In this document: positions 1-64,000 of the stretch, in pieces
Position numbering within the stretch: position 1 is the stretch's first letter
Layout of the letters: every line of letters starts with the position of its first letter
Assembly: GCA_963743915.1 (NCBI GenBank)
Contig: CAVURN010000003.1
Span: 448,001-512,000, forward strand
Origin: an uncultured Actinomycetota bacterium
GTDB lineage: Bacteria > Actinomycetota > Actinomycetes > JAHEKZ01
Reading direction: 5' to 3'
DNA: 64,000 bases
Notes under the pieces: generated by a model
The model's database searches: none
The model's input: the letters and a program-made list of their open reading frames with translations, nothing else
Told to the model about the DNA's origin: nothing
Program-made: the position numbers and the translations under genes

Positions 1-63
1 GCAGAGCAGCTGCCGGGACGTGAGCGGTTGCCTCGCCACCTCGATGACTGTCCACGGCTCTCG

Positions 64-732
64 TCAGGTGAACAGCTTCCAGTTTCCCTCTGACACGACT
101 TCGACGGCGCCGTCGGCCACCTTGATGGCCGTCTGGTCGTCGATGGCGTAGGCGGGGGCGGAGATGCCAGCCGCCCACTGCTCCGCCTCAGCCATGGAGT
201 TACCCGGCTCGCCGTCCTGAGCAAGGTGAGGGCAGATCGAGAAATCCACAATGCCTAGCGTGGTGCCGTCACCGTCCGATGGTCTCCACTGGATGAAGTC
301 CTCCCCGACCTCGGGGGTCATCACCATGCTTCCGGCGCTCAGTCCCACCCATACCGTTTCGTTCAGTGTCGGGAGCAGGTCTGCGAGTCCGGACTTCTGC
401 ATCCAGTGGCACAGGTAGAGGACGTCGCCGCCTGCTACAAGCAGGACGTCCGTGTCCCGGACTAGCGGCACCCAAGCCTCTTCGTCGATGCTGGGCAGCG
501 CGGTGAGTTCGAGCACACCCACCGACTTCCAGCCCAGGTCGACCATGGGATTCTCGGATTTTCCAGCGATGAACCGCCAAGCCTCTTCGCCAGGGCCGAC
601 CCATGGGTGCCCGTACTGCGCGGTGGGGATACACAGGGCGTTGGAGTCGGCAATCGGCTTGCCTAGCAGATCGACCAGCGCCTCGCGGATGCTGGTGTTG
701 GTGACGCCCCCCGATGTGAGCAGAAGTTTCAT
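64..732 (-). CDS. Peptidase E / S51-like type 1 glutamine amidotransferase-fold protein
   Basis: MKLLLTSGG start, GLSAGS nucleophile elbow, ICPHL and YAIDDQTA motifs; ATG at 732 after GAGGA RBS. Confidence 0.8.
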   Translation of the reverse strand: MKLLLTSGGVTNTSIREALVDLLGKPIADSNALCIPTAQYGHPWVGPGEEAWRFIAGKSENPMVDLGWKSVGVLELTALPSIDEEAWVPLVRDTDVLLVAGGDVLYLCHWMQKSGLADLLPTLNETVWVGLSAGSMVMTPEVGEDFIQWRPSDGDGTTLGIVDFSICPHLAQDGEPGNSMAEAEQWAAGISAPAYAIDDQTAIKVADGAVEVVSEGNWKLFT

Positions 733-860
733 CAATCCTCCTGAGTCGGGCGCGACGAGTTGAAAGACTGCTCAGCCCTGGACACCATCAAGTCCGGCTC
801 CTTGTCGTGGCGCCTTCTGTGGCTCGACCGGCAGAGACCTGCGACTTCGAAGGCGAGCGG

Positions 861-934
861 TGGAGCGGGTGACGAGAATCGAACTCGCACTGTCAGCTTG
901 GGAAGCTGATGTTCTGCCATTGAACTACACCCGC
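861..934 (-). tRNA. tRNA-Gly (anticodon CCC)
   Basis: Reverse complement GCGGGTGTAGTTCAATGGCAGAACATCAGCTTCCCAAGCTGACAGTGCGAGTTCGATTCTCGTCACCCGCTCCA folds as a cloverleaf with a CCC anticodon, TTCGA T-loop and encoded CCA. Confidence 0.97.
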
Positions 935-979
935 GGCCGCGAGCTGCTGGCTCGCTCGCAGCGACGATGATAGCCGCCG

Positions 980-1288
980 TCAGCGGCCGGCGATGGCGGC
1001 GGTGTGACCGTCGCCGGTGACCTCGAGCACTGAGAAGGGGGGCAGGCCTCGGGTGTCCTGAAGGGGCTGGTGCTGCTGCAGCTGGGCGAGGGCCGGGTAG
1101 AGGTGGTCCCGCATGAACGCCCGGTAGTCGTCCTCGCTCTCCCAGACGTCGATCATGCGGACGCCGCCGTCGATGGGACCGACGACGTGCGCGAGGCACT
1201 TCTCGAGAGCTGTCGGAGGGATGAGGGCGGCGAGCTCGGCCTGACCCCCCAAGGTGATCCCGGGCATGTCCTGGCAGAAGGCGTACAT
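980..1288 (-). CDS. Small hypothetical protein, possibly ABM-like alpha+beta barrel
   Basis: GAGGAGG RBS; RMIDVWESEDDY motif; divergent from a TetR gene. Confidence 0.65.
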   Translation of the reverse strand: MYAFCQDMPGITLGGQAELAALIPPTALEKCLAHVVGPIDGGVRMIDVWESEDDYRAFMRDHLYPALAQLQQHQPLQDTRGLPPFSVLEVTGDGHTAAIAGR

Positions 1289-1368
1289 GGGTCCTCCTCG
1301 CGTGAATCCGGCCGCTAGGCTAGACTTCCATCTATTGAATAGTGATGACTATAGGGAATTGAGATCAG

Positions 1369-2008
1369 GTGTCAAGGCGTCCGTACGACTCCACCCGTCG
1401 ACAGCAGCAGGCGGCCGCGACCCGGAGGGCGGTGATGGACGCGGGGCGTGCACTCTTCGTCGAGCGCGGCTACGCGGCCACCACGGTCGCCGACATCGCG
1501 ACGTCCGCCGGTGTGGCACCGGCCACCGTGAATGCTGCCTTCGGGGGCAAGGCCGGGCTGCTCAAACGCCTCGTCGACGTGGCCATCGTCGGTGACGACG
1601 AGCCGGTCCCGGTCGCCGAGCGGGACATTGCCCGGCGCATCGCCGCCGAGCCAGACGCGCGCCGGCAGATCGAGCTGCTCGTGGGCTCGCTGACCGAGAC
1701 CCATGAGCGCCTGGCCGAGCTGCACGACGTCGTGACTCAAGCGTCCGGCGTCGACGAGCAGGTGCGGGCTGAGCAGGTCCGTGGCCAGAAACGACGACGT
1801 CTGGGAATGGGTGAGTTCGTGGCGCTCGTGCGCGACGAGGCCCTCGCGCACGACCGGGAGACGACAGCCGACATCGTCTGGGCGCTGACCGAGCCTCGCC
1901 TGTACCTCGGTCTCGTCCGCGAGCGGGGGTGGACGCCGGGACCAGTACCGGAGATGGCTGATCGATCAGCTGGTGACCGCTGTCCTCCGACCCGACTCAC
2001 CCGGCTAG
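1369..2008 (+). CDS. TetR family transcriptional regulator (frameshift near 1940)
   Basis: N-terminal HTH (LFVERGYAATTVADIATSAGVAPATV); the natural C-terminus GWTPDQYRRWLIDQLVTAVL continues in another frame to TAG at 2006-2008. Confidence 0.8.
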
Positions 2009-2020
2009 TAGTCTCCCCGC

Positions 2021-2605
2021 GTGCTCCTCTCCGACCGAGACATCCAAGCCGAGATCGCCGCCGGACGCGTCCAGCTCGACCCGTTCGACGCCGCGATGGT
2101 GCAGCCGTCCAGCGTCGACGTCCGGCTCGACCGCTACTTCCGCGTCTTCGAGAACCACCGCTACCCGCACATCGACCCGGCGAAGGAGCAGCCCGAGCTC
2201 ACCCGCCTGGTCGAGCCTCAGGGCGACGAGCCGTTCATCCTGCACCCGGGCGAGTTCGCGCTGGCGTCCACGTACGAGGTGGTCTCGCTCCCCGACGACG
2301 TCGCGGGGCGGCTGGAGGGCAAGTCCTCGCTCGGACGCCTCGGCCTGCTGACCCATTCCACGGCGGGCTTCATCGACCCCGGCTTCTCGGGCCACGTCAC
2401 GCTCGAGCTGAGCAACGTCGCCACGCTGCCCATCAAGCTGTGGCCGGGCATGAAGATCGGCCAGCTGTGCCTGTTCCGGCTCTCGTCGCCCGCGGAGCAC
2501 CCGTACGGGTCTGAGAAGTACGGCTCGCGCTACCAGGGCCAGCGGGGCCCGACGCCGAGCAAGTCGTTCCTCAACTTCCACCGCACCGACATCCCGCAGG
2601 GCTGA
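2021..2605 (+). CDS. dcd: dCTP deaminase
   Basis: [42 protein letters not shown] motifs. Confidence 0.97.
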
Positions 2606-2647
2606 CGACCAGCCCGCTGGGTGCGTGGCCGGTGGAGACGGGTCGCG

Positions 2648-2818
2648 TCAGTGCATGCTCATGGGGGGCGGGCCGTAGGGACTGCCGCCTTCGCGTTGGT
2701 GCTGGAGCCGCTCAGCGGCGTCGCGGTCCTGGCGGAAGGCATCGCGCTGCTGGTCCTGGTAGCGCCAGATGAGAAGGCGCTTCCAGGCGCGAGCGGTCAG
2801 ATCAGCGACACGTCTCAT
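2648..2818 (-). CDS. Small protein, 56 aa (MRRVADLTARAWKRLLIWRYQDQQRDAFRQDRDAAERLQHQREGGSPYGPPPMSMH), not in the ORF track
   Basis: ATG preceded by GAGGGGG; shares IWRY..Q.....R..RDA.ERLQ..R with the neighbouring ORF. Confidence 0.6.
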   Translation of the reverse strand: MRRVADLTARAWKRLLIWRYQDQQRDAFRQDRDAAERLQHQREGGSPYGPPPMSMH

Positions 2819-2889
2819 GGCGACCCCCTCAGCAGGTCTGGCCAGTGTGACAGAGCCGTCAGATCCGCGGCAGACGTTCAGCCCGCGGG

Positions 2890-3033
2890 TCAGTGCAGGT
2901 GGCTGGCGCGCGCGATCTGCAGACGCTCGTGCGCATCACGCTGGCTGCGGGCACGAGCGGTGCTCTGCTCCTCGTAGCGCCAGATCTGGAACCGCTGGAC
3001 GAGACGCTCGACGGGGGCGACGACGGAACTCAC
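2890..3033 (-). CDS. Small protein, 47 aa, paralogue of 2648-2818
   Basis: GTG preceded by GAGGTG; contains RFQIWRYEEQSTARARSQRDAHERLQIAR. Confidence 0.6.
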   Translation of the reverse strand: MSSVVAPVERLVQRFQIWRYEEQSTARARSQRDAHERLQIARASHLH

Positions 3034-3202
3034 AGGAGACACCTCTAGGGAAGGGCCGACAGGGGTCGGCGGTCGTGCTGGAAGGACGCCTCCATGGTGC
3101 AGGACGGAGCACTGGTGTTCCAAATCGGGGCGCGCGGTTCCACCATGCGGAAGCGCAGCGTTCCGGCACGTCCACCAGGCACGCACGCGGCGGGCTGGGG
3201 GC

Positions 3203-5386
3203 TCAGCCCGCCGCAGCGGCGCCATTCTTCGCGGCCTTCAGCAGCAGCTGGGCGACGTCGACCACCTGCACCTGCTCCTCGCGCTCGACCTCGGACTGCA
3301 CCTCCGAGACGCCGTCGCTGAGCATGACCTTGCAGAAGGGGCAGCCGACCGCGATCGTCTGCGCGCCGGTGCCGATGGCCTCTTCGGTGCGCTCGGTGTT
3401 GACCCGCTTGCCGATCTTCTCCTCCATCCACATCCGAGCACCGCCTGCTCCGCAGCAGAACCCGCGCTCGGAGTTGCGCGGCATCTCGGCGAAGTCGGCA
3501 CCGGAGGCCCCGATGAGGTCGCGAGGAGGGCTGTAGACCTTGTTGTGGCGACCGAGGTAGCAGGGGTCGTGATACGTGACCTTCTCCGACACGGACGACA
3601 CCGGGGTCAGCTTGCCGTCGCGCACCAGCGTGTTCAGCAGCTGCGTGTGGTGGACGACCTCGTAGTGACCGCCGACCTGCGGGTACTCGTTGCGCAACGT
3701 GTTGAAGCAGTGGGCGCAGGTGACGACGATCTTCTTGGCCCCGACCTCGTTGAGCACCTCGACGTTCTGCTGCGCGAGCATCTGGAACAGGAACTCGTTG
3801 CCGGAACGGCGCGCGGAGTCGCCGGTGCAGGTCTCCCCCTCACCGAGCACCGCGAAGGTGACGCCGGCCATGTGCAGCAGCTCGGCGACCGCCTGCGTGG
3901 TCTTCTTCGCTCGGTCCTCGAAGGCACCGGCGCAGCCGACCCAGAACAGGTACTCGGTGTCGTCGTCGAGTGGGCCTTCGACGACGTTCACCTCGAACGG
4001 CAGGTCGGCGGCCCAGTCCATCCGCGAGGACGCGTTCATGCCCCACGGGTTGCCCTTGCTCTCCATGTTCTTGAAGAGGCCACCGAGCTCGGCGGGGAAC
4101 TCCGACTCGATCAGCACCTGGAAGCGGCGCATGTCGGTGATGTGGTCGATGTGCTCGATGTCGACGGGGCACTGCTCGACGCAGGCTCCGCACGTCGTGC
4201 AGGACCAGAGGACGTCGGGGTCGATGACGCCGCCGCCGATGGCGTGCCCGCTCTCGTCGTGCTCGGTCGGGCCGACGAGAGGACGTTCCGCGGCGTCCTG
4301 CACGCTCTGCGAGAAGGCGGTGAGATCGACCGGGACCGGCGGATGCGCACCACCCGTGGAGGCCAGGTAGTCCGGGTGCTTCTGCTTGATGAGGTACGGC
4401 GCCTGGGCGAACGCGTTGTCCCGCAGGCTCATGATGAGCAGCTTCGGCGACAGCGGCTTACCCGTGTTCCACGCCGGGCACTGGGACTGGCAGCGGCCGC
4501 ACTCGGTGCACGTCGCGAAGTCGAGCATGCCCTTCCAGGTGAAGTCCTCGAGCTTGCCGCGTCCGAACACGTCGTCCTCGCCCGGGTCCTCGAAGTCGAT
4601 CGGCTGTCCACCGGAGTACATGGGCAGCATCGGGCCGAGCGCGTTCGGACGCCGCGAGAACGCGACGTTGATCGGTGCCACGAAGATGTGGAGGTGCTTG
4701 CTGTACACGACGATGACGAGGAAGCCGAGGATCACCGCGAGGTGCAGCAGCACGCCGATCGTCGCGAGCTTCTCGTTGGTGCTCTCGCCGAGCGGCTCGA
4801 GCAGGTTCGCGAAGAACTGCGAGCCGAACGCGAAGTCGTCGGGGTACGGGAAGTGCCCTGAGTTGATCTTCGCGCCACGGTAGAAGAGCAGCGTCCAGAC
4901 GACGTTGAAGATCATGAAGAGCACGAGCCAGGCGGCTCCGGTGTGCGAGCCGTAGAAGCGCGACGCGCGACCGCGGTTGTTGGGGTTCTGCTTGATGCGG
5001 ATCACCGTGAAGACAACCAGGGCCACCAGGACGAGGACGGCGAACAGGTCCTCGACGAAGGCCACGACCGCCCACTCGTCGATGACCGGGATCGTCAGCT
5101 CCGGGTCGATGATCGACAGGTACGCCTCGACGATGGTGAGTCCCAGGATGATGAATCCCCAGAACGCGAACGCGTGGGCGATCCCCGGCACCGTCCACTT
5201 CAGCAGCTTGCGCTGCCCCAGCACCTCGACGGCCTCGGCCTCGACGAGCTGCCGCGGATCGGGCAGCGTTCCCGCCGGTCGCGGTTGGCCGACGCGGATC
5301 AGTCGCCACAGCATGAAGGCGCGGCGTCCGGCGACGAGGGCGACCACCAGGGTCATCACCAGGCCGATGGCGAGGGCTGGCTGCAC
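3203..5386 (-). CDS. Membrane Fe-S oxidoreductase (FadF/heterodisulfide-reductase-like, CCG domains)
   Basis: N-terminal TM helices; two 4Fe-4S motifs (CTECGRCQSQCP, CTTCGACVEQCP); YHDPCYLGR and FCCGAGG motifs. Confidence 0.92.
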   Translation of the reverse strand: MQPALAIGLVMTLVVALVAGRRAFMLWRLIRVGQPRPAGTLPDPRQLVEAEAVEVLGQRKLLKWTVPGIAHAFAFWGFIILGLTIVEAYLSIIDPELTIPVIDEWAVVAFVEDLFAVLVLVALVVFTVIRIKQNPNNRGRASRFYGSHTGAAWLVLFMIFNVVWTLLFYRGAKINSGHFPYPDDFAFGSQFFANLLEPLGESTNEKLATIGVLLHLAVILGFLVIVVYSKHLHIFVAPINVAFSRRPNALGPMLPMYSGGQPIDFEDPGEDDVFGRGKLEDFTWKGMLDFATCTECGRCQSQCPAWNTGKPLSPKLLIMSLRDNAFAQAPYLIKQKHPDYLASTGGAHPPVPVDLTAFSQSVQDAAERPLVGPTEHDESGHAIGGGVIDPDVLWSCTTCGACVEQCPVDIEHIDHITDMRRFQVLIESEFPAELGGLFKNMESKGNPWGMNASSRMDWAADLPFEVNVVEGPLDDDTEYLFWVGCAGAFEDRAKKTTQAVAELLHMAGVTFAVLGEGETCTGDSARRSGNEFLFQMLAQQNVEVLNEVGAKKIVVTCAHCFNTLRNEYPQVGGHYEVVHHTQLLNTLVRDGKLTPVSSVSEKVTYHDPCYLGRHNKVYSPPRDLIGASGADFAEMPRNSERGFCCGAGGARMWMEEKIGKRVNTERTEEAIGTGAQTIAVGCPFCKVMLSDGVSEVQSEVEREEQVQVVDVAQLLLKAAKNGAAAAG

Positions 5387-5612
5387 GAGTCCTCCTGAAG
5401 TGAAGTGCTGGGGAGCCTACCGACGCCATCGGCGGTTGCGGGCGATCGGTTCCGGACTGTGACATTCACTGACTCGCCGGTCAGCGGAGGCAAATTTTCG
5501 CACCCTGACCCCGGGTGGACGCTAGCCCGCAGCGAGATGGCGCAATAGCGTGGTCCACGCGCGGCTGTCGGGGCGCTGCCGCGCGCTCGCAAGAGTCCCC
5601 AGGAGGATCGTT

Positions 5613-7428
5613 GTGACAGTACGTCGTGTGCGTGGGGCAACTGTGGGGGTCGCCACGGCTCTCGTCGCAGGGCTGGTGCTCGTTCCCGTGACCGGGGCGA
5701 ACGGCGCCGGTGCAAGCAGCGGACCGAGCTTCCGACCCGTGTCCACCGACGCGGTCAGCGGCGGCGGCGCCGACGCGAGGGCGGCCCGTGCCACCGTGCG
5801 GTCGCCGGGCTCGGCGGTCGGTGCGGCCAGCGCTCGGGTGGCCGTCTCCAAGAAGATCCAGATCCTGCAGGTGTGGACCGGCGTCCAGGGGGTCGGCTCG
5901 AACGGCGTGTCGGTCGCAGCCGGTCCGAAGCACGTGGTGCAGACGGCTGGACCTCGGGTCCTCGCCTTCGTCAAGTCCACCGGATCGGCCCCCAAGGGTG
6001 GGAGCAAAACCCTGCTGCAGTTCTTCGGACTCAGCTCCCCCGTCGTGGTCAGCCAGCCGGACGTGGTCTACGACCCCGTGGGCAAGCGCTTCGTCGCCGT
6101 TGCGGTGGCTGACAACAGCGGTGACATCGGCGTGGTGATGCGGATCTCCAAAGGCACCGCCGCCGCCCCGCTGACGGGCAAGAAGTGGCTCGACCCGGTC
6201 GAGTTCGCCTTCTCGACGTCCACGCAGGAGGAGCCCGGCCGGATCGACGCCGAGGAGTCGAAGCCACTCATCGGTGTGAGCTCGGACAAGCTCGTCGTCA
6301 CCACCGTGGCCGACGACCCGGACGACGCGACCGTCGCCAACCGCATCTTCATCTTCCCCAAGGCGCCCTACTACGCCGGCGACGACAGCTTCGGGGGCTG
6401 GGCGGCGAGTGTGAACAGCACCTACGACGGCCAGGCGCCTGCGGTCAACGACACGAAGCAGGCCAACGCGTTCGTGGCGATCCCCGACACCAACGACGTC
6501 ACCGTCACCACCTACACGGGGGCGGCGAAGAACAAGGCGCCTTCGTTCAGCAAGAACGTCGTCTTCCCGGCCAACCCCCTCAACCCGCCGACCCCGGTCA
6601 CCCAGACCGGTGGCGACACGCTCGACCTGGGAGGCCTGGCGTTCACCGGAGTCGCGTGGCGCAGCAACAAGCTCTACGCCGCCGCCACCGTCAACGCGTC
6701 CGGCCGGAACGCCGTGCGCGTCTTCGGCATCAACACCGGCTCCGGGGTCTCGCTCGCCTCCGACAAGACACTGAAGAGCGCAACGGCCGACTGGTTCAGC
6801 CCCGACCTGGCGATCGACGGGGCCGGGAACGTCCTCGTCGTCGCCAACGACGAGGGCACCGTCGACGGGCCGTCCCTGGCGGTGTTCGCGCGGAAGGGAT
6901 CGAACTGGCTCTCGCCGCGGTTCATCGCCAAGGCCACCGGCGTCGTCGACGTCCCACCGGCCAACGGCACGACCGGCTGGTGGAACACCACCGGCGCGGC
7001 CCTCGATCCGAGCTCGCCGTGGGACGTGTGGGTCTCCGGCGCCGCCGGCGCAAGTGGCGTGAGCGACGGCCTCACCACCAAGGTGGCGCGCGTCTCGCTG
7101 GCCAAGAACAAGGCCACCATCAAGGCGAGCGCGACCAAGGTGCGCAAGGGCGGCAAGGTGACGTTCACGCTGAAGCTGGCGCGTCCGGACAGCAAGGACG
7201 TGATCAAGGGCCTGCCGGTGGCGCTGCAGAAGGCGTCGAAGTCCGGAAACTCGTGGACCACGGTGAAGAGCACCAAGACCGGGACGAAGGGCACCGCCAA
7301 GGTCACCGTGAAGATCAAGAAGGCAGGCAAGTACCGGACGCTGGGCAAGGCCGTCAAGCAGAAGAACGGCGCCGGCCGGTCGATTGACAAGGTCTCCAGC
7401 AAGGCCGTCGACTATCCGCCTGCGGTAG
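5613..7428 (+). CDS. Large secreted hypothetical protein with a Lys-rich beta-sandwich-like C-terminal domain
   Basis: AGGAGG RBS before GTG 5613; signal-peptide-like N-terminus; strong GC3 bias. Likely true end is KAVTIRLR-TAG (7428) with a one-base insertion near 7410; the ORF track runs on to 7541. Confidence 0.7.
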
Positions 7429-7436
7429 CCCACTCG

Positions 7437-7452
7437 TGTGACGTAGGTCACA
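7437..7452. promoter_or_regulatory. CRP/GlxR-type binding site
   Basis: TGTGA-CGTAGG-TCACA, a perfect match to TGTGA-N6-TCACA. Confidence 0.55.
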
Positions 7453-7454
7453 CC

Positions 7455-7497
7455 GACGACGAGGACCCTCCGGAAGATCCGGGGGGTCCTCGTCGTT
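7455..7497 (+). terminator. Stem-loop, probable terminator upstream of the dnaK promoter
   Basis: GACGACGAGGACCCTCCGGA-aga-TCCGGGGGGTCCTCGTCGTT, 20-bp stem with G-T pairs. Confidence 0.7.
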
Positions 7498-7512
7498 ATG
7501 TCAATGTCACGA

Positions 7513-7533
7513 CTTGCGCCGTCACGACTCATG
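7513..7533 (+). promoter_or_regulatory. HAIR (HspR operator)
   Basis: CTTGCGC-N7-ACTCATG versus consensus CTTGAGT-N7-ACTCAAG, directly upstream of dnaK in an operon encoding HspR. Confidence 0.7.
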
Positions 7534-7594
7534 TTATGTGATAGGCCATACCGCAGTTTCCGCATCATCGAGCCACAACGAAGGAGCCAGATCC

Positions 7595-9442
7595 ATGGGC
7601 CGAGCCGTCGGAATCGACCTCGGGACGACCAACTCGGTCGTCTCGGTCCTCGAGGGTGGCGAACCCACCGTCATCGCCAACGCCGAGGGCGCCCGCACCA
7701 CGCCGAGCATCGTGGCCTTCGCCAAGAACGGCGAGGTCCTCGTCGGCGAGGTCGCCAAGCGCCAGGCGGTCACCAACCCCGACCGCACCATCCGGTCGGT
7801 CAAGCGCCACATGGGCACGACCTGGTCCGTCGACATCGACGGCAAGGCCTACACCGCCCAGGAGATCAGCGCCCGGGTGCTGCAGAAGCTCAAGCGCGAC
7901 GCCGAGGCGTACCTCGGTGAGCCGGTCACCGAGGCCGTCGTCACCGTGCCCGCGTACTTCAACGACGCCCAGCGCCAGGCGACCAAGGAGGCCGGCGAGA
8001 TCGCCGGCCTGAACGTCCTCCGGATCATCAACGAGCCGACGTCGGCCGCCCTCGCGTACGGGCTCGACAAGGGTGACCTCGAGCAGACGGTCCTCGTCTT
8101 CGACCTCGGTGGCGGCACGTTCGACGTGTCCCTGCTCGAGATCGGCGAGGGTGTCGTCGAGGTCAAGGCGACCAGCGGCGACAACCACCTCGGGGGCGAC
8201 GACTGGGACGACGCCGTCGTCACCCACCTCGTCGACCGCTTCAAGGCAGGGCACGGCATCGACCTGTCCAAGGACAAGATGGCGATGCAGCGCGTCCGGG
8301 AGGCGGCTGAGAAGGCGAAGATCGAGCTGTCCAGCTCCAGCCAGACGTCGATCAACCTGCCGTACATCACCATCGACGCCGAGAAGAACCCGCTCTTCCT
8401 CGACGAGACGCTCACGCGTGCGCAGTTCCAGAACATGACGCACGACCTGCTCGAGCGCACCCGTCGGCCGTTCGAGACCGTCATCAAGGACGCCGGGATC
8501 AAGGTCGGCGACATCGACCAGATCATCCTGGTCGGCGGTTCCACCCGGATGCCCGCAGTGGCTGACCTCGTGCGCGAGCTGACCGGCGGCAAGGAGCCGA
8601 ACAAGTCGGTCAACCCCGACGAGGTCGTGTCCGTGGGTGCAGCGCTGCAGGCGGGCGTGCTCAAGGGTGAGGTCAAGGACGTCCTGCTGCTCGACGTGAC
8701 CCCGCTGTCACTGGGCATCGAGACCAAGGGCGGCATCATGACCAAGCTGATCGAGCGCAACACCACGATCCCGACCAAGAAGTCGGAGATCTTCACCACG
8801 GCGGACGACAACCAGCCGTCGGTGCAGATCCAGGTCTACCAGGGGGAGCGCGAGATCGCCGCGTACAACAAGAAGCTCGGCATGTTCGAGCTGACCGGTC
8901 TGCCACCGGCACCGCGCGGCATCCCGCAGATCGAGGTCGCGTTCGACATCGATGCCAACGGCATCGTGCACGTCCACGCCAAGGACCTTGCCACCGGCAA
9001 GGAGAACTCGGTCAAGATCTCCGGCGGCTCCGCGCTGAGCAAGGAGGAGATCGACCGGATGATGTCCGACGCCGAGAGCCACGCCGCCGAGGACGCCGCC
9101 CGCCGCGAGGAGGCCGAGGTCCGCAACTCCGCGGATGCGTTGGTCTACCAGACCGAGCGGTTCCTGGCCGACAACGCGGACAAGGTGCCTGCGGAGGCCA
9201 AGGCCAACGTGGACGAGCCGCTCGCCGAGCTGAAGAAGCTGCTCGAGGCCGAGGGCACGGACACCGAGGCGATCAAGGCCGCGGTCGAGAAGGTGGCGAC
9301 GGCCAGCCAGGCGCTCGGCGCCGCGATGTACCAGAGCGGTGACACGCCGGCCGCCGGTTCCGAAGCGACCTCCCCCGACGACGACATCGTCGACGCCGAG
9401 ATCGTCGACGAGGGGGACACGGACGAGGGTGCGAAGGCATGA
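7595..9442 (+). CDS. dnaK: Molecular chaperone DnaK
   Basis: [30 protein letters not shown] signatures; AAGGAG RBS. Confidence 0.99.
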
Positions 9443-10026
9443 CGGAGCAGGAGCCGAGTGGTCCGGTGATCCGCGACAAGCGGCGCATCGACCCTGAGAC
9501 CGGTCAGGTGCGAGAGGCGGCGGCCACGGTCGCTGCCTCTGCACCTGATGAGGCACTGGCCGATGAACAGGCAGCGGCCGCAGTCGTCGAAGGCGACCTG
9601 GCCGCGCTCGAGGCGCAGCTCGCCGAGCGCACCTCCGACGTGCAGCGTGTCCATGCCGAGTACGCCAACTACCGCAAACGTGTGGACCGTGACCGTGAGC
9701 TGGTGCGCGACCAGGCGACGGCCGCGGTGCTGGCTGAGCTGCTCACGGTGCTCGATGACATCGACCGGGCACGCGAGCACGACGAGCTGAACGGCGGCTT
9801 CAAGTCGGTCGCCGAGGCGCTGGAGGCGATCACGGGCAAGCTCGGCCTCGAGAGGTACGGCACCCCAGGTGAGCCGTTCGACCCCACGGTCCATGAGGCG
9901 CTCACCCACACCGAGGACGAGGCGGTCACCGAGACCACGTGCGTCGCGGTCTTCCAGCCCGGCTACCGGTTCGCGGGGCGCGTGCTGCGTCCGGCGCGGG
10001 TCGCCGTCGCCGATCCCCCCGCCTGA
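9439..10026 (+). CDS. grpE: Nucleotide exchange factor GrpE
   Basis: [26 protein letters not shown]; position after dnaK. Confidence 0.97.
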
Positions 10027-10063
10027 CCCGAGAACGACGCGAGACCACCGAAGGAGGTGACCC

Positions 10064-11215
10064 ATGAGCGCTCGGGACTACCTCGAGAAGGACTACTACG
10101 CCCTGCTCGGGGTCACCAAGACCGCCACCGCGGACGAGATCAAGAAGGCGTACCGCAAGCTGGCCCGCCAGTACCACCCGGACGCCAACGCCGGTGACAG
10201 CAAGGCGGAGGAGAAGTTCAAGGAGATCTCCGAGGCCTACGACGTCCTCTCCGACGACGCCAAGCGCCGTGAGTACGACGAGATGCGTCAGTACGGCGGG
10301 TCGTTCGGCGGCGGTGGATTCGGCGGGGCCCCCGGCGGGTTCGGTCCAGGTGGCGCCAGCACGGTCAACCTCGGCGACCTCTTCGGGGACTCCGGGCTGG
10401 GCGACATGCTCGGCGGGCTGTTCGGGCAGGGCGGGCGCGGGGGCCACCGTCGGGCGAGCAAGGGGGACGACCTTGCTGCGCGCGTGACCCTCGGTTTCCG
10501 CGAGGCGGTCAACGGCGTCACCACCCAGGTCCAGCTGCGCTCGGAGGCCGCCTGCCCGACCTGCGGCGGCAGCGGAGCCAAGCCCGGCACCTCACCCCAC
10601 ACCTGCGCCGTCTGCGGAGGGAGCGGTCAGACCGTCCGGCAGCAGGGCGGGTTCGGTTTCGCCGAGCCGTGTCGCGCCTGTCACGGACGAGGGACCGTGG
10701 TCGACGACCCGTGCAGCACCTGCCAGGGGGTCGGCGTCACTCCGCAGACGCGCACCGTCAAGGTGCGCGTCCCTGCCGGGATCAAGGACGGCGGCACGCT
10801 GCGGGTGCCGGGCAAAGGTGCTCCGGGGCGCGGCGGTGGTACCGCCGGCGACCTTCTCGTCACCGTCCACGTGCAGCCACACCCGGTGTTCAGCCGGAAG
10901 GGCGAGCACCTCACCGTGACCTTGCCCATCACCTTCGCCGAGGCTGCGCTCGGCGCCACGGTCAGCGTGCCGACGCTCGACGGCGAGCCGGTCAGCCTGA
11001 AGATCCCTGCCGGCACCCCGAGTGGCCGCACCTTCCGCGTACGGGGACGGGGGATCGCGATGAAGAGCAAGCAGGGCGACCTGCTGGTGACCGTCGAGGT
11101 CGCCGTTCCGCAACGAAGCGACGGCAAGGCCAAGAAGGCACTGCAGGCGTACGCCGAGGCCACGGCGGACGACGACCCGCGCACCGACCTGATCGCGCAA
11201 GCCGGAAAGGACTGA
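10064..11215 (+). CDS. dnaJ: Chaperone DnaJ
   Basis: J-domain HPD, G/F-rich region, four CxxCxGxG repeats. Confidence 0.98.
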
Positions 11216-11217
11216 CG

Positions 11218-11631
11218 ATGGACGCCAGCAGCTTCGACGACTTCGACGCCGCGCCGGTCTTCGCCATCTCCGTGGTCGCCCAGATCACCGGGATGCACCC
11301 GCAGACGCTCCGCCAGTACGACCGGGTGGGGCTCGTCAGCCCGCAACGCACCAGTGGCGGTGGACGTCGCTACTCCGCACGTGACGTCGAGCGGCTGCGT
11401 GAGATCCAGCAGCTCTCCGGCGAGGGCATCGGCCTGACCGGCGTCAAGCGGATCCTCGAGCTCGAGCAGCTCACCGCCACGCTGCGCCAGCGGGTTGCTG
11501 AGCTCGAAGCCGAGCTCGACGCCGCTCGTCACGCGCTTGCGCAGGTCGACCGCACCCCGGGCAGCTCGGTCGTGCTCCGCGACAGCGCCGCGGTCGTCGT
11601 GTGGCGACGTCCCCCGCGATCCACCTTCTAG
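11218..11631 (+). CDS. hspR: Heat-shock repressor HspR (MerR family)
   Basis: [39 protein letters not shown]; follows dnaJ. Confidence 0.95.
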
Positions 11632-11651
11632 CGACACCCACGGGAGCCGAC

Positions 11652-14222
11652 ATGGAGTTCACCACCCGCAGCAGGGAGGCGCTGGCGAGCGCCCAGCAGG
11701 CCGCGGTCTCCGGGGGTAATCCCCAGCTGGAGCCGGTGCACCTGCTGGCCGCCCTGGCCGACGAGACGGACGGCATCCCCGCCGCGCTGCTGCAGGCGCT
11801 CGGCGTCGAGCGCCCCGACCTCGCCGCAAAGGCGCACGCAGCCACGAACCGACTGCCGCAGGTGGCGGGCGCAACGGCGTCCGGGCCGCAGGCCTCCGGC
11901 GCGCTGCAGCGCGTGCTCGCGCGCGCCCAGGAGCGCGCGCAGGAGCGTGGTGACTCGTACGTGAGCACCGAGCATCTGCTGGTGGCGCTGGCCGGAGTCC
12001 CCGGTGAGGCGGCTGACCTGCTGTCGGCATCGGGTGCCACCGAGACCGCCCTCGCGGACGCCCTGGAGCGCGTTCGCGGCAATGCCCGCGTCACCACCGC
12101 GGATCCGGAGGGCACCTTCCAGGCGCTGGAAAAGTACGGGGTCGACCTCACCGCCCGAGCCCGCGACGGCAAGATCGACCCGGTCATCGGCAGGGACGCC
12201 GAGATCCGTCGGGTGGTGCAGGTGCTGTCGCGGCGCACCAAGAACAACCCGGTGCTGATCGGTGAGCCCGGCGTCGGCAAGACCGCCGTCGTCGAGGGCC
12301 TCGCCTCGCGCATGGTGGCCGGCGACGTGCCGGAGTCGCTGCGCGGCAAGCGGCTCGTCGCCCTCGACCTCGGGGCCATGGTGGCGGGCGCGAAGTACCG
12401 CGGCGAGTTCGAGGAGCGGCTCAAGGCCGTGCTCGACGAGATCAAGGAGTCCGACGGCCAGGTCGTCACCTTCATCGACGAGATGCACACCGTCGTCGGA
12501 GCGGGTGCCACGGGTGACTCGGCGATGGACGCCAGCAACATGCTCAAGCCGATGCTCGCGCGCGGCGAGCTGCGCATGATCGGGGCGACCACGCTCGACG
12601 AGTACCGCGAGCACGTCGAGAAGGACCCAGCGCTCGAGCGCCGGTTCCAGCAGGTGCTCGTCGACGAGCCGAGCGTCGAGGACACCGTCGCCATCCTGCG
12701 CGGCCTCAAGGAACGCTATGAGGCGCATCACAAGGTCCAGATCGAGGACACGGCGCTCGTCGCCGCCGCCGGCCTCTCGCACCGGTACATCCCCGCTCGA
12801 CAGCTGCCCGACAAGGCGATCGACCTCGTCGACGAGGCGGCCTCACGCCTGCGCATGGAGATCGACTCCAGTCCGGTCGAGATCGACCAGCTCCAGCGGC
12901 AGGTCGACCGGCTCCGCATGGAAGAGATGGCCCTGGCGCGCGAGACCGACGAGGCGTCGAAGGAGCGGCTCGCCACCCTGCGAGCGGACCTGGCCGACCT
13001 GCAGGAGCAACTGGCCGCCCTGCAGACCCGGTGGGAGCAGGAGAAGGCCGGGCTGAACCGGGTCGGCGCGCTCAAGGAGCAGGTGGATGCACTGCGCGTG
13101 CAGGCCGAGCGAGCCCAGCGGGACGGCGACCTCGCGACCGCGTCGGAGCTGCTCTACGGCGAGATCCCGGCACTCGAGAAGCAGATCGCCGAGGCGTCCG
13201 CGACCATGGAGACCGAGCCGATGGTGAAGGAGACCGTCGGCCCCGACGACATCGCCGAGGTCGTCGCCGCGTGGACCGGGATCCCCGCGGGGCGTCTGCT
13301 CGAAGGCGAAGCGGCCAAGCTGCTGCGCATGGAGGACGAGCTGGGCCGTCAGGTGATCGGCCAACGCGAGGCGATCGGTGCGGTGTCGGACGCGGTGCGT
13401 CGGGCCCGTGCGGGGATCGCCGACCCGAACCGTCCCACCGGGTCGTTCTTGTTCCTCGGTCCGACCGGTGTCGGAAAGACCGAGCTGGCCAAGGCGCTCG
13501 CCGACTTCCTCTTCGACGACCCGCACGCCATGGTGCGCATCGACATGAGCGAGTACGGCGAGAAGCACTCCGTCGCGCGGCTGGTCGGCGCGCCCCCCGG
13601 CTACGTCGGGTACGAGGAGGGCGGTCAGCTCACCGAGGCGGTGCGCCGGCGTCCCTACTCCGTCGTGCTGCTCGACGAGGTCGAGAAGGCGCACCCCGAG
13701 GTGTTCGACGTCCTGCTGCAGGTGCTCGACGACGGACGGCTCACCGACGGTCAGGGGCGGGTCGTCGACTTCACCAACGCGCTGCTGATCCTCACGTCCA
13801 ACCTGGGCTCGACCTACCTGGTCGACCCCGAGCTCGACACGGCGACCAAGCGGGAACGGGTGATGGGCGTCGTGCGCTCCACGTTCAAGCCGGAGTTCCT
13901 CAACCGGCTCGACGACGTCGTGCTCTTCGAGGCGTTGTCGGAGGACGAGCTCGCCACCATCGTCCAGCTGCAGGTCGGGCTGCTGGCACGGCGGCTCGCT
14001 GACCGCCGGATCGGCCTCGACGTCACCTCCGACGCCGCGACCTGGCTGGCCCGCGAAGGGTACGACCCCGCGTACGGAGCGCGCCCGCTGCGTCGGCTCA
14101 TCCAGACCGAGATCGGTGACCGGCTGGCCCGTCAGATCATCGCCGGCGAGGTGCACGACGGCGACACCGTGGTGGTGGATGCGTCGTCGGACGGGGCGGG
14201 ACTGACCCTCACCGCTCGGTGA
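11652..14222 (+). CDS. clpB: ATP-dependent disaggregase ClpB
   Basis: Two Walker A motifs ([16 protein letters not shown]), coiled-coil M domain, GARPLRR. Confidence 0.98.
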
Positions 14223-15036
14223 TCGCCCGGTGGGGGCGGGCGGTGCGTCTGCCCGGACGCGGACTACGGCGTCGATCGGGATCGAGCACGGCCAGGGACA
14301 CCAGGCACCAGGCCCAGCCGAGCAGCAGCCCGGCCACCACGTCGGTGAACCAGTGGACCCCGAGCAGCGCGCGGCTGCCGCCGACGGCGACCCCCAGACC
14401 CACCGCGACCGCGACCAGCAGTCGACGGTCGGCGCGGACCACCACCGCGCTGACCACCAGGGCCAGCGCGAGGTAGGTCGCCGCAGCTGCAGTGGTGTGA
14501 CCTGAGGGGAACGAGTTGCCGCTGAAGGTCGCCAACGGGTCGAGCGCGGGCCGGGGTCGCCCGACCAGCCACTTGATGGCGTTCGCCAGCGCCCACTGGC
14601 CGACGACCACCACCACCAGGAACAGCGCCCATCGGGGGCGCTTGGCCCACGCCAGGAGGAGCGCCGTGGCCACGGCCGCGAGGGTCAGGACCGTGACGGT
14701 GTCACCGAAGTGCGTGATCAGACGCAGGACGTCGGTGCCCAGTGGCCCGGCCTGCTCGCTGGCCCACCGCTCCACCTGGTCGTCCCAACGGCGCACCGGA
14801 GTGTTGCGCTCGACGAGCAGCGCCAAGGCTCCGATCACCACGAACGCCACGGTGAGGGCGCCCATCGCCGGCACCAGCACGGTCGTGCGCGCCACCGGTC
14901 CGGCGTCCTCGAGTGCGTCGTCGAGCGCCTTCTCGATCGGGACCTCGACGCTGCGACGCCAGACGCGCCAGGTCCACGCCCAGTACGTGAGGACGGCGGC
15001 ACCGGCGGAGACGAAGAGCAGGAGGAGGAGAGGCAT
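14209..15036 (-). CDS. PAP2 family membrane phosphatase
   Basis: KWLVGRPRP, SFPSGH, SRALLGVHWFTDV motifs. Confidence 0.9.
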   Translation of the reverse strand: MPLLLLLFVSAGAAVLTYWAWTWRVWRRSVEVPIEKALDDALEDAGPVARTTVLVPAMGALTVAFVVIGALALLVERNTPVRRWDDQVERWASEQAGPLGTDVLRLITHFGDTVTVLTLAAVATALLLAWAKRPRWALFLVVVVVGQWALANAIKWLVGRPRPALDPLATFSGNSFPSGHTTAAAATYLALALVVSAVVVRADRRLLVAVAVGLGVAVGGSRALLGVHWFTDVVAGLLLGWAWCLVSLAVLDPDRRRSPRPGRRTARPHRAITER

Positions 15037-15043
15037 GCTCGCT

Positions 15044-15068
15044 GTTTACCCCCTCATCCGCCGGGTAT
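15044..15068 (+). promoter_or_regulatory. SigB/SigF-type promoter
   Basis: GTTT-N15-GGGTAT, 9 nt before the ATG at 15078. Confidence 0.65.
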
Positions 15069-15077
15069 GCCCTGCTC

Positions 15078-15815
15078 ATGTCTGAAACCGCTCTCGCCGA
15101 GCGTTGGGAGCGGGAACCCGCCCTCAGCGTCAGCGCCGCCCGCCGATGGTCCTCCTACGCCCGCGTGACGGCATTGGGGTGGGTCACCCTTCTCGCCGTC
15201 CTCGCCGGAACCGGCCTGCTCCTGACCGGCCCGCTGGCCGACTCCGCCCTCGTCCGGTGGGACGAACGGCTGCCCGAGCAGTGGGAGCGAGGGCGGGACG
15301 CGGCGTCCAGCGCTTGGTCGCACAGCGGCAGCACGGTGGGGGACACCCTCACCGTCGTCGGGATCGCGGTGGCCGTCGGGATCGTCCTGCTGGTGATGAA
15401 GCGGTGGGCGTCGGTGCTGCTGCTCGCCACCGCCATGCTCGCCGAGGTCAGCGTCTTCGTCGCCACGACCCTGCTGGTGGCGCGTGACCGCCCGGACGTC
15501 GCACAGATGGATGTGTCGCCCCCGACGTCGTCCTTCCCCTCCGGGCACACCGCCGCTGCGACCGCCCTCGCCCTGAGCCTGGCCCTCATCGTCTCGTGGA
15601 ACGTCCGCTCCACCGCGGTCAAGGTGACGGCGTGGTCGGTCGCCCTGGTCATCGGGCCTGTGGTGGCGGTCGCGCGCGTCTACCGCGGCATGCACCACCC
15701 CACTGACGTGGCCATGGGCCTGGTGATGGGCGCGGCCTGCGTGCTGCTCGCCTGGCTCGCAGTGAGCGCCTGGGCCAGCGACCCTGACCCCCGCCTCACC
15801 GAGGAGAACGCATGA
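15078..15815 (+). CDS. PAP2 family membrane phosphatase
   Basis: RDRP, SFPSGH, ARVYRGMHHPTDV motifs. Confidence 0.9.
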   Translation: MSETALAERWEREPALSVSAARRWSSYARVTALGWVTLLAVLAGTGLLLTGPLADSALVRWDERLPEQWERGRDAASSAWSHSGSTVGDTLTVVGIAVAVGIVLLVMKRWASVLLLATAMLAEVSVFVATTLLVARDRPDVAQMDVSPPTSSFPSGHTAAATALALSLALIVSWNVRSTAVKVTAWSVALVIGPVVAVARVYRGMHHPTDVAMGLVMGAACVLLAWLAVSAWASDPDPRLTEENA

Positions 15816-16696
15816 GGATCGCCGTCGTCGCCCACCGGAGGAAGACGCTGGGCGGTGGACTGATGGAGCTGCGCGAGACCTTCGCGCGCCTCGGGATCAC
15901 CGACCTGCTCTGGTACGAGGTCGACAAGAGTCGCAAGGCGCCGAAGCAGGTGAAGCGCGCCCTGGACGAAGGGGCCGAGCGCATCTTCGTCTGGGGCGGT
16001 GACGGCACCGTCCAGCGCTGCCTCGATGTGCTCGCCGGCACGAAGGTCCCGATGGCCGTGCTTCCCGCAGGCACCGGCAATCTCTTCGCGACCAACCTCG
16101 GCATCCCCAAGGACATCGCCGGCGCGGTCGAGGTCGGGCTGCACGGAGAGCTCACCTCACTGGACGTCGGCAACGTCAACGGCGAGCGGTTCGGCGTCAT
16201 GGCGGGCGTCGGGGCCGATGCCCTGATGATCCGGGACGCCGACCGCGGCCTGAAGGACCGTCTGGGACGCGGCGCCTATTTGGTGACGGGGGTGCGCAAC
16301 CTCTCCGACGCCGTTGCCAAGGTCACCGTCGACGTCGACGGCGAGCGCTTCTACAAGGGACCGGCCGGCTGTGTGCTGGTCGGGAACGTCGGCAGAGCGC
16401 TCGGGGGCATCAAGGCGTTCGACGACGCCTCACCCACCGACGGCCGCATCGACGTTGCAGTCGTCACGGCGCGGACGCCCGTGCAGTGGAGTCGCGTCCT
16501 CACGAGGATCGCGGTGGGCCGCACCGCCAACGCCAAGCACGTCAAGGCCGTGGCCGGTCGCAAGGTCGACATCCGACTGAAGAAGAAGCGGCTCTACGAG
16601 ATCGACGGCGGGGACCGGAGCAAGGTGCGGAAGCTGAAGGTCAGGGTCGAGCCCCGGTCCCTGGTGGTGTGCGTCCCCGCTGACGAGGTCGCGTGA
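15812..16696 (+). CDS. Diacylglycerol kinase family lipid kinase
   Basis: GGDGT, LPAGTGN, YEIDGG motifs. Confidence 0.9.
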   Translation: MRIAVVAHRRKTLGGGLMELRETFARLGITDLLWYEVDKSRKAPKQVKRALDEGAERIFVWGGDGTVQRCLDVLAGTKVPMAVLPAGTGNLFATNLGIPKDIAGAVEVGLHGELTSLDVGNVNGERFGVMAGVGADALMIRDADRGLKDRLGRGAYLVTGVRNLSDAVAKVTVDVDGERFYKGPAGCVLVGNVGRALGGIKAFDDASPTDGRIDVAVVTARTPVQWSRVLTRIAVGRTANAKHVKAVAGRKVDIRLKKKRLYEIDGGDRSKVRKLKVRVEPRSLVVCVPADEVA

Positions 16697-17634
16697 TGGG
16701 ACGAGTCGTCGAGGTCCCGGAGACGTACTCCCTCACCGGTGACGACGCGCGCACGACGTTGCGTGAGGCCCACTGGCAGACGGTCCTGCGCCAGGCGTTC
16801 ACGCGCTTGCGCGCCGCCGACGGATTCAGTCACGCCCGCGCACTGGCCTTCGCGCTGGCCCTGCTGATGGTCGAGGCGATCGTCATCGTGGTCGGGATGG
16901 CCGTCGCCACCGGCTCGTCCGCGTTCGCGCGCACCGTCGTCGACGTGATCGAGGGTTCGGTCCCCGGGCCGGCTGGGCAGGTGCTCACCTCCGCGGTCCG
17001 CCAGGCGCAGGAGACCGGCTCCAGCCACCAGTACACGGCGCTGGTCATCGGCCTGGTCGCGGTCCTTGTCACCGGCGCGACCGCCATGGGACAGGTCGAG
17101 CGCTCGTGCAACCGGATCTACGGGATCGAGCAGGACCGGCCCACCAGGCTGAAGTACTCGCGCGCCGCACTGCTGGCCCTCACCGCCGGGCTGATCGGGG
17201 CGCTGGGCACCACCATGCTCGTGCTCGGACGACCCGTGGCGCACGCCATCGACGGATCCTGGGCGGGGACCGTGTGGGACCTCGCCCGATTCCCCCTCGC
17301 GGTGCTGCTGCTGGTCCTGGGCATGACCGTGCTGCTGAAGTGGAGTCCACGACGCCGGCAACCCGGCTACTCGTGGCTGCTGTACGGAGCCGCCCTCTCG
17401 GTGATGCTGCTGGTCGTCGCCTCACTCGCGCTCGCGCTCTTCTTCCGGTGGAGCACCACCTTCGGTGACACCTACGGACCGCTCGCCGGGATGATCGGCC
17501 TGCTGCTGTGGTGCCTGGCGCTGGCGGCGTCCTCGCTCTACGGCGTGGCCATCACCGCCGAGCTCGAGCTCGTCCGGTCCCGCCGGGGTGTGAGCAACGA
17601 CACCCTCCGTGCGGCCCCCGCGGTCACCGTCTGA
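16693..17634 (+). CDS. YihY/BrkB family membrane protein
   Basis: Multi-TM protein with NRIYG and TYGPLAGMIGLLLW motifs. Confidence 0.85.
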   Translation: MMGRVVEVPETYSLTGDDARTTLREAHWQTVLRQAFTRLRAADGFSHARALAFALALLMVEAIVIVVGMAVATGSSAFARTVVDVIEGSVPGPAGQVLTSAVRQAQETGSSHQYTALVIGLVAVLVTGATAMGQVERSCNRIYGIEQDRPTRLKYSRAALLALTAGLIGALGTTMLVLGRPVAHAIDGSWAGTVWDLARFPLAVLLLVLGMTVLLKWSPRRRQPGYSWLLYGAALSVMLLVVASLALALFFRWSTTFGDTYGPLAGMIGLLLWCLALAASSLYGVAITAELELVRSRRGVSNDTLRAAPAVTV

Positions 17635-17635
17635 G

Positions 17636-17660
17636 GTTTCTCCCGTCGTCGGAGGGGCAT
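17636..17660 (+). promoter_or_regulatory. SigB/SigF-type promoter candidate
   Basis: GTTT-N15-GGGCAT upstream of the PP2C phosphatase gene. Confidence 0.5.
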
Positions 17661-17754
17661 CGAGAGGACCCGTGGCCGCCGGCGTGGGGGACCGGCGGTC
17701 ACCCAAGGCTGAGGTCAGGTTGACGAGGCGGCGGCTGGCGGCAATCCTCGCGAG

Positions 17755-18876
17755 GTGATCTCCGACCAGCTGTCGCGACCGTGCCCGTGGTACCGGGACC
17801 GGGGTCTGATTGCCAGCACCGCCTTCAGCGTGGCCGTCCTCGCCTACAACCTCACGCAGGACCAGTTGAGCGAGCAGGTGCACGGGGTTCTCGCGGCGGC
17901 CCCCATGCTTGCTGCGGTGCTCGTCGAACGTGTCTCACGGGTGGCCTGGGCAACTGTGGTGGCAGTTCTCGCGGCCGTCGTCGGGACAATGCCGGCGCAC
18001 GCCAATTGGGACACGTCCCAGAACTTGCGACTCGGGTCGATCCTCCTGACCGGAGTGGTGGGGTGGTTCGCGGCCGACGTGCGGCTGCGCAACCAGCGCC
18101 GGCTGGTGGCGACGCGTGAGGTCGCGAAGACAGCGCAACGAGCCGTGATGCGCATGACGCCGCCCGAGGCCCAGGGCGTCGATGCGGCCGTCCGCTACGT
18201 GTCCGCCAGCGAGGCGGCCAACATCGGCGGGGACGCCTACGAGGCTCTGCTCACTCCCTTCGGTCTTCGCGTGCTGGTGGCTGACGCGAGGGGGAAGGGT
18301 CTGCCGGCGGTGCTGTCCTCGGCCGTCGCCCTTGGTGCCTTTCGGGAGTGGGCATACGAGGAACGTGAGCTGACCGACCTGATCGACCGCATGGACGCCT
18401 CCGTGACGCGCGAGGTCGCCGACGAGGACTTCGTGACCGCACTGGTCGCGGAGTTCAGCGGCAACCGCCTGACCTACGTGGCCGCGGGCCACCCGGCACC
18501 GGTGCTGCTGCGCGACGGGCGGGCCCGTTCCCTGGACGTGCAGCCCTCGCCGCCGCTGTCACTCATCAGTGAGGGGAAGCGACCCGTTGTCGGCGCCGTC
18601 CTGCTGCGGAGAGGCGACGTCGTGCTGATGTTCACCGACGGGCTCGCGGACGCGCGCAATGAGGTCGGGGAGTTCTTCGCAGTCGGTGAGGCGCTGGAGC
18701 GGGTCGCCAAGGACGCCCTGTCGGTCGACGAGTGCGCGGACGGGCTGCTGGCCGAGCTCCGCGAGTACATCCACAGCGATCTCGAGGACGACGTCGCGAT
18801 GGTGGCTCTCCGGGTGACCGACCCGGTCGAGCGGCTCACCGAGCAGGGCATCGACTCAGCCGTGGGCGGCGCCTGA
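17755..18876 (+). CDS. Membrane PP2C/SpoIIE (RsbU-like) phosphatase
   Basis: N-terminal TM helices; IGGDAY, VADARGKG, AGHPAP, FTDGL, EDDVA motifs. Confidence 0.9.
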   Translation: MISDQLSRPCPWYRDRGLIASTAFSVAVLAYNLTQDQLSEQVHGVLAAAPMLAAVLVERVSRVAWATVVAVLAAVVGTMPAHANWDTSQNLRLGSILLTGVVGWFAADVRLRNQRRLVATREVAKTAQRAVMRMTPPEAQGVDAAVRYVSASEAANIGGDAYEALLTPFGLRVLVADARGKGLPAVLSSAVALGAFREWAYEERELTDLIDRMDASVTREVADEDFVTALVAEFSGNRLTYVAAGHPAPVLLRDGRARSLDVQPSPPLSLISEGKRPVVGAVLLRRGDVVLMFTDGLADARNEVGEFFAVGEALERVAKDALSVDECADGLLAELREYIHSDLEDDVAMVALRVTDPVERLTEQGIDSAVGGA

Positions 18877-18884
18877 CCAGCGCG

Positions 18885-18909
18885 GTTTGTCCCTCGCGCT
18901 GACGGGTAC
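18885..18909 (+). promoter_or_regulatory. SigB/SigF-type promoter
   Basis: GTTT-N15-GGGTAC upstream of the GGAGG RBS and GTG 18938. Confidence 0.65.
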
Positions 18910-18937
18910 GTCTCCCAGGACAGACCTGGAGGTACCC

Positions 18938-19982
18938 GTGCCCTACGGAACCGTGCTCGAGCCCAGCCAGCTGGTGGCGTCACCCCTGCCGCGCCCTCGG
19001 GGCGTGCTGTCCGAGGCGGTGATCGATGTCCTGCAGCGTGATCCCGCCCACTCCCGTGCGCTCCTGCCGCATCCGTCCGGTGGTCACGACGACCCGCTCT
19101 ACGGGGACGACTCGGCGCTGGCTCTGTACTGCCTCTACGAGCTGCACTACCGAGGCTTCGACGGTGTCGATGCCCGATGGGAGTGGCACCCCGAGCTGCT
19201 GCGGTGGCGGCAGCAGATGGAGACGCTGATCGAGGAGCGGCTCGAGGACGAGCTGGGTGCTCTCGAAGAGCACCCCAAGATCCCGCAGGCGCTGCACGAC
19301 CTCATGGACGCCGCGAGTGGCCCCAGTCTCTCCGCTCACCTTCTGGAGAAGGGCACGGTCGAGCAGCTCGACCGAGATGGTGATCCACCGTTCGGCGTAC
19401 CAGCTGAAAGAGGCGGACCCGCACACGTGGGCCATCCCGCGGCTGTCCGGGGTGCCCAAGGCGGCAGCCGTCGAGATCCAGGCTGACGAATACGGCGACG
19501 GGGTCGCGCGGGACATGCACCAGAACCTCTTCGGTCTCACCATGACCGAGCTCGGGCTGGACCCGTCGTACCACGCCTACCTGGACGTGCTGCCGGGGTC
19601 GACCCTGGCGGGCGTGAACGCGGTGAGCATGTTCGGCCTGCACCGCAGGTGGCTCGGCGCCAGCGTCGGGCACCTGGCCATGTTCGAGATGACGTCCGTC
19701 GAACCGATGGGTGCGACCGCAGCAGCCTTGCGGCGGCTCGGATTCGGGGCGGATGCCCGGCACTTCTACTCCGTGCACGTGACCGCCGATGCCCACCACC
19801 AGCACGTGGCGGCTGACCAGCTGGCCCGGGGGCTGGTCGAGCAGGACGAGCGCTACGCGCGGGACGTGCTGTTCGGTGCGGCCTCGGTGATGGCCCTGGA
19901 GGGGGAGTCGGCTCGGCGCACCCTCGACGCCTGGGAGCACGGACGCTCGTCGCTGCTCACCGCCGACGTCCTGGTGGCCTGA
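18938..19982 (+). CDS. Iron-containing redox enzyme (heme-oxygenase-like) family protein, frameshift near 19370
   Basis: LYELHYRGF in the first frame; HRSAYQLKEADPH, EIQADEYG, HVTADAHH in the second. Confidence 0.85.
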
Positions 19983-20012
19983 CTACACAAGTCCCTGACC
20001 ACCACGTGGACG

Positions 20013-20048
20013 ACGAGAAGGGGACCACTTCCGTGGTCCCCTTCTCGT
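20013..20048. terminator. Hairpin between convergent genes
   Basis: ACGAGAAGGGGACCAC-ttcc-GTGGTCCCCTTCTCGT, perfect 16-bp stem. Confidence 0.75.
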
Positions 20049-20073
20049 GCTTCCGCGGCAGAAGCGGTCGGTG

Positions 20074-20283
20074 CTAGTCGGTGCTGACGTGGCGGTCCTC
20101 CACCACCCGGTGCTCGGTGCGCCGGGCGGAGTTGGCCGTGAAGAGGCCGGCGACGAGCAGCACGACGCCGACGGCAGCCACGATCCAGCCGGCCACCACC
20201 AGGTCGATCCCGTCGAGCCGGTCAGCAACGGCGAGCGCCATGATCAGGCCGATGGCGGTGAGCAGTCCTCCGAAAGCGATCAT
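20074..20283 (-). CDS. Small two-TM membrane protein (69 aa, DUF6458-like)
   Basis: GAGGAG RBS; GLIMALAV..LDGIDLVVAGWIV pattern. Confidence 0.7.
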   Translation of the reverse strand: MIAFGGLLTAIGLIMALAVADRLDGIDLVVAGWIVAAVGVVLLVAGLFTANSARRTEHRVVEDRHVSTD

Positions 20284-20294
20284 GATGTGTCTCC

Positions 20295-20438
20295 TCAGGT
20301 GAAGATGCTGACGCCGCCAGGGCCGACCAAGAGGCCAACGACGATCAGGACGATTCCCCACAGGACCGAGCCGCGGATGAGAGCGACGATGCCGCTCACC
20401 ACCAAGATCACGGCGACGATCCACAGCAAGAGCTCCAT
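20295..20438 (-). CDS. GPGG-motif small membrane protein (47 aa)
   Basis: MELLLWIVAVILVVSGIVALIRGSVLWGIVLIVVGLLVGPGGVSIFT; GGAGG RBS. Confidence 0.85.
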   Translation of the reverse strand: MELLLWIVAVILVVSGIVALIRGSVLWGIVLIVVGLLVGPGGVSIFT

Positions 20439-20469
20439 GGGTCCTCCATTTCGGTGTCGTGCCCCGGGG

Positions 20470-20536
20470 GTACCCCGGGGCGGCATGCGGCAAACCTCAC
20501 GGACGACCGGTGTTTGGACTGCGGCACTGGGGGTAT
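20470..20536. promoter_or_regulatory. Back-to-back SigB/SigF-type promoters
   Basis: Minus strand GTTT-N16-GGGTAC (20495-20470); plus strand GTTT-N15-GGGTAT (20512-20536). Confidence 0.65.
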
Positions 20537-20612
20537 TCGACGGGTGAGAACTGCACTGAACGAGGGCGGGAGCCGATCCGGCCTGATGAGCCAGAGAGGT
20601 AGTGTCAGCGAC

Positions 20613-20975
20613 GTGAATCTTGAGGTGGAACGACGGACTGTCGGCGACGCGCTGGTCGTGTCCGTCTCCGGAGAGGTGGACCTGGCCACGGCCGAGCCGC
20701 TGCGTGAGGCCCTGGTGGCCGCGGAGGCAGAGTCGGCGTCCGGCATGGTGATCGACCTGCAGCGGGTGGGCTTCCTCGACTCCACCGGGATCGGTGAGCT
20801 GGTGGGGGTGCACCGCCGGTTGCGCAAGAGCGAACGCCCGTTGGCCCTGGTCGTCCCGGAGGGACCCATCCGCAAGATCCTCGCCATCACCGGGATGGAC
20901 AGCGTGCTGGACCTGCACGAGGACGAGAGCTCGGCGATCGCGGCCCTGGCGATGCGAGAGCCCGGCCATGCCTGA
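20613..20975 (+). CDS. STAS-domain anti-sigma factor antagonist (RsbV-like)
   Basis: GEVDLATA, DLQRVGFLDSTG with the phosphorylatable Ser, ILAITG. Confidence 0.92.
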   Translation: MNLEVERRTVGDALVVSVSGEVDLATAEPLREALVAAEAESASGMVIDLQRVGFLDSTGIGELVGVHRRLRKSERPLALVVPEGPIRKILAITGMDSVLDLHEDESSAIAALAMREPGHA

Positions 20976-21360
20976 GCGCGGCCGCACTGTCTCCCTGGAG
21001 ATCCCTGCAGAGGCCGAGTACGTGGCGGTGCTGCGTGCCGCCGCGTCGGTGATCGCCACGCGCCTCGACTTCTCGCTCGACGAGATCGACGACCTTCGCA
21101 TCCTGGTCGACGAGGCGGCGTCCCTTCTGATCGTCGCGGGTGCCCAGGGAAACCTGCACTGCGCCATCGACGCCGACGGTGACTCCATCGCCCTCAGCCT
21201 CAGTGGCGATCTGCCCGCAGGTGCGAGCGTCGCGTCGGACGGGTTCGCCTGGAGCATCGTGCGCGCGCTGGCCCATCAGGTCGCGTCCCATGCGTCCGGC
21301 ACCGAGCACACGATCGCCGTGACGCGGCGTCGTGGCCCGGTCCTTCATCCCGCCAGCTGA
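20968..21360 (+). CDS. Anti-sigma factor (RsbW/UsfX-like)
   Basis: LDFSLDEIDDLRILVDEA; lies between the STAS gene and the sigma gene. Confidence 0.88.
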   Translation: MPERGRTVSLEIPAEAEYVAVLRAAASVIATRLDFSLDEIDDLRILVDEAASLLIVAGAQGNLHCAIDADGDSIALSLSGDLPAGASVASDGFAWSIVRALAHQVASHASGTEHTIAVTRRRGPVLHPAS

Positions 21361-22097
21361 TGGTGGCCGTGACACCCGCCGCCGACGCCCCGACGGGCCG
21401 CATCGTCCCGCCCGAAGAGCGCGACCGCCTGGTCGAGGAGCACCTGGGGCTGGCCCGGCACCTCGCGCGCCGATTCAGCGGACGCGGTGAGTCGTTGGAG
21501 GACCTCACCCAGGTGGCGTACCTCGCGCTCGTCAAGGCTGCCGATCGCTACGACCCCGAGCGCGGCGTCGAGTTCGGAGCCTTCGCGACGCCGACCGTCC
21601 TCGGCGAGATCAAGCGTCACTTCCGTGACAAGGGCTGGGCCATCAGGGTGCCGCGACAGCTGCAGGAGCTGCGCATCGCCTTGTCAGCCGCCACCGACGA
21701 GCTCACCCACGAGCTCAGTCGGTCGCCCAGTGTGGGCGAGCTCGCACATCACCTGGGGGTGAGCGAGGACGACGTCATCGCCGGCCTCGAGTGTGGCCGC
21801 GCGTACAGCACCCAGAGCCTCGATCCACTCGTCGACCCCGAAGAGGATGACACCGCACTCGCAGCGGTGATCGGCACCGGCGACCCCGGTTTCGAGACGG
21901 TCGAGAACCGCCAGGCGCTGCGTCCGCTCCTGGCCGACCTTCCGGAGCGCGAGCGGAACCTGCTCGAGCTGCGGTTCTTCCAGGGGATGACCCAGACGCA
22001 GATCGCCGCCCAGCTGGGCATCTCACAGATGCACGTGTCGCGGCTGTTGACGCGGACCCTCAACCACCTGAGGACCCAGCTGCTGCAGGAGGGCTGA
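21360..22097 (+). CDS. SigB/SigF family RNA polymerase sigma factor
   Basis: EDLTQVA, RYDPERG, GEIKRHFRDKGWAIRVPR, GISQMHVSRLL. Confidence 0.95.
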   Translation: MVAVTPAADAPTGRIVPPEERDRLVEEHLGLARHLARRFSGRGESLEDLTQVAYLALVKAADRYDPERGVEFGAFATPTVLGEIKRHFRDKGWAIRVPRQLQELRIALSAATDELTHELSRSPSVGELAHHLGVSEDDVIAGLECGRAYSTQSLDPLVDPEEDDTALAAVIGTGDPGFETVENRQALRPLLADLPERERNLLELRFFQGMTQTQIAAQLGISQMHVSRLLTRTLNHLRTQLLQEG

Positions 22098-22101
22098 GGG
22101 C

Positions 22102-22560
22102 TCAGCGGTCGGACGGGTCGGAGTCGAGCACCGACTCCTGGCGGAGGTCGAGCTCGACCCAGATGCGCTTGCCCTCGTCGCTGCGGTCGTAGCCCCAGGC
22201 ACTCGCCAACGCAGCGACCAGCAGCAGGCCTCGTCCATGTTCGGCCTCGAGGTCAACATCCCGCTCGAGCGGGACACCTGATGGCTCGTCGTCTGCAACC
22301 TCAATCCGCACCAGCTGGCCGTCGCGGCTGACGCGGAGGGTGGGGCGGCTGTCGGTGTGCTTGATGACGTTCGAGACGAGCTCGCTCACGAGCAGCTCGG
22401 CGGTCGCCAGCAGACCTGCGTCGGCGACGTGAAGCTCCTCGAGCCGTTGGGCTGTCAGGTGCCGAGCCCGCGGGACGCTGTCGACGCCCGCCGGCAGCCG
22501 CCAATTGCCAGGTCCGAGGTCGCTGCCTTCGGCGCCACGACGTTCGCGCTCGGCACTCAT
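22102..22560 (-). CDS. RsbW-like ATP-binding (HATPase_c) protein
   Basis: ELLVSELVSNVIKH, EHGRGLLLVAALASAWG, GKRIWVEL. Confidence 0.88.
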   Translation of the reverse strand: MSAERERRGAEGSDLGPGNWRLPAGVDSVPRARHLTAQRLEELHVADAGLLATAELLVSELVSNVIKHTDSRPTLRVSRDGQLVRIEVADDEPSGVPLERDVDLEAEHGRGLLLVAALASAWGYDRSDEGKRIWVELDLRQESVLDSDPSDR

Positions 22561-22637
22561 GCAGGCCATTCTTCCATCCCCGTGGTGTCCCCGCCGCCGA
22601 TCGACGCCAGGCTGCTCGTGCTCCTTCCGTCGAAGAA

Positions 22638-22663
22638 CTACCCCGTCCTTGACCTCGGCAAAC
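22638..22663 (-). promoter_or_regulatory. SigB/SigF-type promoter candidate
   Basis: GTTT-N16-GGGTAG on the minus strand upstream of the RsbW-like gene. Confidence 0.5.
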
Positions 22664-22726
22664 CCGCAGACCGATCTGCGACGAAGGGCTCTGGAGGGGA
22701 GGAGCCACGCGGACCACGCTGGGACG

Positions 22727-23434
22727 GTGAGTGACATCAGGGTCGGTGCACCGCCCTCGTGGGGTCGGTGGACGGTTGCCTGCGGAGTCGCCGAGACGGT
22801 CGGCATGGTGGCGGCTGCCGGCGCGTTCACCCTCACCCGAGTCTGGCTCGGCGAGCCGGAGACGGTTGCCGTCGCGGTGCTGACGGTGCTGATCGCCATG
22901 ATCGGTGGTGCCGTCGAGGGACTGGCTGTCGGTGCGGTGCAGTGGTGGCTGCTGCGGCTGTGGCTGACGCGGCTCGCGGCGTCCGCCTGGGTCGGTGTCA
23001 CCGTGGCCGCCGCAGTCGCAGGGTGGATGCTCGGAATGCTGCCGTCGGTGCTGGTGCCACTTCTGGGTTCGGACGGCTCGGCGTCCGAGGTCACCGGCCC
23101 GCCGCTGTGGGTGATGCCACTGGTCGGGATCGGGACGGGGCTGGTGCTCGGGGGCTTGTTCGGGCTGGCCCAGTACGCCGTGCTGCGCCATCACGTGCGC
23201 AACGCCCGAGCCTGGGTGTGGGCGAATGCTGTGGGGTGGGCAGCCGCGATGGCGGTGATGTTCACCGGCGCGGGCATCCCGGCCGGGCCTTGGCCGTGGG
23301 TCGAGCTGCTGCCGCTCGCCGCCGCCACTGGCGTGCTCGCCGGGATGGCCATCGGCGCCGTCACCGGCGCCGTTCTGCCGTATCTCGAGCCTGCCGTGGG
23401 GCCATGCTCCAAGCTACGTTGGGTCAGTGGCTGA
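22727..23434 (+). CDS. Hypothetical multi-TM membrane protein
   Basis: About six hydrophobic segments with an internal repeat pattern (GAVQWWLLR...WV / GLAQYAVLR...WV); start uncertain. Confidence 0.7.
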   Translation: MSDIRVGAPPSWGRWTVACGVAETVGMVAAAGAFTLTRVWLGEPETVAVAVLTVLIAMIGGAVEGLAVGAVQWWLLRLWLTRLAASAWVGVTVAAAVAGWMLGMLPSVLVPLLGSDGSASEVTGPPLWVMPLVGIGTGLVLGGLFGLAQYAVLRHHVRNARAWVWANAVGWAAAMAVMFTGAGIPAGPWPWVELLPLAAATGVLAGMAIGAVTGAVLPYLEPAVGPCSKLRWVSG

Positions 23435-24860
23435 CGTGGATCGGCGGAACTCGCCCTGACCAGGGCAGCGCCTCCTCCAGCTGGGCCGACAGCCGCAGCA
23501 GCAGCGACTCCGTGCCGAAGCCACCGACCAGCTGCATGCCGATGGGCAGGCCGCTCTCGCTCATGTGCAGGGGCAGGCTGATGGCGGGCTGCCCGGTGGC
23601 GTTGAACACGGCGAGGAACGACTCCCACGGAGCCCAGACCTCGAACAGACGGCTGAGCTCGATCGGCTCGGTGGGGTCGTACATCTTGAGCGGAGCGGGG
23701 AGCCGTCCGAGTGTGGGGGTGAGCAGCACGTCGTACGACGAGAAGAACCACCCCATGATGCGGGCGAGGTGGTTGGCCTGCCCCATCGCGTCGAGCAGCT
23801 GTCCGGCGGTGACGGTGCGCCCGTACTCGACGGCGGCGAGGGTCGAGCCCTCCAGTGTGTCGGCGTCCGGGGTCTTGCCGAGGTAGGCCGAGAGGCTGTC
23901 GATGGTGTGGGCGTTGTCGGCTGCCCACACGTCGGTCATCGCGCGCAGGAACGGGTCCCACTCGAAGGTGGGGGTGGCCTGCTCGACGTGGTGTCCGAGG
24001 GACTCGAGCAGCTGTGCGGTCGCCTCGGTGGCAGCCGCCACCTCGGGGTCGGCCTCGTGCCCGGACCACGGCGAGCTCCAGTACGCGACGCGCAGCGGGT
24101 CGACCGGAGACCCGACCTCCTCGAGGAAGGGCCGGGTCGGAGCAGGGATGACGAAGGGGTCGCCGTACGCCGGACCGGCAAGCGCGTCCAGCAGCGCGGC
24201 GGTGTCACGCACGCTGCGGCTCACCATGAAGTGCACCGCCCAGCCGGCGAGTGCCTCGGCGATCTGGGGGCCCCACGTGACGCGCCCGCGCGAGGTCTTC
24301 AAGCCGACCACGCCACAGGACGCGGCGGGGATGCGGATGGATCCGCCGCCGTCGCTCGCGGAGGCGACCGGGACGATGCCTGCCCCCACGACAGCGGCGG
24401 CGCCACCGCTGGAGCCACCGGCGGAGTGCGCCGCGCTCCACGGCGTGCAGGTGAGTCCCTCCGCGAGGGTCTCGGTGGTACCGAGGATGCCGAACTCCGA
24501 CGTCGTCGTACGACCGAGGTTGACCAAGCCGCTGCGCCGGATGCGGTCGTAGAAGGCGGTGTCGAGCGAGACGACCCAGTCGGCGCTGAGCCGGCTGCCG
24601 TTGCCGCAGTGTTGGCCCGCCTCGCCGTGGAAGAGGTCCTTCACCATCGTCGGGACGCCGCCGAAGGGACCGGAGGGTGCCTCGTCGCCGACGCCGGCGG
24701 CCCGTTCGCCGTAGACCTCGACGACGGCCCCGAGCGTCCCGTCGACCTGCTCGGTGGCCCGGACGGCGCAGGAGGCGAGCTCGCTCGGGCTCACCTGACC
24801 GGTGCTGACGAGCTGGGCGAGGCCGAGCCCGTCGTACTGGGCGTACTCATGGAGTTCCAC
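23424..24860 (-). CDS. Amidase signature family protein
   Basis: GVPTMVKDL, GGSSGG, SDGGGSIRIPA. Confidence 0.95.
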   Translation of the reverse strand: MELHEYAQYDGLGLAQLVSTGQVSPSELASCAVRATEQVDGTLGAVVEVYGERAAGVGDEAPSGPFGGVPTMVKDLFHGEAGQHCGNGSRLSADWVVSLDTAFYDRIRRSGLVNLGRTTTSEFGILGTTETLAEGLTCTPWSAAHSAGGSSGGAAAVVGAGIVPVASASDGGGSIRIPAASCGVVGLKTSRGRVTWGPQIAEALAGWAVHFMVSRSVRDTAALLDALAGPAYGDPFVIPAPTRPFLEEVGSPVDPLRVAYWSSPWSGHEADPEVAAATEATAQLLESLGHHVEQATPTFEWDPFLRAMTDVWAADNAHTIDSLSAYLGKTPDADTLEGSTLAAVEYGRTVTAGQLLDAMGQANHLARIMGWFFSSYDVLLTPTLGRLPAPLKMYDPTEPIELSRLFEVWAPWESFLAVFNATGQPAISLPLHMSESGLPIGMQLVGGFGTESLLLRLSAQLEEALPWSGRVPPIHVSH

Positions 24861-25029
24861 GCGGGGATGCTAGCCCGGGCCCGATCACCCAGCGTGACTG
24901 GCATTGGGCCGTTCGTCTCATGCCTGCCCCCGGTCCCCGGAAAACGGCCCCGGATCCCGCATACTCGTGCGTACGCTCTGCTGGACCCGTCGCCCCTGGA
25001 CAGGGGCTTCGCCCTGAACAGGTGGATCG

Positions 25030-26109
25030 ATGCTTCCTGAGCACGTTCAACCGGAGGTCGTCGAGCTCGACGCGACCTTCCGCGCGATCGACGCCGGGAC
25101 GTCCCTCGACGGACGGTTGGTCGAGTACTTCACCGCGGCCTGGCCCGCCTACCGGCGCTGGTACCTGAGCCAGGGGGAGGCCGCGCGTCCCACCTACGCC
25201 GAGTGCGCGACCAACCTGCGCCGGTACATGCCGGAGCTGGCGGACACCTACGACCGGCTGGTGGAGGCCGTCGGCGGCGGCGACCTCGAGGCGCGCTTCC
25301 TCAGCCACTGGAACCCGCCTCCGCTCTTTGCGGCGTGCTCGCTTCTGACGTACTCCCGTGAGCGCCATGTGCTGGTGCGCAACTACGACTACCCGCCGCT
25401 GCTGTGCGACAACACGGTGCTGGCGTCGTCCTGGCACGGGGCGAAGGTGCTGGCCATGACCGACTGCCTCTGGGGCGCCCTCGACGGCCTCAACGAGCAC
25501 GGTCTGTCGGTCGCCATCGCGTTCGGGGGACGGCCTGTGGTGGGGGAAGGGTTCGGGATCGGGCTCGTTGTCCGATATGTCCTGGAGTTCGCCCGCAACG
25601 TCCCCGAGGCGCTGGCCATCCTGCGGCGGGTGCCGGTGCAGCTGACGTACAACATCGCCCTGGTGGACGCAGCGGGCGACAGCGCGATCGTCTACGTCGC
25701 CCCCGACCGCGAGCCGGTGGTGAGCGGAGTCGCCACCGCAGGGAACCGACAGGGACCGACCGTCTGGCCGGAGCACGCCGAGTTCTGCGCCACCGTGCCG
25801 CGCGAGCACGCGATGGCCGAGGCGATCGCCGAGCCGGCGCTGGGCGTCGGGGACCTGGTCGACCGGTTCCTCCAGGCGCCGATCTACCGCTCGACGGCCA
25901 CGAGCACCTGGGGCACCGTCTACACGGCGGTGTACGACACCGATGCCCGGGTGCTGGAGCTGGCCTGGCCCGACGACCGGTGGGCGCTGTCGCTGCACGC
26001 CTTCGAGGAGGGGGAGCGCAGTCGACGGACCCTCGTGGCCGTGCCGCCTCCGGTGTATCAACCGGCCCCCGAGCCCGTTCCTGAGCACCCTCCGGTCCTG
26101 ATCGCCTGA
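25030..26109 (+). CDS. Peptidase C45 family (Ntn-hydrolase/acyltransferase)
   Basis: AACS putative Cys nucleophile, LVRNYDY, LDGLNEHGL. Confidence 0.85.
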   Translation: MLPEHVQPEVVELDATFRAIDAGTSLDGRLVEYFTAAWPAYRRWYLSQGEAARPTYAECATNLRRYMPELADTYDRLVEAVGGGDLEARFLSHWNPPPLFAACSLLTYSRERHVLVRNYDYPPLLCDNTVLASSWHGAKVLAMTDCLWGALDGLNEHGLSVAIAFGGRPVVGEGFGIGLVVRYVLEFARNVPEALAILRRVPVQLTYNIALVDAAGDSAIVYVAPDREPVVSGVATAGNRQGPTVWPEHAEFCATVPREHAMAEAIAEPALGVGDLVDRFLQAPIYRSTATSTWGTVYTAVYDTDARVLELAWPDDRWALSLHAFEEGERSRRTLVAVPPPVYQPAPEPVPEHPPVLIA

Positions 26110-26191
26110 CACGGGTCCACTGCTCCGGACCGGTACCGATCAAGACATCCGTGCCCAAAGGCCTGTCCATCGGGGCTATGGTCCGGGCACG

Positions 26192-27800
26192 ATGGGCAAG
26201 AAGAAGAAGGACAAGAAGAAGCACAAGCGCAAGAAGCACTTGCGCTCCGACGGCGCACCTCGGCGACTGGACACGACCATGAGCAACGTGGGAACGGGTG
26301 GGGCGGCGAAGACCGCCAAGGCGAAGAAGTCGTCCAAGACACGCGCTCGTCGCAAAGCCGAGGGCCCGGTGCTGCGCAGCCTGTCCGACATCTACCAGTA
26401 CTTCCGGGAGAACACGAACCCGATCTACTTCGTCTCGCCCACCGCCTACAACCTGCTCGGGATCGACGAATGGATCGGCGCGTTCCGTTACATCACCTAC
26501 TTCGACAGCTTCCACGGCGGTCACTCACGCAACTTCTCGCCGACCCACAGCGGCCCCCGTGACTTCGAGACCTTTGAGTCGGTGAACTCCTACCTGCTCG
26601 GCAACAAGGAGGTCATCGACTTCATCAAACGCAACGGACCCGGTCGTGTGCTCTTCGTGATGTTCGATGAGGAGACCGAGGAGTTCGCCCACCAGCTCGG
26701 TCTCGACATCGCACTGCCGCCCCGCGAGCTGCGCGAGAAGATCGACTCGAAGATCGTGACGACTCAGCTCGGCAACGAGGCCGGTGTCGCCAGCGTGCCC
26801 AACGTCATGGGGCGCGCCAAGTCGTACAAGCAGCTCCGCAAGCTCGCGAAGAGCGCCGGCCTCGGCGAGGACCTCGTCGTGCAGACGCCCTACGGCGACT
26901 CCGGACGCACCACGTTCTTCATCGCGCAGGAGGACGACTTCCTGGACAACGAAGACGTGCTGACCGACACCGAGCTGAAGGTGATGAAGCGGATCAACCA
27001 CTTCCCGGGAACCGTCGAGGCATGTGCGACGCGTCACGGCACGTTGGTCGGTCCGATCCAGACCGACATCACCGGCTTCCCCGAGCTGACGCCCTACCGC
27101 GGCGGGTGGTGCGGGAACGACGTGTTCCCCGGAGTCTTCACCGAGGACATTCGCAAGCAGATCGGTCGCATGGCGCGCAAGCTCGGGGAGCGGCTGTACG
27201 AGATCGGCTACAAGGGAGTGTTCTGCCTCGACTTCCTGGTCGACGACGACGACGGCCAGGTCTACCTCGGCGAGATCAACCCCCGGATCTCCGGGGCGTC
27301 CCCGCTCACGAACCTCATCACCTCTCGGTACGGGGGCGTCCCGCTCTTCCTCTTCCACATGCTCGAGTTCTGCGACGTCGACTGGGAGGTCGACATCGAC
27401 GCCGTTCAGCACCGGTGGCGTGACTTCGACCGCTGGACGCAGCTGGTCCTGAAGCAGGTCACTGACGAGGTCGAGCTGATCACCGCCGCTCCGCGCAGCG
27501 GTCTGTGGCGCATCGACGACGACGGATCAATCGCGTACGTGCACGAGGAGACCGACTGGCACAACGTCAGCGACGACTCCGAAGCCTTCTACCTTCAGGT
27601 GTACGGCGAGGGTGAGTACCGGTACCCCGGTGCCGACCTCGGGATCCTGGTCACCCGCGATCGAATGCAGACCGACAGCCGCGAGCTGCTCGCCCGCGGG
27701 GCCAAGTGGGCCTCAGCGATCGGCGACCAGTTCCAGGGCGTACCACCGGAAGGCCGCGTGGTCACCCCGGAGGAACTGCTGTACGCGCAAGTGGTTCTGA
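26192..27800 (+). CDS. ATP-grasp ligase ('biotin carboxylase'-like) with Lys-rich N-terminus
   Basis: VQTPYGDSGRTTFF, LDFLVD, LGEINPRISG; true end probably YAKWF-TGA at 27800, with a one-base insertion near 27789 fusing it to csbD in the ORF track. Confidence 0.8.
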
Positions 27801-27810
27801 CGCCGGCGGA

Positions 27811-27835
27811 GTTTGTTCCGCCCCTGTGCGGGGAA
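27811..27835 (+). promoter_or_regulatory. SigB/SigF-type promoter candidate for csbD
   Basis: GTTT-N15-GGGGAA upstream of a CsbD gene, a classical SigB target. Confidence 0.5.
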
Positions 27836-27877
27836 GGCGGGTGGGAACACCCATCTGTCGCACAGAGGAGTCATCAC

Positions 27878-28051
27878 ATGGGGATCGACGACAAGGCGCG
27901 TCACAAGGCCGAGGAGCTCAAGGGCAAGGCCAAGGAGACCACCGGGTCCGCAACCGGCGACGAGGAGCTTCGCGAGGAAGGCCGCGCCGACCGGACGAGC
28001 TCGGACCTGAAGCAGGCCGGCGAGAAGGTCAAGGACGCGTTCAAGCGCTGA
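27878..28051 (+). CDS. csbD: CsbD family general stress protein
   Basis: MGIDDKARHKAEELKGKAKETTGSATGDEELREEG...KQAGEKVKDAFK; GAGGAG RBS. Confidence 0.92.
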   Translation: MGIDDKARHKAEELKGKAKETTGSATGDEELREEGRADRTSSDLKQAGEKVKDAFKR

Positions 28052-29213
28052 CGGCAGCCGCGGAGAGGCGCGCAAGCGCCTCCCGCAGCACCGTCTCCCT
28101 TTTGCTGAACGTCCACCGGACGAGTGCGCGCTCCGCCGGGCCGGGGTCCTCGTAGAACACCGAGCACGGCACCGCGACGACGCCGGTACGGTGCGGGAGC
28201 TCCCGACAGAAGGTCAGCGCGTCGTCCCAACCGACCGAGCGCACGTCCGTGGTGACGAAGTAGGTGCCGCGCGGCCGGTGCGCCTCGAACCCCGCGGCCG
28301 CCAGTCCGTCGGTCAGCAGGTCGCGGCGCGCGGCCATCGACTCCCGCAGTCCCTCGACGAAAGCCATCTCGTGGGCCAGGGCATGGGCCACGGCGAACTG
28401 GAACGGTCCACCGCTCACGAAGGTCAGGAACTGCTTGGTCGTGCGCACGGCGTCGACCAGGTGAGCCGGGCCCGTCACCCAGCCGACCTTCCAGCCGGTG
28501 AAGGAGAACATCTTGCCCGCGCTCGAGATGGTGAGCGTCCGCTCGGCCATCCCCGGCAGCGTGCAGAACGGGACGTGCGCCTCGTCGAACGCGAGATGCT
28601 CGTACACCTCGTCGGTGACGACGATCAGATCGTGCTCCTCGGCGACCCGGGCCACGGCCGTCAGCTCGTCGCGGGAGAGCACCGCTCCGGTGGGGTTGTG
28701 CGGCGAGTTCAGCAGGATGACCTTCGTGCGCGGCGTGATGGCGTCGCGCAGCAGCTGCTCGTCGAGACGGAAGTCGGGGGGTCGGATCCGGACGGGAACG
28801 CATCGACCACGCGCCATCGCGATGGTCGCCCGGTAGGAGTCGTAGAACGGCTCGAGGGCGATCACCTCGTCCCCGATGTCGATGAGCGCCAGCATCGCGG
28901 CCGCGATGGCCTCGGTGGCGCCAGCTGTCACCAACACCTGCACGTCCGGATCCAGCGCGACGCCGTAGCTGCGCCGCTGGTGGCCGGCGATCGCGTGACG
29001 CAGCTCGGGGACCCCCGGACCAGGCGGGTACTGGTTCCCACGTCCCTCACGGATCGCGGCCACGGCTGACTCCGCCACCGACGGTGGGCCGTCGACGTCG
29101 GGGAAGCCCTGCCCGAGGTTGATGGCGCCGGTCTGCACGGCGAGGGCCGACATCTCGGCGAAGATCGTGGTGCCCAGACCGGCCAGGTGCGGGACGAGCG
29201 GCTCGCGGCTCAC
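28041..29213 (-). CDS. PLP-dependent class I/II aminotransferase (DapC/YbdL-like)
   Basis: AINLGQGFPD, LNSPHNPTG, DEVYEH, SSAGKMFSFTGWKVGW. Confidence 0.93.
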   Translation of the reverse strand: MSREPLVPHLAGLGTTIFAEMSALAVQTGAINLGQGFPDVDGPPSVAESAVAAIREGRGNQYPPGPGVPELRHAIAGHQRRSYGVALDPDVQVLVTAGATEAIAAAMLALIDIGDEVIALEPFYDSYRATIAMARGRCVPVRIRPPDFRLDEQLLRDAITPRTKVILLNSPHNPTGAVLSRDELTAVARVAEEHDLIVVTDEVYEHLAFDEAHVPFCTLPGMAERTLTISSAGKMFSFTGWKVGWVTGPAHLVDAVRTTKQFLTFVSGGPFQFAVAHALAHEMAFVEGLRESMAARRDLLTDGLAAAGFEAHRPRGTYFVTTDVRSVGWDDALTFCRELPHRTGVVAVPCSVFYEDPGPAERALVRWTFSKRETVLREALARLSAAAVSA

Positions 29214-29235
29214 GTGCCCACCGTACGGTGGACCG

Positions 29236-30312
29236 GTGATCGACGACGGGATCGGACCCGATGCGCGCGTCACCGCGTCCGGTGAGCTGGCGCGGGCACT
29301 GGACGCCGTCTCCGTGCTCGCGCCGGCCGCAGAGCAGCTCGAGTCCGTGGGCGTGACCCGGGCGGAGGTCGACACGCTCGCCGATGCCGGCGTCCTGTCG
29401 GCGGGTCTGCTCCCCGGGTGGACGCCACCGAACGTCCGTGAGCTCCACGAGCAGCTGGCTGCGGCGTCCGGGGCCCTGTGGTTCGTGCTGACGCAGCACC
29501 GGTCACCGGCGACGGCTGCCGCCTCGACGGCGAACGCCGCGCTGCGCGAGCGGTGGTCGGGGCCGCTGACGCGGGGAACGGCGCTCGGCGCCGTGGCCTT
29601 CGCGCACCTGCGTCGACCGGGGCCGGCCGGCGTCACCGCCAAACGCCTGGACGGCGGCTGGCAGGTCGACGGCCGGCTCGACTGGATCACCTCGTGGGGA
29701 CTGGCCGACGTGCTGCTGCTGATGGCCGAGTCGCCGGATGGTGAGGTGGTGCAGGCGCTCCTTCCCGCGTCCGCGCGGGAGGGACTCCGCATCACCGGGC
29801 CCCTCGCCCTGGCGGCGATGCAGGGGACGTCGACGGTGGGTGCAGTGCTCGACGGACTCCGGATCGAGGACGCCGAAGTCGCCCACGTGGTGCCGAAGGA
29901 CGAATGGCTGACCGAGGACGCGCAGCGCACCGCCAACGCCCCACCCGCTGTCTTCGGCCTCACCCGGGTGGTCGTGAACGCCCTGGCCGCTGCCGCGTCC
30001 AGGCGTGGATCTGCTGAGGCGACGGCACTGGCCGGCCGGTGGAGGACGGAGATGGCGGCGATCCGCTCGCGTTCGTACGCCCTGGCCGACGACGTCGATC
30101 CGGCCGAGGCGCTCGACGAGCGGCGCCGGCTGCGGGCAGCCGCGACCCGGCTCGCGCAGGACGCCACATCGGCTCTGATCGCCGTGCAAGGTGGACGCGC
30201 CATGCTCACGTCGTCGCCCGAGCAGCGGTGGGCACGAGAGGCGCTCTTCGCGCTGGTGCAGGCACAGACGGCCGTGACTCGAGCGGCGCTCCTGGCGACC
30301 TATCGCGGCTGA
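29236..30312 (+). CDS. Acyl-CoA dehydrogenase family protein
   Basis: GWQVDGRLDWITSWG, GGRAM, QRWAREALFALV. Confidence 0.8.
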   Translation: MIDDGIGPDARVTASGELARALDAVSVLAPAAEQLESVGVTRAEVDTLADAGVLSAGLLPGWTPPNVRELHEQLAAASGALWFVLTQHRSPATAAASTANAALRERWSGPLTRGTALGAVAFAHLRRPGPAGVTAKRLDGGWQVDGRLDWITSWGLADVLLLMAESPDGEVVQALLPASAREGLRITGPLALAAMQGTSTVGAVLDGLRIEDAEVAHVVPKDEWLTEDAQRTANAPPAVFGLTRVVVNALAAAASRRGSAEATALAGRWRTEMAAIRSRSYALADDVDPAEALDERRRLRAAATRLAQDATSALIAVQGGRAMLTSSPEQRWAREALFALVQAQTAVTRAALLATYRG

Positions 30313-31403
30313 GTGACGAGCTCGCGCAGCCGGTCGTGCGGAAGGGCAGGAGAGCGGAACCCGTTGCGCCCCGTCATCGTCTCGGCGGCCACGAGGGCGT
30401 TGACCACGGCCTCCTCGACGGCGTGCACGGTGGCGGCGTAGAGACGGTCGATGTACCCCCAGGGCACCATCGACACCTGCTGCAGCCGACCCTCAGCCGG
30501 ACGGCTCCGACCGCCGACGTTCGTCGCCCCGGGGTTGCCGGTGGAGAACGCCAGGAAGATGTCGCCGCTGAAGTGCGAGCCGGTCGTTCCGGTGCGGGCC
30601 AGTCCCAGCGGCACGCGCCGGGCGAGCGCCTCACACTGCTGCGGCAGCAGCGGCGCGTCGGTCGCCACCACCACGATCACGGAGCCGCCACCGGGGGGCC
30701 TGGTCTCGGCTGCCGCGAACGGATTGTCCTCCGGGATCGCCTTGCCCACCGGCACGCCCCGGATCGTCAGCTCCTCGCGGTCGCCGAAGTTCGCCTGCAG
30801 CAGCACGCCGACGGTGTAGGCGGTGTCCCCGTAGCCGACCGAGCGAGATGCTGTCCCCGTCCCGCCCTTGAAGCAGTAGCAGTTCATTCCTGTACCGCCG
30901 CCCACGTTGCCCTCGGCGACCGGGCCGCCTCGGGCGGCGTCCAGGGCAGCGACGGCGTGCTCTGTGGTGACGTGATGGCCGTTGATGTCGTTGAGGTCAC
31001 CGTCGTACGTCTCCCCGACGCAGGGCAGCATCCACTCGGCCGCCACATCCGGAGCGTTGACGATCGTCCAGTCGATGACCCCGCGGTGCACGGGGCCGAC
31101 GGCGTGCGAGTTGGTGATCCCGACGGGCAGGTGCAGCAGCCCGGTCTCGGCGATCCAGTGCGAGCCTGTCAGCTCGCCGTTGCCGTTCATCGAGTGGATG
31201 CCGGCGTGGCAGGCATCGCCGACACCGTCGCGGCCGCGCGGAAGGATGGCGGTGACGCCGGTGCGCACCGCGTGCGGGCCCTCGCCCTGGACGAGCGTGG
31301 TGTACCCGACCTGCACTCCGGACACGTCGGTGATCGCGTTGAGCGGGCCGGGTGTGCCGTCGAAGTCGATGCCGAGGTCGCGAGCCCGTGGAGTCGTCGT
31401 CAT
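30300..31403 (-). CDS. P1/S58 family aminopeptidase (DmpA-like)
   Basis: NAITDVSGVQVG, NGNGELTG, EGNVGGGTGM, GSVIVVVATDAPL. Confidence 0.93.
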   Translation of the reverse strand: MTTTPRARDLGIDFDGTPGPLNAITDVSGVQVGYTTLVQGEGPHAVRTGVTAILPRGRDGVGDACHAGIHSMNGNGELTGSHWIAETGLLHLPVGITNSHAVGPVHRGVIDWTIVNAPDVAAEWMLPCVGETYDGDLNDINGHHVTTEHAVAALDAARGGPVAEGNVGGGTGMNCYCFKGGTGTASRSVGYGDTAYTVGVLLQANFGDREELTIRGVPVGKAIPEDNPFAAAETRPPGGGSVIVVVATDAPLLPQQCEALARRVPLGLARTGTTGSHFSGDIFLAFSTGNPGATNVGGRSRPAEGRLQQVSMVPWGYIDRLYAATVHAVEEAVVNALVAAETMTGRNGFRSPALPHDRLRELVTQPR

Positions 31404-31429
31404 GGGGTGATCGTGTCAGGGTGAGGACC

Positions 31430-32203
31430 ATGAGCACTGCACTGGTCACGGGTCCGACCTCCGGCCTCGGGGCCGGCTTCGCCCGACGCCTGGCGTCTGA
31501 CGGCCACGACCTGGTGCTCGTGGCCCGCGACGCCGAGCGGCTGGAGCGGCTCGCGTCCGAGCTGCGCGGGCACGGGGTGGAGGTCGAGGTGCTGGTGGCC
31601 GACCTCGGTGAACGGGGCGACCTGCGCAACGTCGAGCGGCGGCTGCAGGATGCAGCGCGTCCCGTGGACGTGCTCGTCAACAACGCCGGGTTCAGCGTCA
31701 ACCAGCGATTCGCGAGCGGGGATGTCGAGCGCGAGCAGGCGATGATCGACGTGATGGTGACCGCGGTCATGCGGCTCACCCGGTCCGCCGTCGGCGGCAT
31801 GACGCAGCGCGGCAGCGGCGTGGTGATCAACGTGTCGAGCGTCGCCGGGTTCCTGCCCTTCAGCACCTACAGCGCGGCGAAGTCATGGGTGACCACGTTC
31901 ACGCAGGGTCTGGCGACAGAGCTGGACGGCACCGGCGTGCGCGTGATCGCCGTCTGTCCGGGTTTCGTCAGGACCGAGTTCCACGAGCGCGCCGGCATCG
32001 AGGTGAACCGCTCCTCCGACACGTGGTGGCTCGAGGTCGATGATGTCGTCGACCGCGCGATGGAGGACCTGCGGCGCGGCAAGGTGATCTCGGTGACGGG
32101 ACGCGCCTACCGCGCGATGGTGGCGGGCACCCATCTGGTGCCGCGGGACGCGCTGCGGCGGATGGAGCGGCTGCGCCGCTCCCGCATCGCGGACCGCCTC
32201 TGA
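31430..32203 (+). CDS. SDR family oxidoreductase
   Basis: TGPTSGLG, NNAG, YSAAK. Confidence 0.93.
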   Translation: MSTALVTGPTSGLGAGFARRLASDGHDLVLVARDAERLERLASELRGHGVEVEVLVADLGERGDLRNVERRLQDAARPVDVLVNNAGFSVNQRFASGDVEREQAMIDVMVTAVMRLTRSAVGGMTQRGSGVVINVSSVAGFLPFSTYSAAKSWVTTFTQGLATELDGTGVRVIAVCPGFVRTEFHERAGIEVNRSSDTWWLEVDDVVDRAMEDLRRGKVISVTGRAYRAMVAGTHLVPRDALRRMERLRRSRIADRL

Positions 32204-32205
32204 CC

Positions 32206-32913
32206 TCAGAGCTCGGCGATGAGCGCTGTGATCTCCTTGGCGAGCTCGGTCGGATGCGTCATCGCCCAGAAGTGGTGCGCGTCCACCCGTCGGACGGACC
32301 ACCCACGAAGTTCGGCTGCGTGGGCGGCACCGTCGTACGGCGACGACAGCCTCAGGTAGCCACAGGGGGCGTCGGGCCAGTCCTCCGGGATGGGGAGCGG
32401 CTCGGTGAAGAAGTCCAGGCCACGGGGTCGGAGCCCGGCGAGCAGCAGCGCGCGGTCGCCCGGATCGGCGACCATCTCGGCGAGGTCGAGGTCGGTCCAC
32501 TCAGGGAACCGGCCACCGTCGGAGAGGTGCTGGGCGAGCTGTGCGGTGAACACCGGATCGTCGAGCTCGAGCAGGTCCATGCGCGTGGCGGCGCGCATGG
32601 TCCGGGGCAGCATCGCGTCCAGGAACACGTAGCCGGTCACCGGCGTCCCGGACGACTGTCGGGCGAACGCGATCTGTGGCAGCAGGGGACCGGCGCCGCT
32701 GTGACCCACGAGCAGGAGCGGCTCTCCGGGGGCGTCGAGCTGAAGCTGCTGGCTGGCACGGGCGATGAAGTGGGACGCGTAGGGCGGTTCGTCGTCGTCG
32801 ACCACTTCGGGGACTGCCACCGTGTGGCCGAGCCCGCGCAGGACGTCGGGCAGGACCCCCCAGGCCGCAGCCGACGTCAGGGGCGAGTGGATGAGGGCGA
32901 GCGTCGTGGCCAT
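32206..32913 (-). CDS. Alpha/beta hydrolase
   Basis: LIHSPL, GHSGAG nucleophile elbow, YVFLDA. Confidence 0.85.
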   Translation of the reverse strand: MATTLALIHSPLTSAAAWGVLPDVLRGLGHTVAVPEVVDDDEPPYASHFIARASQQLQLDAPGEPLLLVGHSGAGPLLPQIAFARQSSGTPVTGYVFLDAMLPRTMRAATRMDLLELDDPVFTAQLAQHLSDGGRFPEWTDLDLAEMVADPGDRALLLAGLRPRGLDFFTEPLPIPEDWPDAPCGYLRLSSPYDGAAHAAELRGWSVRRVDAHHFWAMTHPTELAKEITALIAEL

Positions 32914-32925
32914 GCCCGCCATTCT

Positions 32926-32983
32926 CTACGCCAGACCGCCACAGTCACGTCGTAGGACGGGGCATCGTGGCGCCCTGGCGTAG
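32926..32983. repeat. 58-bp palindromic intergenic element, copy 1
   Basis: CTACGCCAGACCGCCACAGTCACGTCGTAGGACGGGGCATCGTGGCGCCCTGGCGTAG. Confidence 0.9.
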
Positions 32984-32995
32984 GAGCTGCGGTCG

Positions 32996-34014
32996 TCAGC
33001 TGACGTCACGCCGTGTGAAGGACCACGCGGCGGGCAGGCTGAGCAGTGCGGTGTAGACCATCAGGGTCACGAACGACCGGAGGTTGGTCAGGTCGACGCT
33101 CGTCGGCTCCTGGTAGGGGCCCTTCACCGCGCCCGGAACCTCCAGGCCTCCGGGGAACAGGAACGCGACGGCGTTGGTGCTGAGCATGAAGGGTTCGCTG
33201 CCGTGGCGCATGAAGGCGAACCTGATGCCGTTCTCGAGGACGACGAAGTACACGAAGGCGACACCCAGGGACGCCCCCGTGTTGCGCACGAGCATGGCTA
33301 TCGCGTAGCCGATGGTCGCCGCTGCGGCGACCAGCACGAGGCCGCGAACACCCATGAGGAGCATGGTCTGAGTCAGGGTGTCGCGCAGCTCGTCGACCGG
33401 CGCGAACTGCTGGTCCCACGTGCCGCGCAGGTTGGCGGTGACGACGCCGAATCCGACCGCGATCGCCATGGCAAGGGTGGCCAGCAGAGCGGTCGAGAGC
33501 ATGAGGCCCAGCCACTTGATGGTCAGCAGACGCAACCGCCGGGGCTCGAAGAGCAGCTGCAGGGTCATCGACCGCGACGACCACTCGGCGCCGCCGCTGC
33601 TCGCACCGATGAGGAAGGCGACACCCGCGGAGGCGATGGCCGCCCCGATCAGAGCAACGGGCAGCGCCTCGTACGCCTTGTAGCGGTCGTCCTGTCCCCA
33701 ATCGAACCGCCCCAGCGGCTGGGTTGCGGGTTCGCGCCCACAGAACTGCTCCACGTTGTCCGGGTCAGCCGCTCCGTCGGCGCACTCGAGCCAGTAGCGC
33801 TGTTGCTCCGCCCGGTTCGCCTCGAGCCGCTCCGGGGTGCTGCCGACCTGCTTGCTGTGCGAAAGAAGACGAAGGTGCTGATCACCGCGATGCCGCCGAG
33901 CAGGATCAGTGCCATGACCCGGGCGAAGCGACGGTGGGTCAGCCGGGAGATCTCCGAGCGGAGCAGCGGGAGGGCGTGGTGGGTGGGGCGACGCTCGAGG
34001 ACAGGGATGCTCAT
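32996..34014 (-). CDS. ABC-2 type transporter permease (frameshifted, about 33720-33860)
   Basis: LLRSEISRL N-terminus; AEWSSRSMTLQLLFEPRR; C-terminal FTRRDVS. Confidence 0.8.
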
Positions 34015-34933
34015 GACTCCTCCGTCTCGTCGGCCGTGATCGCCAGGAACGCCTGTTCCAGGTCGACCTGCTGCGGCATCAGCCACGAGGGGTACAGCTG
34101 TGCCTCGGCGAGCGCTCGGGCCACGACCGCACCGTCCTCGACCCGGTCCACCAGGATGCGGCCGTCCTGGAGGTGAGCCGAGAAGCCGGCCGCGGCGAGC
34201 ACCTCGAGCGCGCGCGGGGCGTCCGTGATCCCGACGGCGAGCGCGCCGGTCGACTGTGACTGCAGCACCTCGTCGACGGGTCCCGCCGTGACGACCCGCC
34301 CGTGGTTGATGATCGTGACGGTGTCGCAGATCTGCTGCACCTCCCCGAGCAGGTGGGAGGAGAGCAGCACCGTCACCCCGGAGTCGCCGAGAGTTCGGAG
34401 CAGCTGCCGCACCTCACGCATGCCGGCTGGGTCGAGGCCGTTGCTCGGTTCGTCGAGGATCAGCACCGAAGGCTGCTTGAGCAGCGCCGCGGCGATGCCG
34501 AGCCGCTGTCGCATGCCGAGGGAGTAGCCCTTCACACGTTCGTCGGCAGCGTCGGTGAGCTGCACGACGTCGAGGACGGCGTTGACCTGGGTGACGTGGG
34601 GATCTCCGCCGCGGTCGCGAGCAGCTGCAGGTTGAGGCGTCCGGTGAAGGGTGGGAAGAACGCCGGGCTCTCGAGCAGCACACCGATGTCACCGACGACG
34701 TCCGGAAGCGACGACGGGACCGGCTGTCCCAGCACCTGCATGTCGCCCGCGTCGGCGCGCGCGAGCCCGAGCAGGCAGCGCAGCATCGTGGTCTTGCCCG
34801 AGCCGTTGGGCCCGAGGAAGCCGTGCACCCCGCCCTCGGTGACCACCAGGTCGAGCCCGTCGAGTGCGGCCTTGGGGGGCTTGCCTCGTCGACGGTAGGT
34901 CTTGCGCACGTCGGTGGCTTCGATGACTGGCAT
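34011..34933 (-). CDS. ABC transporter ATP-binding protein (frameshift near 34590)
   Basis: GPNGSGKTT Walker A in one frame; YSLGMRQRL and ILDEP in the other. Confidence 0.88.
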
Positions 34934-35102
34934 GGCGGTCTGTCTACACCAGTGATCGGCCCCCAGAGCCCCGTGAAACAGAAGTTCAGGGACGGATCAG
35001 GGACCTTTCGGGGTCTTGCGTTGACGGCTTCGCGGCGGGAACATACCCAGCACGGATATTGTTTTAACATTCAAGTAATTGTGCCGCTCCTCAGGAGAAC
35101 CG

Positions 35103-35876
35103 ATGTCTGCCGCCATGCCCGCCCTGTACCTCTCGCACGGTGCTCCCCCGCTGCTCGAGCACGAGACGTGGGGTCAGCAGCTCGCCGGATGGTCTGCGGC
35201 CCTGCCGCGGCCCTCGGCGATCCTCATCCTGTCCGCGCACTGGGAGGCCGCACCGATCGGGCTGTCCGCGGTCGAGCCCACCGAGCTCGTCTACGACTTC
35301 TACGGGTTCCCCCTCGAGTACTACCGCCTCGAGTACCAGGCACCGGGTGCCCCGGAGCTCGGCGCACGCGTGCAGGCCATGCTCACTGGGCACGAGGTCG
35401 TGCAGTCCACCCGCCGCGGACTCGACCACGGGGCGTACATCCCGTTGATGCGCATGTACCCCGAGGCCGACGTCCCGGTGTTGCAGATGTCGCTCCCGAC
35501 GCAGGACCCGGAGCGTCTGGTCGAGATCGGACGCCGACTTGCGCCGCTTCGCGACGAGGGGGTGCTCATCATCGGCTCCGGGTTCATGACGCACGGTCTG
35601 CCGTACATCTCGATGGCGGACACCGAAGCCGCGCCGCCGGAGTGGTCGGTGGAGTTCGACGCCTGGGCGGACGAGTCGGTGCGCGACGGTGCCCTCGACC
35701 GCCTGCTCGACTTCCGGAGTCAGGCTCCGGCCGTGCGCTACGCGCACCCCACCGTCGACCACTTCACCCCGCTCTTCGTCGCCATCGGCGCCGCGGGTGG
35801 TCTCGACGGTTCGGTCGAGAGCACCATCGACGGCTACTGGTACGGACTGAGCAAGCGCAGCTACACCTTCAACTGA
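35103..35876 (+). CDS. LigB/DODA-type extradiol dioxygenase
   Basis: YLSHGAP, LSAHW, GLDHG, GSGFMTH, HPTVDHF. Confidence 0.9.
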   Translation: MSAAMPALYLSHGAPPLLEHETWGQQLAGWSAALPRPSAILILSAHWEAAPIGLSAVEPTELVYDFYGFPLEYYRLEYQAPGAPELGARVQAMLTGHEVVQSTRRGLDHGAYIPLMRMYPEADVPVLQMSLPTQDPERLVEIGRRLAPLRDEGVLIIGSGFMTHGLPYISMADTEAAPPEWSVEFDAWADESVRDGALDRLLDFRSQAPAVRYAHPTVDHFTPLFVAIGAAGGLDGSVESTIDGYWYGLSKRSYTFN

Positions 35877-35904
35877 GCACACTCGGACTTTGTAGGGTGG
35901 CGGC

Positions 35905-36441
35905 GTGACCGCGCGCGACGAGCTGCTGACCCAGATCAAGGACAAGGCCGTTGTGCACGGCCGCGTCACCCTGTCGTCGGGCCGTGAGGCTGACTACTAC
36001 GTCGACCTGCGCCGTGTGACGCTCGACGGGCAGGCGTCCCCGCTGGTCGGCTCGGTGCTGCTCGACCTCACTGCCGACCTCGACTACGACGCGGTCGGCG
36101 GGCTGACGTTGGGCGCAGACCCGGTCGCCACGGCCATGCTGCACGCGGCCGCCGCCAGGGGACGCCGGCTTGATGCGTTCGTCGTCCGCAAGTCCGAGAA
36201 GCAGCATGGTCTGCAACGCCGGATCGAGGGCCCGGACGTCGCGGGACGCCGCGTGCTCGCCGTCGAGGACACCTCCACCACCGGCGGCTCCGTCATGACG
36301 GCGGTCGACGCGCTGCGCGACGCCGGCGCAGAGGTGGTTGCGTGCGTGGTGATCGTCGACCGCGGCGCACGCGCTGCCGTCGAGGCTGCGGGCCTCCCGT
36401 ACCTGGCTGCCTACGAGATGTCCGACCTCGGGTTGGAGTAA
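35905..36441 (+). CDS. pyrE: Orotate phosphoribosyltransferase
   Basis: TLSSG, YYVDLR, VVRK, VEDTSTTGGS PRPP-binding motif. Confidence 0.96.
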   Translation: MTARDELLTQIKDKAVVHGRVTLSSGREADYYVDLRRVTLDGQASPLVGSVLLDLTADLDYDAVGGLTLGADPVATAMLHAAAARGRRLDAFVVRKSEKQHGLQRRIEGPDVAGRRVLAVEDTSTTGGSVMTAVDALRDAGAEVVACVVIVDRGARAAVEAAGLPYLAAYEMSDLGLE

Positions 36442-36528
36442 CGGGTGTTCGCCCCGCAACGGGCTGCGGGGCTACGATCACGGCGACAGGGGTAGTCGTC
36501 ACCCTTCTCGACGCTGGGAGCGTTCACC

Positions 36529-37086
36529 ATGTGGGTCTGGATCGTGCTCATCGTGCTCGTGGTCCTGGTGGGCCTGTGGGCCGTGGCGCAGTACAACGGC
36601 TTCGTCAAGCTGCGCAACATCGTCGAGGAGTCCTGGAAGCAGATCGACGTCGAGCTGCACCGTCGCTACGACCTGATCCCCAACTTGGTCGAGACGGTCA
36701 AGGGATACGCGGCCCACGAGCGTCAGACCTTCGAGAACGTCACGGCCGCGCGGGCAGCCGCCGTGTCCCCGGGTGCCGGGCCCGCCGAGCAGGCGGTGCA
36801 GGAGAACATGCTGACCGCCGCGCTCCGTCAGCTGCTGGCGGTCGCGGAGGCGTACCCCGACCTGAAGGCGAACACCAACTTCCTCGAGCTGCAGAACCAG
36901 CTGACCCAGACCGAGGACCGCATCGCGGCCGGTCGCCGCTTCTACAACGCCAACGTCCGGAACTTCAACACCAAGGTCCAGACGTTCCCGCCGAACCTCA
37001 TCGCCCGGATGTTCGGCTTCACCGAGAAGGAGTACTTCGAGGCCGAGGACCCGACGGTCCGCGCGGCTCCTGAGGTGCGCTTCTAG
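36529..37086 (+). CDS. lemA: LemA family protein
   Basis: N-terminal TM, RRYDLIPNLVETVKGYAAHE, EAYPDLKAN. Confidence 0.95.
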   Translation: MWVWIVLIVLVVLVGLWAVAQYNGFVKLRNIVEESWKQIDVELHRRYDLIPNLVETVKGYAAHERQTFENVTAARAAAVSPGAGPAEQAVQENMLTAALRQLLAVAEAYPDLKANTNFLELQNQLTQTEDRIAAGRRFYNANVRNFNTKVQTFPPNLIARMFGFTEKEYFEAEDPTVRAAPEVRF

Positions 37087-37095
37087 AGGGACAGG

Positions 37096-37785
37096 TCAGC
37101 CGACGTCAGGTGCGGGGTCGGCGGCGTCCGCCTGACCGGTCCGGCGCTTGTGCCGGAAGAGCTCGAAGAAGATCGGCACGATCGACAGCACCACCACCGC
37201 GATCAGGATCACCTCGATGTTGTTGGCGACGAACTCGACATTGCCGAGGAAGTAGCCGAGCAAGGTGACGCCGGTGGCCCAGATGATTCCGCCGATCGTG
37301 CTGTAGATGACGTAGGTGCGGTAGTCCATGCGCCCGACCCCGGCCATCACCGTGATGAAGGTGCGCACGATGGGAAGGAACCGTGCCAGGACGATGGCGC
37401 GGGGGCCGTAGTGGTCGAAGAAGTGCTGAGTGCGGTCGACATACTCCTGGCGGAAGAGCCGGGAGTCCGGCCGTCGGAAGATGGTGGGCCCGGCCTTGTA
37501 GCCGATCCAGTAGCCGACGATGTTCCCGACGACCGCGGCGATGGTGAACAGCAGGCAGACCAGGGCGATGGGTGTGTCGATGAAGCCGCTGGCCACGAGC
37601 AGCCCGGCGACGAAGAGCAGCGAGTCGCCCGGCAGGAAGAACCCGATGAGCAGTCCGCACTCGGCGAAGATGATGGCGATCACGCCGACGAGCGCCCACG
37701 ATCCGAGCGACTCGATGATCTTCTCGGGGTCGAGCCAGTCCGGGCCGAGCAGCAGGGCGGCCAGCAGACCGGGGAAGTGACTCAC
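37096..37785 (-). CDS. DedA family (VTT) membrane protein
   Basis: FAECGLLIGFFLPGDSLLF, LARFLPIVRTF. Confidence 0.93.
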   Translation of the reverse strand: MSHFPGLLAALLLGPDWLDPEKIIESLGSWALVGVIAIIFAECGLLIGFFLPGDSLLFVAGLLVASGFIDTPIALVCLLFTIAAVVGNIVGYWIGYKAGPTIFRRPDSRLFRQEYVDRTQHFFDHYGPRAIVLARFLPIVRTFITVMAGVGRMDYRTYVIYSTIGGIIWATGVTLLGYFLGNVEFVANNIEVILIAVVVLSIVPIFFELFRHKRRTGQADAADPAPDVG

Positions 37786-37823
37786 AGCGGACAAGGGTAA
37801 CGAGGCGTCTAGGCTCCCGCGGC

Positions 37824-38435
37824 ATGGACGTCGTCGGCGTGGGGCCTCATCCGCATCCGTGGCCGGACGACGCGCGCCTGGATCCTGAGCTGCTCGCGTC
37901 CGGTGACCGACGCAATGTGGTGGACCGCTACCGGTACTGGCGCCGGGAGGCGATCATTGCGGACCTCGACCAGCGGCGACACGGATTCCACGTCGCGATC
38001 GAGAACTGGGAGCACGACTTCAACATCGGCAGCGTGGTGCGAACCGCCAATGCGTTTCTGGCTGCCGAGGTGCACATCGTCGGACGCCGGCGGTGGAACC
38101 GACGCGGTGCGATGGTGACCGACCGCTACCAGCACGTCCGCCACCACGACGACGTCGAGTCGCTGGTCGGCTGGGCGTCCGAGGAAGGGGTGCCGTTGCT
38201 CGGCATCGACAACCTGCCGGGCTCGGTCCCGCTGGAGACCTACCGGCTGCCCGAGCGTTGCGTGCTCGTGTTCGGCCAGGAAGGCCCGGGGCTGTCCGAG
38301 GCCGCGCGTGCGGCGTCCGAGGCGACGTTGTCGATCGCTCAGTACGGGTCGACCCGGTCGATCAACGCGGGAGCGGCCGCGGCCATCGCGATGCACGCCT
38401 GGATCCGCCAGCACGCGGACCCGCCGGCCCCCTGA
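37824..38435 (+). CDS. TrmH/SpoU family RNA methyltransferase
   Basis: NIGSVVRTANAF, FGQEGPGL, GSTRSINA. Confidence 0.93.
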   Translation: MDVVGVGPHPHPWPDDARLDPELLASGDRRNVVDRYRYWRREAIIADLDQRRHGFHVAIENWEHDFNIGSVVRTANAFLAAEVHIVGRRRWNRRGAMVTDRYQHVRHHDDVESLVGWASEEGVPLLGIDNLPGSVPLETYRLPERCVLVFGQEGPGLSEAARAASEATLSIAQYGSTRSINAGAAAAIAMHAWIRQHADPPAP

Positions 38436-38449
38436 CGTCGCACCATTTT

Positions 38450-38507
38450 CTACGCCAGACCGCCATGGTCACGCCGCAGGACGGGTAATCGTGGCGCCCT
38501 GGCGTTG
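38450..38507. repeat. 58-bp palindromic element, copy 2 (left terminal repeat of the nuclease cassette)
   Basis: CTACGCCAGACCGCCATGGTCACGCCGCAGGACGGGTAATCGTGGCGCCCTGGCGTTG. Confidence 0.92.
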
Positions 38508-38511
38508 GGAT

Positions 38512-39447
38512 CTAGGCTGGACGGCGCCGCCTCGCGCGGTCGAAGGCAGCCGCCAGGCGGTTGGCAAGGTTCTGACGGTCGCGCACGAGATCGGTCCAGA
38601 CGATGCGGACCACCTCGAAGCCGAGATCTCGCAGCCGGTCCTCGCGCTTCTTCTCCTCGAAGACCGTCGTGCCCTTCCCGTACTTGACCTCGCCGTCGAA
38701 CTCAGCAATCACACCGAGCTCGACCCACACGAAGTCGACACGTCCGATGAAGCCGCGGTCGTCGAAGAAGTCTTGCTGCTGGCCAGGATCGGGTAGACCG
38801 AGCTCGGCGAAGACGACCCGGCTCAGCGACTCACCAGGACTCTCTGACTTTGCCGTCGAGAAGTGGAGGACTCGTTCCACTCGGCGTCTCTGGCGTCGCG
38901 GCAGCACCGCGAAGGCGTCCCACAGATCCGTCTCGTCGACCAGCCGCTGGGAGAGCGCCGACTCGCACGTCACGACGGCGTCGGGGAAGTCGAGGGTGGC
39001 GGCGCAGTCGACCACGGTGCGGGCGGGTGCGGTCACCGCCAGTGCACCGTCGAAGGTTCGGAATCGAGCAGGCAGCGGCAGCTCGTGCACGCGCAACCCG
39101 CGGTAGTGACGCGGTGGACCCTCAGGGCGGGTGGTGTGGACCACCCCGCCCGGCGAGGTGAGCAACGCGATGCCCTGCAGCGCCGCAGCGCTCGGGTGGC
39201 TGATGAAGGCTCCGGGTTCGAGGGCGAGGATGCCCGCAGCCGCAAGCAGGCAATGGAAGGTGACGGCGTCGGTGCGGGCCGTGGCAACCGTCTCGGCCTC
39301 GGCGTAGACACCGCGTCGGAGGGACCTCCAACGACCGGCCCGAACCTGAGCGCGCACCTCGTCGTCGCTGTAGCCGGCGTCCTGTGCCTGGCGCGCGGTG
39401 AAAACCCCGAGCTGAACGGACGCGGTGGCGTCCAGGTGTGGATTCAT
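38512..39447 (-). CDS. AbiEi-type HTH protein with a C-terminal Vsr/DUF559-like PD-(D/E)XK nuclease domain
   Basis: QLGVFTARQA...WRSLRRGVY (AbiEi N-term); SHPSAAALQG; VTAPARTVVDCA; SESPGES; RVDFVW...IAEFDGEVKY...EKKREDRLRDLGFEVVRIVW. Confidence 0.88.
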   Translation of the reverse strand: MNPHLDATASVQLGVFTARQAQDAGYSDDEVRAQVRAGRWRSLRRGVYAEAETVATARTDAVTFHCLLAAAGILALEPGAFISHPSAAALQGIALLTSPGGVVHTTRPEGPPRHYRGLRVHELPLPARFRTFDGALAVTAPARTVVDCAATLDFPDAVVTCESALSQRLVDETDLWDAFAVLPRRQRRRVERVLHFSTAKSESPGESLSRVVFAELGLPDPGQQQDFFDDRGFIGRVDFVWVELGVIAEFDGEVKYGKGTTVFEEKKREDRLRDLGFEVVRIVWTDLVRDRQNLANRLAAAFDRARRRRPA

Positions 39448-39485
39448 CGGCACAGGGTGGCGCAGTCGTGCGACGCGTGCCGGAC

Positions 39486-39494
39486 TTGTCCACA
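39486..39494. promoter_or_regulatory. DnaA-box match in the promoter of the AbiEi-like gene
   Basis: TTGTCCACA, the actinobacterial TT(G/A)TCCACA consensus, between repeat copy 3 and the start codon. Confidence 0.45.
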
Positions 39495-39505
39495 GCCCCC
39501 GAATT

Positions 39506-39563
39506 CAACGCCAGAGCGCCACGATTACCCGTCCTGCGGCGAGACCATGGCGCCCTGGCGTAG
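39506..39563. repeat. 58-bp palindromic element, copy 3 (right terminal repeat)
   Basis: CAACGCCAGAGCGCCACGATTACCCGTCCTGCGGCGAGACCATGGCGCCCTGGCGTAG. Confidence 0.92.
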
Positions 39564-39569
39564 AAACGG

Positions 39570-39827
39570 TCATGGTGCGGTTCCCCAGCCGGGCCACGAC
39601 CAGGGCTCGAGCTCGGTGAAGTCGAAGGTCTCGGTGGCGGTGAAGACGTAACGCCGTACGGGTGCCGCGGTGTCCTCGGTGAGATAGGGGCTGCTGCCGT
39701 CATCCGGCATGTCGTGCGTCGTGCTGCCGCCGCCAGCACGCTTGATCGTCACCGAGAGGTCCAGGACCGGAAGCTTGAGCTCGGGCTCGTTCACGAATGA
39801 TCGCGCAATGAGCAGGTTCCCCTGCAC
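39570..39827 (-). CDS. Hypothetical protein (85 aa) between repeat copies 3 and 4
   Basis: AGGAG RBS 7 nt before GTG; normal amino-acid composition; no family recognised. Confidence 0.5.
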   Translation of the reverse strand: MQGNLLIARSFVNEPELKLPVLDLSVTIKRAGGGSTTHDMPDDGSSPYLTEDTAAPVRRYVFTATETFDFTELEPWSWPGWGTAP

Positions 39828-39940
39828 GTCGTCGCTCCTGCTTCCCGTGACGGGAGCAGGGCACCCCGCCCCCACGAAGCCAAGAGCCGCGACATCTGCG
39901 CCAGGCGACCCGGAAAAGGTTGCCCCAGCTCCCCCATCTT

Positions 39941-39998
39941 CTACGCCAGAGCGCCACGATTACCTGTCCTGCGGCGCGACCGTGGCGGTCTGGCGTAG
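39941..39998. repeat. 58-bp palindromic element, copy 4
   Basis: CTACGCCAGAGCGCCACGATTACCTGTCCTGCGGCGCGACCGTGGCGGTCTGGCGTAG. Confidence 0.92.
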
Positions 39999-40007
39999 AA
40001 AGGGGGC

Positions 40008-40430
40008 GTGACTGCGAACCTGCCCCCGAACCTGCTGGGCGAACCGCCCGCGACCCTGCTGCCCGAGAACGAGGTCGCCCGCGCCGCACTGGACGCCGGC
40101 ACCTCACCCCGCGAGGTGGCGGCCGCGCACCCCGACTACGCGCTGGCGTGGGCACTGCTCGCCGAGGGCGCACTCGCCGACGGCGAGGCGGTCGCCGCCT
40201 ACGCCTACGCGCGCACGGGTTACCACCGGAGCCTGGACCAGCTGCGACGCAACGGCTGGAAGGGTCACGGTCCCGTGCCGTGGGAGCACGAAGCCAACCG
40301 AGGCTTCCTGCGCAGCCTCAACGCGCTGGGGAAGGCGGCCGCCATCATCGGTGAGGACGACGAGGCGGACCGCTGTGCGCAGTTCCTGCGCGACTCCAGT
40401 CCCACCGCCGCCGAGGCGCTCGCCTCATGA
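40008..40430 (+). CDS. DUF3151 family protein
   Basis: AYAYARTGYHRSLDQLRRNGWKGHGPVPWEHEANRGFLR. Confidence 0.9.
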   Translation: MTANLPPNLLGEPPATLLPENEVARAALDAGTSPREVAAAHPDYALAWALLAEGALADGEAVAAYAYARTGYHRSLDQLRRNGWKGHGPVPWEHEANRGFLRSLNALGKAAAIIGEDDEADRCAQFLRDSSPTAAEALAS

Positions 40431-41590
40431 GCGACACCTCCGGCGCCGATCGGTTGCGACGACGCCTCGAGGCGCTGCTCGGCATCCCGATGACCGAAGG
40501 CAACGCGGTGGACGTCTACCGCAACGGTGACGAGATCTTCCCGGCCATGCTGGACGCCATCCGGAGCGCCGAGCGAACCGTCGACCTGACGACCTACGTG
40601 TACTGGAGCGGGGACATCGCGCGTGAGTTCGCCGATGCGCTGGCCGAGACTGCAGCCCGCGGTGTTCGGGTACGCGTGCTGATCGATGCTGTCGGCGGCT
40701 TCAAGATCGAGGACGGCCTGGTCGACCGCATGACCCGGGGCGGCGTCCACCTGCAGTGGTTCCGCAAGCCCTGGGCGAAGTCTCCGTTCAAGCAGAACCA
40801 CCGGTGCCACCGCAAGGTGCTCGTGGTGGATGAAGCGGTCGCCTTCACCGGAGGCGTCGGGATCGCCGAGGAGTGGACCGGCAACGCCCGCAATGCGGAC
40901 GAATGGAGGGACACTCACGTGCGCGTCAGAGGCCCTGCCGTGGACGGCGTGGCCGCGGGGTTCTCCCAGAACTGGGCCGAGGGCGACGAGCCGATGTACG
41001 ACGACGCCGACCAGTTCCCCGAGCACGAGCAGTGTGGCGCGGCCACCATCCAGGTGGTCCGCGGGTCGGCGTCCATCGGCTGGGACGACATGCAGACGCT
41101 CTTCCATGTCGTCCTGTCCTCCGCCCAGGAACGGATCCGGCTCACCACCGCGTACTTCGCCCCGAGCCAGGACTTCATCGACCTGCTGATCGGCCAGGCG
41201 AAGAACGGCGTCCAGGTGCAGGTGATGCTGCCCGGACCCGGCGCGGACAAACGGGTGTGCCAGCTCGCGTCCGAGTCGACCTACGCCGAACTCGTCGACG
41301 GCGGCATCGAGGTGTGGAACTTCCAACCGTCGATGCTCCACGCCAAGATCATGACGATCGACGAGGAGCTCAGCGTCATCGGATCGTCCAACTTCAACCG
41401 GCGCAGCATGGACCACGACGAGGAGATCGCTCTCGCCATCCTCGACCGGGACGTGACCGCGACGCTCGACCTGCACTTCGACGACGACCTCAAGCGCAGC
41501 CGACCGATCGACCTGGAGCGCTGGCGGGCCCGCGGTCCTGCGCAACGCACGCTCGAGTCGGCGGTGCAGCCGATCCGGCGCTGGCTGTGA
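40427..41590 (+). CDS. Phospholipase D / cardiolipin synthase family
   Basis: Two HKD motifs (HRKVLVVD, HAKIMTID), GSSNFNRRS. Confidence 0.92.
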   Translation: MSDTSGADRLRRRLEALLGIPMTEGNAVDVYRNGDEIFPAMLDAIRSAERTVDLTTYVYWSGDIAREFADALAETAARGVRVRVLIDAVGGFKIEDGLVDRMTRGGVHLQWFRKPWAKSPFKQNHRCHRKVLVVDEAVAFTGGVGIAEEWTGNARNADEWRDTHVRVRGPAVDGVAAGFSQNWAEGDEPMYDDADQFPEHEQCGAATIQVVRGSASIGWDDMQTLFHVVLSSAQERIRLTTAYFAPSQDFIDLLIGQAKNGVQVQVMLPGPGADKRVCQLASESTYAELVDGGIEVWNFQPSMLHAKIMTIDEELSVIGSSNFNRRSMDHDEEIALAILDRDVTATLDLHFDDDLKRSRPIDLERWRARGPAQRTLESAVQPIRRWL

Positions 41591-42562
41591 GTGCGTCCCT
41601 GCTGGACGGGGACGCGGCAGAGCACCTCGTCATCGGCGGTGGGATCAGCGGGATCACCTGCGCCGCGGTGCTGCGGGACGCCGGACGTCCCGTCGTCGTC
41701 CGGGACCGCGGGCACCGGCTCGGTGGGCGGATGGCGGTGCGCACCGTCGAGGGCCGCCCCATCGACATCGGGGCTGCCTACTTCACGGTCACCCATCCGC
41801 TGTTCCGCGAGGTCGTCGAGCGATGGGCCGACCTGGAGCTGGTGCGCCCGTGGACGGACACGTTCCATGTCGGTGCACCGGACGGTCTGATCGGGACGCG
41901 GACGGGACCGATGCGCTACGCGGCGACGCTCGGACTGCGTTCGCTCGTCGAGGAGCTCGCCCTCGGGACTGCCCGTGACACTGCACGACGAGGTGCACGA
42001 CGTCGGGCCGGGCCCGGTGGTCGATGGTGTTCCGTACACGTCGGTCGCGCTGGCGGTTCCGGGTCCGCAGGCACTGGACCTGCTCGCGGAGTCACTGGTC
42101 GCCGAGCGTGTCGCGTCCGACGGTTTGTGGGAGCCGTGCATCGCCGTCGTCGCCACTTTCGCCGATCGCTCGTGGCCCGAGCTCGACGGCGTCTTCGTCA
42201 ACGACTCGCCGGTGCTGACGTTCATCGCCGACGACGGACGCCGGCGCGGTGACGACGCGCCCGTGCTCGTCGCGCATGTGCACCCGCTGCTGTCCGCAGC
42301 CCATCTCGACGATCCCGATGCCGTGGTGGCACCCGCGCTGGAGGAGCTGTCGTCGGTGCTCAGCGTGCCGCTGCACCCGTCGTCGGTGTTCGCCAAGCGA
42401 TGGTCGCTGGCCAAGCCGCTGAACCCGCGACCGGAACCCTTCTGGCTCGGTTCCGAGCGGATCGGCCTCTGCGGCGACCGCTGGCACGGCCCGTCCCGGA
42501 TCGAGTCGGCCTATCTGTCGGGCAGGGCGCTCGGACGCGCCCTGGCCCAGCTGGGCACCTGA
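41587..42562 (+). CDS. Renalase-like FAD-dependent oxidoreductase (frameshift near 41970)
   Basis: VIGGGISG, LGGRMA, DIGAAYF; C-terminal GLCGDRW, ESAYLSG. Confidence 0.85.
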
Positions 42563-42568
42563 CGCAGG

Positions 42569-43450
42569 TCAGGGCGCGAGCAGCTGCCAGGCTGCGCGCA
42601 CCGCTGTCCACTCCCAGTGAGCTCGCGGCTCGCTGATCTCGCCGTCGACGTTGGCGCGCACCGGTTCTCCGTCGACCACGACTCTCACTCCGCGACGGGT
42701 GTCGACGTCGGACAGCTCGACATGTCGTCCCTCGCGCAGGCGGTAGGCGAAGCTCAGGCGACGCAGCGGGCCGGTGGTGGAGGCCACCGTCACGTCGACG
42801 AGCCCGTCGGTCGGGTCAGCGTCGGGGGCGAGCTCGGCACCTCCACCGATCGTGCGACCGACGGAGAGGCCGACCATCAGCACCCGCCCGCGCGCGGGCA
42901 TCCGGCGCCCGTCCACGTCCACGACGAGCGGCCAGCCGGGATAGCGGACCCCTGCCAGCACGGCGCCCACCGCGAAGCCGGGGGCACCGAGCCTCGCCTT
43001 GGCGCGGGCTCCGAGGCGGACCGCTTCGGCTCCGATGCCCAGGTGCACCGCGTTGACGGCGACCTGTCCGCCCGGTCCGACGAGCAGATCGTGCTGCTGC
43101 GGCTGGGCATCGAGCACGAGCGACGCCGCGGCGTGCACGTCGGACGGGATGCGGGTGGTGCGGGCCAGGTCGTTGCCGGTGCCCAGCGGCACGAGTCCGA
43201 CCGTGGTGGACGCCGCGACGCCGGCGCGGTGGAGGGCGTTGACGGCGGCGTGCAACGATCCGTCGCCACCGGCGACGACGAGCGTGCGCGCGCCGAGGGT
43301 GGCGACCACTGCGTCCAGCTCATCGGGGGAGCCCGTCTCCCGAACCTCGACGGGTCCGGCCGTCGCCAGCACCTCCCGCACCGTCGTCACGGCGTCGCGG
43401 TCGCTGCTGCCTGCGCCGCGGTTGGCGACGACGACGAAGGAGCGGGCCAT
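42569..43450 (-). CDS. Diacylglycerol kinase family protein
   Basis: VVANRGAG, AGGDGS, PLGTGNDLA, NVDGE. Confidence 0.88.
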   Translation of the reverse strand: MARSFVVVANRGAGSSDRDAVTTVREVLATAGPVEVRETGSPDELDAVVATLGARTLVVAGGDGSLHAAVNALHRAGVAASTTVGLVPLGTGNDLARTTRIPSDVHAAASLVLDAQPQQHDLLVGPGGQVAVNAVHLGIGAEAVRLGARAKARLGAPGFAVGAVLAGVRYPGWPLVVDVDGRRMPARGRVLMVGLSVGRTIGGGAELAPDADPTDGLVDVTVASTTGPLRRLSFAYRLREGRHVELSDVDTRRGVRVVVDGEPVRANVDGEISEPRAHWEWTAVRAAWQLLAP

Positions 43451-43495
43451 TCGCCCACTGTCGCACGACGACAGCCGGGCCCGAGGATCCGCTAG

Positions 43496-44833
<1,338 letters not shown>

Positions 44834-44838
44834 GGCAC

Positions 44839-44866
44839 TTGACTTTTTAGTTAAGTCTATTAACAT
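44839..44866 (+). promoter_or_regulatory. Promoter with overlapping palindromic operator, probably for the downstream TetR
   Basis: TTGACT-N16-TAACAT overlapping GTTAA-N5-TTAAC (44850-44864) in an AT-rich patch. Confidence 0.55.
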
Positions 44867-44886
44867 CAGCTCCGAGAGGAGTTCTG

Positions 44887-45705
44887 ATGACGATGACCGT
44901 TTCCGTTCCCCAGACCCGCTACCTCGACCGTCCCGGCGGCCGCCTCGGCTACGACGTGCAGGGAGAGGGTCCGCTGGTGCTGGCCGTCCCCGGCATGGGC
45001 GACCTCCGCAGCAGCTACCGCTTCCTGGCGCCGCAGCTCGTCGCGTCCGGCTACCGGGTCGCCACCGTCGACCTGCGGGGTCACGGCGAGAGCAGCACCA
45101 CGTTCTCGACGTACGACGACGTCGCGGCGGCGTCCGACATCGTCGCGCTGGTCGAGCACCTCGGCGGCCCGGCGATCCTGATCGGCAACTCGATGGGTGC
45201 GGGAGCGGCGGTCATCGCGACCGCTGATCGCCCCGACCTGGTCAGCCGGGTGGTGCTGCTCGGACCGTTCGTGCGCGAGGTGCCGATGCCGCCTGGCGTC
45301 GGGCTGGCGCTGCGGCTGGCGCTGTTGCGTCCTTGGGGGCCACGCTTCTGGCGGTTCTGGCACCGCAGGCTCTTCCCGAGCGCGGTTCCCGCCGACTACG
45401 ACGCCTACCAGCGCGAGCTGCACGCGTCTCTCAGGCGCCCGGGCGCCTGGCGTGCGCTGCAGCGGACCGCGCGCACGTCACACCAGCCCGCCGACGACCG
45501 GCTCGACAGTGTGAAGGCACCCACCCTGGTGGTGATGGGGGGCGCTGACCCGGACTTCCCCGATCCCGCAGCGGAGGCGCAGCTCATCGCCGACCGGGTG
45601 AGTGGCGAGGTGGTCGTCGTCCCGGATGTCGGTCACTACCCCCAGGCTGAGGCTCCCGACGTCACGGGACGCGCGGTCCTCGAGTTCCTCGGGACCCATG
45701 GCTAG
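44887..45705 (+). CDS. Alpha/beta hydrolase
   Basis: DLRGHGES, GNSMGA, GHYPQAE. Confidence 0.9.
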   Translation: MTMTVSVPQTRYLDRPGGRLGYDVQGEGPLVLAVPGMGDLRSSYRFLAPQLVASGYRVATVDLRGHGESSTTFSTYDDVAAASDIVALVEHLGGPAILIGNSMGAGAAVIATADRPDLVSRVVLLGPFVREVPMPPGVGLALRLALLRPWGPRFWRFWHRRLFPSAVPADYDAYQRELHASLRRPGAWRALQRTARTSHQPADDRLDSVKAPTLVVMGGADPDFPDPAAEAQLIADRVSGEVVVVPDVGHYPQAEAPDVTGRAVLEFLGTHG

Positions 45706-46285
45706 AGCCGGTGTCACGCCGGCGCGCGTCACCGACGTCGCGGCATCGGTGGCCGACCGAGACGGTCTGGACGCGCTGACCTTGGCCGCGGTCGCCGGCG
45801 AGCTCGGCGTCTCGGTGCCGAGCCTGTACAAGCACGTCGACGGCCTCGACGGCATGCACCGGCTTCTGACCGTGCGGGCGGTCGACGAGCTGGCAGCGGA
45901 CATCACCGCGGCGGTCGTCGGGCGCGCCGGCGCCGATGCGCTACCACCGCTGTGTCATGCGTACCGGAAGTTCGCGCGACAGCACCCCGGCCGGTACCAG
46001 GCGACGGTACGAGCTCCCGCGGCGGACGACTCGGAGCACCAGGAGGCCGCCCGCCGCGTCCTGACACCTGTCGTCGCGGTGGTCGCCGGGTACGGCGTGC
46101 CGGAGTCGGAGCAGGTCCACGCCGCGCGGGTGCTGCGCAGTGCGCTGCACGGGTTCGTGGTGCTCGAGCTCGGTGGGGGCTTCGGACTGCCCGAGGATGT
46201 CGACGTGAGCTTCGATCGGCTCGTCGCGTCCGCCGGATCGCGCGCTGACGTCCTGGCCGCAGCACTGAGCGTTCGCTACTCCTAG
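45698..46285 (+). CDS. TetR family regulator with WHG-type C-terminal domain
   Basis: LTLAAVAGELGVSVPSLYKH, RSALHGFVVLE; the 3' end may be frameshifted. Confidence 0.88.
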   Translation: MARAGVTPARVTDVAASVADRDGLDALTLAAVAGELGVSVPSLYKHVDGLDGMHRLLTVRAVDELAADITAAVVGRAGADALPPLCHAYRKFARQHPGRYQATVRAPAADDSEHQEAARRVLTPVVAVVAGYGVPESEQVHAARVLRSALHGFVVLELGGGFGLPEDVDVSFDRLVASAGSRADVLAAALSVRYS

Positions 46286-46295
46286 GGTGTGGGCG

Positions 46296-47372
46296 ATGTC
46301 CTCGACGGTGCGCACGGCCCGCCCGGACGACCACGCGCGCGTCGCCGCCGCGGTCGACCGTGGTGGGGCGGGCGTCAGCTGTCGTCCCTGCTGCAACCGC
46401 TCTTCCTCGAGCACTTCAGCGGCACCAGCCTGGTGGCCGAGTCGAGTGCCGGTGACCTGGTGGGCTTCCTGGTCGGCTTCGTGTCGCGGGACGACCCGCG
46501 CATCGGGTACGTCCACTTCGCCGGTGTCTCACCCGCACAGCCGAGGAACCGGACTCGGTCGCGAGCTCTATCAGCGGTTCGCCGATCGCATGGCGGCACG
46601 CGGTGTTCGGCGACTGCGGTGCGTGACGTCGGTCGTCAACATCGACTCGGTCGCGTTCCACGAGGCGATCGGGTTCCGGTCGCCGGTCACAAGGCCGATG
46701 CGGGCGTCGACGGCGGGGAGTATGTGCAGCTGGAACGCGAGCTGCCGGTTGCCCCGAGCCCGCCGCGCGGCCGGCGACCTGGCCACCCGCGCGCGACACC
46801 GTCCTGGTCGGTGACGTCGTCGAGGTGCGTCCCACCGTCCCGGATGACGCCGACGGCCTCTTCACTGCACTGGACCACGCCTGGTGTGGGAACACCTGAC
46901 GGTCGAGCGGCCGCGCATGGCCTTGGAGATGCGCGAGCACGTCGAGCGCGCGCAGCAGTCGATGCATCCGTGGACGGTGCGCCTGCGTTCGCCGCTGCGC
47001 GATCTGCCGGCGGGCGCCGTCGTCGGGTGGTCGTCCTACCTCGAGGTGTCCGCCCCCGATGCTCGTCTCGAGATCGGGTCGACCGCGTACGCACCGGCGG
47101 TCTGGGCGTCCAGGGTCAACCCCGAGACCAAGCTGCTGCTGCTCGGGCACGCCTTCGACACGCTCGGCTTCGGGCGCGTGCAGCTCAAGACCGACGTGCG
47201 CAACACGCGGTCACAGGACGCGATCGCCCGACTCGGAGCCGTGCGCGAGGGACTCCTGCGTCGCTATCAGCGCAGGCGCGACGGATCGGTGCGCGACACC
47301 GTGCTCTTCTCGATCACTGACGACGAGTGGCCCGCGGTGCGCGACAAGCTCGAGTCGCGCCTGCAGGGCTAA
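46296..47372 (+). CDS. Tandem GNAT acetyltransferase (two domains; several frameshifts)
   Basis: Fragments WWGGRQL..LFLEHF, RGTGLGRELY, SVAFHEAIGF, then RimJ-type LEIGST..RVQLKTDVRNTRSQDAIARLGA. Confidence 0.7.
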
Positions 47373-47731
47373 CCGGGCAGCGCGTAGTTCGAGAAGCCGG
47401 CCCAGTCGACCATGATCACCGTGTCGTCCCCTACCACCCAGGCGTCATGGCCAGGGGGTATCAGGCTGACGTCACCGGCTCCCACCTCGAACTCCGTGCC
47501 GTCCGCCATCTTGACGTGCAGCGTTCCCTGGAGCTGGTACCCGGCGTGGGGAACGAGGCACTGGTCGGTCTTTGCGATCGGTTTGATGTCGTTCGACCAG
47601 CGCCAGCCCGGCTCGAAGTACGCCCGACCGATCTCGCCTTCCTCGGTGCGGACGAGCTCGAGGCGTCCGTTGGGGAAGTTGCGGACCTCGTCGGGCTTCT
47701 CGAAGGTGTGGTGGTGTGCCTGCTTGGCCAT
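47369..47731 (-). CDS. Cupin domain protein
   Basis: FEPGWRWS, CLVPHAGY, IPPGHDAWVVG; GGAG RBS. Confidence 0.88.
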   Translation of the reverse strand: MAKQAHHHTFEKPDEVRNFPNGRLELVRTEEGEIGRAYFEPGWRWSNDIKPIAKTDQCLVPHAGYQLQGTLHVKMADGTEFEVGAGDVSLIPPGHDAWVVGDDTVIMVDWAGFSNYALPG

Positions 47732-48066
47732 GGACTCCTCCTTCAGGAGTAGGAGCCCACTCAACGCCCGACGTCGGACGAGGACAAGACACCAACGGGT
47801 GGTTCTCGGGTCAGTGCCCGACTCCCGACATCACGGTCGCGATTCGGGATTCCGATCTCTGGTTTCGCTGACACCGATCCGTTCATCCCGTGGCCGACGT
47901 GGCGCAGGCCGTGGAGGAGAGCATCAGGGTGCGGTCGTTGCCTCCCCCACACGGCAGGGCAGCAAGCCTGTGCCGGGGTAGGGCTGAAGGTCTTGCCCGC
48001 TGTCGACGGGCGGCGCGCGGGGCCTACCCTGGAGCCGTTCGCGCACGTCACGGCCTAGGAGTCCCC

Positions 48067-49432
48067 ATGAACGCTCCCACCCCCGACCCCGCCCGCGGTG
48101 AAGAGGTCGTCGCTCTCGACCGCAAGCACGTCTTCCACTCGTGGTCGGCGCAGGGCGCGTTGAACCCCTTGCCGATCGCGGCGGCTGAGGGCTCCTACTT
48201 CTGGGACTACGCGGGGACGCGCTACCTCGACTTCTCGTCGCAGCTGGTGAACACCAACATCGGGCACCAGCACCCCAAGGTCGTCGCCGCGATCCAGGAG
48301 CAGGCCGGACGACTCGTCGACCATCGCTCCGCAGCACGCGAACGACGTCCGCAGCGAGGCGGCCCGTCTCATCAGCGAGCTGGCGCCGCCGAACCACAAC
48401 AAGGTCTTCTTCACCAACGGCGGGGCCGACGCCAACGAGAACGCTGTCCGCATGGCACGGCTGCACACCGGACGCCACAAGGTGCTGTCCGCGTACCGCA
48501 GCTACCACGGCAACACGGCGACGGCCGTCACGCTGACCGGCGACCCGCGGCGTTGGCCGAACGAGAACGGCATCGCCGGCATCGTGCACTTCTTCGGCCC
48601 GTACCCGTACCGCTCGCCGTTCTGGGCCGAGAGCGACGAGCAGGAGGCCGAGCGCGCGCTGCAGCACCTCGAGGCGGTCATCGAGTTCGAGGGCCCGCAG
48701 ACGATCGCGGCGCTCGTGCTCGAGACTGTCGTCGGGACGGCGGGCGTCCTGATCCCACCGGCGCACTACCTGCAGGGTGTGCGCGAGCTGTGCACCAAGT
48801 ACGGCATCGTCTACATCGCCGACGAGGTCATGGCCGGCTTCGGCCGCACCGGTGACTGGTTCGCGTACGAGCACTTCGGCGTCGAGCCCGACCTCATCAC
48901 CTTCGCCAAGGGCGTGAACTCCGGGTACGTGCCCGGTCGGCGGCGTGATCATCAGCGACGAGATCGCCGCCACGTTCGACGACCGGGTCTTCCCGGGTGG
49001 CCTGACCTACTCCGGGCCACCCGCTGGCGGCCGCGTCCATCGTCGGCACGATCAACGCGATGCGCGACGAGGGCATCGTCGAGAACGCCCGAGCGATCGG
49101 TGAGAACGTCCTCGGGCCCGGGTCTGCGCGAGCTCGCCGAGCGTCACCCCGTGATCGGCGAGGTGCGAGGGCTCGGTGTCTTCTGGGCGCTCGACCTGGT
49201 CAAGAGCCGCGAGACGCGCGAGATGCTCGTGCCCTACAACGCCGCGGGCGCCGCCAACGCGCCGATGGTCGAGCTGGTCGGCGCCTGCAAGAGCCGTGGC
49301 CTGATGCCGTTCACCAACTACAACCGGCTGCACGTCGTGCCGCCGTGCACCGTCTCGGAGACCGAGGCCAAGGAAGGCCTGGCGATCCTGGACGAGGCCT
49401 TCGGCGACATCGCCGAGCACTACCAGGGCTGA
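48067..49432 (+). CDS. Class III PLP aminotransferase (several frameshifts)
   Basis: VFHSWSAQ, YLDFSSQLVNTNIGH, SYHG, DEVMAGFGRTG, FAKG, VRGLG. Confidence 0.88.
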
Positions 49433-49470
49433 CCGGACGTCGTCGTTCGGGGGTGGGTAGGGTCGCCCGC

Positions 49471-50746
49471 GTGGACGTCCTCGTCGTCGGAGCCGGTGCC
49501 CGCGAGCACGCCCTGTGCCGGGCCCTGAGCCTCGACGAAGAGGTGGGCGCGCTGTACTGCGCGCCCGGCAACGCGGGCACCGCACAGGTGGCGACCAACA
49601 CTCCCGTGGACGCCGCCAGCCCTGACGCGATCGCCGAGCTCGCCGCGTCCATCGGCGTCGACCTCGTCGTGATCGGTCCCGAGGCGCCGCTGGTCGCCGG
49701 TGCTGCGGACGCGGTACGGGCCCGCGGCATTGCCTGCTTCGGGCCGTCGGCTGAGGCGGCAGAGCTCGAAGGCTCCAAGGCGTTCGCCAAGCAGGTGATG
49801 GCGGCGGCGAGCGTCCCCACGGCCATGGCCCACATCTGCGAGACGGCGGAAGAGGCAGCGAACGCCCTGGACGCCTTCGGCCCGCCGTACGTGGTCAAGG
49901 ACGACGGTCTCGCTGCCGGCAAGGGCGTCGTCGTCACCGACGACCGCGACGTCGCACTCGCGCACGCCGCGGCGTGCGGACGCGTCGTCGTCGAGGAGTA
50001 CCTCGACGGACCCGAGGTCTCGCTGTTCTGCATCACCGACGGCAGCCACGGTGGTGCCGCTCGTCCCGGCGCAGGACTTCAAGCGTGCGGGAGACGGAGA
50101 CGCCGGACCGAACACCGGCGGCATGGGTGCGTACTCGCCGCTCCCGTGGGCGCCGGAGTCATTGGTCGACGACGTCGTGCGCACGGTGGTGCAGCCCACC
50201 GTCGACGAGATGGCCCGCCGCGGCACACCCTTCAGCGGTCTGCTCTACACGGGTCTCGCGATGACGTCGCGCGGCATGCGCGTCGTCGAGTTCAACGCAC
50301 GTTTCGGCGACCCGGAGACGCAGGTCGTCCTCGCCCGGCTGCTGACGCCGCTCGGTGCCGTGCTGCGGGCTGCCGCGCTCGGGCATCTCGCCGATCTGCC
50401 AGACCTGCGATGGACGCCGAATGCGGCGGTCACCGTCGTGGTCGCAGCGGAGAACTACCCGGACACACCTCGTACCGGAGACCCGATCGAGGGGCTGGAC
50501 GCCGCCAACGCAGTTCCCGACGCCTATGTGCTGCACGCGGGGACTCGGCTCGAGGGGGACCAGGTGGTGAGTGCCGGTGGCCGGGTGCTCTCGGTCGTCG
50601 GGACCGGACCCGACCTGGCCGCCGCGCGGGCGGCTGCCTACACGGCGGTCGACCGCATCTCGCTGGCGGGCTCGCACCACCGGTCCGACATCGCGGAGGC
50701 CGCGTGCGGAGCGCATGCAGTAGACATGCAGAGTGCATGCAATTAG
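49471..50746 (+). CDS. purD: Phosphoribosylamine-glycine ligase (frameshift near 50050)
   Basis: [57 protein letters not shown]. Confidence 0.93.
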
Positions 50747-50759
50747 CATGCATGCATGC
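50713..50759. promoter_or_regulatory. CATGC/GCATGC palindrome cluster, probable antitoxin operator over a leaderless promoter
   Basis: GCATGC 50713, CATGCA 50725, TGCATGCA 50734, GCATGCATGCATGC 50746-50759; TAGCAT lies 6 nt before the ATG. Confidence 0.55.
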
Positions 50760-50981
50760 CCAAGACACTCCAGGTCCGCAACGTCCCCGACGAGGTCCAC
50801 GCTGCCCTCCGCCGCCGAGCCGATGAGTCAGGTGTGTCGCTGTCGGAGTACGTGCTGCGCGAGATCCTTGCGAACGCGACCAAGCCATCGAACGCCGACA
50901 TCTTTGCCCGGCTGGCGCCGCTCAGGGGTGACTTCTCGACGTCGGAGATCCTCGACGCCATCCACGCCGATCGACCGATGA
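50756..50981 (+). CDS. vapB: FitA/VapB-like ribbon-helix-helix antitoxin
   Basis: TLQVRNVPDEVHAALRRRA...SLSEYV; reads in frame into VapC in this assembly. Confidence 0.8.
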
Positions 50982-51379
50982 TCGTCGTCGATGCGTCAGT
51001 GGTGGTCGCCGCCTTGACGGCACAGCGCGCGGTTGGCCCCGCGGCCCGCGAGGTTCTGCAGAGTGCGGGCCGGCCGCTGGCTGCCCCCGCCCTGATCGAC
51101 CTCGAGGTTGCGTCGGCCCTCAGGCGGCTCGAGGGAAGCCTCCATGCTCCTTCCGGCATGGCCGAGACGGCGCTGGCCGAGCTGTCGTCGCTGCGACTGG
51201 AACGGTGGCCGCACGAAGGCCTCCTCCCTCGGGTGTGGCAGCTGCGTCACAACCTCACCCCGTACGACGCCGCCTACGTCGCGCTCGCGGAACGTCTGGG
51301 CGCAACGTTGGTGACCGCGGACGGTGCGCATCTTGCAGCGCCCGGGATCAAGTGCGACATCAGGATTCTCAGCGGATGA
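50978..51379 (+). CDS. vapC: VapC PIN-domain toxin
   Basis: MIVVDASV, LEVASALR, NLTPYDAAYVALAE, LVTAD. Confidence 0.92.
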   Translation: MIVVDASVVVAALTAQRAVGPAAREVLQSAGRPLAAPALIDLEVASALRRLEGSLHAPSGMAETALAELSSLRLERWPHEGLLPRVWQLRHNLTPYDAAYVALAERLGATLVTADGAHLAAPGIKCDIRILSG

Positions 51380-51460
51380 GCCGCCGCCCTGGAGCGGGCG
51401 CGGTATCGCGCGACAGAGCAGGGATTTCGGCTCCTCTGATCAACCTGGGAGAATGACGCG

Positions 51461-52891
51461 GTGACGAAGCCGCAGATCCCCGACGTGCTCGCCTCGCGCT
51501 ACGCCTCCGACGCCATGGCCAGGATCTGGTCGCCCGAGCACAAGGTGGTGCTCGAGCGGCAGCTGTGGCTGGCGGTGCTCGAGTCGCAGCGAGCGCTCGG
51601 TCTCGACGTCCCGCAGCAGGTGGTCGACGACTACCGCGCTGTGATCGACCAGGTCGACCTCGACTCCATAGCGGCCCGGGAGCGCGTGACGCGGCACGAC
51701 GTCAAGGCCCGGATCGAGGAGTTCTGCGCACTCGCCGGTCACGAGCAGATCCACAAGGGTATGACGTCACGCGACCTGACCGAGAACGTCGAGCAGCTGC
51801 AGGTGCGCTCGTCCCTCGAGCTCGTCCGCGCCAAGACGGTGGCCACCCTCGGTCGTCTGGCCACCTTGGCGTCCGAGCACGCAACCCTGGTCATGGCCGG
51901 TCGTTCCCACAACGTCGCGGCGCAGGCGACGACGATGGGCAAGCGGTTCGCGACCGCGGCCGACGAGATGCTGGTCGCCTACGACCGACTCGACGCCCTG
52001 ATCGCCCGCTACCCGCTGCGGGGCATCAAGGGTCCGGTGGGCACCAGCCAGGACATGCTCGACCTTTTCGATGGCGACAGCAGCAAGGTGGCCGAGCTCG
52101 AGATCGAGATCTCTCGGCATCTGGGCTTCGAGCGGGTCCTCGACAGCGTCGGTCAGGTGTACCCGCGATCGCTCGACTACGACGTCGTCACGTCCCTGGT
52201 GCAGCTCGCGGCGGCCCCGTCCTCGCTGGCCAAGACCATCCGGCTCATGGCGGGCAACGAGCTCGTCACCGAGGGGTTCAAGCCCGGGCAGGTCGGTTCG
52301 TCGGCGATGCCGCACAAGATGAACACGCGATCGTGTGAGCGCGTCAACGGGTTCGCCGTGATTTTGCGCGGCTACGCGTCCATGGTGGGTGAGCTCGCCG
52401 GCGACCAGTGGAACGAGGGTGACGTCTCGTGCTCGGTGGTGCGGCGGGTGGCTCTGGCCGATGCCTTCTTCGCTGTCGACGGACTGTTCGAGACCTTCCT
52501 CACCGTGCTCGACGAGTTCGGTGTCTTCCCCGCGGTCGTGCAGCGTGAGCTCGAGCGGTACCTGCCGTTCCTGGCCACCACCAAGGTGCTCATGGCGGCG
52601 GTCAGAGCCGGGGTGGGACGTGAGACCGCGCACGAGGTCATCAAGGAGCACGCAGTCGCGGTGGCACTGGAGATGCGCGAGAAAGGTGTCGAGGGCAACG
52701 ACCTGCTGGCGCGGCTGGCGTCCGATGAGCGCCTGGGCCTGACGCAGGCCGACCTTGACGGTCTGGTCGCCGAGCCTTTGTCGTTCACGGGCACGGCCAC
52801 CGATCAGATCGGTGCCGTCGCGCTCCGCGTGGCCGAGGTCGTCAGCAGCTACCCCGATGATGCGAAGTACCGCCCCGGAGACATCCTGTGA
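51461..52891 (+). CDS. purB: Adenylosuccinate lyase
   Basis: [25 protein letters not shown] signature. Confidence 0.97.
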
Positions 52892-53781
52892 CGGCGATGG
52901 CCAACGTGCCGCCGGCGCCCGCGCTGCCCGGGGTCACCCACGTCTACAGCGGCAAGGTGCGCGATCTCTACGAGTATCCCGACGGACGGATGCTCTTCGT
53001 CGCCAGTGACCGCATGTCTGCCTATGACTGGGTGCTCCCGACGACGATCCCGGACAAGGGTCGTGTCCTCACCGCCCTGACGGTGTGGTGGTTCGAGCAG
53101 CTGGCCGAGATCGTGCCGAACCACCTGCTGTCGATGGACGTCCCCGACGCCGTCGCCGGACGCGCGATGGTCACGCAACGCCTGGAGATGTTCCCGGTGG
53201 AGTGCGTGGCGCGTGGGTACCTGGCCGGCTCAGGCCTGTCGGACTACGACGCCACCGGGTCGGTCTGCGGCAACCCGCTGCCCGCTGGTCTCGTCGACGG
53301 GTCCCGCCTGCCGACCGCGATCTTCACACCTGCGACGAAGGCCGAGCTCGGTGAGCACGACGAGAACGTCGACTTCGAGACCGTCGTGAAGACGGTCGGC
53401 GCTGACGACGCCGAGGCGCTCCGTGCGCTGACGCTGCGGGTGTACGCGCGCGCCGAGGAGATCGCGCGCGAACGGGGGATCGTCGTGGCCGACACCAAGT
53501 TCGAGTTCGGACGCCATGCGGCGTCCGGGAAGATCGTGCTCGCCGACGAGGTGCTCACCCCCGACTCTTCCCGGTTCTGGCCCGCCGACCAGTGGGAGCC
53601 CGGACACCCGCAGCCGTCCTTCGACAAGCAGTTCGTGCGTGACTGGCTCACCTCACCCGCGTCCGGCTGGGACCGCCACTCGGGTGAGGCTCCGCCTCCG
53701 CTGCCCGAGGACGTCGTGGAGCAGACCCGGGCGAAGTACGTCGAGGCCTACGAGCGTCTCACCGGCCGTCACTGGTCCTGA
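52888..53781 (+). CDS. purC: SAICAR synthase
   Basis: [35 protein letters not shown]. Confidence 0.98.
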
Positions 53782-53869
53782 GAAGGACATCCCGAGGGCT
53801 ACGCCGACCTCCTTCAAGCTGCGAACACTCCTCGTTGCGCTTGCGGTCAGACGGTCCTGGACACACGCA

Positions 53870-54727
53870 TCACGGGGTGGCGAGAAATGTGCGTAGTCTG
53901 GCGATCGTGTCGCCGCGGAAGCTGAGCATGAAGCCGTGCCCCGCACCCTCCAGGATCTCCAACTCGGCCGTGGGGTTCTGCTCGGCGTGGTAGCGAGCGT
54001 GGTCGACGGGCACGGTCGTGTCCTCGCTGCCGTGCATGATCAACGCCGAGACGTCGACACTGGCGTCGGGACCCTCGTGCAGCAACGCCTGGAGTTGGCG
54101 CATGTCATTGCGCACGCCCTCGAGCGCGATAGGGGCAACGAGGTGGTCGCCGAGGTAGCTGCGGATGTCCGCCCGCAGGGATGGGTCCGCGTTGTACCGG
54201 TCCATCTCAGTTGGACTCAGTAGCTCCGGGAGGATCGTGCGTGCGAACTTCTCGTCGGCATGGGCTCGACCGTAAGCGGTGAGCTCAGTCGCAGCCTCCT
54301 GCTCCAGCGTCGCCGGATCGAACTCCGACTCCGCCTCGATCCCGTGCGAGGGCAGTCCTCGAGCGACGGCGCACCACAGGACGAGCCGGCGGCACCGGCT
54401 TGAGTGGTCGCGGGCGGCGAGCAAGGCGATGGGTCCGCTGGCGGACATGCCGATGACGGTGCAGTCCGCCACGCCGATCGCATCGAGCAGGCCGACGTAC
54501 ATCGACGCTTGCTCGTGGAACGTCGCCGCCGTCGCCAGCGGTGTTTGCCCGTACCCAGGACGTGACACCGAGATCACTTGGTGGGACGGAAGCGCCGCGG
54601 CCAGCCACGTGTTGAGGCGATAGCTCCCCCCGGGACCGCAACCGTGCGCGACCAAGACGGTCGGGCCCTCACCAGAACGCCAGATCTCGAGCGGTCCGCC
54701 AGGGAGCTCGAGCATCACGTGGGTCAT
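53870..54727 (-). CDS. Alpha/beta hydrolase
   Basis: VAHG, SRPGYG, GMSASG, HGSEDTTVP, GAGH. Confidence 0.85.
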   Translation of the reverse strand: MTHVMLELPGGPLEIWRSGEGPTVLVAHGCGPGGSYRLNTWLAAALPSHQVISVSRPGYGQTPLATAATFHEQASMYVGLLDAIGVADCTVIGMSASGPIALLAARDHSSRCRRLVLWCAVARGLPSHGIEAESEFDPATLEQEAATELTAYGRAHADEKFARTILPELLSPTEMDRYNADPSLRADIRSYLGDHLVAPIALEGVRNDMRQLQALLHEGPDASVDVSALIMHGSEDTTVPVDHARYHAEQNPTAELEILEGAGHGFMLSFRGDTIARLRTFLATP

Positions 54728-54898
54728 GCACACGCGTTCCTGGGCTCATCTGATCTCGGCGCGACTGGGAGGCCAGGTCTGTTCGATGAGATCCTCGCCC
54801 CGCGGCTTCATGTCCGCCATCATGACGGATCGGGCTGCACCGGGCTAGACGTTGCGGGCGATGCCGATGATGCTGTACCCGCCCCGTACCCTGGACGC

Positions 54899-55867
54899 AT
54901 GACATGGATGGTCACCGGCGGTGCCGGCTACATCGGGGCGCACATCGTCAAGTCGTTGCAGGAGTCCGGGTACGGCGTGGTCGCCTTTGACGACCTGTCC
55001 ACCGGTGAGGCCCGCAAGATCCCCGCAGACGTGCCGCTCGTCGAAGCGTCCGTGCTGGACGCGGCTGCCGTCGAGAAGGCGCTCCGCGAGCACGAGGTCA
55101 CCGGCGTCGTGCACATGGCCGCCAAGAAGGCGGTGGGTGAGTCCGTCGAGCGACCGCTGTACTACTACCGCGAGAACGTCGACGGTCTGCTCAGCCTGCT
55201 CGAGGCCATGGACACGGCGGGCGTCAAGAAGATGGTCTACAGCTCGTCAGCCGCCACCTTCGGCATGCCCGACAGCGACGATCCGCTCACCGAGGACTAC
55301 CTCTGCCGCCCGATCAACCCGTACGGCGAGACCAAGCTGATCGGCGAGTGGCTGATGCGCGACGTCGCGGCCTCGCTCGGTCTGGACTGGGTGTCGTTGC
55401 GCTACTTCAACGTCGCAGGCGCGGGCGCCCCCGAGCTCGGTGACACCGGTGTCTTCAACCTGATCCCGATGGTGTTCCGTGCGCTGTCCACCGGCAAGAA
55501 CCCGCAGGTCTTCGGCTCCGACTACCCGACGCCCGACGGTTCCTGCATCCGCGACTACATCCACGTCACCGACCTCGCCGACGCCCATGTCGCGTCGGTC
55601 AAGCGCCTCGAGCAGGGGCCGGCGGCGGAGGTCTACAACGTCGGACGCGGCGAGGGCGTCTCGGTGATCGAGGTGATGGACGCCGTGCGTGCGGCCACCG
55701 GTATCGACTTCACCCACGACCTGGTCGACCGCAGGCCGGGCGACCCGGCGCGCCTCGTGGCGTCCGCCGACCGGATCCGCAGCGATCTCGGCTGGACGGC
55801 ACGGTACGACCTGCCGGCGATGGTGAGCAGCGCCTGGGAGGCATGGCAGGCCCACCCGCCCGCCTGA
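54899..55867 (+). CDS. galE: UDP-glucose 4-epimerase
   Basis: TGGAGYIG, KKAVGES, YGETK, LRYFN, CIRDYIHV. Confidence 0.93.
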   Translation: MTWMVTGGAGYIGAHIVKSLQESGYGVVAFDDLSTGEARKIPADVPLVEASVLDAAAVEKALREHEVTGVVHMAAKKAVGESVERPLYYYRENVDGLLSLLEAMDTAGVKKMVYSSSAATFGMPDSDDPLTEDYLCRPINPYGETKLIGEWLMRDVAASLGLDWVSLRYFNVAGAGAPELGDTGVFNLIPMVFRALSTGKNPQVFGSDYPTPDGSCIRDYIHVTDLADAHVASVKRLEQGPAAEVYNVGRGEGVSVIEVMDAVRAATGIDFTHDLVDRRPGDPARLVASADRIRSDLGWTARYDLPAMVSSAWEAWQAHPPA

Positions 55868-55886
55868 TTCGCTGCCGGCGTGCGGC

Positions 55887-56531
55887 TCAGCGACGCTGCA
55901 GCATGAAGTGCACGGCGGCCGATGAGCTGGTCACCAGGTCGATGGTGAATGCGTCCTCCAGCTCGGTGAGGTCTTCGAAGAGCCGCTCGCCGCGTCCGAG
56001 CAGCACGGGGGCGACAGCGAGGTGCATCTCGTCGACGAGTCCGGCCTGTAGGTACTGGCGCACGGTGGATGCGCCACCGCCGATCCGGACCGCCTGCCCG
56101 CCGGACGCCGAAACCGCCCGTTCGAGTGCCGCCTCGGTTCCGTCGGTGACGAAGTGAAAGGTGGTGCCACCCTGCATCTCGAGCGACTCCCGTGGGTGAT
56201 GCGTGAGGACGAACACGGGGTGATGGTAGGGCGGCTCCTCACCCCACCAGCCGGTCCAGCTCTCGTCACCCCAGTCACCGCGGATGGGTCCGAACATGTT
56301 CCGCCCGATGATGTGCGCCCCGACTCCGTCGACGCCGCGCGCGACCAGATCGTCCTCCGGCCCGGTCACGCCGCCCTCCATGCCGTGCACCTGGCGGAAC
56401 GTGCGGGTGGCGAAGACCCAGTCGTGGAGGCGTTCGCCGCCGATGCCCAGCGGATGCTCCTCGCACTGGCACGGCCCAGCGGCGAAGCCGTCCAGGGACA
56501 CCGAGAGACTGTTGACCAGGACCTTGGACAT
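55887..56531 (-). CDS. Dihydrofolate reductase family (RibD C-terminal) protein
   Basis: SVSLDGF, IIGRNMF, VFVLTH, IGGGAS, PVLLGRGERLF. Confidence 0.9.
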   Translation of the reverse strand: MSKVLVNSLSVSLDGFAAGPCQCEEHPLGIGGERLHDWVFATRTFRQVHGMEGGVTGPEDDLVARGVDGVGAHIIGRNMFGPIRGDWGDESWTGWWGEEPPYHHPVFVLTHHPRESLEMQGGTTFHFVTDGTEAALERAVSASGGQAVRIGGGASTVRQYLQAGLVDEMHLAVAPVLLGRGERLFEDLTELEDAFTIDLVTSSSAAVHFMLQRR

Positions 56532-56564
56532 GAGCGCTCCTTCGCAGCGAACCGTCCCCCCTTT

Positions 56565-56622
56565 CTACGCCAGACCGCCACGATGCCCCGTCCTGCGGCG
56601 TGACCGCGGCGGTCTGGCGTAG
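56565..56622. repeat. 58-bp palindromic element, copy 5
   Basis: CTACGCCAGACCGCCACGATGCCCCGTCCTGCGGCGTGACCGCGGCGGTCTGGCGTAG flanked by TTT/AAA. Confidence 0.92.
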
Positions 56623-56711
56623 AAATCGAGGGGGTCTGCCGGGTTCGGACGCCGCCCGTCCCGCCGATAGACTGAGGGCCTCATCCCGCCCCCGAGCAGC
56701 CGGAGAAGCCC

Positions 56712-56951
56712 GTGGCTCGCGTCGTCGTCGACGTCATGCTCAAGCCGGAGATCCTCGACCCGCAAGGTCAGGCTGTCCTGGGGGCGCTCAGCCGCCTCGG
56801 GCACTCCGACATCGCCAGCGTCCGTCAGGGAAAGCGCTTCGAGCTCGAGCTCACCGCTGCCCCCGACGCCGCCACTCTCGACGAGATCGCCAGCACCCTG
56901 CTGGCGAACACGGTCATCGAGGACTACGCGATCCACGTCGAGGAGTCCTGA
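56712..56951 (+). CDS. purS: FGAM synthase subunit PurS
   Basis: [27 protein letters not shown]. Confidence 0.96.
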
Positions 56952-57624
56952 TGACGGCCCGGATCGGCGTCGTCACGTTCCCGGGCTCCCTCGACGACCA
57001 GGACGCGGCACGTGCGGTGCGCATCGCCGGCGCCGAGTCGGTCTCCCTCTGGCACGGGGACGCCGACCTCAGGGGCGTCGACGCCGTCATCCTGCCCGGC
57101 GGATTCTCCTACGGCGACTACCTGCGCTGCGGTGCGATCGCCCGGTTCGCCCCGGTGATGCAGAACGTCATCGACGCCGCGCGCGGCGGGCTCCCGGTGC
57201 TCGGCATCTGCAACGGATTCCAGGTGCTGTGCGAGTCGCACCTGCTGCCCGGTGCACTGATCCGCAACGACGTCCGCAAGTTCGTCTGCCGTGACCAGTG
57301 GCTGCGCGTCGAGAACGCGAACACCTCGTGGACGTCGGAGTACGACGAGGGTCAGGAGATCCTGGTACCCCTCAAGAACGGTGAGGGAGGTTTCGTCGCC
57401 GACCAGCGCACCCTCGACGAGCTCGAGGGAGAGGGTCGCGTCGTGTTCCGCTACCTGCACGACAATCCCAACGGCTCCTACCGGGACATCGCCGGCATCA
57501 CCAACGACCGCGGCAACGTGGTCGGCCTGATGCCACATCCGGAGCACGCTGTCGAGAGTCTGACCGGCCCGTCCCTGGACGGTCTCGGCTTCTTCGCCTC
57601 CGTCATCAACCAGCTGGTGGACGC

Positions 57625-57628
<4 letters not shown>
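56951..57628 (+). CDS. purQ: FGAM synthase subunit PurQ
   Basis: [28 protein letters not shown]. Confidence 0.97.
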
Positions 57629-59898
<2,270 letters not shown>

Positions 59899-59899
<1 letters not shown>

Positions 59900-60660
59900 T
59901 GGCGGGCATCGACGCCGCCAAGGTGGCTGCGGCCTACCTCGACCAGTGGGCGTCGACGCGTGAGTGGTGCGACACGGTCGACGACTGGTCGGCACCAAGT
60001 GCCGTGGACGGCTGGTCTGTGCGGGACCTCGTCGCACATCTCGGGCTGGTCGCCGACTCCATCAGGGCGGCGGCGGACGTCATCAGCGACGAACCGCCGC
60101 TGCGACTCGGCGACTACCTCGCGACGTATGTCGAAGGTGCGGCGTCCATCGACGAGCGTACGAGAGCCGAGGGCGCGCGTGAGGGCGTCCTGTTCACGGT
60201 GGACGCGACCGCCGTGCAGGCCGAGGCTGCCATCGCCGGCGTCCAGGGAAACCCGGTCGTGGCTGCGCGCCGTGGACCCATTCGATGGGTCGACTTCCTG
60301 CGGACGCGGTGCATCGAGCTGACCGTGCACACCGACGACCTCGCGCGGTCGGTCGTCGGCGAGGGGCCGCCCCAGTCGCGACCGTGCCTGCAGGTGTCGA
60401 CGCGTGCACTCGCCGATGTCCTCGGCTGGCGGGCCCGCGGCAACAGCGTCGAGGTGCGGGTGCCGCCGTTCGCCGCCGTGCAGTGCGTCCCTGGACCGCG
60501 ACACACCCGAGGGACGCCACCCGCTGTCGTCGAGATGGACCCGCTGACGTTCTGTCGGCTGGCGGCGGGCCGGATGAGCTGGGACGTCGCCGCGGCGTCC
60601 GGCGCCCTGACGACCTCAGGGCTGCGCACCGATCTGACGCCCTACCTCCCCCTCCTCTGA
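59899..60660 (+). CDS. MDMPI-like N-terminal domain plus bacterial SCP domain protein
   Basis: GWSVRDLVAHL, ELTVHTDDL, SVEVRVPPFAAVQC..GPRHTRGTPP; typical purL neighbour. Confidence 0.85.
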
Positions 60661-60742
60661 GAACGACGCATTCACCCGCTCGGGTGGATCAGGATCCACG
60701 TTCATCCCGTGGACGAAGCCCCGCACGTGCCACGCTGCTCGC

Positions 60743-61394
60743 ATGACGTCGGGCACGGCAGCCTCGGCAACACCTGGGCACGTCGGTGGGGCAGCGTGCT
60801 CGACCGGTGATATCGATCATCGGGACGATCCTGGCGGTCGCTGCTCGGTCTTCCTCCTGGCGGCGCACGGCCTCGCTCGCCGAGACTCGGGGGTGAGGAG
60901 TCGACCGGGTGGTACTGGCTGGTCGCGCTCGGGATTCGCGGCGGCTGGGATGCGGCGGGGCTGGTCCTCACCGTCGAGGGTGCCCTCAGTTGCCGTACCT
61001 GCCTACGGCTGGTGGCACTGTTGCCGATGCTCGCCGTTGGGGTTGCGTCAGTCCGTGGCTGCATGGCTCCCGCTGTGGTCGTGGCGGCGGCGGACGTGTC
61101 GCTGATGATGAGTCACTGGGCATGGTCGCGCCGGGTGCGGCTTCGTGCGCTGGCGGCGTCGCGATGGCCGCGCTGTCCTGGCGATCGTCATCATGCCGCT
61201 GGACAAGGAGCTCAGCTGCGAGAACCCCGGCGACCCGCCTGAGACGTGCGACGTCACGTACGCGAACGTGCTGGGGTGGGGCTACTACGAGGAGCGACGA
61301 CCGCGACCTGGTCGGCTGGATCCTGGTGGCGCTGCTCGGAGGTCTGCTCGTGGCACTGCCGGTAGCGCGGGACGAGGAGGACGCGCTGGTCTGA
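60743..61394 (+). CDS. Hypothetical membrane protein, probably frameshifted
   Basis: Hydrophobic segments scattered over three frames, ending at TGA 61394. Confidence 0.35.
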
Positions 61395-61599
61395 GCGATG
61401 GGGACGGCGATCCCTGCAATCAACGGGAGCGGTGTCACAGGGCACCCGAGGGGGCACCCAAAGAGGGGGTACGGGGAGTAGCCCACCTGTGGCTCACCGT
61501 GACGGAGTGATAACAATTCGTGGTCGAAGTGTCTGGCCGCGTGCTCCCCCTCGCGCAGGGCAATAGTGTGCGACCACCCTTCGTTGGAGATCGATAACC

Positions 61600-62678
61600 A
61601 TGCCGGAAACCACCGAGGTTTCCCGCGGCTCTGAGACGCCCGCGGCCACTGCCGCCGTCACGCTTCGCGGCCTGCACAAGGCGTTCGGTGACGTCATCGC
61701 CGTGGACGGCGTCGACCTCGACATCTACGACGGCGAGTTCCTCACCCTGCTCGGCCCCTCGGGTTCCGGCAAGACCACGGTGCTGCGGATGATCGCCGGC
61801 TTCGAGCTGCCGACGGCCGGCACCATCGAGCTCTCCGGTGCCGACGTCACCAGCCGCGCACCCTTCGAGCGGGACGTCAACACCGTGTTCCAGGACTACG
61901 CGCTGTTCCCGCACATGTCGGTGCTGCAGAACGTCGAGTACGGCCTGCGGGTCAAGAAGGTGGCCAAGGACGACCGACGCCGTCGCGCGCTCGAGGCCCT
62001 CGCCAGCGTGCAGCTCGCCGGCTTCGAGGACCGCAAGCCGGCTCAGATGTCCGGCGGCCAGCGGCAGCGGGTCGCGCTGGCCCGGGCACTGGTCAACCGC
62101 CCCCGCGTGCTGCTGCTCGACGAGCCGCTCGGTGCCCTCGACCTCAAGCTGCGCGAGCAGATGCAGGTCGAGCTGAAGCAGCTGCAGCGCCAGGTCGGCA
62201 TCACCTTCGTCTTCGTCACGCACGACCAGGAAGAGGCGCTGACGATGTCGGACCGCATCGCGGTCTTCAACTCCGGGCGCATCGAGCAGGTGGGTACCCC
62301 AGCCGAGGTCTACGAGCGCCCGGCGACGCCGTTCGTCGCGGGGTTCGTCGGCACCTCGAACCTGCTGCAGGGGGCCGCCGCCGAGCAGGTCCTCGGCAAC
62401 GCGGGCACCTGTCAGCGTGCGTCCCGAGAAGATCCGGATCGCCAGCGCACTGGAGCGCGCTGGTGAAGGTGAGCACTCGGCGGCCGGCGACGTGCGTGAG
62501 GTCGTCTACGTCGGCGCGGCGACGCGGTTCGTCGTCGACCTGGAGGTCGGTGGGCTACCTCGTCGCGCTGCAGCAGAACTTGCAGACCTCCTCGATGGAG
62601 GTCATGGGGATGCGAGGGCGACACGTTCGTCTCGTGTGGTCGCGAGATCATGAGTTTCGCGTGGCCGACGCCACGTGA
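61600..62678 (+). CDS. Polyamine-type ABC transporter ATP-binding protein (PotA-like; 3' frameshifts)
   Basis: [33 protein letters not shown]; TOBE-like tail split over frames. Confidence 0.9.
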
Positions 62679-62703
62679 TCACCAGGATGATTGGGAGGCT
62701 GGG

Positions 62704-63906
62704 ATGCAGCGGAACCGTCTGCTGAGAACTGTCGCCATGCTCGGTGTCGCGGGGCTGCTGGTGGCAGCGTGCGGCGACGACTCGGGCGGGGACGGGACGG
62801 ACACGAGCGGGTCGAATGTGCCTGACGTTCCGATGGCGTCAGAGCTGGGTGAGGGTGAGGGTCAGATCAACATCCTCGCGTGGCCCGGATACGCCGAGGA
62901 CGGCACAACCTACAAGAAGGTCGACTGGGTGACGCCGTTCGAGGAAGCCACTGGATGCCAGGCCAACGTCCAGGTCGCGAACACGTCCGACGAGATGTTC
63001 GAGAAGATGGGGACGGGCCAGTTCGACGTGGTTTCGGCCTCGGGAGACTCGTCGCTCCGCATGATCTACGCCGGCAAGGTGGCGCCGGTGAACACCGAGC
63101 TGCTCACGAACTACGCCGACATCGCCGACTTCCAGAAGGACCAGGCGTGGAACTCGGTCGACGGGCAGATGTACGGGATTCCCCACGGCTGGGGGGCCAA
63201 CATGCTGCAGTGGCGCACCGACAAGGTGAAGCCGGCGCCTGACTCGTGGAGCGTGGTGTGGGAGGCCAACTCGCCCTACAAGGGCAAGATCGGGGCGTAC
63301 GACTCCCCGACCTACATCGCGGATGCGGCGGTGTACCTCATGGCGACCGAGCCTGACCTCGGGATCACCAACCCGTACGCGCTGGACCAGGAGCAGTTCG
63401 ACGCCGCGATCGCACTGCTGGAGCAGCAGAAGCCGAACCTCGGTGGCTACTGGGCCAGCTACGTCGACAACCAGCAGAACTTCGAGAGCGGCACGTGGGT
63501 GCTCGGTACCTCGTGGCAGATCATCACCAACCTCGCTCAGGCGAATGGCGCCCCGGTCGACGCCGTCCTTCCGACCGAAGGGTCGACCGGCTGGGCGGAC
63601 ACCTGGATGATCGACTCGGAGTCTCCCAACCCCAACTGCGCCTACGAGTGGCTGAACTGGATCACGAACCCCGACATCCAGGCTCAGGTCGCTGAGTGGT
63701 TCGGTGAGGCTCCTGCCAACCTCGCGGCGTGCGACGAGACGGCAGTCAAGAACCACTGCGACGTGTTCCACGCTGCCGACGAGGCGTACTTCGACCAGAT
63801 CTGGTTCTGGACGACGCCTCAGACCGACTGCCTCGACGGACGTGGCGACGAGTGCCTGGGGTATGCCGACTGGGTACAGGGCTGGAACTCGCTGAAGAAC
63901 AGCTGA
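62704..63906 (+). CDS. Polyamine-type ABC transporter substrate-binding lipoprotein
   Basis: Lipobox VAAC; AWPGY, FEEATGC, PHGWG, EGSTGWADTW. Confidence 0.9.
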   Translation: MQRNRLLRTVAMLGVAGLLVAACGDDSGGDGTDTSGSNVPDVPMASELGEGEGQINILAWPGYAEDGTTYKKVDWVTPFEEATGCQANVQVANTSDEMFEKMGTGQFDVVSASGDSSLRMIYAGKVAPVNTELLTNYADIADFQKDQAWNSVDGQMYGIPHGWGANMLQWRTDKVKPAPDSWSVVWEANSPYKGKIGAYDSPTYIADAAVYLMATEPDLGITNPYALDQEQFDAAIALLEQQKPNLGGYWASYVDNQQNFESGTWVLGTSWQIITNLAQANGAPVDAVLPTEGSTGWADTWMIDSESPNPNCAYEWLNWITNPDIQAQVAEWFGEAPANLAACDETAVKNHCDVFHAADEAYFDQIWFWTTPQTDCLDGRGDECLGYADWVQGWNSLKNS

Positions 63907-63911
63907 TCGCT

Positions 63912-63956
63912 GCTGTCGATGGGGTGGGCGGACAACCCGCCCACCCCATCGACAGC
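63912..63956 (+). terminator. Perfect 20-bp hairpin after the SBP gene (mRNA stabiliser or partial terminator)
   Basis: GCTGTCGATGGGGTGGGCGG-acaac-CCGCCCACCCCATCGACAGC. Confidence 0.7.
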
Positions 63957-63985
63957 GCAGCCCACGCAGGAGAGGGGACCAGACG

Positions 63986-64000
63986 GTGACGGCGACGACA
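63986..64000 (+). CDS. Probable start of the ABC permease (truncated by the window)
   Basis: GAGGGG RBS then GTG; position in the operon only. Confidence 0.35.

Follow-up and report, generated by a model that had tools for sequence, protein, structure and literature searches.

A predicted AbiEi-nuclease gene between inverted palindromic repeats in an uncultured member of the Actinomycetota, and its possible place in a REP-like system

The locus and the protein it encodes

In the window, that is, the whole stretch of 64,000 nt of DNA analysed here, a gene coding for a protein of 313 aa lies between two inverted copies of a hairpin-forming repeat, referred to as family A. The genes flanking the locus are SpoU/trmH-like, DUF3151, PLD and VTT genes. 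The features to which the text refers are the following:

32916-32992, minus strand: solo copy of family A (covariance model R1, 86.8 bits)
37824-38435, plus strand: SpoU/trmH-like methyltransferase gene, bounding the variable interval on the left (Pfam SpoU_methylase, 4.7e-24)
38438-39587, 1150 nt: cassette composed of hairpin repeat, gene and hairpin repeat, delimited by metagenome-contig joints
38440-38516, minus strand: family-A hairpin repeat copy 2, 3' of the nuclease gene (R1, 93.2 bits; also nhmmer and hairpin fold)
38512-39453, minus strand: nuclease gene, 313 aa, with a predicted AbiEi fold (winged HTH and C-terminal domain, residues 1-200) fused to a predicted Vsr/DUF559-type PD-(D/E)xK nuclease fold (residues 203-309)
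39497-39573, plus strand: family-A hairpin repeat copy 3, inverted with respect to copy 2 (R1, 89.4 bits)
39570-39875, minus strand: orf101, a small ORF between the direct copies 3 and 4, outside the cassette (no Pfam, NCBIfam or PADLOC match)
39932-40008, plus strand: family-A hairpin repeat copy 4 (R1, 92.5 bits)
40008-40430, plus strand: DUF3151 gene, bounding the variable interval on the right (Pfam DUF3151, 5.2e-58)
56556-56632, plus strand: solo copy of family A (R1, 89.2 bits)

The layout of the nuclease gene between palindromes is confirmed as a real observation. A previous sequence-only reading of this DNA had described two inverted 58-nt copies around one gene, and indeed 54 of 58 positions agree between copy 2 (38450-38507) and copy 3 (39506-39563) once the latter is reverse-complemented, the nuclease gene being the sole gene that they enclose. 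A repeat search of the window returned inverted arms of 61 nt (38447-38507 and 39506-39566; 93% complementary), and both copies form hairpins when folded with DNA parameters (z of -2.4 and -5.1 for copies 2 and 3, respectively). The stop codon of the gene is separated from copy 2 by the 4 nt GGAT, as had been noticed, and 9 nt separate the same copy from the trmH stop in nhmmer coordinates. The gene-proximal end of copy 3 is located 52 nt upstream of the gene start, and the final codons of orf101, stop included, come from the outer extension of this copy. The outward continuation said to be common to both copies was found as a GCACCAT/ATGGTGC extension with a 5-nt indel, which approximates the ends of the natural presence/absence unit 38438-39587. 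The same reading pointed to a CAAC/GTTG variant common to both members of the pair, an argument that does not stand, given that CAACGCC occurs at the 5' end of 6 of the 25 good copies of the genome; copy 2 resembles copy 4 equally well (59 nt, 93%). The cassette ends have no visible target-site duplication, in agreement with what had been reported.

The starts of copies 3 and 4 are 435 nt apart; copy 4 adjoins the start of DUF3151, where its GTAGAAAGG end overlaps the ribosome-binding region that congeners conserve. At the equivalent place, G011 has a diverged relic (nhmmer E 4.7e-8; R1 E 9.6e-4), and weak homologues of orf101 occupy the same site in G013 and G003. In six other genomes, DUF3151 has a homologue of the nuclease gene next to it.

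The 313-aa protein is recognised by Pfam AbiEi_4 (28.8 bits, above the cut-off of 25) and by PADLOC as AbiEi (1.8e-23, residues 7-194). The Pfam scores for DUF559 (18.3 bits) and MTES_1575 (20.7 bits) are below the curated cut-offs of 20.6 and 38.2, NCBIfam gave no match to the gene, and a profile search of the PDB retrieved 3hrl at E 0.0074. In the predicted structure (pLDDT 93), residues 1-200 resemble 6y8q_A (Z 12.1) and 1zel (Z 10.2), and residues 203-309 resemble 3hrl (Z 11.9, rmsd 2.5 over 92 aligned residues), 3r3p (Z 11.3) and 1cw0 (Z 10.2), which speaks for the combination of AbiEi and Vsr/DUF559 folds proposed previously. The residues E208, D240, E251, D253 and K257 are invariant in an alignment of 10 homologues and constitute a putative catalytic set, which the model places on the first helix and on the second and third strands of the nuclease domain. 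As for the C-terminal motif, the EFDG-x2-KY part stood and the spacing of the preceding Asp had to be corrected from D-x9 to D-x10, the sequence reading D-x10-EFDG-x2-KY. As modelled, the gene would join a putative sequence-specific DNA-binding domain of AbiEi fold to a nuclease of Vsr/DUF559-type fold. In the available portions of PMC7319586, AbiEi is described as binding inverted repeats in its own promoter, thereby regulating its own expression.

The absence of an AbiEii toxin gene was borne out on a larger scale, as PF08843 was not found in the whole genome, which is 90% complete. Likewise, the Y1/RAYT family PF01797, the HUH enzyme that had been reported missing, had no match in the genome (G000), and control genomes did respond. 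No DDE_Tnp_1, Transposase_mut or IS110-type gene was found in G000, and the nuclease gene itself has no transposase domain according to Pfam and NCBIfam. Two rve-type transposase genes are present in G000, both distant from every family-A copy.

Family A in the genome and the cassette among relatives

The genome, of 2.9 Mb, contains 25-27 copies of family A, whose units measure roughly 60-75 nt (27 places in nhmmer, 25 of them good, and 25 places with the covariance model). Beyond the cassette pair there are 23 further copies, mostly directly behind stop codons, and by our tally 18 of 25 copies lie no more than 22 nt past a stop. The core, CTACGCC...GGCGTAG, carries GTAG at each foot by virtue of being palindromic; among 14 aligned copies, CTAC is kept in 10 and GTAG in 12. 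At gathering thresholds, Rfam reported only a tRNA, and no family covers the repeat. The direct repeats around the 25 places are no longer than those at random sites (mean 8.2 vs 7.9), and no target-site duplication was seen. Insertion into pre-existing hairpins was also considered and discarded, as the copy-specific complementarity of the outer flanks equalled that of mismatched pairs used as control (mean 4.92 vs 4.98). At one solo copy (C1:630602), the flanking genes are syntenic in congeners and the short spacers are too diverged to fix an insertion point or a target-site duplication. Copies of family A in direct orientation also bracket orf101 and an ORF that we read as amidase-like.

When 20 genomes of the taxonomic family were searched with model R1, G000 and G016 alone gave the repeat, apart from the G011 relic. 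An orthologue of the gene (56% identity, same position) is likewise restricted to G000 and G016, and 17 of the 20 genomes have neither family A nor the orthologue. In G016 the same layout surrounds the orthologue, and orf101 is missing. Empty sites are available in two forms: trmH is adjacent to DUF3151 in 8 of 13 congeners, and metagenome contigs omit exactly the stretch of repeat, gene and repeat. These contigs, from three metagenome runs (X1, X3 and X4), connect 38437 with 39588, their unique sides measuring 47-49 nt, and the junction is collinear with the trmH/orf101 arrangement of the congener G013, as read by eye from the G000 and G013 sequences. The interval 38438-39587 behaves as one presence/absence unit. 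Other contig joints (38505 to 39939, with a side of 28; 38512 to 38576) were set aside as probable products of other repeat copies. A joint from 38426 to 39992, in one contig with a side of 30, is a weak hint.

A second family, E, brackets a homologue of the gene in G005 and G013. It has 29, 14 and 5 matches in G008, G007 and G006, where the gene was not found at E <= 1e-40 and where G007 retains only a 3'-end remnant of it. The empty E-cassette sites of G006 and G008 are gaps of 56 and 37 nt, too short for a solo of 78 nt. One intergenic site is occupied by the E cassette in G005 and G013 and by a family-A solo in G000. A further family of G000, D, brackets no nuclease gene at any of about 17 places by our reading. 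The retention of family E in three congeners that yielded no gene at this cut-off, together with a family D that brackets no nuclease gene, argues against a strict dependence of repeat on gene. What family D does bracket is an ORF whose translation reads as alanyl-tRNA-editing-like.

Homologues bracketed by their own repeats

Each of copies 2 and 3 also sits behind a neighbouring gene, at its 3' end, so this single locus could arise from repeats at gene 3' ends alone. Taking a gene as bracketed when a repeat lies within 500 nt of both of its ends, 31 of 76 homologue loci have a bracketing repeat, as do 36 of 82 unique loci across the Actinomycetota (the 76 loci minus duplicates plus the first ten loci), compared with 1 of 264 neighbouring genes at the same loci. 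The corresponding Fisher p is about 1e-24, a value that is overstated because the loci are related. At the same threshold, 46 of the 82 homologues have no bracket. Genome-wide, a bracketing repeat of any kind was found at 9 of 1505 genes of the present genome and an inverted pair at only 3, 2 of these 3 being nuclease paralogues; the third bracketed paralogue has inverted 31-nt arrays on either side. Three of the 9 nuclease paralogues of this genome are bracketed, each by a different repeat family with solo copies elsewhere. The sequence-only reading had suggested that homologues be searched for lineage-specific palindromes at their flanks, and lineage-specific repeats, most of them palindromic, do accompany homologues at a much higher frequency than they accompany other genes.

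In most cases 50-130 nt separate the end of the upstream repeat from the start codon, and the downstream one begins 0-30 nt past the stop or overlaps it. Covariation of repeat with protein was also found, in that two loci have related flanking repeats only when their proteins share at least about 55% identity. Other flanking families are dispersed as well, with 26 places in G037 and 14 in G041; the repeat of G016 occupies 7 places when searched with its own sequence and 15 with model R1. None of the genomes examined contains near-identical copies of the gene. No 6-mer is common to all repeat families, the best being present in 6 of 36 loci, so that no common cleavage site is evident. The direct duplications around the cassettes of G005 (75 nt) and G027 (58 nt) fold hardly better than shuffled sequences (z -1.75 and -2.0). 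Taken together, the cassette belongs to a widespread actinobacterial class of single-copy genes bracketed by their own lineage-specific repeats.

A possible REP-like system and its alternatives

The explanation that we favour, with somewhat better than even confidence, is a system resembling the REPtron that is run by an HTH-nuclease in place of the tyrosine transposase. The proposal of the sequence-only reading, that the protein recognises the hairpins and spreads them or itself, is supported by each of the computational checks that it had suggested. In such a mechanism, the HTH domain would bind both arms of the cognate palindrome, in the way that inverted repeats are bound by AbiEi proteins, and the nuclease domain would nick or cut the foot of the hairpin or cruciform. 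Repair or replication may then copy the palindrome to new sites, and the whole cassette more rarely. Literature searches returned no paper that describes HTH-DUF559 genes together with repeats cognate to them. To our knowledge, a partner enzyme of dispersed palindromic repeats is known only in REP/RAYT systems, mainly of Proteobacteria, and we know of no mobilising agent for most other hairpin repeats of bacteria.

The REPtron, or REPIN-RAYT system, was compared as described in the available parts of PMC2817692, PMC3116915, PMC5581495, 10.1101/2022.05.22.493013 and PMC3733652. It shares with the present case a single-copy gene between inverted copies of a short hairpin repeat, the dispersal of that repeat throughout the genome, largely behind coding regions, and repeat sequences that are lineage-specific and track the gene; moreover, several lineages have the gene in a syntenic position, consistent with vertical descent and loss. 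However, the enzyme here has predicted AbiEi and Vsr/DUF559 folds instead of the HUH/Y1 transposase, the repeats are longer (about 60-80 nt) and are single hairpins rather than REP doublets, each family has fewer copies (5-27), the host belongs to the Actinomycetota, and the cassette has a clean presence/absence polymorphism. As for the GTAG (or CGTC) tag at one end of REPtron repeats, family A has GTAG at both feet through the palindrome itself, and the other families flanking homologues have no motif in common.

Type IV AbiE toxin-antitoxin systems (AbiEi of S. agalactiae, 6y8q; Rv2827c of M. tuberculosis, 1zel) have in common with the protein the two-domain AbiEi fold predicted for residues 1-200. 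Unlike them, the locus has no AbiEii gene (DUF1814 nucleotidyltransferase), either adjacent or elsewhere in the 90%-complete genome, a C-terminal nuclease domain is fused to AbiEi, and the inverted repeats flank the gene on both sides and are dispersed genome-wide. The likeness to Vsr/DUF559 nucleases (I-Bth0305I, 3r3p; NGO0050, 3hrl) comprises the modelled fold of the C-terminal 107 residues (Z 10.2-11.9) and the putatively catalytic acidic and lysine residues, invariant in the homologue alignment. In contrast to those nucleases, there is no linked cytosine methyltransferase, the gene is not in an intron or intein, and the domain is fused to an AbiEi-type DNA-binding module with a Pfam DUF559 score below the cut-off. 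Insertion sequences with MITE derivatives also have a gene between inverted terminal sequences, short gene-less copies that are dispersed, and a clean presence/absence allele, but here no known transposase family is involved, target-site duplications are not seen, the termini are complete palindromes instead of single arms, and the gene-bearing unit is single-copy.

The alternative that survives best, which we nevertheless consider unlikely, is a selfish gene of homing type: another agent would spread the palindromes, and the HTH-nuclease parasite would cut its cognate palindrome and be copied into or beside it by repair, ending up between two copies. The match of the Vsr-like domain to the catalytic domain of the homing endonuclease I-Bth0305I (Z 11.3) agrees with this, as do the repeat families without a cognate gene (E in G006, G007 and G008; D in G000), the patchy distribution of the gene among congeners, and the intergenic site that has the E cassette in G005 and G013 and an A solo in G000. 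Nevertheless, the gene has remained single-copy despite 23 potential landing sites in the same genome, and family A and the gene occur together across the 20 genomes, 17 of which have neither. The cassette-less junction reports no letters between its sides, although the contigs leave the sequence between them unspecified, so that a solo there is possible; the E-cassette gaps are too short to hold one.

Distinctly less probable is an autoregulated AbiEi-type protein with the upstream palindrome as operator, the downstream one as terminator, dispersed copies that are REP-like 3'-end elements of independent origin, and a nuclease serving in defence, repair or the like. The autoregulation of AbiEi proteins through inverted repeats, in the portions of PMC7319586 cited above, the palindrome 52 nt upstream of the gene start and the 18 of 25 copies close behind stop codons are in line with it. 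It leaves unexplained, however, why the same 60-nt sequence should be both operator and terminator, why each paralogue has its own dispersed family, why gene and repeat are gained and lost jointly, and why the indel comprises repeat, gene and repeat as a unit; in addition, a scan of 38300-40100 detected neither a T-tract terminator nor a sigma-70-like promoter. We give a still smaller chance to a composite element, in which an unlinked transposase acts in trans on two MITE-like repeats that carry the gene as chance cargo. Family-A copies do flank the amidase-like ORF and orf101, and G000 has two rve-type transposase genes, but these genes are near no family-A copy, no target-site duplication is seen, and the bracketing of one protein family (36 of 82 loci against 1 of 264 neighbours), with different repeats each time, would have no explanation. 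Mere coincidence, the nuclease gene lying by chance between two repeats that sit at gene 3' ends, is already disfavoured and scarcely credible: copy 2 is indeed behind the stops of both trmH and the nuclease gene, and copy 3 adjoins the orf101 stop, but the brackets are enriched family-wide, the indel is of cassette size, and the same layout surrounds the G016 orthologue without orf101.

Returning to the REPtron-like reading, a broader proposal can be made tentatively, at a little short of even confidence. The orphan genes of the Actinomycetota annotated as 'AbiEi antitoxin' or 'DUF559' may, instead of being antitoxins, be the enzymes of a second REP-type system that evolved independently. By recognising and cutting its own palindrome, each HTH-nuclease would generate and maintain lineage-specific hairpin families behind gene ends, with occasional relocation together with both hairpins as a cassette. 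The natural pairs of protein and 60-nt target could be used to test sequence-specific recognition. If the proposal is true, a PD-(D/E)xK nuclease with an AbiEi-type DNA-binding domain would be the second enzyme class tied to dispersed palindromes. It would also give a function to a very large gene family that is routinely mis-named ('type IV TA antitoxin', 'DUF559'), and would explain repeats of high-GC Gram-positive genomes that have had no explanation.

The focal gene and its palindromes

The 2.9-Mb source genome (70% G+C, five contigs, 90% complete) carries at 38512-39453, on the minus strand, a single gene of 313 aa enclosed by two inverted palindromic repeats, copy 2 (38450-38507) and copy 3 (39506-39563), and most of what the sequence-only reading described here holds. 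After reverse complementation, copy 3 is identical to copy 2 at 54 of 58 positions (61-nt arms at 93% in a repeat search of the window), the stop codon lies 4 nt from copy 2, and the outward GCACCAT/ATGGTGC continuation of both copies is real. The idea that these copies form a privileged pair has weakened, since copy 2 is equally close to copy 4, and so has their supposed link through a CAAC variant, which is found in 6 of 25 copies of this repeat, family A. The family occupies 27 places in the genome by nhmmer, 25 of them good, and 25 by covariance model; five copies lie inside the window. Its consensus is an imperfect palindrome with a 13-bp outer stem, which has one mismatch position, and a conserved centre containing a small inner hairpin; because this centre is asymmetric, each copy has an orientation. 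Compared with shuffled sequence they fold better (z -2.4 to -5.1), and no pair of the family shows compensatory change, as expected if the copies are young. By our tally, 18 of the 25 good copies follow a called ORF, at most 22 nt beyond its stop codon.

Between the direct copies 3 and 4 lies orf101 (39570-39875, minus strand, 101 aa, no family match), whose final five codons and stop fall inside the outer extension of copy 3, and which has weak homologues at the same site in two genomes of the genus, G003 and, split in two, G013. DUF3151, the right border of the variable interval, is preceded by CGTAGAAAGG, then five bases and a GTG start codon, in nearly all 13 congeners, G011 having a variant (window 40000-40010; loci L012-L024). 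In the source genome CGTAGAAAGG coincides with the right end of copy 4, which suggests that the family-A terminus resembles, or was recruited as, the DUF3151 ribosome-binding region. On contig C5 (527492-529053, L026), a 477-aa ORF, an amidase by eye from its translation, lies between two direct family-A copies. A 90-nt inverted pair (34779-34868 and 61698-61787, 26.8 kb apart, 70% complementary) probably represents two related coding stretches.

The AbiEi-like HTH of the focal protein is supported by Pfam AbiEi_4 above its cut-off and by PADLOC AbiEi models over residues 7-194 (E 1.8e-23); NCBIfam gave no match. For the Vsr/DUF559-like nuclease, the fold stands at residues 203-309, while Pfam DUF559 and MTES_1575 remain below their cut-offs. 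An AlphaFold2 model, built from an alignment of ten homologues (A1; locus L004 among the ten rows), is confident (pLDDT 93, pTM 0.88) and predicts both folds. In this model residues 1-200 match 6y8q, an AbiEi antitoxin (Z 12.1), and 1zel, Rv2827c (Z 10.2); residues 203-309 match 3hrl, a DUF559 protein (Z 11.9), 3r3p, the catalytic domain of the homing endonuclease I-Bth0305I (Z 11.3), and 1cw0, Vsr (Z 10.2). The ten homologues do not differ at E208, D240, E251, D253 or K257. The AbiEi fold is shared with AbiE systems, but their AbiEii partner is without counterpart here: as the earlier reading had noted, no AbiEii toxin gene adjoins the focal gene, and none was found elsewhere in the 90%-complete genome, so that a working AbiE toxin-antitoxin pair is ruled out.

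Bracketing across the gene family

Genes were scored as bracketed when their two 500-nt flanks shared a seed of 11 nt or more and reached an ungapped score of 24 or more, the same test being used throughout. Nine of the 1505 called genes of 450-1500 nt in the source genome pass, three of them with inverted repeats.

Genes bracketed by inverted repeats in the source genome (bracket test)
38512-39453, minus strand: focal gene
C5:548631-549695: nuclease paralogue
C5:569654-570580: ORF, alanyl-tRNA-editing-like by eye from translation

A further paralogue (C5:21006-21782), the third bracketed member, is flanked by arrays of a 31-nt unit that are inverted relative to each other. Three of nine paralogues are thus bracketed, each by a different repeat family (A, B or C), and each family has solo copies elsewhere in the genome. 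A fourth family, D, is palindromic, occupies about 17 places by our reading and brackets no nuclease gene; it flanks, inverted, the alanyl-tRNA-editing-like ORF (C5:569331-570615, L025).

Seven of the best ten homologues from related genomes are bracketed, as are 31 of the 76 testable among 80 public Actinomycetota loci (including Cellulomonas, Pseudonocardia, Rhodococcus, Geodermatophilus and Jiangellaceae). In the 82-locus set (three duplicates dropped and the first ten loci added; one unflagged locus, L004 from G025, encodes a protein 100% identical to that of public L064), 36 of 82 homologues are bracketed against 1 of 264 other genes of the same loci, and this sole control gene adjoins a focal gene; the Fisher p of about 1e-24 is overstated, the loci being related. 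Genome G033 was counted only in the tallies of the orthologue search; none of the conclusions depends on G025 or G033, both unpublished. A rough classifier calls the flanking repeat palindromic at 26 loci. We are almost certain that the association of HTH-nuclease genes with bracketing repeats is real and general.

As the sequence-only reading had anticipated, the repeats covary with the protein: the flanks of two loci are alike only at protein identities of about 55% or more. Similar repeats occur in 0 of 610 locus pairs below 50% identity, in 3 of the 17 whose proteins share 50% or more, and in 2 of the 3 that share 60% or more.

Dispersal, empty sites and co-occurrence

Flanking repeats are dispersed in their own genomes, at 26 places in G037 and 14 in G041 (L050) after we merged rows, and no near-identical gene copies were found within one genome; it is the repeats that multiply, not the nuclease gene, which in this respect is unlike an insertion sequence. 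Family A was found by blastn in none of the 13 congeners, and its covariance model, R1, was run over 20 genomes of the taxonomic family.

Family-A places (model R1) and orthologues of the focal gene
Source genome: 25 places; orthologue present
G016, another genus: 15 places; orthologue present, 56% identity
G011: 1 relic; orthologue absent
Other 17 genomes: 0 places; orthologue absent

With its own repeat as query, G016 shows seven places; its orthologue occupies the same interval between trmH and DUF3151 and is likewise flanked by related palindromes. The diverged G011 relic (L018:1421-1493) lies directly upstream of DUF3151, the position of copy 4 in the source genome, and the gene and the other copies are absent. 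In five more genomes homologues of 36-42% identity adjoin DUF3151, in orientation opposite to that in the source genome and G016.

Empty sites exist, trmH and DUF3151 being adjacent, 30-200 nt apart, in 8 of 13 congeners; four further loci are unclassified, and G013 has orf101-like fragments between the two genes. Three metagenome runs from sediment (X1, X3, X4; three study codes, all from 2024, which may be one campaign) have contigs in which position 38437 is joined to 39588, with 47-49 unique letters per side and any letters between the two sides not given. The joint omits 1150 nt, that is copy 2, gene and copy 3, its ends fall within 2 and 8 nt of those of the extended inverted repeat, and in G013 the trmH/orf101 junction is collinear with it. 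In agreement with the first reading, this cassette shows no visible target-site duplication. Cassettes in G005 (L005:1213-1287 and 2582-2656) and G027 (L007:1267-1324 and 2617-2674) carry direct duplications outside the palindromes, 75 nt long in the first and 58 nt in the second, each including the neighbouring host gene's stop codon, which look like very long target duplications. One intergenic site between convergent genes holds a solo family-A copy in the source genome (C2:514021-514079, L111), a family-E cassette in G005 and G013 (L005, L145), and short gaps or a direct junction in other congeners.

Paralogue B has orthologues (58-66% identity) in 9 of 13 congeners and a bracket at 3 of 6 loci, the source genome counted in, at a laxer threshold; apart from two weak matches, the source-genome form of repeat B was not found in the congeners that have the paralogue. 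Family E, which brackets a homologue in G013 and G005, is a counter-case to the co-occurrence of gene and repeat: it has 30 matches in G013, 29 in G008, 14 in G007, 13 in G005 and 5 in G006, and a search for its gene at E <= 1e-40 finds it in G013 and G005 alone. G007 retains about 150 nt of the gene's 3' end and therefore lost it by deletion; at the cassette position the sites of G006 and G008 are cleanly empty. That the gene is a homing-type parasite of pre-existing repeats is a possibility to which we give limited credence.

Candidate mechanisms of repeat spread

The spacing is similar across loci: between the upstream repeat and the start codon there are usually 50-130 nt (52 nt at the focal gene), and the stop codon is followed after 0-30 nt (4 nt) by the downstream repeat or overlaps with it. 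A regulator with operator and terminator seems to us improbable. Y1/RAYT, DDE_Tnp_1, Transposase_mut and IS110-type genes were not found in the source genome, and two rve-type genes were (C3:230287 and C5:423394), neither close to a listed family-A copy. The region C5:423127-425135 contains two rve-type (IS3/IS481-like) matches and fragments with 57-nt direct repeats, among the few transposase genes of this genome. It is more doubtful still that the nuclease gene is cargo of a composite element, and coincidence is scarcely credible.

No description of HTH-nuclease genes paired with cognate repeats was found in the literature searched. The suggested parallel with REP repeats around RAYT genes is sound, the layout being that of a REPtron (PMC3733652) in every testable respect but the enzyme class. 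We lean towards a proposed mechanism in which the HTH-nuclease would recognise its own palindrome, cut there and thereby spread it, because every paralogue comes with a repeat family of its own, family A and its gene occur together, and the source genome yielded few other candidate enzymes.
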